From Macrostomum hystrix (lineage: Eukaryota; Animalia; Platyhelminthes), in NCBI GenBank assembly GCA_950097015.1, contig CATNEN010000002.1, forward strand, positions 1,798,001 to 1,862,000: a DNA stretch of 64,000 nucleotides, written 5' to 3'. Below are positions 1 to 64,000 of the stretch, one piece after another (the first letter of the stretch is position 1; each line of letters begins with the position of its first letter). The translations under genes were made by a program, and so were the position numbers. Below the pieces are notes generated by a model, which saw nothing but the letters and a program-made list of their open reading frames with translations, did not search any database and had not been told where the DNA came from.

Positions 1-281
1 CTATGACATAGTGTTTGAGTACAACGGAAAATGCCACGATAAAAATGATTTTATCATAAACAAAAAGGGGAGGGTAGGGTGTGTATAACTAAAACAGAAC
101 TTATTTACACTGTCAGCATATGACAGCTTTCAGCCAAGGCAGTTGCGGTGCAAATTAAAATGTTACAAAAGTCGACCAATTTACTCTATAAATCCCAAAA
201 TAAGGATTGTAGAATAACAACGTTAAAATCACAGATTGACTATTTAATTTCACGTCAAATAAATCCAAACCCAAGACTACT

Positions 282-1356
282 AAGATCCCATCTAAATCAT
301 TTCAAAATCAAAATCCCCATCACAAGGATTCAGATCCCGTCTCAAAAAAATCCCAAATCCAGATCCCATCTTAACAAATCTGAAATTCAGATCCCGTCTC
401 AAAAAATACCAAATCCAGATCCCGTCTTAACAAATCTGAAATTCAGATCCCGTCTTAATAAATCCTAAATCCAGATCCCATCTTAACAAATCTGAAATTC
501 AGATCCCGTCTCAATAAATCCCAAATCCAGATCCCGTCTTAACAAATCTGAAATTCAGATCCCGTCTCAATAAATCCTAAATCCAGATCCCATCTTAACA
601 AATCTGAAATTCAGATCCCGTCTCAAAAAATCCCAAATCCAGATCCCGTCTTAACAAATCTGAAATTCAGATCCCGTCTCAAAAAATCCCAAATCCAGAT
701 CCCGTCTTAACAAATCTGAAATTCAGATCCCGTCTCAATAAATCCCAAATCCAGATCCCATCTTAACAAATCTGAAATTCAGATCCCGTCTCAATAAATC
801 CCAAATCCAGATCCCATCTTAACAAATCTGAAATTCAGATCCCGTCTCAAAAAATCCCAAATCCAGATCCCGTCTTAACAAATCTGAAATTCAGATCCCG
901 TCTCAAAAAATCCCAAATCCAGATCCCGTCTTAACAAATCTGAAATTCAGATCCCGTCTCAATAAATCCTAAATCCAGATCCCATCTTAACAAATCTGAA
1001 ATTCAGATCCAGTCTCAATAAATCCTAAATCCAGATCCCGTCTTAACAAATCTGAAATTCAGATCCCGTCTCAATAAATCCCAAATCCAGATCCCGTCTT
1101 AACAAATCTGAAATTCAGATCCCGTCTCAATAAATCCTAAATCCAGATCCCATCTCAACTAATCTTAAATTCAGATCCCATCTCAACAAATTTCAAATTC
1201 AGATCCCATCTCAACAAATCTCAAATTCAGATCCCATCTCAATAAATCCTAAAGCCAGATCCCATCTCAACAAATCTCAATTTCAGATCCCATCTCAATA
1301 AATCCTAAAGCCAGATCCCATCTCAATAAATCCTAAATCCAGATCCCATCTCACCC
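282..1356. repeat. Minisatellite, 28-bp monomer organised as a 56-bp dimer (aaatccagatcccgtcttaacaaatctg / aaattcagatcccgtctcaataaatcct)
   Basis: tcttaacaaa recurs at 481 and 537 (period 56); the two halves are related 28-mers; array degrades at both ends. Confidence 0.95.
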
Positions 1357-1473
1357 ATCAGTCAGATCTTTCTATACTGTTCAAGAAACTAGCATAGATC
1401 TGGTTAGGAACAATTGTTAAATCTAACTGTCTATGCAGGATAACCGATAACAGGTTCAGCCATAGAGTATTGC

Positions 1474-4285
1474 TCAAGTGATGGAAACTGTTGTAGGCTG
1501 ATAAACTGGATCGGCGCCCAGCCTCAGCTGTTGAGTGGTCCTCTGCAGAGTGTCCTCCTCCGCCAAGATGGCGCTTGCCTCGGCTGCCTCCGCCTCCAGG
1601 CTGGTGTCGTCTTTGAATCGGCTGAACAGCCGCTGTACGGCCAGCGAGTGCCGGGCGGCTCGGAGGGCGCGGCGTCTGCAGTGGCGACGCAAAACGACAA
1701 AAGCTGCGAGCAGGAAGATGACACCCAGCAGGCAGGCCAGTGATATGAAAACCTGCAGAACAGTGAGGGTCGGAGATGCGATTCACTTTTTAGCTAATGT
1801 ATCTAGGGAATAACATCTGATACATCTAGAGAAAAATAGTTAATAGATCTGAGGAACTATCTTTATAGATCTATGGAACAATAGTTGATAGATCTAAGGA
1901 ACTATCTTTATAGATCTATGGAACAATAGTTGATAGATCTAAGGAACTATCTTTATAGACTAAGGGAACAATAGTTGATGGATCTAAGGAACTATCTTTA
2001 TAGATCTAGGGAAAATATTTGATAGATCTAAGGAACTATCTTTATAGATCTAGGGAAAATATTTGATAGATCTAAGGAACTATCTTTATAGATCTAGGGA
2101 AAATATTTGATAGATCTAAGGAACTATCTTTATAGATCTAGGGAACAATAGTTAATAGGTCTGAGGAACTATCTTCATAGATTTAGGGAGCAATAGTTAA
2201 TAGGTCTGAGGAACTACCTTTATAGATCTAGGGAACAATAGTTAATAGGTCTGAGGAACTATCTTCATAGATTTAGGGAGCAATAGTTAATAGGTCTGAG
2301 GAACTACCTTTATAGATCTAGGGAACAATAGTTAATAGATCTAAGGAACTATCTTTATCGATCTAGGGAACAATAGTTAATAGATCTGAGGAACTATCTT
2401 TATAGATCTAGGGAACAATAGTTGATAGATATTGCGAATAACAGATCTAGCTAATATCAGCAGATAGATCTAGGAAACAACAGCAGATAAATCTAGCGAC
2501 CTATGAAATAAAAATTGATCAATATATTGAAGAGCGGATAGGCTAGACAGCTAACCTTGGCAGCCAATCCCATTCCGCCGCTTCCAATCGGCAAGCACGA
2601 TTCGCCCTCGTATCCCGGTTTACAGTCGATGCAACGCCGTCTATTCATTTCAACGCTAGCCATGCCCGGAGCGCCAACATGTCGCCAAGCGCACGGACCA
2701 GCGAAGTTTAATTCTGCGCAGCGGCAGGGCAGACATCCTTTATAGTAGTCAGAGTAGTCTCTGTAGGTGCCGTCCAGACAGACGCCGCAGTCGCTGCCGC
2801 TGGCTATTGACGCGCAATGGCACTCGGCAACTCCACGCCGGCAGGTGGTGTTAAAAGAATTTGCCAGATCGCAGAGGCATTTATTCGATCTGTCCTCCGT
2901 GCCGCAAGTGACAAGATTGTACTTTTGCGACCAAAGCCAATCTGTTAAGCTATTTGTTGTACCATTTCTAACTAGTAGGCGAACAGTTAGGAAGGCCAAA
3001 TACCTGGTATGCGGGCGCAGTAGGTTAGTTGAGAAGTTCGTCTCATGAGATGCAGGGACGAGGTCAACTCTCTGAGGCTCTGAAAAAAAGTTAAGATAAA
3101 AAATGCTTTATTAAATCACTATCTACATAGACTAAGCTTTATTTCCAATAATGTAGAGTCAGTTTTTCAACTAATGCTTACCTCCAGATGGCAGCTCATA
3201 GAAAATAGCCACCATTGTTTGGATTTCTTCATGTTTCAGTTTTCCATAGTCATATGTGACTACAAAACTATTACTGTCGCTAGCATTGGCATCGGCATGA
3301 TCACAGTGGGATAGAAATGATTGGACACTTGGCAGATCAGTGACTAAAATGAAGGATTAGTGAGCTTTTTGTACAAATAAGTTAACAAAAAACTTAAACA
3401 CAAGTGAGCACATTGTTTAGCATTCAGATTATTTTTAAGTACACAAAAAATGAAACACAATTTTATGGCTATTATGTTTGAAAATTGTGTGTGAATTATT
3501 GAAATGTGGCAACTCAAATGTACAAACTATAATTGTTGCCCAATCATTTCTTTCTTTATATCTAATAGTATTAATAGTTCATTTTGGTGCATAAGTATCT
3601 GGTATTTTGGATATAGCATTTATTAGTACAGACAAAGTTTTGTAGTCACAGTCTAGCAAAAACGAATAAAAACTGGCCTCATTTTGGTATAAGTCTATGA
3701 CAAAAACTGTGACAGCTAACATTTAGTTTGGTAGAAATCATTCTAGTAGGCCTAATGTAAGGAATAAAATAATATATATAGAGAAGGATTGAAATGAAAA
3801 ATAACAAATAGCAAATAAAAAACCAATAAATATTTAAAATAACATCTTAGGTATTATAAAGAAACTTGACACTACTTGCCATGATTTTTACTCTGGCTGG
3901 ACCTGGACATCACACACTGCCTAACATAGCTACATAGCCCCATAGGCCTAGCTATAAAGTAGAAAACATAGTCTGTATGCATGATCATATTATGTCTATA
4001 ACATTATGTTTTTCTCAATTATGGTATGAAGCTCCCAACTATAGTTATAAAAGCATAGCCAATACTAGGATTTGGGTTAAGAATTTTTAATTACGCAAAA
4101 AATATGATGAATTTATGGAAGTTTAATTCACTTCTGTCTATACTCTACACTCTACACTCTAAAGCTACTATCAAAGTTGAAAAAAAACAAAAACATTAAA
4201 ACTTACTTGAATATTCGAAGCAACGTGAAGTAGGCAACGAGCAAATAACAATAACGATAAAACGAAACACTTTCATTGCCTTCAT
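1474..4285 (-). CDS. Type I membrane protein (~347 aa): signal peptide, FN3-like region, two laminin-type EGF repeats, TM helix, short cytoplasmic tail
   Basis: Exons (minus) 4285-4207, 3343-3182, 3079-2556, 1752-1474, all GT-AG with matching phases (1,1,0), total 1044 nt. N-term MKAMKVFRFIVIVICSLPTSRC; LRPHTRYLAFLTVRL resembles the FN3 L-x-P-x-T-x-Y motif; Cys spacing CLCD...CHC...G.DCGVCLDGTY...GCLPCRC...CIDCKPGYEGESC; TM VFISLACLLGVIFLLAAFVVL then RRHCRRR. Confidence 0.8.
1805..2480. repeat. Minisatellite, 44-45 bp unit (tagatctagggaacaatagttaatagatctgaggaactatcttta), in the last intron of the minus-strand membrane protein gene
   Basis: Period 44 (2041/2085) and 45 (2223/2268) read directly from the sequence. 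Confidence 0.95.
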
Positions 4286-5272
4286 TAGAGTCTCTAAATA
4301 CAATTCTATGATTGATCTAATACTATTATAAGAAAGCAGTTTGTATTTAGTAAGTAAAATCACTTAGTACTTGCTCTCTTGCATATACTAACTTCCTGAC
4401 TGTCAGTCAATTTGATTAAGGAATTTTCATAGATAATATAGCATAAATCTAACAAATGCTGCGTGTGTGTGTGTACACATTTTTAGATTATTTTTCCTTT
4501 TCATTTTTTAATGCGTACGCAGTTACAAAACCGTTATAGTAAAACAATTTTTTTCTTTCAATAGTTTTAGAAAACTAAAACGAAAACCAGCTAAAATTTC
4601 GTAAGAAATTAAAAATATAAAAAAATCAATTTACTATTTTGTATTAGCAAACAAAAAACTGCATTTGTTGTCAACACAACTGATAATTTTCAATTTGTCG
4701 ATCTGCAGTTATTTGTACAAATACCTCTTAAACTAGTTATTAGTTAGTTTCAATTTGTTTAAGATCAGCACCTATTGTTTTTAAGAGCGATAAAAACAAA
4801 TCCTTAGCATTTAGGAATTTTATATTTAATTATAACTCGGTGCCTTTTTAAGAAAGGCTTTCCTCTTTACTGTAAAAGAAGCATCTGTTGGTTTCCTAGG
4901 AATAGTTTTGCTGAAAAACAAATAGAAATCATTTAGCCTAAAATCGTAACATATTAATTTTAATTGTTCGGTTACCAGCCTATTTCAAGTACAGTTCTAG
5001 ATTTTTACTACAGTTGGTTTTCGATTTTTTACTGTTTGTATTTTCTATATGATCGTAAATGGAAGTTTATATTTGTAAAATTAGTGTATCCAATTTTTGT
5101 GATTATATATGTAATTATTAGTATTTATTTCTGTTTGGAAAGTTGTAAATTTTTTTTACTATTTTGACTTTTCTGTCTTATAGCTACATCAACTCAATGA
5201 AATATTTTGATTTTCAGAGTCTAGCATAAACTTTAAAACAAGCTTATAAAACAGACAGTAGTGCTACCTGCA

Positions 5273-8200
5273 ATGTCACAAGCAGGCGACACAAATCTAG
5301 CGGCAGAGGAGGGCGGCGAGGCGCCGGATAAGCAACCGCAGGCAGCTGATGCCGGTGACGTCACTGAAGAAACAGAGAAAGCGGACACAGAGAGGGAGAA
5401 GGAGAAGTCCCGATCGAGTAGCGCCGCAGGTGGTGGCGAAGCGACTTCGCATCCGGCAGTTGCGCCAGCTGATGCTCCAGGAGCTGCAGCCGCTGGGCCG
5501 ACAGACGGTGGTAGTGCAGAGGCGGCAAACGCAGAAGAGAGTGACGAAGCGGCGGCGGCAGCGGCAGCAGCTGCTGCAGCCGCCGCCGCCGCTGCAGCAG
5601 AAGCGGAGGCGTTGAAAATTACCGTGCTGGATCTCATTAAGTCGAAGATAATCCTAACTGACTACTTGATGGATGAGCACTTTACAGAGGAGCATTCTGT
5701 ATTTATCGAGACTGAATTCCTACAGAGCACTCACAACAGTCTGCTGGTGGCTTACACTCGCCCGAAAGTCGGACTTCAGTTTGACACCACTTTCCCCACC
5801 CAGCGCCTGACGGAATTCTTTTACTTCATGAAGTCGAGCACCATGGATGAAGGCCAGGAAATTACAGTGGAGAATTTCAACGATTTAATACAGTACGGCA
5901 GCATTAGCGGAATGGGAATCGACTGCATGCTGCGGGTCATGAACGAGCTTTACGCTCCTCTGTTCTTTGCTAACAAGGACTGGCCGGACACCATTCGCAA
6001 CGATTTTTCGCTTCAGCTGCACAAGTTCATGAGCTCACTGACGGACACGCGGTGGAAGCTAGAAGATAAAACTGTCCTGTACGTACCAATCGAGGGAATG
6101 GACCTTTCGCCGGAGGAGGCGGCTAAAGACAAGGACCTCATCCAGAGACTCGAAATGATTCTCATCCATTGGACGCGTCAAATAAAAGACGTCACCGGTT
6201 CGCAGAATGCATTCGACGATGACGACAAAGCCGGACCGCTGGACGAGATCAATTTCTGGAAGAACCGCTGCGAGGATCTCTCGGGCATCAGCAAGCAGCT
6301 GGACAAGCCGGGCGTGAAGAAGATCACGGCTCACCTGGAGGCTGCCAAATCGTCCTACGTGGCCAATTTTCTTAAACTTGCAAGTGAAATCAAGAAGAAC
6401 ACTGCCCAAGCACAGAGCAACTTGAAGTTCCTCACCTCACTGAAGGACATGTGCTACGAGCTGGCCGACGCTAAGCCGAAAGACATTCCCGGCATGCTGC
6501 AAAAGCTGGTCAACCGCATCCGCATGATCTGGACCAACTCCGATCACTACAATAACAAAGAGTCCATGACTGGCATCTTTCGCAAGCTTAGCAACGAAAT
6601 TATCAGGCGATGCTGTGCCGAGATTTCACTGGACAAAATCTTCCAAGGCTACATCACGTCCAGTGTAAATAGCCTCAACGAGTGCATCACCTGCTGCAAG
6701 AAGTGGAAGGATATCTACACTAAGGTGAGCAGGTTAAATAAGAAAAAGATGAAGCTTATATTTTGAATGAAAATCAAATCCAATTTCCAAATGAAACTAA
6801 ATTTGCGTTCGTTTCAGACTGCCGAAATTCACCAGCGCTTCTCCAAGCACCCCTGGGATCTTGACGAGGGCAGCATCTTCGCTCAGGTTGACGCCTTTAT
6901 TCAGCGCTGCAAAGATCTGTTGGAGATCTGCGACTGCCAGAGCCATTTCGCTCGATTCGAGGAGGGCACCAAGAAGGAGCTGCCAATCTTTGGCGGCGCA
7001 CGCGGGCCGGAGATCTCCGCCATCCTGCTGCAGGTTGAGAGCATGTTTGAGAAACTGCTGAAAACACTAAAGGACAAGAAGAACACCATCTTGGACGTGA
7101 AAGCGACGTCGTGGCACGACGACTACAATCGCTTCAGAGCCGGCATCAAGGATCTGGAGGTGATGATCCAGAACGGCATCTACACGGCCTTCATAGACAT
7201 TGTGACCTCCGTGGAGCAGGGTGTTGAAATCCTGGACGTGTTCGCCCACCTGCAAGCTCGCGAGTCAATCAAGCGAGCGATTGACAAGAAGACCCAACAG
7301 GTGTTCAAGATGTTCAACGAGGAGATGAACTGGGCCAAGCGCGAGATGACACAGCACACATCGGCTGGGCTGCCTCCGTTGGGCCATCCGCGCTTCGCTG
7401 GCAACGGTCACTGGGCGAGGATTGTCAAGCGGCGAATGGAACGCGGCATGGGATTCCTGGACCGAGCCCACTTCCTACCAGCCGTCTCCAACTCCGTCGA
7501 GACCAGGGCCGCCTACGCGCAGCTGTGCCAGGCCCTGGAGGAGGTGGTGCGCAAGAACCATATTGAGTTCCAGGGCACCATTGAGCGGGTGAGTCCCACA
7601 TGGACCCAAACTGATGCATAATTCTTCATAAGTTACTCAGAAGTGTTAAATTATGTAATCGCTATGGTTCGGAGTCATTTGTTATTAAGTTTTATTAATA
7701 ACAAGAAAAGAAGAGTAACTTCACTTATCAATTGCAGCTAACGGTGAGTAAAAATATCGAAGAAACGTAATCACGAGTGGCTGGCTAACTTACATTCTGA
7801 CAAAAATCGGGTGTCCTGTCTTATAGCTCTTACAATCTAATGATAATTTTGAACTGCTGTGACTAAAAGCTATACTTTTAGCTTACAGTCTTTGCTTTTA
7901 GTGTACCTGAGTTGTCGCTAAAAATTTCGCTGACTGAATTTGTGACACTCATAAATTTTACAAGCTGGCTTCTACTTCCAGTAACAAAATTCTTGCATTT
8001 AATTCTTTTGCTAATTGCAGTTTGAATCTGTCTTTGGTGACGTAAGTAAAATCTATTAAAGAGAGTAGGAAAAAGTTTCTGATCTTAATATGCCGTCCCT
8101 TTGCTGAAAATGACCTGTACGGACAACCTATTACTTACAGAAGCCAAGTATTGGCACCAAACGTGCTTTAGAAGCACTAGTTTCCTTTGTTTACTATTGT

Positions 8201-11200
8201 TTTCTGTTCAGACCTGAAGTCAATCTTCTTTCTGTTAGCTTTTCATTAAGTAGAGCAATAACAATATGCAGAGAGCATGATCGGTAACTGTGCCAATTTT
8301 GTTCCTTTAATGAAGCTAACCAAGATGTTTTTTCATTCATGAGTAACCTCATAATTGGAGCAGTCTGAAATGCATATGCTAACCAAATCGATTTCACCAT
8401 AAATTTTTCAGGACCCAGTAAAGAGTCTGCAGATGCCAGTTGTTGCCAGAAACCACGAGCAAGTTGGCATGATCAACGTGCACTTCGACAAGAACCTGCT
8501 CAAGCTCTTCCAGGAGTTGTACTATTGGCGTCGGCTGAACTTTGAGACACCCTCTTGGATTGCGGACATTTACGAGAAGCGAAAGTTCTACAGAGACCTC
8601 CGCGAGAGAGTCCTGCTGGTCGTTAGGGACTACAACAAGGTGATCGCCAAGTTGACCCCGGAAGAGCGACTGTTGTTCAAGGAGCAGATCAAGCAGGTCG
8701 ATCGCAAGCTGATGGTCGGCATGACAAAGACCAACTGGACGAGCCACAACCTGGAGAGCTGGATCAAGGGCACCCGCGAGGAGGCACTGAAAGCGCAGCG
8801 AAAGGTAGACGAGTACATGGACTCGAACCAGCGCATCAAGGAGCTGTGCATCCAGATCAGCGAGACCTTGCAGATCAGCATAGACTCAAACCGCGTCTAC
8901 CAGAATGACGAGTTCGAGATTCGTCAACGCGAGCACCAGAAGGTGGTGAAGGAGAAGCTGAAGGCCCTGCACGAGGATGTCATCGAGAAAATGCGCGAGA
9001 CACAGAAATTCTTTGCTGGTGATAGCAACGAGGTGCAGCAGCAATGGTATCGATACACGGACAAGATTGACAGACTCTGCGAAGAGGCCTTCCGCCTAAA
9101 CATCAAGTCTTCCCTGCAGGAGCTTAGTAAGGCCATTAACGGAGATGGTCGCAACGAGCCAATGCCGCTGTTCAGAGTGTCACTCGACCTGGAGCGCGAG
9201 ATTGACTCAAGCGTGTCCAGGCTGGTGTACACACCGCCGCTGCCCGACCTGAACAATGCCGTTGTAAACATGAACGGCCAGCTGACCCGCAATCTGGAGG
9301 ACATTCCGCGGCTGCCGGACAAACTGACGGCCAAGAAATCGCATCGCCAGTCGATCCTGTCAATGATCGCCGGAGACGAGGAAATTCATAAGATCCAGGG
9401 CCAGATTCTTAACGGTATGAGCGAGATGCAGAGTCTGGTAGCTCAAGCTATTAGCTACTGGGACAAGTTCCGCGAGATCTGGGAGGTAGAGAAGGACCAG
9501 TTCTTCGAGGTCTACAAGAAAGGCAATCCGAAAGTGGCGTCGTTCGACGCTGATATCGGACGCTACTCGGAGGTGGCGACAAGCGTGATGGACAGCGACG
9601 CGATGGTGACCACCAAATTCTTGCAGCTTGACTACACGCAGCTGAAGATGTCTATCACAACAGACTGCAAGGAGTGGCAGAACCGACTGACCCGTCTTCT
9701 GCTTGACATCTCCTCCGACAACCTCATGGCCTTCCATAAGTACCTGAAAGACATGAGCGAGCACGTCTGCCGTCCGCCACTGACTCTGGACGAGCTTGGA
9801 GACGCCCTGCAGTTGTGGGAGAAGCTGGACCGAGAAACTCCCGAGCTGGAGGAGAGGATCTATCCACTAGAGGAGCCGTTTGAAATCCTGGAAAAGTACG
9901 AAGTGCCCATCGGAGATGACATCACAGAGGTGCGCTACAATCTGAAGCACCAGTGGGATCAGTTCAAAGAGACAATGGTACACGCCGAAGAGATGCTGCG
10001 AAAGCACAAAGAAAAGTTCAAGGCCAGTAAGTATTTAGCAAGTTGTTTTGGGAACATTGTATCAATCTAAATGTCTAAGATACTAACCAGCTCTACTTAC
10101 CCTCAATCAGATCTCATCTCCCAGTCGGAGGACTTCAAGAAGTCCGTCAGCAGCCTCGTGGACGAGTTTGCTACAACTGGCCCATTCACTTCCACGGTCA
10201 ACACCAAGGAGGCTCTGGCCAGCATCACCAGGTTCAAGGAGCAGCTGGCAGCGCTCAAAGAGCAGGAGGCGAATTTGAGGAAGGGCCTCAACATCTTCAA
10301 AATCGAGCAGCCGCCCAACAAGGACATCGCCGCTCTGGAGAAGGTTTGTTTAGAGCTGTTTTTATTTTAGCTAAGAAAGTGGTTGGCGTGCTAGCATCTT
10401 GTAATAGAAAATGTGAGTGGCGAGCGCAAATTTTCATGAGCTCGAATCTGCGGAGAAGTCCAAATTCTTGGAGATATGCCTGGGGCCTTTTAATTTGTAA
10501 TCCTAGATCCACTGACGCGGCCAGGGCAAATCTATGCACTATGAGAGTGAGCACGTGATGCTCATAGGTCAACGGGAAGGGCAGAATAACCTTCTCGCTG
10601 GTGGGATGCCGACGATCGCCAATTGATGCAGTAAATCCTGCAGCCCCGCGCAAATATGTTTTATAATTATTATCCTGCTTTGGATGCCAATATCTAAAAT
10701 CCCTAAAGAGTTTTCGCCTGAGAACTGCAACAACGCGAACAATGCTAACAACGGTGCTCGAGAACCCGGAGCCGCTGAATTCAGCACCAGTTAGTCAGTC
10801 CCAGTCGCGACGAACATCCATTAACAGCATGGACTCGATCGTGTCCTTTGAAGGTGAGCGCGTAGTCATTAAGAACTATGACCACGTGCCCAGTCCCTTC
10901 ATGGTGCCAATCACGGCTGTGATGCGCGACATCAAGGCGCTGAACGATCTGCCAACGGGAATCACGCCAGAGCCGGAACTGGCCGCATTGGGAACCGAAA
11001 CGGAGCGCTCTTCCGACTTCGCCGCCACCAGCGTGGTCAATCCGGAGTTCGAGTCGATGGTTTCGACTTTGAACACAGAACCAATGCCTGACCCGGCCTC
11101 TATCCAGCATGTACGATGCGGTTCCTCAGAGCGCAGTCAGTTCCTTTTCGTCACATTCAAAGTCTCAAATTAGATTGAGCATGTATTTCGAATTCGTCAC

Positions 11201-14200
11201 TTACGCGGCATCAATTTTTTTGTTTCCGTCATCACTTTTCTGAAGCTTTGACGTGCCTGCTGAAAAATGCGGGTTTTTAATGCTAATGCGTTCAGCTGGC
11301 ATGTTTGTTTTATTTTACAGTTTTTAAGCCACTTTCACAGCACATCACAAAATGTATTGTAAGGAATAGATCGTTTACCATCACGTGTACTCAATAGTAG
11401 ATTATTGAATGCAACATGACATTAATTTTTAAACGATGCTTAAACCCTCGTAGGATCTGGAGTCCGTCGAGAAGGTGTGGATGCTGCGCGACGAATGGGA
11501 GGAGAACTGGAACAAGTGGAAGAGCGGCCGCTTTGTCAACCTCAAGGCCTCCGAGATGGAGGAGGTGGCCAACAATGTGTACAGGAGCTTGTACAAGCTC
11601 AGTCGGGAGCTGAAGGAAAAGAATTGGGAAGTGGTCGAGACAAGCCGTGTCCGCGTAGACCAGTTCAGGAAGACCATGCCGCTCATCACGGATCTGAGGA
11701 ACGACGCCATGCGCGCGCGCCACTGGGCAACTATCAAGGTAAAGCACAGTTCATTGCCCAGCGTACAGCGCACAGCGTAAAGCCCCGTTCATACACCAAT
11801 GACATCGCCTCAAAACATTCTAAAGGAGGAGATTAACAAGCCATTCGACGAGGATGCAGAAGACTTCACGCTGGAGAAGATCATCGAGCTGGGCTTCGAC
11901 GCCCACGCCGAGCTGGTCAACGAGATCTCGACAGCAGCTCGCAAAGAGCTCGAGATTGAGAACCGAATCATCGACATGGAGAAGACCTGGGAGCGCGTCG
12001 ATCTGGACATTGTAGCGCACAAAGACAAGGGTCACTTTAAGGTCCGATCGACTGAGGAAATCTACCAGATACTGGAGGACAACCAGGTGCAGCTGTCGAC
12101 AATGAAGGCGTCCAGGTTTGTGAAGCCTTTCGAGCACCAGGTGGATCAATGGGAGCGGGACCTGTCGCACATCCTCGAGACGCTGGAGACGCTCCAGGTT
12201 GTTCAGAGACAGTGGCTCTACCTGGAGAACATCTTCCTTGGCGAGGACATTCGCAAGCAGCTACCGAAGGAGACCAGCGATTTCGACGCAATTAACAGCC
12301 AGTGGAAAGTCATCATGACAGACATCAACAAAGAGAAGAATGCCAAGCGCAGCACGAAGAAGGCTGGCGTCCTGGAGACTCTGAATGGAATGAACGAGAA
12401 GCTGGAGGGCATCCAGAAGTCTCTGGACATGTACCTCGAGACCAAGCGCCAGATATTCCCCAGGTTCTACTTCATCTCCAACGATGACCTGCTGGAAATT
12501 CTCGGCCAGAGCAAGAACCCGGAGGCGATTCAGCCGCACTTCAAGAAGTGCTTCGACAACATCGTGCGCCTGACGATCAAGAAGGTCAGTTGGTTGACAG
12601 TTCATGGATAAACAAAATTTTTTATTACAAAGAAACCCGTTTGTCTGAAATGAATGAGCTTGTTTTTGTTTTCAGGAAACTTATATCTGGAATGTTCTGG
12701 TTAGACATGTTTCAGGACAATGAACTACATTTCATTTTTGTGAATACGATTCCAAATACTCACACGCATTTTTTTTTCACAAAGATAAATTTTATATGAC
12801 AAAGTGCACAGCCAGGAGCCTCAGTAACTGTATTTAAAGGGCCACATTTCGTTGTTTTCTGAAGTGTCACTTTTATTCTCAATACCAGTCGGACGGCGAA
12901 TCGGTTCACAAGCTTTATTGCTTCATGTTTTACTACATATCGCTTCATGTTTTTTACCTTATTTCACATCGCCTAGATAAAACGATGGTTGTTTCATAGC
13001 CTAACAACAAAAACGTTCCTAATCACTTCAGAACAACGTGCAAGGCTGGGAGGCGACCCGGATGCACTCGGACGACGGCGAATTTGTCGATTTTGAAAAG
13101 CCGCTCCGTCTTGAAGGTCCGGTGGAGGGCTGGATGAAGGACATCGAGGATACAATGCGGTCGACACTGCGCAGCAACCTGCAAGAAACACGAAACAGCC
13201 TGAAGAAGATGCTGACCAAGCGTGACAAGTGGCTCAGGGAGAACAAGGGCCAGATGTGCATTACCTCTAGCCAGATCCAGTGGACGCAGGATGTCACGAA
13301 GGCGCTGAACCTTGTGAAGGAGCGCAACGATAAGAAGCCGCTGAGATCGCTGAAAAAGAAGCAGGTGGTGTTGCTGAACAAATTCTCAGAGATGATTCGC
13401 AAGGACCTGGAGCCGCTGGAGCGCAAGAAGGTCAATGCTCAGGTGATCATTGAGGTGCACCAGCGCGACATTATCGAGAAGCTGTACAAGGCCGGCGTTA
13501 ACGACTACAACTCCTTCGAGTGGCTGGCGCAGCTTCGCTTCTTCTGGGACAATGCACTGGAAGACTGCATTATCAAACAGACCAATACCCAGTTCGAGTA
13601 TGGCTACGAGTACCTGGGAAACAGCGGCCGACTGGTCATCACTCCGCTGACTGACCGCTGCTACATTACCTTGACAACTGCGCTGCATCTGAACCGCGGC
13701 GGTTCGCCTAAAGGCCCAGCCGGTACAGGTAAAACTGAGACCACCAAAGATCTTGGCAAAGCGCTAGGCATGTACGTCATTGTGGTGAACTGTAGCGAAG
13801 GTCTCGACTACAAGTCGATGGGTCGAATGCTCTCCGGTTTGGCTCAGACTGGCGCTTGGGGATGTTTCGACGAGTTTAACCGGTGAGTGGCAACCAATCA
13901 ATAAGAATAAATATGTATGCTACTTTTAGTAGACTACTACTTGTGACCCTCTTATATTCATTGACAAAAATATTTCAGCATCAACATCGAGGTGTTATCC
14001 GTGGTTGCCAAGCAGATTCTGAGCATCCTGAGTGCACTGGCCTCGGCTGGTCCCAACATACCTGTGAGCAAGTTCCTATTCGAAGGCTCTTCGATCAACC
14101 TAAGAAAAACTGTTGGCATCTTCATCACAATGAACCCGGGCTACGCTGGCCGTACTGAGCTGCCAGACAACTTGAAGTCCATGTTCCGACCAATCTCCAT

Positions 14201-17200
14201 GGTTGTGCCCGACTCGACCATGATCGCTGAGATCACACTATTCGCCGAAGGATTCGGAAATACTAAAGTCCTGGCAAAAAAAGTATGTTAGAGGGTTTAG
14301 ACAAATATTTTAGCGTATATAAAAAACTTCACCTAACCCAGTAGACCCAGCCAGTGGCACAGCTACAGCCGCTAGGAATTGAAGGACGGAAAGTTAAGTT
14401 TCTTATAAAAAGTTTAGGAGGCTGGTTTGCATAAAAAATACATGCTTTTGGGTGCGTCCGAAAGTTGCGTACAGGTAGCTGTTCAGTTCATGGACAATAA
14501 TGAGGGGAAGCCAGTACAGTTACCCAAATTTCTAAGCTATTGTATATCATCATTGCATTTTCTTAATTATAAAAGGATTTTAAATATAAAAGAAAAGCAT
14601 GACTAGGCAATAGATAAAAATCACCGAAAATAGCCGGAAAAATCGAAAATTTAGTTAATTAATATTTAGTTAGTTAATAAATAATATTATATAATATCGA
14701 GATTGGGCCAGCTAATGCGTTTTAAGCCTATTTTTTGCCATAGACGACGACAATAAAATAATTTACTTGAAGGTTATAAAGCGAGAGATTGGCCAATAAC
14801 TTGGCTAAGTTATTGGCTAAGGTCACATAATTAGCTACATTGATTGAATTGTCTATGGTCTGAACACTCAGCCATGGTCATTATTGAAATAACATCAAAT
14901 TTAATTAACCATGCAATTGAGTGAAATACACTGATTCGTTTATCAACTGGGCTAAGCTAGGGATTAAATGAAAATTAAATACCTGAGCAAATTACCACAA
15001 AAACTGTCATCATCAATAAAATGCTTCAACCTCCCCAACAAAGATCTAAAAAGAAGCTCATGAAAATCAATAAACTCCATCATCTGCACAGGTGTTCACC
15101 CTGTACAGCCTGGCAGTGCAGAAACTCTCCAAGCAGGATCACTACGACTTCGGCTTGCGCGCCCTGGTGTCCGTGCTGCGTTACGCTGGCAGGAAAAAGC
15201 GCGCGAACCCGGGCACTCCAGACGAAGAGATCCTGCTGCTATCCATGAACGACATGAACCTGGCCAAGCTGACAGCCATCGACCTGCCATTGTTCAAGGG
15301 CATAGTGTCCGACTTGTTCCCCGGCGTGGACGCTCCCGTGATGGACTACGCCAAGTTCAAGGACAAGGTGGAAGCAATGTGCGATCAGGCTAACCTGGTG
15401 CGCACCAAGTTCACCGTGGAGAAGGTCATCCAGCTGTTTGAGACCAAGAACAGCCGTCACAGCACCATGCTGGTGGGCAAGACGCTGTCCGCCAAGTCCG
15501 TCACCTGGCAGCTGCTGCGAGACACCCTGACCTCGCTGGCCAAGGATGGCGAGCCGGGCTACGTGGCGGCCAAGGAGTACGTCATCAACCCGAAGGCCAT
15601 CTCGCTTGGCGAATTGTACGGCGAGATCGACCTGTCCAGCAATGAGTGGACTGACGGCGTGCTATCCAGCGTTATGCGGTACACCTGCGCAGGTGAGTCA
15701 GCTCAGAAAAAGTCAATCATTGTCAATCATTGAAACTGCTTGCACTAATAAAAAATGTCTCGAGACAATTTTTTCGTCATATTAATGAAATTTCCATGGC
15801 TTCTAGCCGACTAACTCAATGTTCATGTCCACAATTTTTTAATACCTTCAAGGCTTTAAAGAAGGTAAGTATTAGCTTATTTTATCGTTTCAATTGCAGC
15901 TTGCTTATTGCTAGCATGGGAATCACGCTGCATCTACCTTTCTAAAGTGAATTTTCTACTATCGATACTGCCTAATACAAGTTTGGCATTTTTAAGGCAT
16001 AGTAATTTGCATGTACAATTAGTGAATTAATATTTTATCTTGAAGCACTTTTTAGTCTCGCACATCAGTAGCATCTACAACAATGTCTTCTTATTTATAT
16101 ATAAATAGTAAAAAACTATTTTCACAAACATGCGAATCAGGTAACAAAATAGTCCTAATAAAGTACATGGATTGCAGCGACAGTAACTTAGATGCACGAA
16201 AAAAACTATGGAAACCAACGATTCTTAAGTTTCTCATATTTAACTGTCTTAGAATTACATTTTTCTCTAATTTTCACTTATTTAGCTACGGACTACTGCC
16301 ATATACTACTGCGTGCAGTAGATGACGCAGAAAATAGAACATCGTTACTAGATGGAGATCTAAATCTAAACAGTATTACTCAAACTGTAACAATGATGTA
16401 ATCTAACGAGCTTCCCAAACGGCCTCTGAAACTGTTTAGACGAGAAAAACGACCAGAAGTGGATTCTGTTTGACGGGCCAGTCGACGCGCTGTGGATCGA
16501 GTCCATGAACAGCGTTATGGACGACAACAAAATTCTGACACTGATCAACGGAGAGCGCATCTCAATGCCGGACCAGGTTAGTAGTTTTACAAGGCGCATC
16601 TTTTGAACACCTGTTGAGACCTGTTTTACCTTGCTACATTTGATGTCATTGCCTCCTCGCTCGATATTTGGGGATAGATAATATACTATATTCAAATTAT
16701 TTTATAGGTGTCGCTGCTCTTCGAGGTGGAAGACCTGGCTGTCGCCAGCCCAGCCACCGTGTCCCGCTGCGGCATGGTCTACAACGACTTCAACGACCTT
16801 GGCTGGCAGCCGTTCGTCGAGTCCTGGCTGCGCAAGAAGAAGGACAAACTGCTGGTGGAGGAGCTGAAGCGACTATTTGACAAGTACATTCACAAGATGC
16901 AGGAGCTAGTGCGCACCAGCTGCAAGGAGCTGATCCCCATCTCACCGATGAACGGCGTCATCAGCTTGACGCGACTGCTGGACGTTCTCGCCACGCCGGA
17001 GAACGGCCTGGACTCGAATGACACGGAGAACTTCGGCCGCATGGCGGAGCTGTGGTTCCAGTTCTGCATGATCTGGTCCGTGTGCGCTGCCGTGGATGAA
17101 GACGGTCGGAAGCGGATCGATACTTACTTGCGCGAGGCTGACGCTAGCTTCCCCAACAAGGACACCGTCTATGAGTACTACGTTGACGTGAAGAACAAAT

Positions 17201-20200
17201 CTTGGGTGCACTGGGAGGAGCAGCTGCGAGGAGGCTGGAAGTACAACCCCAACCTGCCTTTCTACAAGCTGGTTGTGCCCACTGTTGACACGGTCAGGTA
17301 CTCCTTCCTGACTCAGAAGCTGGTTGAGCAGAAGTACCCTGTCATGCTCGTTGGACCGGTGGGCACAGGCAAGACTTCGGTCGCCACTGGAGTGGTTGAA
17401 AAGCTTGACACGGCCAAGTGGTCCCTGCTCACCATCAACATGTCCGCCCAGACGTCAAGCAACAACGTCCAGGAGATCATCGAGGGTCGCGTTGAGAAGC
17501 GCACGAAGGGCACCTTCGTCCCGGTGGGCGGCAAAAGTCTTCTCACCTTCATGGACGACTTCAACATGCCGGCCAAAGACACCTACGGATCGCAGCCTCC
17601 GCTGGAACTGATCAAACAGTGGATCGATTACGGCATGTGGTACGACAGGAAACGACAGACGGTGAAGTACGTACAGGGCATGTTCCTGCTGGCGGCCATG
17701 GGACCACCCGGCGGTGGTCGTACAGTCATCTCGCGCCGTCTGCAGAGCAAGTTCAACCTGGTGAACATGACCTTCCCGAGCGAGAGCAACCTGAAGCGCA
17801 TCTTTGGCAGCATGATCAGTCAGAAGCTGCAGGACTTCGAGGAGGAGATCAAGCCGATCGGAGACGTCGTCACACAGGCGACGATCGACCTCTACTACGC
17901 AGTGTGCCAGAAGTTCCTGCCGACCCCACTGAAGATTCACTACCTGTTCAATCTGCGCGACATCTCCAAGGTGTTCCAGGGCATGCTGCGGGCAAACAAG
18001 AGCTTCCACGACACCCGGTCGGCCATTACTCGCCTGTGGATTCACGAGTGCTTCAGAGTGTTCGCCGATCGTTTGGTTGACGACAGCGACAAACAGGCCT
18101 TTGTGGACATCCTGACAGAGAAGCTGGGCCTGCTATTTGACCAGACCTTCCACAACATCTGCCCTAACAAGCAGCCGCCCATTTTCGGCGACTACCTCAA
18201 CGTTGATCTGGTGTACGAGGATATCACGGATGTAGACAAGCTAAAGAAGCACATGGGTGAGATGCTGAAGGAGTACAATGAGACGCCTGGGATTGTCTCC
18301 ATGGATCTGGTGCTCTTTAGGGATGCCATTGAGCACAGTAAGTTCAATTTTGATTCCATCGTCAGTTCGTCTTACGTTTAAGACTAAAACGCAAAAACTG
18401 ATTTGAACTCACCTCCAACATCCGCTATTTTCTCTTCAGTCTCCAAGATCATTCGCTACATTCGCCAGCCCAGAGGCAACATGCTGCTCATTGGCATCGG
18501 CGGCAGCGGACGCCAGAGCCTCGCTAGGCTGGCCGCTTTCATCTGCGAATACAAGACCTTCCAGATCGAGGTGACCAAGCACTACAGAAAGCAGGAGTTC
18601 CGCGACGGTGAGTTCTAGACTGCAGGTGACCTCAGTAATTCGCCAATCTGTCCAGACAAATCTTGAAATTGGTCCCCGACCACAACACCGATCCGCAGAC
18701 ATCAAGAGCCTCTACCGCCAGTCGGGCGTGGACAACAAACCCACCGCCTTCCTGTTCAGCGACACCCAGGTGGTTGAGGAGAGCTTCCTAGAGGACATCA
18801 ACAACATGCTCAGCTCCGGCGAGGTGCCAAACCTGTTCAAACCGGACGAGATCGAGGAGATGCGCGGCGCCCTGGCGCCGGAGGCCAAAAAGGAGGGCAT
18901 CGACGACACGCCGGCGAATATGTTCAACTTCCTGATCGAGCGGGCCAGAGCCAACCTGCACGTGATCCTGTGCATGAGCCCGGTTGGCGAGACCTTCCGC
19001 AACCGGATCCGAATGTACCCGGCGTTTGTCAACTGCACCACAATCGACTGGTTCTCCGAGTGGCCGCCAGATGCGCTGCTGGAGGTGGCGGATCGATACT
19101 TGGCCGATCTGCAGTTTGGCGACGGCGAGGATGTGAGCCTTAAGATATTTTATGGGGCTGGTAGCTATACTGAAAATTGGTAAAATCTGAATAAAATATT
19201 GTAACTGAAATTCCAGCAGTAGGAATCGTAGCTAGAATCGCAGCAGTAGGAATCGTAGCTAGAATCGCAGCAGTAGGAATCGTAGCTAGAATCGCAGCAG
19301 TAGGAATCGCAGCTAGAATCGCACTAGCAGGAATCGTAGCTAGAATCGAAGCAGTTAGAATCGAAGCAAAAATGACAACAGCAGTAGTTTTATATTTCTA
19401 AAGCGAAACATTTTTGTTTATTCTTTTATCACATTCCAGGAAATCAAACGATTCGTAGGTTACCTGTGTTTTGCATTGTGGTATATTATCAGCCAAGAAT
19501 ATCTGTTATTAAGAATGATTTCGCGCTTCACTCATCTAATCAGAGTTGTTAGATATCTTAAACAATAACAATATAGCAATGAACAATAACTCCTAATGGT
19601 TGTGAAATGATTGAAAAACTGATTCTCCACCAGTGCGCGTGCTTGACAGCCGGTCTGTCTAAACTTTGCCGGCCGCAAAAGTGCTATTTTTTTAAAACAA
19701 TGCCAGAGTTTTTTGCTCACCGTCGCTTTTTCAGTTCAATCAAAATCGTTCACAAACAGATTTTCCAGATCTGTTTGTGAACGATTTTCAACTAGTCACA
19801 GATATTTAAAATCACCAGTTTTTGCTAATTCTATAAGTTACATAAAACACACATTCGATTTCATTCTAACAAAATTGTAACTTTTTTGGATAATTTTTAA
19901 GTATTCAAAAATTGTTTTCGTAAAAAGAAACGCTTGCTATATGATATAAGTAGTATCGTTTGACTGATTACTTGCACCTGTAAAAATGATTTCAGGAGAA
20001 CATCAAGCCAGCCCTGTCCAGAACTTTCACCTTCATGCAGAAGTCTGTCTCAGACTACTCAAGAAGGATGCTGCTGGAAATGAAACGATATAACTATGTC
20101 ACACCTACTAACTACCTGGAGCTCGTCTCCGGATACAAGAAGTGAGTCTATTTTTGTGGTCGGACTCTTGACACTTGAAGGTCGGGGGTTCGATTCCCTG

Positions 20201-23200
20201 CTCTAACGAAACCATTTGTGTCCTTTAGAAAGACACATAACTCTGCATTGCTTCACTTCAACCAGCTGTTAAATGGGCCCAAGCATTAGCCTGAGTAATC
20301 GCCAGAGCGATCTAACGTGTTTGCCTCTCGCGCCAAGGTCCCTGAGCTCGATTCCGCGGCGAGGCCACATTTATTTGGGGCGCAGCCGCGGAAAGAATGC
20401 TTGGGGGGCTTGTCGTGCAATTTACGACCTTGAGGGCCAACCTTCAAGGCAGCAAACTGGGTGGAATTGCCTCCTCACTGGCAGCGGGTCTAGTGTCACC
20501 GAATGATGTGCCATTGCCTGCAGCCCTCAGACAATTATTATTCCCACAGGCTGCTTGCCGAGAAGCGTCGGGAGCTGTTTAGCTCGTCGCAGAAGCTCAA
20601 GAACGGTCTCAGTAAGATCGACGAGACGCGCGAGAAAGTGGAAGTGATGTCCGAGGAGCTGGAGAAGGACAAGAAGAAGGTGGCCGAGTTCCAGCGCCAG
20701 TGCGAGGAGTTCCTCGTCATCATCGTGCAGCAGAAGCGCGAGGCCGACGACCAGCAGAAGCAGGTGACGCAGACGAAGGAGCGAATCTCCGTGGACGAGG
20801 CCAAGTGCTTGAACATGAAGGAGCTGGCTGAGGCAGACCTGCAGGAAGCCATGCCCGCACTGGAGGCTGCCGTGAAAGCCCTTGAAGCCCTAAACAAGAA
20901 CGACATCACGGAAATCAAGTCGTACGGCAAGCCACCCTACTTGGTCCAGAAGGTGATGGAGGCCGTGATGATTCTGCGCGGCGCCGACACCAGCTGGGAG
21001 ACCGCCAAGCGACACCTGGGCGAGAATAATTTCATCGGGCAGCTGGTCGAGTTCAAGAAAGACAACATCTCCGACCGGGTGCTGAAGAAGATCGGGCAGT
21101 ACTGCGCCCAGGACGACTTCCAGCCAGAGGTGGTCGGCAAAGTGTCCTCTGCCGCCAAGAGCCTCTGCATGTGGGTGCGCGCCATGGAGGTCTACGGCCG
21201 CATCTACCGCGTGGTTGAGCCGAAGCGGCAGAGGCTGCAGCAGGCCGAGGCGGTGCTGCAGGAGAAGCAAGCTCAGCTGCGCGAGGCCGAGGAGAAGCTG
21301 GCCGCAGTCGAGGCGAAGATGAAGGAGCTGCAGGACCAGTACAATCTCAAGATGGAGGAGAAGGAGAACCTGCGCAGAAAAGCGGAGCACACCGAGAAGA
21401 TGCTGGACCGAGCCAACCAACTCGTGGACGGCCTCGCTGGAGAGAAGGTGCGCTGGGAGCAGTCGGTGGAGACGATGGAGAAGCAGATGGAGCTACTGCC
21501 AGGTGACTGCCTGGTGGCCTCAGCCTGTCTGTCCTACCTGGGCCCGTTCCTTAGCAACTACCGCGACGAGATGAGTCTGAAGTGGATCGAGTTCGTCAAG
21601 TCCCAGTCGATTCCGTACTCGCCAGATTTTCGCTTCACCGAGTTCCTGTCGAATCCGACACAGATTCGCGACTGGAGCATCTGGGGCCTGCCGTCGGACA
21701 GTTTCTCAGTGGAGAACGGCGTCATTGTCACCAGAGGCTCGCGTTGGCCCCTCATGATTGACCCGCAGGTTTGTTAAACACAATTGATTTATATTTTAGG
21801 GGGTCAGTGGCAGAGCGGTTTGCCTCTAGCGCCAAGGCTTAAGGGCTTGTCGTGCAATTTACGACCTTGAGGGCCAACCTTCAAGGCACAGTGAAGTTTA
21901 CTGTGCCTGACAATGAGAAAGTCAGGGCAGATGTACACACTCTGTGTGAGCGTGTGCCTGCGTATGGCATCTGAGTGCGTGTGTGCTCAGGAGTCATGGA
22001 TGAATGAATAGAATGGATTGCTATTCTGGCTCTGGCTATTTTCGTTTTTGACTCTTTTGCATCCGGTTCCCCCCGTGCCTTTTCATTGGTTGATGATTGC
22101 CATAGACAATTTTCGGCCTTCGCCCCTTTCTTTCGATGCACAAGCGCACAAAATCAGTCGATTTGTCTAGTTTAAATTCTCAGATGCTTTCGCTCGTGCT
22201 TTGAAATAAAGGGGAAAGACCTACAAGCACGATTTGAGAGTCGATTCGTCTACAATAAAATCAGTTCTTTGTGCTTGTGCATCGAAGGAAAGGGGCGAAG
22301 GCCTAAAATTGTCTATGGCAATCATCAACCAATGAAAAGGCACGGGGGGAACCGGATGCAAAAGAGTCAAAAACGAAAATAGCCAGAGCCAGAATAGCAA
22401 TCCATTCTATTCATTCATCCATGTCAGGAGTCAGCAAACTGGGTGGAATTGCCTCCTCACTGGCTGCGGGTCTAGTGTCACCGAATGATGTGCCATTGCC
22501 TGCAGCCCACCTGCAATTAATATAACTATGGAACTATTTTTGTTGGTGGTACATATTTAGGTAGGAGACATATCTAAGAATCAGAGACACACCTAAGGAT
22601 CGGAGTTTCCTGCATCAGGATCAGAAAACAATAACACAATGCAAAACCTAAGCCTCATAAAAGATGATTTTTACAACTTCAACTTTCAGGGCCAAGCGCA
22701 AAAGTGGATCAAGAACATGGAGGGCAAGGAGTTGATGATTATGGACTTGCAGCAGGCTGACTACATTCGCAAACTCGAGGTGGCCCTGCAGTACGGCAAG
22801 CCGGTGCTGCTGCAGAACGTGGCCGAGAAGCTGGACCCGAGCCTGGATCCTGTGCTGAACAAGTCCATTGTGAAGCTCGGCGGAGCTTGGATAATCAAGC
22901 TCGGGGACAAGGAGATCGAATACAATTTCGACTTCCGCTTCTACATCACGACCAAGATTCCGAACCCGCACTATCCGCCTGAAATCTCCACCAAGACAGC
23001 CATCACCAACTTCGCCATCAAGGAGGACGGTCTGGAGGCTCAGCTGCTCGGCATCGTCGTCGAGAAGGAGCGCGAGGAGCTCGAGAAGGAGAAGGACAGC
23101 CTCGTGATGAAGATCGCCGCCGGCAAGAAGAAGATCAAGGAGCTCGAAGACGAGATCTTGCGTCTGCTGAACGAGGCACAGGGCTCATTGTTGGACGACG

Positions 23201-26200
23201 AGCAGCTGGTCAACACGCTGCAGAAGTCCAAGTCAACCTCCGCGGAAGTCACTGAGCAGCTGGCGGTGTCCGAGAAAACAGAAGCTCAAATCGATGCGGC
23301 TCGCGAGGGCTACCGACCCTGCGCACAGCGCGCCTCCATCCTGTTCTTCGTGATGAACGATATGGGCAAGATCGACCCGATGTACCAGTTCTCGCTTGAC
23401 GCCTACATCGACCTCTTCAAACTGAGCATCGATCGCAGCCAGCGCAGTCCCCGCCTGGAGGAGCGAATCATCAACCTGAACGATCATCACACGTACGCGG
23501 TGTATCGCTACACCTGCAGAGGCCTCTTCGAGAAGCACAAGCTGCTGTTCTCGTTCCAAATGACGGCCAAGATTCTGGAGGCCTCTGGCAAGCTCAACAT
23601 GGACGAGTACGACTTCTTCCTGCGCGGCGGTATAGTACTCGACCGCGAGAACCAGATGGACAACCCGGTGCCCAACTGGCTGTCCGAGACTGGCTGGGAC
23701 AACATCTCCGAGCTGGACAAGCTGGCCAACTTCCACGGCATCATCACCAGCTTCGAGCAGTACCCTCGCGACTGGCACATCTGGTACACCTCATCAGAGC
23801 CGGAAAACGCTGCACTGCCGGGCGAGTGGGACAACGCCACGAACGAGTTCCAACGCATGCTCATCGTCAGATCCCTGCGCGAGGATCGCGTGTCGTTCTG
23901 CTCAACCAGCTTCATTGTTAACAACCTAGGATCAAAGTTTGTCGAGCCGCCAGTGCTAGACACCAAGCAGGTTGTGGAGGAGAGCAACTGCAAGACGCCC
24001 CTTATCTTTGTGCTCAGCCCTGGTGTTGACCCTACAAACGGACTCATGCAGCTGGCTGAGACCTTCAAGATGTCGCGCAAGTTCCAGGCGCTGTCACTCG
24101 GTCAGGGCCAGTCGCCGACGGCCACGAAGCTGATCAAGGAGGGCGTCACTCAGGGCCACTGGGTGTTCCTGGCCAACTGTCATCTGTCCATGTCCTGGAT
24201 GCCGCAGCTTGACAAGCTGGTTGAACAGCTGCACTACCACGAGGTGCATCAGGACTTCAGGCTGTGGCTCAGCAGCTCGCCGCATCCGAACTTCCCCATC
24301 GCCATACTGCAGGCCGGCATCAAGATGACCACGGAGCCACCGAAGGGACTCAAAGCGAACATGAAGCGACTGTACCACATCATCAAGGAGGAGGACTTTG
24401 CCTCGTGCAGCAAGCCGGACAGATTCAAAAAGCTGGTCTTCTCGTTGTGCTTCTTCCATTCCATCCTAATCGAAAGGCGAAAGTTCCGCATGCTCGGCTG
24501 GAACATCCTGTACGAGTTCAACGACTCGGACTTCGAGGTGTCGCTGAAGATCTTATCGAATTATCTGGACCAGTACGATGAGACACCGTGGGACGCGCTC
24601 AAATTCCTCATTGCCGAGATCAACTACGGAGGTCACGTGACAGACGACTGGGATCGGCGTCTGCTGAACACCTACATCACCAGCTACTTCAACGAAGACG
24701 TCATCACGACACCGTTCTACAAGTTCTCCATTCTGCCTCACTACTATGTGCCCAGGGACGGCTCCCTGGCTTCCTACCGCGAGTACGTCAGCATGCTGCC
24801 AAACATCGACCATCCAGAATCGTTCGGCCAGCACCCCAACGCCGACATCAGCTCGCAGATCCAGGAGACGCGCCTGTTCTTCGGCACTCTGCTGTCCCTG
24901 GTCCCCCAGGTAACGTCTGGCGGTGCGGGCGAGTCGCGCGAAGAGAAAGTGCTGGAACTCTCCAGGAACATCTACAAGCAGCTACCGGAGAACATCGACT
25001 ATGAAGCCACAGCCAAGCTGATGCAGCAGGACCCGAATCCGCTCAATGTGGTCCTACTGCAGGAGATCGAGCGCTACAATGCCCTGCTGAACCTGATCAG
25101 GAGCAACCTGACGGCTCTGGACAAGGGCATCCAGGGCCTGGTGGTGATGAGCTCAGATTTGGAGCAGATCTTCCAGGTGAGATTTTCGCTTCATTTTCAT
25201 TTCATCCTCTGTTATATTTCCATTGTGACGACCCGAAGCTATATTTGATTCCGACCAACATTCGCAGGCGGGGGGTCAGTGGCAGAGCGGCTAACGCGTT
25301 TGCCTCTCGCACCAATGTCCCTGAGCTCGATTCCGCTTCGAGGCCACATTTATTTGGGGCGCAGCCGCGGAGAGAAGGCTTGGGGGCTTGTCTTGCAAAT
25401 TCAACCCTTCTAACCTTCAAGGTTGGCCAAGGAGGATAGATTGCGAAGCATTCTGGTTGGATAAGGCATGACGTCTTTAATGTCGAAATCAAATTTCATT
25501 TGACGCCGTCCCAGAAGAGCAAGTTGGCCATCTGTCGCCTGTCCCGGTCGAACTGCTTTGGCACCTGCTCTACCACTTGCAAATTTTCTTGCTCCAGCAT
25601 GGGCTACACAATGAATCGGGAATACATTATGAGATGGAGTTTACTTTGACTCATTAATTTTTAGAAGATCACCCCTGTCTACCTGTTAGATAAGGATACC
25701 TGTTAGATAAGGAAGCTACCTGTTCGTTAAGGTAGGTACCTATTAGATAAGGAAGCTACCTGTTAGATAAGGAAGACACATGAAAGACAACAGCTTACCT
25801 CAAAGTCCCATAGAGATGAAGCATACAAGGTCTGTGTTCTCCTACAAGGACACCTACAAGGCACAGTGGCAGTGTGCACTGCCTGTCAATCAGAAATTCA
25901 GGGCAGATGTACACACTTCAGGTGCTCAGGAATGTTGCCTCCTCGCTAGTGTCACCATGTGTCATTGCACGCAGCCCTCCTGCAAAAAATAATATTGAAC
26001 ATTCGCAGGCAATCTACGACACCAGAGTGCCGTCGCTATGGGAACGCACCTATCCGTCGATGAAGCCGTTGGCGTCGTGGACTCGCGACCTGCTCAAGCG
26101 AGTCGAGCAGATTCAGGACTGGGCCACCACCACGCATCCGCCGAAGATCTACTGGATCTCCGGCTTCAGCCTACCCACCGGCTTCCTGACCGCCGTGCAG

Positions 26201-26679
26201 CAGAAGTCGGCCAGGCAGAACAACGTCAGCGTGGACTCGCTCAGCTGGGAGTTCACGGTGCAGACAATCGACGACACCAGCATTGCCGAGGGAGCCAAGG
26301 ACGGCGTCTACGTGAAGGGCCTGTACCTGGAGGGCGCCGGCTGGGACAAGAAGCAGTGCTGCCTGGTTGAAGCCAACCCGATGCAGCTGGAGTGCGAGAT
26401 GCCGACCATCCTATTCAAGCCGGTGGAGAACAAGAAGAAGACAGCGAAGAGTGAGTTTTTAATTTGTTTGGCTTATTTTCGATTATCCGCAATGGCTGAC
26501 TAAATTTTTCCTGGAAACCCGCAGACGTGTACATAGCGCCTTGCTACTACTTCCCCAATCGGGCGGGCATCAGCGGCCGGGCCTCATTCGTTGTGGGCGT
26601 CGATTTGAAGAGCGGCGAAAAGCCGCCAGACCACTGGGTGAAGCGCGGCACGGCGCTGCTGATGAGCCTCAGCTTCTAG
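5273..26679 (+). CDS. DNAH2: Axonemal dynein heavy chain, DNAH2-like (inner arm I1/f beta), 18 exons, ~4562 aa
   Basis: Exons 5273-6724, 6818-7588, 8412-10026, 10111-10343, 11454-11738, 11826-12584, 13032-13882, 13979-14282, 15092-15692, 16440-16576, 16708-18337, 18440-18607, 18699-19132, 19996-20141, 20550-21768, 22690-25176, 26009-26450, 26525-26679; all GT-AG, phases consistent, sum 13689 nt ending TAG. P-loops GPAGTGKT (AAA1), GPVGTGKT (AAA3), GIGGSGRQS (AAA4); CFDEFNR; C-term [10 protein letters not shown]. Linker [13 protein letters not shown]...[28 protein letters not shown] matches my recollection of DNAH2. Confidence 0.93.
10742..11173 (+). CDS. ORF of unknown function (143 aa, Ser/Thr/Pro/Glu-rich) nested in dynein intron 4
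   Basis: ATG-initiated, GC-rich, exon-like composition inside intron 10344-11453; not needed for the dynein reading frame. Confidence 0.4.
   Translation: MLTTVLENPEPLNSAPVSQSQSRRTSINSMDSIVSFEGERVVIKNYDHVPSPFMVPITAVMRDIKALNDLPTGITPEPELAALGTETERSSDFAATSVVNPEFESMVSTLNTEPMPDPASIQHVRCGSSERSQFLFVTFKVSN
19216..19365. repeat. 27-bp minisatellite (gcagtaggaatcgtagctagaatcgca), ~5 copies, dynein intron 13
   Basis: gcagtagg at 19216 and 19243. Confidence 0.9.
20160..20280 (+). mobile_element. SINE fragment: B-box (ggttcgattccc) followed by a CORE-like domain
   Basis: tgtgtcctttagaaagacacataactctgcattgcttcacttcaaccagctgttaaatggg resembles the CORE-SINE central domain (MIR-type tgtgaccttgggcaagt...ctgtaaaatggg) as recalled; not checked by search. 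Confidence 0.55.
20300..20530 (+). mobile_element. tRNA-derived SINE, copy 1 (internally deleted), dynein intron 14
   Basis: Shares gtttgcctctcgc...cctgagctcgattcc...gggcttgtcgtgcaatttacgaccttgagggccaaccttcaagg with the other four copies and the 3' block gcaaactgggtggaattgcc...gcctgcagccc with 22432-22508. Confidence 0.85.
21798..22515 (+). mobile_element. tRNA-derived SINE, copy 2, interrupted by a hAT-type MITE, dynein intron 15
   Basis: Head ggggtcagtggcagagcgg; body and 3' block match other copies; contiguous once 21995-22431 is removed. Confidence 0.85.
21995..22423. mobile_element. hAT-type MITE, 429 bp, ~150-bp near-perfect terminal inverted repeats, 8-bp TSD TCAGGAGT
   Basis: Starts catggatgaatgaatagaatgg, ends ccattctattcattcatccatg; tcaggagt at 21987-21994 and 22424-22431. 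Confidence 0.92.
25270..25997 (+). mobile_element. tRNA-derived SINE, copy 3, with A-rich tail, 13-bp TSD and an internal ~440-bp insertion, dynein intron 16
   Basis: A-box tggcagagcgg, B-box-like gctcgattcc; TSD aacattcgcaggc at 25257-25269 and 25998-26010; tail gcaaaaaataat. Confidence 0.88.
25437..25836. repeat. Dispersed repeat, short copy (few 20-bp units), inserted in SINE copy 3
   Basis: cgaagcattctggttggataa...gcatacaagg.ctgtgt is shared with 27502-28380. Confidence 0.85.
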
Positions 26680-27501
26680 GTCACGTGACTGTTGAGAATT
26701 CAAATCCGCGCGAGCTAGTTTAGATGAACTGTATCAAATATTTTGAAACGATTTATTTCGATTTTTTCAGAATTAATCGTAGAATTCAATGTCTTGATAC
26801 CGATTGCTTTGATTCTGGAGAAAATAGAAAATTATAAAAAAATGATCTCAAAGAGAAAAAACTAAATCAAAACTAAATCAAAATCAATCAAAATGAACAC
26901 AGGAAGCACAAATAATTAAAATATGCATTCAAAGCACTTGTAACAAGAAATTAAAATGGTTGGCTTTGATGAATTATTGAAAGTACTTGTAAGTAGTTGC
27001 AAATTTTTGTTACAACATTCCGTTTTTCGACTAAAAAATTCATAGAAACACTTTTTCAAATGAAATTCACTTTCTCATGGTGACTTTTGTTCGTAATAAT
27101 TTAATGTGACTTTAATCCGTTGATGAATATGTATTTTTTTGTTGAACAAAAATACACGCTGCTAAGGTATGTTACAATTCACAGATTTTCTGACAACAAA
27201 ATGCTTGCTTTCATAGTTTTTATATCGTTTTTTAAACTTAAGTTTTCAAGCCTTTTTTTAAATTGAATTCATTTTTGTCTAATTCATTTTGCATGACAAA
27301 ATGCGTTAAAATTCAAAGCCAAATTCTTGCTTTTGGAAAAGACTAATTATTTTCGCATCTAAGTTAGTCGCCCATTACAAGACAATATAAAAATACGTTA
27401 GTTATAAACTACGAGAGGGGACTTGTTAGACAGATCCTAATTTTATATACGCGCATAATTAAATTCTGTAAGTAAGATGCAAGTTGGATAAGCTACCTTT
27501 T

Positions 27502-28380
27502 AGATAGCGAAGCATTCTGGTTGGATAACGCATGACGTCTTTAATGTCGAAATCAAATTTCATTTGACGCCGTCCCAGAAAAGCAAGTTGGCCATCTGTC
27601 GCCTGTCCCGGTCGAACTGCTTTGGCCCCTGCTCTACCACTTGCAAATTTTCTGGCTCCAGCATGGGCTACACAATGAATCGAGAATACATTTATGATAG
27701 AGTTTACTTTGACTCATTCATTTTTTGAAGATGACGTATCTACATGTTAGATAAGGAAGCTACCTATTAGATATGGAAGCTACCTGTTGGAAAAGGAAGG
27801 TACTTTTTAGATAAGAAAGCTACCTGTTAGATAAGGAAGCTGCCTGTTAGATAAGGAGGCTGCCTGTTAGATAAGGAAGCTGACTGTTAGATAAGAAGCT
27901 GCCTGTTAGATAAGGAGCTTACCTGTTGGATAAGGAAGCTGCCTGTTAGATAAGGAAGCTGCCTGTTAGATATGGAAGCTGCCTGTTAGATAAGGAAGCT
28001 ACCTGTTAGATAAGGAAGCTACCTGTTAGATAAGGATGTTACCTGTTAGATAAGGAAGCTATCTGTTAGATAAGGAAGCTGCCTTTTAGATAAGGAAGCT
28101 GCCTTTTAGATAAGGAAGCTGCCTGTTAGATAAGGAAGCTGCCTGTTAGATAAGGAAGCTATCTGTTAGATAAGGAAGCTGCCTTTTAGATAAGGAAGCT
28201 GCCTGTTAGATAAGGAAGCTGCCTGTTAGATAAGGAAGCTGCCTGTTAGACAAGGAAGTTACCTGTTGGATAAGGAAGCTACCTGTTAGATAAGGAGGTT
28301 ACCAGTTGGATAAGGAAGACACATAAAAGACAACAACTTACCTCAAAGTCCCATAGAGACGGAGCATACAAGGCCTGTGT
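27502..28380. repeat. Dispersed repeat, long copy, containing ~29 tandem 20-bp units (gctgcctgttagataaggaa, ~27742-28320)
   Basis: Flanks align to 25437-25836; internal 20-bp tandem array read directly. Confidence 0.9.
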
Positions 28381-28754
28381 CCGCATAGATGAGGTAATCA
28401 ATGCGGCCCTGTTGTACACGTGGAACTGCACGAACGGTACTAATCTGGCTGCAAAAATCTGAGACAACACGTAGCCAATGTAAAGCGGCATAAAAATGTA
28501 GGCAATAGTGACGAACGAAGCTGTCAGAATGCTGATTAGCTCGCACTGGATTGGCTGCTGCATTTCCAGCAGGCAAGTGAATGTGGCCACCAATGAGAAC
28601 CGATCTTGACACTTTAAGTTTGCCACTCGGGCCTGCGTTCGTTGGTCGAAAGCATGATGAGTTAGACTCAAACTCAGAAAAGCCCGCATAGACTAACCCA
28701 AAAACACACCCAAAAACAGACTCATAAACTCACTCAAAATCATGAACTCATGAA

Positions 28755-30299
28755 CTAAGTCATGAGTCTAGATGTACACACAGACAGTGTACAATTGGTT
28801 GCTAAAAATAGCGCCAACCAGCTTACCGGCCCATTCAGATTCAGCCTATCGGCTATCTGGCTGTGCGCATCTGAGGACCGACGCCGCCTGAGCAGAACCG
28901 GTTCCAACCGGTCTGCGGAGTCTTCAACGAAGCAGACTGGACACTCGGTCGCCTCCCAGTTGGGTTGCCAGCAGTCGCCATAGTCGATTAGAATATTTGA
29001 GTCTAGTTTGAGGTCCTTTCTGAGAATTCTATCATTTTCAATTTTCGAAGCAGCTTCTTCGGCAGCGGCTGCACCAGAGCTGACGGCCTGGAAAACGCGA
29101 AGTCGATGACGTCTGCTAAGATGCCGCCTGCGACTACGTCGACGACAGCGTCGGCACAGTCCCAATCGGTCGCGCGACGTTCCGGGCGGACACCGGCTGT
29201 CGTTTTCCAACTGCAGAGTGTGCAGCGTGATCTGCAGTAGCCTACTATTAGTAGAAATGCCTGGTTTTGCAGATATTGTTACAACCGACGCCACGCAGAT
29301 CAATGCAAGATTTTTGCTGCAGCGAGGCGTCAATGGGTTGACGCGAAACCGCACGATCAGATGCTGCTGAGCACTGCGGTTGGATAGAGGCTTTGAGCAG
29401 TCGGGAACAAGTCTATAGATTAAGATTTTGAGCAGTCAGGAACACAGATTTTGAATAAAAGTCAATAAATCTGGTGGAATTTTGAGCAGTCAGGAAGAAA
29501 TCTGTTGTGATTTTGAGCAGTCAGGAATAAATATAGTGAATTATTACCGCAGGTCAAGAGCAATTCTGCCCATTTCACTGACTCCTGAGCACACAGACAA
29601 ACAAAAACCGTACGCAGGCACACGCTCACACAGGTGTGTACATCTACCCTGACTTTCTCATCGCCAGGCAGTGTACACTCTCTCTGTGCCTTGAAGGTTG
29701 GCCCTCAAGGTCGTAAATTGCACGACAAGCCCCCAAGCCTTCTCTCCGTGGCTGCGCCCCAAATAAACGTGGCCTCGCCGTGGAATCGAACTCAGGGACC
29801 ATTGGTGCGAGAGGCAAACGCGGTTACCCCCTTAGTCGGGAGTTATTCTAGGTAGAGATTTTGAGCAGTCGGGAACAAATATAGCGAGAGTATGAGCTGT
29901 AAGCTAAGATTTTGAGTAGGCGTCAAATAAATCCAGTGAGATTTTGAGGTTTGCGCAGATACAGAAAAACACCTGCAAGCACCTGTAAAAGTACACGGCA
30001 CATCCGCCAAACAGTCTCCCAGCAGGTCTCTTCAAGATCCTTCGTTGTTGAATACCTTCAAACCAAGTCTCATGTCTGGAGTCTCCGACACTCGCAGCTG
30101 CTCCGCAAGGTGTTAGCGACAAGGTCAAATTGGCAAATAAATCTGCTTTTAGTCCTGGCCAGTTGTAGTGGCGAATTTCTGCATTTGATAGCGTTGGAAA
30201 ATTTCCACTTGAATGACCTTGAACTGCTTGTGTAGCGGCCAAGGATATCAGGAAGGCGACTGACAGCTGGTTGGGTAGGCTGCGACACATTCTCATCAT
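28755..30299 (-). CDS. Predicted secreted or GPI-anchored protein of unknown function (~311 aa), 2 exons
   Basis: Exons 30299-29983 and 29373-28755 join in phase 2 (TAC AG|gt ... ccgcag|T), 936 nt. Signal-like MMRMCRSLPNQLSVAFLISLAATQAVQG; CPPGTSRDRLGLCRRC motif; polybasic RRRR sites; hydrophobic C-terminus. Confidence 0.65.
29555..29832 (-). mobile_element. tRNA-derived SINE, copy 4, in the intron of the secreted-protein gene
   Basis: Reverse complement matches the head, body and middle of copies 2 and 3. Confidence 0.85.
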
Positions 30300-30529
30300 G
30301 CTGGTCGTTTATTTTCCGATTTTTTTACTACTAAGATATAACCAATTGGTAATGCGCACTTGCATACCTTGCTTTGTGCCTGGTTTCTACTATTTACCAT
30401 AGAACAAAAAATGTATAAATAGACTTCACTTGTACCAGATCGATAATTATTTTCTAGACTATAGATAGATCGCCATAAGACAAATTAGATTCGACAAAAA
30501 CTAAACAGATTTTGAGAAGTATATCAATA

Positions 30530-31352
30530 ATAACCTGTGAGATTTTGAGCATTATAACAATAATAACGTGTAAGATTTTGAGCATTATATCAATAATAAC
30601 CTGTGAGATTTTGAGCATTATATCTATACACCCAGTGAGATTTTGAGCAGTATATCAATACACCCAGTGAGATTTTGAGCAGTATATCAATACCCCCAGT
30701 GAGATTTTGAGCAGTATATCTATACACCCAGTGAGATTTTGAGCAGTATATCAATACACCCAGTGAGATTTTGAGCAGTATATCAATACACCCAGTGAGA
30801 TTTTGAGCAGTATATCAATACACCCAGTGAGATTTTGAGCAGTATATCAATACACCTAGTGAGATTTTGAGCAGTATATCAATACACCCAGTGAGATTTT
30901 GAGCAGTATATCAATACACCCAGTGAGATTTTGAGCAGTATATCAATACACCCTGCGAACTTTTGAGCAGTATATCAATACACCCAGTGAGATTTTGAGC
31001 ATTATATCAATACACCCAGTGAGATTTTGAGCATTATATCAATACACCCAGTGAGATTTTGAGCAGTATATCAATACACCCAGTGAGATTTTGAGCAGTA
31101 TATCAATACACCCAGTGAGATTTTGAGCAGTATATCAATACACCCAGTGAGATTTTGAGCAGTATATCAATACAGCCAGTGAGATTTTGAGCAGTATATC
31201 AATACACCCAGTGAGATTTTGAGCAGTATATCAATACACCCAGTGAGATTTTGAGCAGTATATCAATACAGCCAGTGAGATTTTGAGCAGTATATCAATA
31301 CACCCAGTGAGATTTTGAGCAGTATATCAATACACCTAGTGAGATTTTGAGA
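30530..31352. repeat. 32-bp minisatellite (cagtgagattttgagcagtatatcaatacacc), ~25 copies
   Basis: gtgagatt at 30731 and 30763. Confidence 0.95.
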
Positions 31353-32104
31353 AATATAATAATAGAAACAGCGAGAGTTAAAAAATAAAGAGTAAGAAAT
31401 ATAGTATTCCATGATAATACAATAATTCAGAGTGTATCCAATGACGCAAATTAGTGACAAACTATTTTTAATGCTCAACAAAAGCTGAAAAGGTGAATTC
31501 TAACGACTTGACTGTTTACCTGACCCCTGCTACGCAAAATTGATTATCGAAGTTGAAAAATACATTTTAAAAGTGCACAGATATAAATTTCTGAGATGCT
31601 TTCAGAGCAATAAAAAGGCTTGACCCATTTGACTTAAAACAAATTTCTCATAGCCAATTGATAAGACATTTGAAGGCAATATAGCAATTTTCATAGGGTG
31701 ATACCAACACTAGAACTATCAGAAAGCTGTCTCTAAGGAAACCAGCTCAACAACACAAGGGCTAAGATAAGAACCACGCAAAGGTACCAAGTCGAAGGTA
31801 TTTTAGCTGGCATCGAATTCTTGGCCAAACTGCTTGGCACGCAAATTACCATAAATGGCCAATTGCCAAGACCAAAGCATTCGCAGATTTATCTGTTTGA
31901 ATGCCAGTGTTTTAGTGCATGTATATTCCAAACCTGACTAAAGAGACTTTGTGAGAAACATGCAATCAATATTTATGTTTTATGGTGCTTGAGAAGATAT
32001 TTGCTGAACCTCGCTAACTTACCTTAGATAAAAGTTATTAAGCAGAAAAAGAAAATAAAGGTCGAAATCGGATGTCTAAGGTGAAACAAGAAATAATATT
32101 TTAC

Positions 32105-33620
32105 ATTAGATTAGATTAGATTAGATAAGACAGAAATTAGATACTAAGATCAGATACTGAGATGAAAATCTGAGATTAGACACTGAGATTAGACACTGAG
32201 ATTAGATACTGAGATTAGAAACTGAGATTAGATACTGAGATTAGACACTGATATTAGACACTGAGATTAGACACTGAGATGAAAATCTGAGATTAGACAC
32301 TGAGATTAGATACTGAGATTAGATACTGAGATTAGACACTGAGATTAGACACTGAGATTAGATACTGAGATTAGATACTGAGATTAGATACTGAGGTTAG
32401 ATAATGAGATTAGATAATGAGATTAGACACTGAGATTAGACACAGAGATTAGATACTGAGATTAGACACTGAGATTAGATACTGAGATTAGATACTGAGA
32501 TGAAAATCTGAGATTAGACACTGAGATTAGATAATGAGATTAGATAATGAGATTAGACACTGAGATTAGATACCGAGATTAGACACTGAGATTAGACACT
32601 GAGATTAGATACTGAGATTAGATACTGAGATTAGATACTGAGATTAGATAATGAGATTAGATAATGAGATTAGACACTGAGATTAGATACTGAGATTAGA
32701 TACTGAGATGAAAATCTGAGATTAGACACTGAGATTAGATAATGAGATTAGATAATGAGATTAGACACAGAGATTAGATACTGAGATTAGATACCGAGAT
32801 TAGACACTGAGATTATATACTGAGATTAGATACTGAGATTAGATACTGAGATTAGATACTGAGATTAGATACTGAGATTAGATACTGAGATTAGATACTG
32901 AGATTAGACACTGAGATTAGATACTGAGATTAGATACTGAGATTAGATACTGAGATTAGACACTGAGATTAGATACTGAGATTGGACACTGAGATTGGAC
33001 ACTGAGATTAGACACTGAGATTAGACACTGAGATTAGATACTGAGATTAGACACTGAGATTAGACACTGAGATTAGATACTGAGATGAAAATCTGAGATT
33101 AGACACTGAGATAAAATACTGAGATTAGATACTGAGATTAGACACTGAGATTAGACACTGAGATTAGACACTGAGATTAGATACTGAGATTAGATACTGA
33201 GATTAGATACTGAGATTAGATACTGAGATTAGACACTGAGATTAGATACTGAGATTAGACACTGAGATTAGATACTGAGATTAGATACTGAGATTAGATA
33301 CTGAGATTAGACACTGAGATTAGACACTGAGATTAGATACTAGATGAAAATCTGAGATTAGACACTGAGATTAGACACTGCGAAGATTAGACACTGAGAT
33401 TAGACACTGAGATTAGATACTGAGATTAGATACTGAGATTAGACACTGAGATTAGATACTGAGATTAGATACTAAGATTAGATACTGAGATTAGACACTG
33501 AGATTAGACACTGAGATTAGATACTGAGATGAAAATCTGAGATTAGACACTGAGATTAGACACTGAGATTAGACACTGAGATTAGACACTGAGATTAGAC
33601 ACGGAGACTAGACACTGAGA
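32105..33620. repeat. 13-bp minisatellite (ctgagattaga[t/c]a), ~110 copies, with recurrent variant gagatgaaaatct
   Basis: tgagatt at 32821 and 32834. Confidence 0.95.
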
Positions 33621-33936
33621 CTCTTTAGCCCTTCTAGTTTGCTAGAAATCATATTTAAAAGAAAAAAGAAAGAAATAACTGCATAATGATTAATTTTAGC
33701 GCTAAACAATATAGCCTTTAAAAGATTAAATATAGCTTCCTGAATGATAAATTTTCGTGTCTTGACATTATTCTCATGCGAGTATATTAGTAAGTTCAGC
33801 TTTATGACACTATACAAACTGCGACAGAACATTGTAATCAAACTACCAACTAGCATGGCACAATTGACGAATAGGAACCTATGTAAAGTGTTAGGCAGTC
33901 AACAGTGTCTATATTTCTAATTAACAGACACAATGG

Positions 33937-36488
33937 TCACTTGTTGACAGGCTTCAACAACGACAGACCCGGTGGTAGCGGCGGCGGTGGCTTATCCGGC
34001 TTTTCTAGCACAATTAGGCGCCTCGGAAACTGTTGAACCTCGACCGCTAGCAGCTTCAGGCGCCAGGACTTGTCGTCATTCTGACCAGGTGGATGGGCGG
34101 GTGGATATTAGCAGGTGCTGTTGATTACTGTTGTTAACTCGATTCCACACCATCAAATCTCTCTGGACCATGTCTACCTCTCCTATCTTCAATGTCTACC
34201 TCTCCTATCTCCCGTTTCTACCTCTCCTATCTACCGTGTCAACCTCTTCTATCTCCCATGTCTACCTCTCCTATCTCCCATGTCTACCTCTCCTATCTTC
34301 CATGTCTACCTCTCCTATCTCCCATGTCTACCTCTCCTATCTCCCATGTCTACCTCTCCTGTCTCCCGTTTCTACCTCTCCTATCTACCGTTTCTACCTC
34401 TCCTATCTACCGTTTCTACTTTAGTTGTCAGAAAAGATACATTAGAGTCTCAATCTTCAAACCCTATTCCGTACCATAACTCCCTGCACGTAGACGTCCG
34501 CCCTGTTTATCTGGCCAACCAGGTGATACCGCAGAGTCATAACTCGCTCCGATGTCTCAGCATCGAGGGACTCCTCCGAGTGGACGCGGCTGCGCGATCT
34601 CCTTGAGCTGCCCTCGCCGTGCACTTTGATTGGCTCGCCGAGAGCCGCTTGGACTTGAGGATCAGCGAGGCAGCGCTCCGTTGCTATGGCCTGCAGAGCG
34701 GTTGGCGACTCGCTTGAGAACAGTTCGCGCCATAGAACGTAAAATAGGCCCCCGGTAACTAGGGCGCCTACCAACACGACCAGAGTGTAGGCGAAGTCTT
34801 TGGAGCCTTCAACAACTGTTCAAGGTTGAGAAGCGGCCAGGTTTCTTAGAATAAACTTAACAAACTAGTTGAGCTGGGATATTAACTTTCGTGCGCGTGA
34901 CAGTCCCCTACCAAGTCCACGGACTGAACAGCTATACACCGCCTTTAGATGTGTCACTGGTTATACGTCTGGTGTAGGAAACTTTTTAGTATTCCAATAA
35001 TAGAAAAGCTATACAACAATTACAAGTCGAATTTAGAATACTTCAAGCTGTACTTCAAGTATACACTAAAATGCTGAGAAAATTCCTGAAAATCAATGAA
35101 GCTAAAACCTAATTAGATAACACGTGGCATTCCCTGATTTAATCTAACTCAAGTGCAACCAACCCAACCTGTACTAAGCCGTGCCCAAAAAATAGTTAAG
35201 AATTTATATATATATTTAATAACAAGTAAAGCACTAATTTGAGAATATATTTACAATAGCTAATATAATATAGATACAACACCTACGTAAGGCAGAAACT
35301 AATCAAACCCAAATCAATAGCAGTTAAGACTGAAATGACTCGAAAGACCCAACGACCCGATAAGATTAGTCTCTCGGGGACTGAATGGACATTGATAAGG
35401 AGCCAACTAAAATAAGTGACAACGCAGACGCTAGATTTTCATAAGCCTATCGACATAGTGCTGCTAGCTAACAAAATGTGAAGTTAAACTGCTGGGTGTT
35501 AGCTTGGACTAAGCAATAGACTAAGACACTTTAACACATTAGGCACTAAACACAGACAAACACCAATCAGTGTACAGACACTTGCACACACTGATTCGTA
35601 AACAATAATCTGTGCTGTACAGACAAACACTAGTCATTGCACACAGGTATACACTAGTCATTGCACACAGGTACACACTAGTCATTGCACACAGGTACAC
35701 ACTAGTCATTGCACACAGGTACACACTAGTCATTGCACACAGGTACACACTAGTCATTGCACGCAGGTCCACACTAACCAGTGTAAACAGGTACACACTT
35801 TTCATTTTACAAAGGTACTCCACTAACCAGTGTACACAAGTATACACTAACCAGTGTACACAAGTATACACTAACCAGTGTACACAAGTATACACTAACC
35901 AGTGTACACAAGTATACACTAACCAGTGTACACAAGTATACACTAACCAGTGTACACAAGTATGCACTAACCAGTGTACACAAGTATGCACTAACCAGTG
36001 TACACAAGTACACACTAGTCATTGTACACAGGTACCCACTAACCAGTGTACACAAGTACACACTAGTCATTGTACACAGGTACCCACTAACAAGTGTACA
36101 CAGGTACACACTAATACGGGTACACCCTAATAAGTGTACACAGGTACACAAAGTTCTGTTTCGAAAATTCTGGCAGCCGACCAGTATTGCTTTACTGTGA
36201 GAATCTAGTAAGATTATAATTACCCTTCTGCCCAGCAGTCATGTTGGCATAGCTGGGACTGGCTGGTCGATCAGTGAAAATCACACTTTTGCTCAGTTGC
36301 TGCTGATAGTTCTCTTGCTGTTTTTTCGTTGGCTGCTGTTGCTGCTGCCCAGAGCCAGCTGAACCAGGCGAAGAGGAAGAGCTCAGATAGCGGCGCAGAG
36401 CTAAGGAGGCGTTGCCATAGCAACAGCGCTTGTAAGCAGCCGCCGCAGCAGCGCTAGCCAGGGCGGTGCCTCGAGCAAAGACCAGAGA
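33937..36488 (-). CDS. TIMM21: Mitochondrial import inner membrane translocase subunit TIM21 (~250 aa); initiator ATG not located in the genomic sequence
   Basis: Exons 36488-36224, 34815-34475, 34080-33937 (phases 1,0; 750 nt ending TGA). [40 protein letters not shown]...LGEPIKVHGEGSSRRSRSRV...VEVQQFPRRLIVLE matches the TIM21 family pattern (KDFTYLIVVL.G..VTGGLFY....ELFSS.SP). Confidence 0.9.
34168..34420. repeat. 22-bp minisatellite (tctacctctcctatctcccatg) in TIM21 intron
   Basis: Direct tandem copies. Confidence 0.92.
35560..36150. repeat. 24-bp minisatellite with two variant blocks (cactagtcattgcacacaggtaca; cactaaccagtgtacacaagtata) in TIM21 intron
   Basis: Direct tandem copies; source of the spurious repeat ORFs in this interval. 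Confidence 0.92.
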
Positions 36489-36761
36489 CTGAAGTTTTCA
36501 AAAAGAAAGCATTTCTAAAGTTTAAACAAAAACTGAGAGAATTCTGACTCTGAAAAAAATGTGGCTAAAACAACACAAAAACATGAGTAGGCTTATCAGG
36601 TCTTGCAAAACTGTGATTTTTTCATTTCTTGTCCAACTGGCACCAAGATTGAGACTGTAGATAGTAGACTCGGAGTGGATAGGAGAGGAATTGCCCAACA
36701 GTCTTATCTAGAGCTGACCTGGCAGACAAGGGTTGAGTGGGCTGGCACACGCCCCTCAGGC

Positions 36762-36767
36762 TATAAA
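36762..36767 (+). promoter_or_regulatory. Putative TATA box of DM9 gene 1
   Basis: TATAAA ~95 bp upstream of ATG 36860; the paralog has TATATAAA at a similar distance. Confidence 0.5.
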
Positions 36768-36859
36768 TTCAACGGCCGTTGGCCAGAGTCCCATGGCCGA
36801 AACAGCTCAGCGCAAATTCACTACTCTCCAGCAAACACCAGCAAAGCCCATCAACAATC

Positions 36860-37450
36860 ATGAGCACCTTCAAGAGCGCCGGCGGCAAGGGTGTCGACCT
36901 CTGCCTGTCCTGGGTTAACGCCGCCAACGGCGAAATTCCAGCCGGAGCTGTCAGCGCCGGCGGCGATGTCTACATTGCCAGATGCTTCCACGAAGGCGAA
37001 CTGCTGCCAGGCAAGGTGGCGGCCGGTCATCAGTACTGCTTCTCGCCCTACGGTGGCGAGGAGAAGCTGTGCACCAGCTACCAGGTGAGTGCCAAACTAC
37101 TCAAGAACAGATCGAATCTTCAAGGTAAAGTTTCAGACAGATCAGTTCAATCAATTCTCGATGACAATGGATTATTTTAGGTCCTGTGCGAGACCTGCAA
37201 CCACGGCCTGTCTGGCGGACCCGGCTACCAGTGGGTTGGCTGGAGCGGCAACACGGCCCCCAAGAATGCCCTGATCAGCGGCTCCGACCAGGGCAGGCCT
37301 CTATACGTTGCCAGGGCCAACGTGAACGGCGAATGGTGCTCCGGCAAGTACATCCCTGAGTACGGACGGGCCTATTTCTCGTGCGGCGGTGCTGAGCACG
37401 AATTGCACAGCGGCTTCGAAGTTCTGACCATGTGCGACAGATCCGGCTGA
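36860..37450 (+). CDS. DM9-repeat protein 1 (DUF3421, mannose-binding lectin family), 164 aa, 2 exons
   Basis: Exons 36860-37084 and 37181-37450 (phase 0). Two repeats: WV...NGEIPAGAVSAG..VYIARC.H.GELLPGKV......Y.G.E...Y.VL and WV......P.NALISG..GRPLYVARA..NGEW.SGK....G.AYF..GG.E....FEVL. Confidence 0.92.
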
Positions 37451-38489
37451 GCTGAGCATAGGACTCAAACTATTGGACTCACAATTTTTGACATTTCATT
37501 ATAGTTATTTTAATTACAATAGGAGTTGAACAATTTAGGAGTTTTTTTTAGAAAGTATTCAAATGTAGGACAAATATATATCATAATTAATTTGTTAGGC
37601 ATTGTTATATATAAAATAAAATCCTAGTTGAATGCATACATTTTTTCAGTTTTTCAACTAAATAAACTTTACCATCTGGACATAAGCAAGCATGACAAAG
37701 CTACATTTGCGTTTACAGTTTAAACTTAGTAAAAAGAAGTATGCAAGTAACAAACTGTGTTAATATTTTTCATGAGCCCTGTTTTTGCATAGTTGAAATT
37801 TCAATAATAAATGGAAGTATTTCAAAGTGAAGAGAACCTGTTGCAGTTGTACCTGTTGACTCACTTGTTGTAAAATAGCAACAATTTTTGTTTTACCACC
37901 AATCAAAATGCTATAGTCAATTGGAGATTCATTACATGCAAAAGGGGTGACTTCTTGCCCACAACTGGTGCTTAGTAGGGAAGCATATACACATACTACA
38001 TTTTTTTCTTAACTTTCAAGGGTAAAAAAGGGTCTGTGGACAATGGACTGCAATAGACTTTAATATGGCATATTTAAGTGCATTTTCAATGGTGTACCAG
38101 AGCTATACCAGCAATTTGTCTGCTTCAACATTGGTATGACTTCTTTATGGCAAAAGACATAGAATGGCCAAAACAAGCACCTTTGGCTAGAGCAATGTTG
38201 GCCTATCTAGCACTACTTTGTGGCAATATGCATCTGATGCACATGCATTTGGGAGTTTGGGAGTAATAAACTAGAAACTAACAGTTTTCAAAGTAAAGTG
38301 TTGAGTCAAATAACTGTTGTGTTTTACTTATTTAATTATAAATTATAAATAAATCTCATTCTGAGCATTGAATAAGTCATAAAATAATATTAATTCTTAA
38401 TTGATTCTTATTCATAAAATATAATATACAAGTTGCATTCAATTTGCAAAAATAGCCCTGACGTAAACTGTTGCCAATAACTTCATTAG

Positions 38490-40020
38490 GCAACTAAATA
38501 CAGACCAATCAACCTAACATCCTGCCTAAACAAAGTTTTTAAAAAAATCATTGCGCGGAGGCTAAAAAGCCACCTGGAATCCACGGGCGCACTGGGTGCA
38601 GATCAATGCGCCTACAGGAAAAATCACTCCACTTATGATAATCTGTGCCGCTTGGTGCAGAGTATCATGGTGGCCAAACACAAGAAAAAGAAACTATCCG
38701 CAGTCCTGCTAGATGTCGAAGCAGCCTTTGACTCCATCTGGCAGGATGCACTGCAGTACCAAATGATCCAGGCAAACCTACCGGGGTGGGTTCTTAGGAT
38801 CTGCTCCAGCTACTTTCGGGACAGGTTGGTCTTAGTGAGGGTTAACTTAGCCCTCAGCCAGTCATTTAAACTCAAGGCTGGCGTCCCCCAGGGTGGAGTC
38901 ATCAGCCCACTCTTCTATGTGCTCTTTGTGAGCACCATGCCAACCCCAAAAACACCTGGAGTAGAACAAAGCCAGTTTGCCGACAACATGGCAATCTGGG
39001 CGTTGGTGGAAGGTTTTGTTAAGCTCAGGAAAAACCTGCAGCGCTACCTGGATGAAGTCCATAAATGGTGTGGTGTGCAGGGCATCAAAATCAATGCCGG
39101 AAAAAGCCAGGCCATAACCTTCAATTGCAACAAACCCAGGGTAGGGTGCCAGGATAAATGGCCCCAACTCCACCTGGGAACTGTGCAAATTCAAAACTGC
39201 GATGTAGTTAAGTTCCTGGGCATAAAGCTGGACACTAACCTGAGACTTAATGAGCACGTGAAATCACAAATCAACACTTGCAGAGCGCATGTGATGTGCC
39301 TTAGCAAGATTGCAAAAAAGACCAATCTGAAGCGACACTCTGAAAATGCTATACCAGGCTTACGTGGAGAGCACCATGAAATATGGACATACATGCGCAA
39401 CCTCCCAAATCTTAGCCGGCCGTGCGACTTAGTTTTTGCTCTCATTTGCGACTTAGTTCATTTCATTGCTCTATTTACGACTTAGTTTGCTCTCATTTGC
39501 TCTCTTTTTCTCTCCCCTTTTTCCTTTTCTTCACGCCTTCCTTTTTTGTCCCTTGGTCCCCCCTTTGATTTTTTTGCGCTTGGTCAATTGGTTTTTGCGA
39601 CTTACCTTGCTTGGCCCTCGTTTCACCCGGCCGGTTCGGCCGGGTCGGCCGGGTGTTCCGCATGTATGAATATGGAGCACCCATTCTAACAATCCTAAGC
39701 CTGGGAAAGAGTGACCTTCAGAAAATTCAAAACATTGCCCTCAGAATCTTCTATGGGATCCCATCCTACATCTCCACCAGCTACTTGCATGAGCATGCCC
39801 AGATGCCCCTGGTAGCGAACAGGATTGATGATCTGGGGACCCGCTGGCTCCTTAAAGCCTGCAAGGCTAAAATGCACAACCTAGAGAGGCGCCCTGATCC
39901 GATTAGGATAAACCCGGGATCCAGAATGCCTGTCCTACATCACCTCTGGGAAATCCTGGAGAGGAGAATCGCTGCTGCTACACCAGCAACCAGGGGTCCA
40001 GGCGGGACAAACTAAAAAGA
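38490..40020 (+). mobile_element. Decayed, 5'-truncated non-LTR retrotransposon (LINE; Jockey/I-like reverse transcriptase)
   Basis: YRPINLTSCLNKVF, LLDVEAAFDSIW, GVPQGGVISP, QFADN (expected [Y/F]ADD), VKFLGIKLD; frameshift near 39340; interrupted by a MITE. Confidence 0.9.
39388..39668. mobile_element. hAT-type MITE, 281 bp, TIR CATACATGCG(c/g)AAC, 8-bp TSD AATATGGA, inside the LINE
   Basis: aatatgga at 39380-39387 and 39669-39676; catacatgcg...cgcatgtatg; removing it restores MKYG|APIL in the RT. Confidence 0.9.
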
Positions 40021-40721
40021 GGCAGCAACAGAAACCAAAAAACAATCACCACATAGCACCCAACATCTGCAGCAGTTTATCTCATGTTGTGCTTGCTCTT
40101 TAGTTTGGCAAAAAGTGGAAAAAAATAACAAGTCCCGGCACTAGATACTAAGCCATCCAGGTAATCCTTTGGGTCAGACTTCTAGATGTCATCATCGCAC
40201 CGAGACGTGGGACGTTCCTTGAAGTTGCTTATACAAGCTACCACAGGTACCAGTGAACCACAAACACTGGGCCAGTATATCGGCTTAACTTCGTCTCATT
40301 GGTTAGATACACCTGTAATTGAGACTCCAATATTTATACAGTTATACTCACAATATCCTGATGTATTCTAGCGGAAAGCATACTTTTTGTAAAGCCAACT
40401 ATTGCTAGTGGAGTAATTTGTGCATCGAACTAAAAGACACAAATAATCATTATTCTACCAAAATATAAAACTTTAAAAATAAGTGCGAGGGAGGGTGGTG
40501 ACAGTTCGCTCTTGCTGTCTTGCATCTCTTATGCCCCCCTCGGAATCTATACCCCAGTTATGTGTTCATCATACAGTACAAACATACTTGTGAGCTTGCG
40601 TACCTATGCTAATGAAATGATGTTTATGTTGCCTAGCAGAAATATTTATACTTAAAATATTGTTTTTTACACAAACTGTAAAAAAATATTTTTCTACTTC
40701 TATTTCTATCTCTTTTTGGAT

Positions 40722-41145
40722 CCTAGACACTTCGTCATCTTACAACTTCGTCATCTTACAACTTCGTCATCCCCTTGGAAGGTAGGACACTTCGTCATCC
40801 AGCCAATTGGCATGCTTTAAAGTTTGGTCAGTTCATCATCTACTAATAACAAGCAATCAAGTTTGTCATCAATAAAGTGAGGGTGGGGTGGTGGGGCAGA
40901 GGTGTGAACACACTTCACACTCTAAATTGTCAAAAAGAGGTGTCAAAACTGATTTGAAAGAGTTGAAAGATAGGTGCCAACACGATGTGAGGAGGTAGGG
41001 AGGGGTGGTTCTGTTGTAACTTTGAAAACTTGTTTTATAGATGACAAAGTGTCCACAAGTCTAAGTCTCTTTGTCATACACCCTCTGAGATATTGGACAG
41101 ATTGTCATCTGGATGACAAAGTTGTAAGATGACGAAGTATCCAGG
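40722..41145. mobile_element. Foldback/MITE-like element with imperfect TIRs built from acttcgtcatc repeats
   Basis: cctagacacttcgtcatcttacaacttcgtcatc versus reverse complement of gatgacaaagttgtaagatgacgaagtatccagg; no TSD resolved. Confidence 0.7.
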
Positions 41146-42908
41146 TAGGGGCCTACCTCTCTTTTAACCCCACTTTCCAATTACCAAAATACTGAATGCT
41201 AAATTCAAAATAGGCCTACCTATGTTCTAACCACTTTTAACACCATGGCTCAGTGCTCAGTGGCTCAGTTACTTGATTTACCTATCGCAAATTTTCCCTC
41301 GATCTATTTCTTTTATTTTTATTCGAACCCAAACTTCGGACCTCCTAAAATGATTAAATTTCTAAACTACTATTTTTTACTTTTATATAATTTATATTTT
41401 AATAGAAATGTTTTAGGGCCTAATACAAGTATAGAATATATATACAGCAGTAGAGCCCCCACAAAGGGCTGACCGGCAGTCCAGATTGGACGAGGCCGTT
41501 TAACAACAACAAATGAAGTTAAAAATACAATTAAAAAACGTCTATTCAATACATTGTATAGGCCTATTTGCAACCATTTTTTACATAACTATTTAAGTAA
41601 TTTGACCTTTAGATCTGGTTTCATAAATTATTCGCGCTTTACAGACATAGCAATGTATATTAGAACTATGAGCCTGACGGTTCGTTAACAAATTATAGCC
41701 CTATTCAATTATATTTAGTTTCATAACAATAACTCATAGGCTGACAATAACCGCGTTGTGTCTTTTTAAATTAACAGGCCAAAAATAAAAACAAAAAATG
41801 TGTTTCTAATTTACTTAGTCGGTACACTTTTAAGTCCTCCTGAAAAAAATTGACAGAGTTAGAAAAATAAAATAAATAAGTGCAACGGTAAGGCAAGGAG
41901 AAACTTAATAATTTAGTGTTGTTGTGGTTAAATCTGACTGCCATGTGCGAGCAAAAACTTGCAAAACATGTTACTTCAACGACTTTTTTTAAAAGCTTCA
42001 TTCTTTTTTCTTTTCGCTTATTTATAATTTGTTTATCAATTATCATTGTTTATAATCCATTTATAGTCAGTAGCTTTACGGTACGCACGTACTGTGTACT
42101 GCTTGTACTATATCATAGACGCAGCGAGCATCTAGTGGGATTCTCGATTCTCCAATACTGCAGTTTTATAGGAATTACAGTTCGTAATATTTAGAAGATT
42201 GCTACATGATCGCTTAATTTCATATATTTGCTGAATTTTCGCTAGCGCGCACAAAATCATGTACAAACAAATTGATATATATCAAGTATTATATATTGTG
42301 GCTTATAAAACGGATGCAACTCTGGCAGTCTGCTTTAATTTCCACTAAATAAAGTAAATGTTTATACAGTTATAGGTTTGCTAGAAAAATTAATTTAGCT
42401 CGCAATTGATACGAGCGTACATCCTAAATTTACTTTGCTACAAAACACCAAGCTAGGACTACTATAGTATAGTAGTTATGGCTGGGAGTCTAGTGTAGGT
42501 GCGCGCAGTGCTATACTACTAGTATGTATGAGTAGTCTAGAAGTATGTCGATGCCTACAAAGAGAATTTTTATATTTACACCAACGTTGGATCAAAGTTA
42601 GCGTCTCAAGCTGATTATGCAACTTAATTCTTGTAGTCTTTTCGAACATTTTTTTACATTTTGTTGAATTTTTTCGTTTTGTCGGATTTATTCGTCGGCG
42701 TAAAGTTTCCATTTGCCATTCGACGTCGCTGAATGTCGGTGATCCGTCGTGAAATTCACTAGACGTCACATTGCTTTTTGTCTGCTTGCGAATTAGTTTA
42801 TCAGGACATTTTTGGAATTAAATTAAGAGAGGTGCATGAAACCTGCGTGTAATTCATGCATTCGAAATTTATGCCTCGTTTGTATTATAACAGCTTATTA
42901 TATAGTAC

Positions 42909-46230
<3,322 letters not shown>

Positions 46231-46461
46231 ACGTAACAATCGTCATTAATGAAGTTAAATAAAAAGGGCAAAATACATGCTGTCAAAGTTTTGTATAATT
46301 TATTAAGTCTGGGCGTTGAATTAAAACTATATTGTGGAGTTCAGTTGTTGATTCCGTATAAGTGGATATAGATATGGCACAGGATTTTTTCTGATCGTGG
46401 TTTGAGTTGAATTAAGCTTTAGTTGTCCATGTCTTTATAGCCTTGCAGATTGAAAAAAGCT

Positions 46462-47713
46462 TCAATCGGAGCGCTCGCACATGACCAGCACATCGAAGCC
46501 ATCATTCATGTCGTGCTCCGAGCCTCCGTAGGGAAAGTAGGCCGAGCCGAACTCCGGGACGTACTTCCCGGCGCACCACTCGCCGTTGATTTTCGCTCGG
46601 GCGATGTACACCGGCGTGCCCTTGTCTGAGCCACCGATTAGCGAGTATTTGGGAATACTATTGCTACTGGCTGGCACCCACTTGTAGCCAGGGCCACCGG
46701 GGAGGCCGAAGTTGCTAGTCTCGCACAGAACCTGCCGTTAAAAATAGTTTTATGAACATGACCAGCCTTCTGAGTAATCTTCATACATACCAACAAAATC
46801 AAATGAGATACTATCAAAAGTCTTCAATGTTTACAAAGATTCTTAGATTTGACTACTGAGCACACACACACCCAAATACTGTGCGCAGGCACACACTCAT
46901 ACAGGTTTAGGCGTGTACATCTGGCCTGACTTCTCATCTTGAGCCAGCTTGTATCACTTTAACTGTGTCTAGGAGGTTAGCCCGGTCAAGGGCGAAAATT
47001 GCACACGATAAGCCCCCAAGCCTTCCCTCCGCGGTTGCGCTCCAAATAAATGTGGCCTCGCCAAGGAATCGAGCTCAGGGACCTTGGCACGAGAGGCAAA
47101 CGCGTTAGACCGCTCTGCCACTAACCCTCTTTGCTCAAGAAACGTTCGATAGAAATCGTGCCCACAGTAATTAGTGTTGAGTACTACATACACTCAAGTT
47201 ACGCAGATGTTTCTGGCGCATTAAATATTGTTGCGTTCAGTTTCTCACTGAACGGACTGGGAGGGGGTTGCCACAACAACTAGATTTCTACGTCCAGCAA
47301 GGCTTGTTCCTTATTCTTACAGTCAGATAAAAAATGACAATTGGTTCAAAACTCCTGCATGTCTCTTCTCGATCAGAAATCCGAAATTCATACCACAGGA
47401 CAATTTTTTACGTCGAGTGTTTTACTACTAACCAACTAGAAACTTAAATAATCCCGTCACACACCTGTATTTGCATAATCTAGCTCACCTGGTAATTTGG
47501 GAACGACTTCTCCTCGCTGCCATACGGAGCGTAGCAGTTTTGGTGACCGGTGGGCATTTTGCCAGGCACATATTCGCCCTCGTAAACGCACCTAGCAACG
47601 TAGACATTGTCGCCGACGCTGACAGCTCCAGCTGGGATCTCGCCATTTGAGGCGTTCACCCAGGATAGGCAGAGGTCGACACCCTTGCCACATTTGCTCT
47701 TGAATGTGCTCAT
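46462..47713 (-). CDS. DM9-repeat protein 2, 164 aa, 2 exons, paralog of DM9 gene 1
   Basis: Exons 47713-47489 and 46731-46462, identical lengths (225+270) and phase to gene 1; 53/75 identical residues in exon 1. Confidence 0.92.
46851..47127 (-). mobile_element. tRNA-derived SINE, copy 5, in the DM9 gene 2 intron
   Basis: Reverse complement gggttagtggcagagcggtctaacgcgtttgcctctcg...cctgagctcgattcc matches other copies. Confidence 0.85.
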
Positions 47714-47799
47714 TGTTATGAGTAAGCAGCAGTCATAGAAAAGTAAACGAATCGAAAAGGCTGTTCTGACATTAAAGCAGTCTTGGTTGGTAATTTCTG

Positions 47800-47807
47800 T
47801 TTATATA
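47800..47807 (-). promoter_or_regulatory. Putative TATA box of DM9 gene 2
   Basis: TATATAAA on minus ~87 bp upstream of ATG 47713. Confidence 0.5.
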
Positions 47808-48439
47808 TGCATGAACGCGGTTGAACGCCACTAGTCCGGAAACATAACTAAATGCGCATTCTCTCAAAACCGCCCCCTCTCTCTTGTCGAATAATAACAA
47901 ACTATGCTGTGCGAACATGTAAAGCCACGTAGGAAAGCAGGGGACCAAAAACCATTTGCATGCAAGATGAAACGATGCAGTTTATTGCGCAGAAATATTA
48001 TTTATATAAAAATGCTACAAGTAGCGGGGTCGTTGGCAACTTGTAGTGGATGTGACAGTGACTCCCCTAGTCGACAATGACTTTCGCCATCTTGCCATAT
48101 CTGACTTACAAAATCGTGCACTTTTTGCAAAGAAAGTATAAGATCTGACTTGAGTTTTCTTGACCGATCTGGCAAGATATTACAAGAAAAGTAGTCAGAT
48201 CTGGCAAGATCGTTTAAGAATACAATAAGATCTGTTAAGTTTTTTGCAAGAATTTATAGTGACGGATCCCGATTTTCATGCACTTTGAATTATTTAAATT
48301 ATTGGGAAGAACGTTCAAATTAAGAAAGCAAGTCAGTTTTCAAGAGACGATAAGTGCTTAAAACCTTATTGGTTCTCATACGGATCCTTAATTCGATATA
48401 ATCCTTAAATCTTAATCCATAATCCTTTAATTCTTGCCT

Positions 48440-49500
48440 TAGGAATAGGCAATGTGAATAGGCAATGCGAATGCTACATGAATTGGCAACGCAACGTGAA
48501 TAGGCAACGTGTATAGGCAATGTGAATAGGCAATGTGAATGCTACATGAATTGGCAACGCAACGTGTATAGGCGATGTGAATAGGCAACGTGAATAGGCA
48601 ATGTGAATGCTACATAAATTGGCAACGCAACGTGTATAGGCAATGTGAATAGGCAACGTGAATAGGCAATGTGAATGCTACATGAATTGGCAACGCAACG
48701 TGTATAGGCGATGTGAATAGGCAACGTGAATAGGCAATGTGAATGCTACATGAATTGGCAACGCAACGTGTATAGGCAATGTGAATAGGCAACGTGAATA
48801 GGCAATGTGAATGCTACATGAATTGGCAACGCAACGTGTATAGGCAATGTGAATAGGCAACGTGAATAGGCAATGTGAATGCTACATGAATTGGCAACGC
48901 AACGTGTATAGGCGATGTGAATAGGCAACGTGAATAGGCAATGTGAATGCTACATGAATTGGCAACGCAACGTGTATAGGCAATGTGAATAGGCAACGTG
49001 AATAGGCAATGTGAATGCTACATGAATTGGCAACGCAACGTGTATAGGCAATGTGAATAGGCAACGTGAATAGGCAATGTGAATGCTACATGAATTGGCA
49101 ACGCAACGTGAATAGGCAACGTGAATGGGCAGTGTGTATAGGCAACGTGAATAGGCAATGTGAATAGGCAATGTGAATGCTACATGAATTGGCAACGCAA
49201 CGTGAATAGGCAACGTGAATGCTACATGAATTGGCAACGCAACGTGAATAGGCAACGTGAATGCTACATGAATTGGCAACGCAACGTGTATAGGCAATGT
49301 GAATAGGCAATGTGAATGCTACATGAATTGGCAACGCAACGTGTATAGGCAACGTGAATAGGCAACGTGAATAGGCAACGTGAATGCTACATGAATTGGC
49401 AACGCAACGTGAATAGGCAATGTGAATGGGCAGTGTGTATAGGCAACGTGAATAGGCAATGTGAATGCTACATGAATGGGCAACGCAACGCAACGGGAAT
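48440..49500. repeat. 68-bp tandem array built from gtgaataggcaa(c/t) sub-repeats, inside the EnSpm element just 3' of the transposase
   Basis: Repeat ORFs recur every 68 bp; unit gaataggcaatgtgaatgctacatgaattggcaacgcaacgtgtataggcaatgtgaataggcaacgt. Confidence 0.95.
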
Positions 49501-49513
49501 GAGCAATGACAGT

Positions 49514-51793
49514 TTAATTATGTTCATTTAGTAGCAAAATAGGTGCGACAAAAGTAATGTTCGAGTTCGCCAAAGGGATTAGTACACACTTTCGGCGTAG
49601 ATATCTGCAGTCGACCTTTAACTGGTCCTCAGAGATCGGGACATCTTGTCGATCCCGCTCGAGAACGAACAGATCGATTAGCGGCACATCAGTGCACATG
49701 TTGAAATGCGTCTGAAAATGTGTCGCTTTGGGGAGAGGAGCAACTGTAGCGACCGTTTCGGATTCAAACTTTAGAATCGTGCCAAAGCATCTCGCGTTCG
49801 AATCGGGCTGCTGATACTCGCAGATATAACTGACAGATGAACCTTTGCGCTTATTGCTGATACTGTGAAAAGAGATGCCATTAATCTTCATTGATTCAGG
49901 TGTCCGGCGTGATCGGCCTCGGCTCGCCTTTCTTCCTTGAATAAACTGAAATGTTTGAGCCGCTCGAGGACTTTTGATGAAAAACCAATCAAGCAGCTTG
50001 AGAAGACAAAATTTTTCAGCAATTTGCTTTGGATGGTCCACAGTCCCTTTAATGAATCTCTTAAGAAGTGACATACGACCTTCAAACGCAAACATAGATG
50101 TGTTTGCGATGCTTCCGCATCTCTGCACTTGATAAGGTAAATGAAGCAAAAGGTGCGCATTTAATGTCCGGAATGTAATGGGACAAGTTTTTGACATACA
50201 ATCCAGAAACGCCTTTGTTGCAAGTGTAAGTTGCTCAGCAGTCCCAGCCGTGTAGAGGCAGTTAAGTAAAACTGTTAGATACGTCAGCAATCTGCACATT
50301 GAATGTTCAAGGTAAGGTGTTAAAACTGGGATCATAGCGTAGAGACCGAAGTTTCGCAAATCATGCGCTTTCCAGTTCGCAAGAGATTCGTCGAGTTTCT
50401 TAAATCTTTCCATGTCATGAGGGACTGAAAGATTGGATAAAAAAATGTTGATAGCTTTAAACGCATGCCGGCCAATCTTCTCAGATACCACGAACTTCAA
50501 TATTTTCTTGAGCACTCCTTCCAACAAAAGGTGCATCGTGTCCAGAAGAATGCATTCAGGTGGACTCATAAAATTTTGAAGCACAGAGCTGCCTCGGAGT
50601 CCATAGACGGTGTTGTTGCCACTACTAGCCGAAATCCTGCCATGTTGTTCGAATTCTTCACGGCTTCGAATGGTACATAGATTGTCAGCATCAATAGCGT
50701 AGATCATGACGTTCCCACCTTTGTCAGACTTCACGACCTCACCAGGCTCGTAGCACTTTGGGCACGCAAAGTAGCCGTTAAATTGGTTAATACTAAGGAT
50801 GGATGCGAGCGCTGGAAGGTCGCAAACACAATAGGTAATGCTGACACTAAAAAATCTAGGTTCGTTGTTTCTGCCAAGGAATTGTCCTTCAATAGGAAAT
50901 TGCTGCAGCGCAAGGGCCATGACCCTTTCCCATTTTGGCTTGCAGGGCCCAGACCAGAGGCCAAACAAAATTGACGTTTTGGCAGACTGTCGCAGCAATG
51001 GACCCATGTTCAATACTGAGCACTGAATTGGCCACATGCTGTCAGTTTTAGAGCTGTAGAAGCAGGCACCATCTGCGTTAATAACCAACTGAATTTCGAA
51101 TGGGCCTTTGCCATTAGAAACACTGTCTGTCAATACATCACGAAAGCCACGTTTCATCTTTTCAAAGTGGGCTTCAATGTCCTCATGATAGCATTCGAGC
51201 AGAAGACGGAGCTGCTTGATTATTTCGATCTGATGGTAAACGCCAGCTTCGCCTCCCTCGCAACGACAGTCAGCTTCAAACTCTGAACAGTGAATACAAA
51301 TTCTATACACCGAAATCCACTTAGTCCAGTCTTCAATCCCTTCTTTGATAATGCTCTTGAGTGTTCTGACAGTACGAGGAACGGAGGCGCCATACAAACT
51401 CGCAATTTTTAAAAACTGTTCAAGTGCAACATCAGTCGAGTTGTTGAGAAGCTTGTAATACATGAAGCAACTTGCTTTCTCCAGTTTGGTGGTGCTTTCA
51501 AGCAGCTGCTGAGCAGGGTGTAAATCGTCATTGGCTTCTGGAATATCAGAACTCGCACCCACGGTTTCAACGTCAGCTGCTGCTGAGGATATTGCAGTTC
51601 GGAGTTGGTGCGCATTGATTCTGCATGGAATCGTATGATTGACATCCTTGTCTCCAGATTCAAAGTCTTCGGTATCAGATAGAGAAGATACTTCATTTGA
51701 CGAAGCATCGCAATCAAACTCTGCAGCACGAACTACACGGTGTGACTTGATTCTTGTGTCCGCATATCGCTTTTGGAAGCGGAGACGTTGCGC
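49514..51793 (-). CDS. EnSpm/CACTA-family DDE transposase (single 760-codon exon from acceptor 51793)
   Basis: Motifs INADG...WPIQC, CDLPA...FNGYFACPKC, LDTMHLLLEG, WKAHDLRNF, NAHLLLHL...SMFAFEG as in animal CMC/EnSpm transposases; frame open from ttttcag|GCG at 51793 to the stop at 49514. Confidence 0.9.
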   Translation of the reverse strand, partial: AQRLRFQKRYADTRIKSHRVVRAAEFDCDASSNEVSSLSDTEDFESGDKDVNHTIPCRINAHQLRTAISSAAADVETVGASSDIPEANDDLHPAQQLLESTTKLEKASCFMYYKLLNNSTDVALEQFLKIASLYGASVPRTVRTLKSIIKEGIEDWTKWISVYRICIHCSEFEADCRCEGGEAGVYHQIEIIKQLRLLLECYHEDIEAHFEKMKRGFRDVLTDSVSNGKGPFEIQLVINADGACFYSSKTDSMWPIQCSVLNMGPLLRQSAKTSILFGLWSGPCKPKWERVMALALQQFPIEGQFLGRNNEPRFFSVSITYCVCDLPALASILSINQFNGYFACPKCYEPGEVVKSDKGGNVMIYAIDADNLCTIRSREEFEQHGRISASSGNNTVYGLRGSSVLQNFMSPPECILLDTMHLLLEGVLKKILKFVVSEKIGRHAFKAINIFLSNLSVPHDMERFKKLDESLANWKAHDLRNFGLYAMIPVLTPYLEHSMCRLLTYLTVLLNCLYTAGTAEQLTLATKAFLDCMSKTCPITFRTLNAHLLLHLPYQVQRCGSIANTSMFAFEGRMSLLKRFIKGTVDHPKQIAEKFCLLKLLDWFFIKSPRAAQTFQFIQGRKASRGRSRRTPESMKINGISFHSISNKRKGSSVSYICEYQQPDSNARCFGTILKFESETVATVAPLPKATHFQTHFNMCTDVPLIDLFVLERDRQDVPISEDQLKVDCRYLRRKCVLIPLANSNITFVAPILLLNEHN

Positions 51794-52971
51794 CTGAAAA
51801 GTTTTATAGTGAATTTGATGGCTTTAAAAAAGAACTCATTCAATCTTTATAAGCAATATGATGCAATGAAATGAAGCAATATAATATAAGCAATCTTTAT
51901 GAGCTTAGGGAGTGCTGCTCAAAATTTACTATTATCTATTTCGAGTTTTGTACATAAACTTTAGCAGCCTAGAAAAGGAGAATGCCTATTGTGTAATGCT
52001 AGATAGAATACTTTCAAGTTACTGATATTTATAGCTATGACTATTGGCGAACTTGCGAGGCCACGGATGAAGGCTGCATAGTTATAGTTGACAAGAAGCT
52101 AAACAAAGACAGCAAAGGAACTCTGCAGTAGCTGAATGCAGTGACAGTTTATTTTTCACGAATTACATAGAGCATGTCGTGTAATCGTACGCGCCTACAG
52201 AAGTTGGGCTGCAAAGAATAGCAATTCGCAAATCCTTCTCAAATGTACTTGCTTAAGCTTGTTGCTGTTATAAGTTACAACAATTCGTTGCTACATAAAA
52301 ATGTGCTAGCTAGAATTATTGATTTAAATTCCAGCAAATACATATTTGGCATAGTTAAACTATGCATTAAAAAATAGGCTATACCAGCAAACGTTTACAG
52401 AAAAAAATCGCCCACAAGCGTTAAAACACATTTTGCACTTGCAATTTTTTCAAACAAACAATTCTAAATAACAGACTTAATTCGACAAGAAGAGAAGAAG
52501 AGTCATTGAGGCTACAGAGATCAAAGTTGCAGTAGGACCTGGCGATGGGATACGTCCAAAAACAGATTTTGCCAGAGCAAAACATCTCTCTCCCTAAAAA
52601 TTCTGGAAGGACGCAGAGAGACACTAAAAGGTTGCTATAGCTCACAACTATTCGGTCTTCGTGTATGAAACCAATATTTATATAAACAAATATAATGGAA
52701 GTGCAGGCGACGGCGAGACTCTCGCTACGCTTCTCTTGCTTCACTCTTACTGCATTATGAGGTCATTGTGTGGCGCAATAATGCAGCCAAATAAACTACT
52801 TGCCATTCCCTCAGAGTCATAAATTAAGGTTATACGCAGAGCATATCTTCTAGTCTAGCAAACTAATTAGCGTATAATCCGCCTACCAGTTACTTAGGTG
52901 CGTGTACATAATATATATTATTGCCTTACAGTCCAGCAACATCGACAAATAACTAATGTTCAATCCCTCGC

Positions 52972-54273
52972 TTATTCAACAGAATTAGATTGGTCTCCAG
53001 TCTCATTAAGATGACGCTGTATACGCGCTAGCTTCGCAGCGCGATCTCGGGATGCCTGGTTGAGAGCCAGCCGCACAGAACGCCAATGACTTGAGCCGAA
53101 CCGCGCACGGAGAGCAGCTTAAAATAGTAGGTACATGGAAATAATGAGAAGTGTGATAAAACTTTCTCTGGGTTATTACTTTTACGTTTTAACGAAAAAG
53201 AATGCCAAGGCAAAGCACAAGGAGCAACCCATGAATGACTGCGCACTATGCAAATATATTATAACAACACTGATGATAAATTGATACATTTGCCAGAAAA
53301 AAATATTTTTAAAGAAACAAAACAACCTACCTTTTAAGTCTTTGATTAGAGTTTCGTCAGCATTTTCCAGATTAGATCCTTCTTGGAGCTTCTGTTCGAA
53401 CCGATGACGGGGGATAAAGCTTTGTCCCTTCATTCTGTCTACCACTTGGAGGGCAAACTGTGTCGGTGTCTCAGCTGAAATGTCATCAATGCAGAAGTGG
53501 CCGCCTCGCGAAGAAAGAAGATTTAACCCCGTAACTGGCTCAGTTGCCGGGCTCACATTTTGAGCAATCTCGCGAAGAAGTTTGTTTGACATCTTGGTCT
53601 GCTGGACGAGAGTGTTAATTCCATTAACCAAATTCACAAAATCCTTTTGCGGTATCACAATGCCTTCGTTGGTAGACCTAACAGTCGAATCAGACGTTGC
53701 ACTTGAGGCTGACGTGTTTCTACAGGTTATGACCGACGATGGCGACATTGATATCCTGATGGCTTCAGGATGGTTCTCGAAACTTGGGGTCATTGGCAGA
53801 GCAGCAGCCGTAGAGGCAGCAGATGCAGAATTAGCCATTGCAGCTTTTCTAAGGCTGTCAACCTTTTTCTTCTCGGCAATGATTGACAGCGAACGCTTTG
53901 ATGGTGGAGACGCACTTGCCTCCTCATCATTGTCTGTGCCACTGCTCGATGAGTCACTAGATACATTGTCTTCAGCAGCATAATCTGCATCAAAATCATC
54001 ATCGTTATCAAAATCGCCATCTGCATGGATTTCAGCTGTTGTAGTAAAAAAAGATGCACCAGAATTGCATCTTGGAGGGTTCCGATCTGCTGAACTGCTC
54101 CCCAGCTGTTTTTCATATGATTTTGCAAACTTGATAGCACAGTCGGTATCATAATCAGAATTAACATTCTGTGCCAGCGCTGCTTCAAAGTCCTGAATCT
54201 TTTCTATTTTCCCAATGCAGAGAAGAGTTGCAACATGCTTCTGCTCATTTTCGTTGACCAAAACCGTTGCTCC
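52972..54273 (-). CDS. Transposon accessory protein with acidic/Ser-rich linker and C-terminal BEN-like domain (TnpA analogue); 5' end unresolved
   Basis: Exons 54273-53331 and 53117-52972 join in phase 1 (AAA G|gtaggt...ttttaag|CT), giving ...TPTQFALQVVDRM...IKDLKAALRARFGSSHWRSVRLALNQASRDRAAK, resembling the BEN-domain terminal helix (W..V...INQ..RD). Confidence 0.65.
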
Positions 54274-57200
54274 CTAAGAAAAGAAAGAAAAGGAAAGAAA
54301 ATTATTAAGGAACCTATATACAGATATTAAAGCCAAAATTTCATGCAATGTGAAAATGAAAATGTTACTAAGTTGCTTAATTTGCTAAAAAATGCCTTTA
54401 CCTAGCTAAGCTATGCCCAATCATTACACAATTTCCCTTGAATTCAGCTAAAAAAAATTTCCCTTAAAAATCAAGTAGCAAAAACAACCAGCATAGCATC
54501 TAGATACACATAAAAGATGCATAGATTCACTAAAAGATTCACTACCTTATCTCTAGTGTAAATGAATTAAGCCAAGTGACAGGCACAAAAATAAGAAAAG
54601 TTAAATGACAATGTACATATTTTTAACCCCATTTAAAATCAAATATATAAATATGATTACCTTATATAAGCTATATAGTTCAATATAGGTTGCTTCTCTA
54701 AAATTATATCTGCAACTTTGGGTTTTCTTGACCATTTTTATAGGCAACACACTTACTCGAGTTTTTATTATATAAAATGTAGGGGTCAGACAATATCACT
54801 TTTAGAGAGTTGATCAAGATTCAAGATTAGTGCATTAGGCCTATGAGTGTAAAATAGTAAAAAAGACTGTTGACTGAAATTAACAATCATAATCATCAAA
54901 CAGTATCTAGTGCTTATTTACTCTAGTCCAGTATATATTATGATTCTACAAAGTTTCTTCCTGGAACCCATCACTTGCATATAAAAGAGAACTTTTTGGC
55001 TAATTTTTTTCTAAAGTTGTGAAGAAGTACAACTGTAGACTAAATAAAATTATAAAATAAAATCTTGAATCTTAACCTTTTTGAGATCTCAAAACCAAGA
55101 TTGAGATTGAAAAAAGTGCCAAGATCATTATGATTGAGACTGAGATATCGTCCAACCTCTAATAAAATGGTAGTCTTATGACCACTCTGAACTAATAATG
55201 GCTTACATGTATATATAGCCAATGGAAACAGTAGTGATTACTAAGGTTGCACTGATACATGTCTACATGCATAATGTTGAAAGTTAGTTAACTTTTTTTG
55301 CCTAAATAATTAGGCCTAACTAAGGGTAATACTGAACTGAATTGATAAATAACTAACAGTATTATTAAAATATTGAATAATAATAGGCCTAATACTAAAC
55401 TAAATATTAGTTGCTATTTATTAGCACTGGTTTCTGAAAAATAGCCATAGTTGTTGAGATATTTAACCTAATTACTAGAATTACTATAGAAAATTGTGAA
55501 AAAAATAATCATTTTATTAGGGTAATGTATCATCAACCAGTGTAAGGCCTACTTCAAAACTGAACAAGAATTTTGACTCCTTCCTTGATCTTGTGCAAGA
55601 CAGAAACAAGCTAGTGTTTCACAGAACATCTAATTAGAAAGTTAAAGAAATCATCTACAAGCTGAGGCATGATGTGCAATGAAGCATTAAGAGGAAAAAA
55701 AGATATTGATGTTTCAGTAGAAATTTTTATTGCAAAAGCATACTTTGTGACAACTTTTTTTCAGTAGGTACTTAGTACTTTAGACAAAGATTGTATGTGG
55801 TTGCTTGCCAATAGCCAATTAAATGACCATAAATGTAGTTAGGCCTATTTATAGAGCATGAAAATGCTTTCAAATTACATAATCTATGATAGTTCACTCC
55901 TTAAAATAAGATTAAACCACTCACTCAAATTGTAAAATCAAACATCAAATTCTCTGTTTGGTTTGAAGATACATGAAAATCATTGTTTGGTTTTAGAAAA
56001 AAAAGCAGGAATAACTTTTTTCTATTTGACAAAATAGCAAAAGCAGATACTTTTTAGAAAGATGTAACTGTTTTCTATAACTTGGATTTTGATTTATCAT
56101 CATATCTTAAATAGAAAATCTGTAGCTTAGGTTTGAAGTTAAAAAATAAACATTCTTGTTTGGTTGATGATACATTACCCTATATATAATAATGATTGTA
56201 AATTATTAAACAGTTCTTAAATTATGACATGCATGTACATGATTATATTTTCTTCTTCTGTTTTAATAATAATTGGTAAGTTTTTTTATGATTCCCATAA
56301 TACATTTTATAATTTGTACTTAACCGAATTGTTGAATAGGGCCTACAAAATGTTAGCCCTGATCATTTTTATGTAGATTGGTATATGGCAAGAAATATTC
56401 ACTTATGTCCAGCATATACTCTGCCATGACAATCCAGAGTATGGATGGAATATATATCGTCTTAAGACTAAATTAATTGTTAAGCAATAGAAAATCAAGG
56501 AATCTCAAGTTTTTATTTTAGCTAATATAAAACATACTACCAGATTATACAGTTAATAACATTGCTTAGTTATAACATGTTTCTAATTCTTAACATTAGA
56601 ATTAGACAGCCTAAAGATCTAGGCCCATAGCCGCATAGATATCAAACAAGCATATGCACTATACTACAGTCTAACATGCAATGACTCACAGCACTCCAAC
56701 GTAGGCGCTCTTCTGCTGAATATGTCTCGAATCGGACATCACTCAGTTTAAAAGTCTGACTAAAGTACTTAGTACTATTATACCACAATATGCAGTATGT
56801 TGAGTTCAATTTAATCTCCTGGACTCGAGTTAGTGGATTCTGTCTTAATTGCCTTTTTGAGGAGGAAGATTTGGGCGTGGTAGTGATTGAGCTCTGCATT
56901 GGAGCGGTATGTTTGATATGCAACAGAATAAATGCCTACAATATGCGAGATTTAGAAATTAGAAATCCAGGACAGCAGTAAAGTAAAGAAAGTGTATATA
57001 ATTTATGTGATGAATGTGATAAATAAAAGAAAAAGAATAGCGAGAAAAAGCTGGCAAAAGTGTTCAAATTTTAATTGTTAAAACAAAAACAGTTAATTAT
57101 CTATAATCGCGGCCCTTGTACCTTAGACAAATGTGCATATATATTTCGCTTAAATAGTTTCTTATTACTTATTTTTTAATTTTAATGGTGTTTGTGGTTT

Positions 57201-57960
57201 ATCAACGAACACTGGAATCTGCCAGTTTTATACAAATTGCACAATATGTTCAGTTCAAGGGAAAGAATATTTAAAATACCTGTCGAACGGTATCGTTCGA
57301 AATCGTTATGCATGTATCGTTATGCATGTGTGCACTTAAATATTTGCTATATACAATGTGAACTTCGGAAAATATTAAATATACTGTACAAATTATTTTG
57401 CATACTTATCAGGTTGACTTGTCAGATCTGACCATATCTGTGAAGAAACCAAAAAAGTAAACTGAATGACTATACCAAAAATTTTATTGTTTCTCACTTC
57501 CAAAATGTTGTAAATCATTAATGAACTGACTTTTCAAGACAATAGCTGTTGGTGAAAACATTATTTTTTTATTTTCTATAGCTGTGACATCTTACTGTCT
57601 CTTGCCGGATCTGATCATATCTGTCAAGAAACCCAAAGGAAGCAGACTTAATGACAATTAGAAAAAATGGAAGTTTTTTATTACAAGAATAGCTGCAACA
57701 CAGTTAAATTTGTTTTTTTGGTAGCCGTGACAGTTAGCGCATATTTTATTTTCTTACACATTCCTAACAGATCTTAGCAGTTCTGCCAAGATTTTATAGG
57801 ATAAGTCAGATCTTACAAGGCAGAATGTAAGATTGTCAACTAGGGTCAGTAGTACTTTTTGCTAACCTTATTTGGAAATTCAGTATTCTGGTAAACAGAG
57901 CTAGCTAAGCAATACATTTGGCACCTACTATAAAGACATTTATCTGCTTTTGCCATACAG

Positions 57961-58175
57961 GAGGATGTGCATGCAGCCGACAGCACAGCCGCTGCTATTG
58001 GCACGGATGTTCAGTCCGTCAACTTGTTGGACGTCACACCCATGCACCCTCAATTACCCCAGCTAATGCTGCAACCTGAAGAAAACAGCTGGGTGAGCTG
58101 AAGCAATGTGGAGTTAATTATCTTAATAAATGACACAAATTGTTTCAGTGGAGTCAATCAACTCCCGGACTTTGA
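57961..58175 (+). other. Two orphan exon-like segments (57961-58092, 58149-58175)
   Basis: atacag|GAG...TGG|gtgagc and tttcag|TGG...TGA; 56-bp GT-AG intron; only one open frame (EDVHAADSTAAAIG...NSW WSQSTPGL*). Confidence 0.45.
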
Positions 58176-58837
58176 AGTCGTGAGTCCGACCCACTACTGT
58201 CTGTGTACATGCAATACTGCTATTTTTTGTCTGGAATTATTTGAAAGTGTATTTCGTTTTGTATAATTTTATCGAAAACTGCAGATTCCAAGAATTAGCA
58301 CTGTAAAATTTTATTTAAATGTTTTTCATTTATACAAAACCGACTTATTTCATTTGGGTATTGTATAAGCATTTCCTCGAGTTAGTTCTATAAAGTCCCA
58401 AACACGGACTATTACAAGTCACAAATCGACGAACAACAAGCGGTTAAGTATAATGTGCACTTGCAAATAAAATCTAATTAAATCTAATTAATGTTGCATA
58501 TTAAATATATAAAGCACGTAGGTGTGTATATAAAACACGACCCGAGCTACATTGTAGAGTCTAGAGCTATAAACTATAACCTGTAAGGCAATTTTACTGT
58601 AAATTCTGTGCGAGAACGCTCGCACGTCATTGCACATGCATTTTGCTGGTGTGCTTTCGCAGGCAAGCACAATAGATGATTACGCAATAGAAACTCATTC
58701 GTTATAAAAGCTTGTGTGTACGATCAGGGCCTCTGACCGAAAACAGCTGCAAAAACTCATTCCGAACATGACGTACTAGCTGCTACTCGAGACACCAAGC
58801 AATTCTCTACCAGACTAGTGCTGCCTAGTTCGTGACC

Positions 58838-60073
58838 ATGAAAAGTATTTTCAGGTTGCCCTTGCTTTTCATTCCTTTGTTCTTGTTGACACAAATCGTC
58901 AGTGCTCAGGGCATTGAGTCGGCGTCATTCACAACTGCTCACGTTGCCGTGTCCCGCCTGTTGCGACCCCCGAACATCAGACACCAGTTTCTGCACCGCA
59001 TTGAACTGCAATTTCGCACCTCCCAGTATGGCATTGGAAAACTGCTTGTCCTGGAGGAAGACACTCAAAATCAGCTGATCATTGGAGTTACTCAAGCCAA
59101 CGAGCTTTCCATGACGCTTAGCAAGTTGGCTCTGGACTCTAACATTACCAACAATCGAGCTCATAGTCGCAAGCTGAAAATCAGTGCGCCTGGAGTGGCC
59201 AACGGTGAGTGGCATCATCTGTCAGTGACTCTGGAAGGAGGCTGGCGCTTGTTGCTGGACAGCAAGCCGCTAGTTGATTGGTTGCCTGACAATGCCTCTG
59301 TTCGCTTCCCGTTCAACAATCGGGTGAAGCTGAGCTTCGGTCAGGAGTTTAGAGGCTGCTTGGCAAATGTCACTCTGAACGGAGCTGTTGTGGTCCCTCT
59401 GCACTCGAATTCGAAGCTGCTGAACCAGACGGACTTCCTTTTGCCGGTAGAGATCGAGCGGCTGCCGAATTCTGGGCCCGGATGTCGCCAGTCGCCGTGC
59501 CTCTGCAAGCCGAACGGTATCTGCGTTTATCGCCAGTGGGATCTGGTGGACCGATGCAGCTGCCGCTCCGGGTACACTTCAGCTTCGCTGTGCGACGATG
59601 CATCCCTACTGAAGGAATGGAACTACTGCAGAACCCAGAGAGGCGATCATCCTCTATGCTTGTATAGCAGCTACTCCTGCAAGAACTTATTTAAAAAGGA
59701 TTTATGCACTTGTACTAAACTGTCTTATCAGAATCCGTGCCGCGATTTGAAAATTTGTCTGCCCATTACCAAGTGCCAAAAGGAGAACAACTGCTTCGTA
59801 TCTGGAGCCGGAACAAAGACCTACCAACCAACGGTCGGTGCACTGTGCCAGTGCGTCCGAGATCCAAGGTCCGACACGTGCCAGAATCAAGAGACAATCA
59901 CAGACTCGAAGGTGCTTGTTCGAACTACCAGCATATCCGTCACTTTTCTCGTCCTGTTTCTCGTGGGCCTTGTCAGTTCCGTGATCCTGATCATCCGGAG
60001 ACGAAGGCGAAGCACTTACGATCAAAACTATGGAAGCTGCATGTTTGGCACATTCTGTTTTGAATCAATTTAA
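58838..60073 (+). CDS. Intronless type I membrane protein (~411 aa): signal peptide, laminin G domain, EGF-like Cys-rich repeats, TM helix
   Basis: MKSIFRLPLLFIPLFLLTQIVSA; LamG motifs IELQFRTSQYGIGKLL, VANGEWHHLSV, FRGCLANVTLNG; EGF GCRQSPCLCKPNGIC...CSCRSGYT; TM ISVTFLVLFLVGLVSSVILII then RRRRR. Confidence 0.85.
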   Translation: MKSIFRLPLLFIPLFLLTQIVSAQGIESASFTTAHVAVSRLLRPPNIRHQFLHRIELQFRTSQYGIGKLLVLEEDTQNQLIIGVTQANELSMTLSKLALDSNITNNRAHSRKLKISAPGVANGEWHHLSVTLEGGWRLLLDSKPLVDWLPDNASVRFPFNNRVKLSFGQEFRGCLANVTLNGAVVVPLHSNSKLLNQTDFLLPVEIERLPNSGPGCRQSPCLCKPNGICVYRQWDLVDRCSCRSGYTSASLCDDASLLKEWNYCRTQRGDHPLCLYSSYSCKNLFKKDLCTCTKLSYQNPCRDLKICLPITKCQKENNCFVSGAGTKTYQPTVGALCQCVRDPRSDTCQNQETITDSKVLVRTTSISVTFLVLFLVGLVSSVILIIRRRRRSTYDQNYGSCMFGTFCFESI

Positions 60074-60845
60074 TAAACACGCAGTACTATATAGCTGTAT
60101 AGAGTTCTGTATTACCCAAAAAATAATAGTTTTTTTATGTTTTAGCGATTTAGAAGTTCTATTTGTTTGTAAACAAGCAAGTGTTGGAGTAATTAATAAG
60201 CAGACTCTAAACATACTTTTAGCAAACATAAAATCAGAATACTGCAAATTCTTATCATTATTAAGACTTTTAGGCAAAGTCAAGCCACTAATTTCAAGAA
60301 AAAAATCGAAGGAAATTTTTTACTACTTCGAAGTATTTCATGGTTGATTAAAAAACAATTTTCGATAACGCGAACAAAGGACAATTTTGACCATTTATGG
60401 ACAACATTTATATCCTGGTGTCAGATCGGATTAAAGGTCGCAGGTCACATCAGTGCTAATAATCAGACTGCTGCTGCATGATCATAGCTCACACTGCAGT
60501 ACTCATGCCAGTTCAACAACCCACCAGTCCGGATTAATTATAGTATAACTGGTATAAATTATATAAGTATAAATTCACACAAAATTCTAAGCATTAAAAT
60601 GAGGTCCCACAGACTATATAAAAGATCACTGAAAACTGTAAAAAGTTGTTTATATTGCCGTTTACTTTCTGCAAATACATGGCAATGGCGCACTGCAACT
60701 TCGCCCTTCATTTACATGAAACGTAAGCTAGTGTCGTATTTTATGTATTATATGAAAGACTATTGTGACGATTAAAACACAGAGGACGAAGTCGAAGTCA
60801 GAGCAGCGGCAATTGTAAGTTTGGCAATTCAGAGTCAGTAATGTC

Positions 60846-61423
60846 TGTGACGTAGCGGTAGCACTTTTATTCTGGGTGCACTGGGACGTCGACAAGCAGG
60901 GCGTTATGTAAGGCGTAGGAGCTCGTTAATGGTGATTGTTGGACACGAACAGAACCGAATGTAGTGGTGTAGTGAGAGAATGGCACAGCACAAACGTAGA
61001 AGGGCGAGAGTGAGGCGCGAAGAGTGCAGGAAGAGTGAAGCGCGAGCGAAGAATGACCGAAAGAGAAGGACCGAAGGTGAAGGACCGCAAGTGAAGCGCG
61101 AGCGGGCCTGAAGCCCTTGATTAAGTAAACTAGGCTAACTGAAAAACATAGCGATCGATACTTCCGGCCAGCCAGAGCTCGCACGCTCATTGGCCGGGGG
61201 GGAAATACATTAAGATACGCGTAGGAAATAGCTAGAATGGCGCGATATGCGTTTATGGTTACTAACAGTAGCGCCCTAATAATTTGACTTAATAATATAA
61301 ATTAACAGAATTGGATGATATTATACGATGAGTTAAAACGGCCCAAGCTAGTACATAATTAGGAAATTAAGCATGTAATCAACGCATAGAGTAATATTGC
61401 AGGGGCGCCTTCAACAAGTGACA
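60846..61423 (-). mobile_element. Probable solo LTR (578 bp)
   Basis: TGT...ACA termini; flanks atgtc (60841-60845) and acgtc (61424-61428) form a 5-bp TSD with one CpG-type change; minus-strand CT-rich tract and AATAAA ~20 nt from its 3' end. Confidence 0.6.
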
Positions 61424-61894
61424 ACGTCACACTATAAAGTCTCTGCAAAAAAATTAAATAGTTTTATCGGTTTTTATAGTGCAGTTCTACAAAGCATGTA
61501 AAATAGTTTCCCCTAAAGTACATGGTTTTCAACGTTTATAAGTACAACTTAGAGTGTTGTACTTATAATATACTTATAAAAACATGTAAAAATGTTTTTA
61601 TTTCCTTAATAATTTCGGCTTTAGAATTACTACTCAAAAGCAACGAACAACAAAACTCAAGTGTTTGCTGCTGAAGTGAAAAATATAATAGCTTGTTGCC
61701 ACTGGCGGTCTAAGTCAGTACTGATTTTTTAGGGATAAATTAGTTTGTCGAATTGTTATAGTAAATATACTTTTTATTTCCTGAAAAAGTTTAAATTTGA
61801 TATGAATAAACGATCGATCGACAGACACCGACACGACGATTTATTAGTGAAAGAGAGTTTTAAGTTTCTAGTTAATAAACTTTGCTCAATAGCA

Positions 61895-61936
61895 ATGTCA
61901 CAGCAAATTCCTATAAAGTTCCAAGAGCATTTTCAG
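61895..61936 (+). CDS. CLTC: Clathrin heavy chain, first coding exon (gene continues beyond the window)
   Basis: MSQQIPIKFQEHFQ|gtgagt matches the conserved clathrin heavy chain N-terminus MAQILPIRFQEHLQ; phase-0 donor after codon 14. Confidence 0.85.
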
Positions 61937-62544
61937 GTGAGTTACAAATAAGAAATGCTAACAATAAAACATAGGCGATCTATAGAATTTTACTCTTCTC
62001 TGATTGTAAAAACTATCCTATTTCAAGTAAATGTTATGTTACAGTAATCAGAAGTTACTTCGTTTTGAGTGTATATTTTTTGCCTGAAATGTTGCCCAGT
62101 ATATATAACTTAGTATTGGGTGTTGCTTATTATTTGTTGATGTTAGGCTAGGCCTTGCTAATATTTGTATTTGTAGCTTGTAACTTTTATAGAATATCCA
62201 GGCAAACCAGCTAAAATCGCCATATTTTAGATTACTGTAATCTAAATTGCAAAAGTAATATTGGTAGTGATGGGCACCAAAAAGTTTATTTTAGGGCCAC
62301 TAAATAGGACTGTTGCTAACTGGTTGAAGGAAAAATTAAGCAATTGCTAAAAAGCAGGCGCTTTTCCCATTGCAAATTTAGCCTAATTAGTACTGCTAAC
62401 TTTGAAATATGCTAAATTTAAAAGTGTAAATAAACTGTTACTAACATTAACAATAGGTGCATTTTTGCAAAAACACAATAGTCTAAATTTAATCAATTGA
62501 AGGTTGTTATATATAGACATGTATATATAGTCATTTAAAACATA

Positions 62545-63071
62545 GGCAGTGCTTATCCCCACGGTACCGTAGAAATAATTTTTGTCTTATTCCTACGGTA
62601 CCGTGGGAATAATTTCCTGCTTATCCGCACGGCACACTGACGAGATAGCTGTCCTATCATCTATCTTTTTATCATGACTGCAATTTTCCTTTTTTCTTCC
62701 GGTTTTTAAAAGCAAGTAAACAAATTAAAGTTTTCTGCTTTTTTCGCAAGTAGTTACCCAATATGGTGGCTTTTTAAAGTATATAAAATATATATTTCTA
62801 TTATTTATATATTCAAAAGAATACAACTGAAGTGTGTATTTTTCTAATCATATAGCTCAAGCCTTCTAAGTCTATAATCCAGTCTATTACTTTATTCTAG
62901 GCCAAGTTAAAATAGGTCCATAAAAAATGTCTGACAGTGCCAACGGAATATGTTGAAGATAGGACAGCTATCTCGTCAGTGTGCCGTGCGGATAAGCAGG
63001 AAATTATTCCCACGGTACCGTAGGAATAAGACAAAAATTATTTCCACGGTACCGTAGGGATAAGCACTGCC
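62545..63071. mobile_element. Mutator(MULE)-type MITE, 527 bp, ~115-bp TIRs, 9-bp TSD TAAAACATA, clathrin intron 1
   Basis: ggcagtgcttatcc...gctgtcctatc versus gataggacagc...gataagcactgcc; taaaacata at 62536-62544 and 63072-63080. Confidence 0.9.
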
Positions 63072-63937
63072 TAAAACATAATGCATGTATGGCATTGCAG
63101 TGATATTTTAATTGCATTAAATAAAAATAAGAATATAATGAGAACAGGATGAAAATAATTGAAACCCAAGATTCATAGTAACAAGGATTGATTTTAATGA
63201 CAATTGCAGTTTGCAAGTGAGTTGTGAGAACTAATTAATTACCCTAATGGAGTGAATTTAAAAAAGCTACGGACACCCCTGCTAGGCGCACAGGTGCGCA
63301 GTTGTTTTCAAGAAAAAGAGCGCAAATCGGCAATTGCTGTATATCTTCGATGTAGTAATTGATTTCACGAAAAAATGTCAAAAGATCTTTTTTTATCTCC
63401 GTAGTGTATTTCTAAAAATAGAACAGGTAGGCCCTACATGGTGCTTTTGCAAAAATACAGACGCATATACCAAATGACCTTTTTTCGATCTCCGTAGTGT
63501 ATTTCAACAACTTACGACAACGTTACACACACAAGGCGCGGCTGCACAGACAGGAATTTCTTTCTGCGCAGTCAATTTTTCATAAGCACGCCAGACGCTG
63601 TCCGCTAAAACCCCTATTAGCTCCATTAATTAGAGCCCTCCCTGTTACTTTGTATACTTCCGTAATTTTTGCATTATGTTACTGTTCATAAATGGTTTTA
63701 AACACAAATGTAAAGCAATGTATGTTCATTATTATTTTATTTTTTTATTTCTTTATTAAAAGTTGACTACTCTATTTTAAACATTATTTGATGCTAACCA
63801 CTGCATTCTTTTCTGAATTCTAGGCATCCTTTTCTGATTAGTGTAATTACTAGCAAGTTTTGCCCCCCTTCATTTTTAATTCATCTTGTATATACTTTTT
63901 AGCAGCTGTATTTTCAGCTTTTTTAAGCTACAATGAT

Positions 63938-64000
63938 CACCCAGTTGACAATGATAACCCAGTTGACAATGTTCCCCCAGTTGACAATAATCCCCAGTTG
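63938..64000. repeat. Start of an ~18-19 bp tandem repeat (cccagttgacaat...), truncated by the window end
   Basis: cccagttgacaat occurs three times plus a partial copy. Confidence 0.75.

What the first reader, a model, noticed from the sequence alone, without database searches (positions are those of the whole stretch)
36224..36520. TIM21 lacks an in-frame genomic ATG: candidate for initiation on the spliced-leader AUG
Seen: the first coding exon opens at a strong phase-0 acceptor (ctttctttttgaaaacttcag|TCT CTG GTC, 36488) with an in-frame TGA just upstream and no Met for ~80 codons, yet these codons look like a mitochondrial presequence ([23 protein letters not shown]...ALRRYLSS). I found no ATG-bearing upstream exon in the ~370 bp before the divergent DM9 gene. 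Established: flatworm spliced leaders end in AUG, which can serve as initiator Met. Inference: trans-splicing supplies M, giving MSLVFARG..., ~250 aa like other TIM21s, so an essential import factor would depend on the SL for its start codon.
Basis: partly seen in the sequence, partly recalled or inferred. Interest (0 to 1): 0.75.

Follow-up and report, generated by a model that had tools for sequence, protein, structure and literature searches.

The report
TIM21 start codon from spliced leader
In this Macrostomum flatworm the gene for the mitochondrial import protein TIM21 has no start codon of its own, and a transcript contig shows the trans-spliced leader, which ends in AUG, joined in frame to its first codon; flatworms have been known to do this since 2006.

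Summary

- **Gene.** A three-exon TIM21 gene lies on the minus strand. Exon 2 matches Pfam TIM21 at E 2.7e-20.
- **No genomic start.** Exon 1 opens at a CTTCAG acceptor at 36488. An in-frame TGA sits three codons before its first codon. The first in-frame genomic ATG is codon 83.
- **RNA evidence.** One spliced contig (995 nt, depth 81.7) from a public run covers exon 1 and continues into exon 2. At its 5' end it carries 23 foreign letters. With the shared G at 36489, these equal the last 24 nt of the published Macrostomum spliced leader, which ends in ATG.
- **Reading frame.** The mRNA reads ATG TCT CTG GTC. This opens a 250-codon frame whose first 59 residues have seven K/R, no D/E, and an R-x-L/S cleavage-type motif at residues 34-37. 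That is a presequence-like N-terminus, followed by the TIM21 membrane segment.
- **No rival start.** The 371-nt intergenic stretch holds no consensus splice donor and no ATG that stays open.

Translation from the leader AUG is inferred, not shown. The mechanism is established (Cheng et al. 2006), and this scan has logged the same thing for several other genes of this genome. This is a solid new example of a known kind and of modest interest. "Essential" overstates TIM21.

The parts
36224..36488 (-). TIM21 exon 1 (265 nt, 88 codons + 1 base). It has no ATG until codon 83 and encodes the presequence-like N-terminus and a Q-rich linker.
   Evidence: Translation. Contig record 4 of run X8 lies on 36224-36489 with no differing letters, and its loose end before 36224 equals the start of exon 2.
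36489..36509 (-). Trans-splice acceptor: a pyrimidine-rich tract plus CTTCAG. The G at 36489 is shared with the last G of the leader's ATG.
   Evidence: The loose end behind 36489 is 23 nt. With the G at 36489 it equals the last 24 nt of the Macrostomum SL. It fits the [T/C]TNCAG motif reported at M. lignano trans-splice sites (PMC8629364).
36498..36512 (-). In-frame upstream ATG followed after three codons by TGA. It lies in the outron and is removed by trans-splicing.
36490..36805 (-). Outron and shared divergent promoter region between TIM21 and DM9. It holds no consensus donor and no ATG that stays open.
   Evidence: A low-depth contig (3.7 against 81.7) lies on 36553-36721. DM9 contigs begin at 36805-36820.
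36384..36488 (-). Predicted mitochondrial presequence (residues 2-36 of the M-extended protein). R-Y-L|S at residues 34-37 fits the R-3 cleavage pattern.
   Evidence: residues 1-59 have 7 K/R and no D/E, and are rich in A, L and S. No targeting predictor was available, so this is inference.
36240..36242 (-). First in-frame genomic ATG (codon 83 of exon 1, context GCCAACATGA). It is a possible minor alternative start that would give a product without a presequence.
   Evidence: Two out-of-frame ATGs (36418 and 36250) precede it in the mRNA.
34816..36223 (-). Intron 1 (1408 nt, GT..AG), which contains a 24-bp tandem array.
   Evidence: The junction is confirmed by the loose end of the contig at 36224. 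Tandem array.
34475..34815 (-). TIM21 exon 2 (341 nt), holding the membrane segment and most of the TIM21 domain.
   Evidence: Pfam PF08294 TIM21, E 2.7e-20, profile positions 6-113 of 145. The best 19-residue hydropathy window scores 2.09 at exon-2 residues 10-28, which is 34730-34786.
34081..34474 (-). Intron 2 (394 nt, GT..AG), which contains a 22-bp tandem array.
   Evidence: It is inferred from the splice sites, the phase and the contig length.
33937..34080 (-). TIM21 exon 3 coding part (47 codons + TGA).
   Evidence: It gives no Pfam hit on its own. The 706 nt of the contig beyond exon 1 fit exon 2 plus about 365 nt from 34080, which is inference.
36860..37450 (+). Divergent neighbour: a two-exon DM9-repeat gene that carries no leader in the contigs laid.
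   Evidence: Pfam DM9 on both exons. The intron 37083-37178 is skipped in four runs, and the contigs start at 36805-36859 without a loose end.

Best explanation
TIM21 is transcribed from the roughly 315-bp region it shares with the divergent DM9 gene. The primary transcript has an outron with short dead-end upstream ATGs and no cis donor.

The spliceosome joins the Macrostomum spliced leader to the CTTCAG acceptor at 36488. The leader's last three bases, AUG, then sit directly in front of TCT CTG GTC. They form the first AUG of the mature mRNA, in frame with the whole 250-codon TIM21 reading frame.

Scanning ribosomes start there and make a precursor that runs as follows:
- a presequence of about 36 residues;
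- a Q-rich linker;
- one membrane segment;
- the TIM21 intermembrane-space domain.

Without trans-splicing no full-length TIM21 can be made from this locus.

Shown: the gene structure, the missing genomic ATG, the SL-exon 1 junction and the exon 1-exon 2 junction in RNA. Inferred: initiation at the SL AUG, mitochondrial targeting and the exon 2-exon 3 junction.
For: **RNA junction.**
- X8 contig record 4 (995 nt, depth 81.7) lies on 36224-36489.
- Its 23 nt of loose end, plus the G at 36489, equal the last 24 nt of the published 35-nt M. lignano SL (PMC8629364; checked). The same 24 nt end the M. cliftonense and M. hystrix SLs.
- Its other loose end is the start of exon 2.
- The run behaves as RNA, because introns are skipped in both genes.
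- A k-mer assembly can only carry this junction if reads span it. Truncation of the SL to fewer than 31 nt is what a shared leader gives in such an assembly.

**Sequence.**
- ATG|TCT is in frame, and 753 nt make 251 codons including the stop.
- Pfam TIM21 hits exon 2.
- There is no donor and no open ATG upstream.
- The N-terminus has presequence composition and an R-3 motif.

**Literature.**
- The flatworm SL AUG serves as initiator Met in vivo, and more than 40 S. mansoni cDNAs need it (Cheng 2006 as cited in PMC9851317).
- The same was inferred in E. granulosus (PMC3510090).
- The Macrostomum SL is said to contain the start ATG (PMC10468722).
Against: - Only one contig from one run (one study) was laid on the junction, and contigs hide rare isoforms.
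- No ribosome or peptide evidence exists for this gene.
- The SL AUG has a weak vertebrate-type context (T at -3, T at +4), whereas the internal ATG at 36242 has A at -3.
- Exon 1 has no codon-position GC signal (GC3 0.56, 0.58 and 0.56 across the three frames).
- No relatives of exon 1 or exon 2 were found by the word search, which is limited by its length window. Conservation of the ATG-less design is therefore untested.
- Exon 3 was not confirmed by Pfam or by reads.
Confidence: 0.85

Rival explanations
1. The mRNA is trans-spliced as shown, but the leader AUG is skipped or little used. TIM21 would then start at the in-frame ATG at 36242 (codon 83), and the 83 codons before it would be 5' UTR. 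The product would be about 167 aa with the membrane segment near its N-terminus and no presequence.
For: The internal ATG has a better Kozak-type context (A at -3). Exon 1 shows no codon-position GC bias. The open frame has a 5.5% chance under shuffling.
Against: - The SL AUG is the first AUG of the mRNA and is used in vivo in flatworms (Cheng 2006 via PMC9851317 and PMC3510090).
- Two out-of-frame ATGs (36418 and 36250) lie between the SL AUG and the internal ATG and would trap leaky scanning.
- The skipped stretch looks like a presequence: it has no acidic residue for 59 positions and carries an R-3 motif.
Confidence: 0.08
2. A cis-spliced or unspliced isoform from an upstream start supplies a genomic ATG, and the SL form is only one of several.
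For: A low-depth contig lies on 36553-36721 in the intergenic region. Contigs drop rare variants.
Against: - No GT[AG]AG donor lies anywhere between 36900 and 36489. The only weak donor-like site (36821) is beside the DM9 start.
- Every upstream ATG runs into a stop within 4-30 codons.
- The intergenic contig is unspliced, about 22 times shallower, and not joined to exon 1.
Confidence: 0.04
3. The SL-exon 1 junction is an assembly chimera or comes from another locus or organism.
For: The evidence is a single contig. The run's kind is not on record.
Against: - The contig matches 266 nt of the window with no differing letters and continues correctly into exon 2.
- The junction falls exactly at the predicted AG.
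- The leader part is shorter than the assembler's word, as expected when a shared leader branches. The junction words must therefore come from real reads.
Confidence: 0.02

Closest known systems
Flatworm mRNAs that take their initiator Met from the 3'-terminal AUG of the spliced leader (Cheng, Cohen, Ndegwa & Davis, J Biol Chem 2006; called 'slORFs' in PMC9851317)
   Same: The SL ends in AUG and is joined at an AG acceptor directly in front of an ATG-less open frame. The AUG is in frame, and the conserved N-terminal part of the protein needs it.
   Different: The host is a free-living macrostomid, not a schistosome or cestode. The gene is TIM21, and the codons the AUG opens form a mitochondrial-type presequence. 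I found no published survey of SL-AUG-dependent genes in Macrostomum; PMC10468722 only remarks that the SL probably holds the start ATG.
TIM21 / TIMM21 (Pfam PF08294), a subunit of the TIM23 presequence translocase
   Same: It has a Pfam domain hit, one membrane segment before the domain, a presequence-like N-terminus and a length of about 250 aa.
   Different: The start codon is not encoded in the gene. Exon 3 was not matched by the profile on its own.
Other SL-AUG-dependent genes noted by this scan in the same genome (TOP3A, cardiolipin synthase, M3A oligopeptidase, NF-YB, POP5)
   Same: They show the same architecture, and according to those notes the same kind of RNA-contig evidence.
   Different: They are different genes. 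Those notes are AI notes that I did not re-test.

Membership tests
SL-AUG-initiated flatworm mRNA (Cheng et al. 2006 class) | The organism's spliced leader ends in AUG. | tested here: met
   The loose end plus the G at 36489 equals the last 24 nt of the published Macrostomum SL, which ends in ATG.
SL-AUG-initiated flatworm mRNA (Cheng et al. 2006 class) | The SL is joined to this mRNA at the acceptor in front of the ORF. | tested here: met
   X8 contig record 4: the foreign leader letters begin exactly behind 36489.
SL-AUG-initiated flatworm mRNA (Cheng et al. 2006 class) | The SL AUG is in frame with the main ORF with no stop between them. | tested here: met
   ATG|TCT CTG GTC; 251 codons including the stop.
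SL-AUG-initiated flatworm mRNA (Cheng et al. 2006 class) | No genomic AUG can give the full N-terminus. | tested here: met
   The first in-frame ATG is at codon 83. Upstream there is an in-frame TGA and no donor.
SL-AUG-initiated flatworm mRNA (Cheng et al. 2006 class) | Translation actually starts at the SL AUG. | not testable with these tools
   This needs ribosome profiling, N-terminal proteomics or a reporter.
TIM21 (PF08294) | A match to the family profile above the curated cut-off. | tested here: met
   Exon 2 scores 73.2 bits against a cut-off of 24.1, E 2.7e-20, profile positions 6-113 of 145.
TIM21 (PF08294) | A single membrane segment ahead of the soluble domain. | tested here: met
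   The 19-residue hydropathy maximum is 2.09 at exon-2 residues 10-28.
TIM21 (PF08294) | A cleavable N-terminal mitochondrial presequence. | tested here: inconclusive
   The composition fits (7 K/R and no D/E in 59 residues) and an R-Y-L|S motif is present. No targeting predictor or experiment was available.
TIM21 (PF08294) | The C-terminal end of the domain (profile positions 114-145) is present. | tested here: inconclusive
Exon 3 alone gives no hit even at E 10.

The most novel reading that the evidence does not exclude
Macrostomum may have moved the start codons of a whole set of nuclear genes for mitochondrial proteins onto the spliced leader. TIM21 is shown here. Scan notes name TOP3A, cardiolipin synthase, an M3A peptidase and NDUFA5. 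If so, trans-splicing would decide whether the presequence is translated at all. Where an internal AUG exists, as here at codon 83, it would also set the ratio of imported to presequence-less isoforms. Leader supply would then act as a global control on mitochondrial biogenesis.
Probability: 0.1. Interest if true: 0.55.

Novelty: new member of a known kind. Interest (0 to 1): 0.3.

Why it matters
**Annotation.** Gene finders that require a genomic ATG will call this TIM21 from codon 83 and lose its targeting signal. The same applies to every gene of this design. Macrostomum pipelines should add the leader ATG at trans-splice sites.

**Biology.** The locus shows that full-length TIM21 strictly depends on trans-splicing in a free-living, early-branching flatworm. 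This extends a habit documented mainly in parasitic Neodermata. The mechanism itself is not new.

Tried and rejected
- **Word searches.** Searches of the large protein collection with exon 2 and exon 1 found nothing. Their length window (0.55-1.75x) cannot see a 250-aa full-length relative, so these blanks say nothing.
- **Solved structures.** Nothing matched exon 2 at E up to 1.
- **Exon 3.** It has no Pfam hit on its own.
- **SL RNA gene.** It is not in this window, allowing up to 3 mismatches.
- **PMC3101182.** This S. mansoni phytochelatin synthase paper looked like a precedent for an SL-opened mitochondrial leader. It reports no trans-splicing, so I dropped it.
- **Cheng et al. 2006.** The paper is not held and is cited second-hand.
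- **Big representative search.** I did not run it.
- **Species.** It cannot be told from the SL, because its last 24 nt are identical in M. lignano, M. cliftonense and M. hystrix.

Full report
**What is there.**
On the minus strand of 33937-36488 lies a three-exon gene.
- Exon 1 (36488-36224, 265 nt) translates to 88 open codons.
- Exon 2 (34815-34475, 341 nt) matches Pfam TIM21 (PF08294) at E 2.7e-20 over profile positions 6-113 of 145. It holds a clear membrane segment, with a hydropathy maximum of 2.09 at exon-2 residues 10-28.
- Exon 3 (34080-33937) adds 47 codons and a TGA.
- Both introns are GT..AG (1408 and 394 nt), and each carries a tandem array.
- The neighbour on the plus strand, starting at 36860, is a two-exon DM9-repeat gene. 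TIM21 and DM9 are therefore divergent, with 371 nt between the acceptor and the DM9 ATG.

**Check of the observation.**
- The acceptor context is a pyrimidine tract followed by CTTCAG|TCT CTG GTC.
- Walking upstream in frame gives CAG, CTT, AAA, TGA. The TGA closes a four-codon mini-ORF that begins with an ATG at 36512.
- The first in-frame genomic ATG inside exon 1 is codon 83, at 36242.
- Six ATGs lie on the minus strand between 36861 and 36512. Each runs into a stop after 4-30 codons if unspliced.
- That stretch holds no GT[AG]AG donor. The only weak donor-like site (36821) sits beside the DM9 start.
- The open frame is only mildly unusual by itself: 5.5% of mononucleotide shuffles keep 82 codons free of stops, and exon 1 shows no third-position GC bias.

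**RNA evidence.**
The look-up of sequencing runs listed eleven runs, all kept as contigs. I laid four of them on 36160-37700.
- Run X8 gave a 995-nt contig of depth 81.7 that lies on 36224-36489 with no differing letters.
- On the 3' side of exon 1 it runs on into 30 letters that are the start of exon 2. The exon 1-exon 2 junction is therefore confirmed.
- On the 5' side it runs on for 23 letters. Their reverse complement, plus the G at 36489, is identical to the last 24 nt of the published 35-nt M. lignano spliced leader (PMC8629364; identity checked).
- That G is shared between the genomic AG and the leader's ATG, which is why the contig appears to reach 36489.
- The run behaves as RNA. It skips the DM9 intron and TIM21 intron 1.
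- A word-based assembly can only carry the junction if reads span it. The leader being cut to fewer than 31 letters is what a sequence shared by thousands of transcripts gives in such an assembly.

The mature mRNA therefore reads ...TTGC ATG TCT CTG GTC.... The ATG is in frame, and 3+265+341+144 = 753 nt, which is 251 codons including the stop, or 250 aa.

**Organism.**
The leader places the window in the genus Macrostomum. The species cannot be told from it. Two earlier notes of this scan call the genome M. hystrix, which I did not test.

**The acceptor and the outron.**
- CTTCAG fits the [T/C]TNCAG motif that is the top enriched motif at M. lignano trans-splice sites (PMC8629364).
- No same-strand gene lies upstream, so TIM21 is not a downstream cistron of an operon. 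Its leader is added to a monocistronic or first-position transcript.
- A shallow unspliced contig (depth 3.7) on 36553-36721 is most simply read as outron or promoter-proximal transcription.
- DM9 contigs begin at 36805-36820 without foreign letters, so DM9 seems not to be trans-spliced.

**What the leader AUG opens.**
With Met added, residues 1-59 have seven K/R and no D/E and are rich in A, L and S. Residues 34-37 read R-Y-L-S, which fits the R-3 processing pattern, R-x-[FYL]|[SA]. The pattern itself is from my own knowledge of MPP/Icp55 sites. This looks like a presequence of about 36 residues. A Q-rich linker follows, then the membrane segment and the TIM21 domain. I had no targeting predictor, so mitochondrial import is inferred from the composition and from the family.

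**How it most likely works.**
The primary transcript cannot make TIM21, because its upstream ATGs are dead ends and the frame is closed by TGA. Trans-splicing removes them and places the leader's AUG as the first AUG of the mRNA, directly in frame. The steps shown are the junctions. The inferred step is initiation at that AUG. The inference rests on four published points:
- The flatworm SL AUG works as initiator Met in vivo.
- In S. mansoni the SL AUG is in frame in 28% of trans-spliced transcripts and is required by more than 40 cDNAs (Cheng et al. 2006, as reported in PMC9851317).
- In E. granulosus 143 of 187 SL-bearing clusters are full-length from the SL ATG, and 10 of 15 trans-spliced (SL-library) orthologues of such S. 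japonicum genes would also use the SL AUG (PMC3510090).
- All reported parasitic-flatworm SLs end in ATG (PMC12582326).

**Rivals.**
1. *Start at the internal ATG, codon 83.* It has A at -3, whereas the SL AUG has T at -3. Two out-of-frame ATGs (36418 and 36250) lie between them, and the product would lack the presequence. I give this 0.08 as the main start. A minor share by leaky scanning or reinitiation is not excluded.
2. *A cis isoform with its own ATG.* There is no donor, no open ATG, and no such contig. I give this 0.04.
3. *A chimeric contig.* I give this 0.02, for the reasons given under RNA evidence.

**Limits.**
- One contig from one run of one study carries the junction.
Exon 3 has no Pfam hit on its own. 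The 706 contig letters beyond exon 1 fit exon 2 plus about 365 nt from 34080.
- Word searches with exon 1 and exon 2 were blank. Their length window excludes a 250-aa relative.

**Comparison and novelty.**
This locus meets every testable feature of the Cheng-2006 class of SL-AUG-initiated mRNAs. The gene is a TIM21 by profile and architecture.

This scan has already logged the same design on other DNA of this genome. Follow-up notes report RNA support for TOP3A, cardiolipin synthase, an M3A peptidase, NF-YB and POP5. There are further unchecked first-reader notes for RFC4, FLCN, TSR2, LAMTOR2 and NDUFA5. Those are leads, not evidence, but they show the case is one of many.

- "Essential import factor" overstates TIM21, which to my knowledge is dispensable in yeast.
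It is a new member of a known kind, of modest interest.
- Its main practical value is for annotation, since ATG-requiring gene callers will truncate such genes.
- It could also seed a genome-wide survey of SL-dependent start codons in Macrostomum. In the literature I searched I found no such survey for Macrostomum.

Noticed in passing
window 35627-36114, 34168-34419 and 33000-33620: Three tandem arrays lie in or next to TIM21. A 24-bp unit repeats 20.3 times in intron 1, a 22-bp unit 11.5 times in intron 2, and a 13-bp unit 47.6 times just downstream of the gene.
   Followed up: no
window 36805-37541: The DM9 gene's contig has very high depth in run X8 (1872, against 81.7 for TIM21). It starts at 36805-36820 with no leader letters, so the two divergent genes differ in trans-splicing. 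Contigs of organisms A and B lack 15 nt at 37529 in the 3' UTR and differ at 4-5 sites.
   Followed up: partly
window 36859-37470: A sediment metatranscriptome run (X5) holds a spliced DM9 contig 99% or more identical to the window. Two other environmental RNA runs hold small shares. This means either Macrostomum RNA in environmental samples or carry-over.
   Followed up: no
window 36553-36721: A shallow unspliced contig (depth 3.7) lies in the TIM21-DM9 intergenic region. It is probably the TIM21 outron or promoter-proximal transcription, and its strand is unknown.
   Followed up: no
window 38540-39200 (minus strand): A GC-richer stretch right of the DM9 gene reads like a coding fragment of a mobile element. 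I judged this by eye only, and did not scan it.
   Followed up: no
window 51793-54273: Another first-reader note on this window proposes two transposon genes that also begin at phase-0 acceptors without an ATG. I did not examine it.
   Followed up: no
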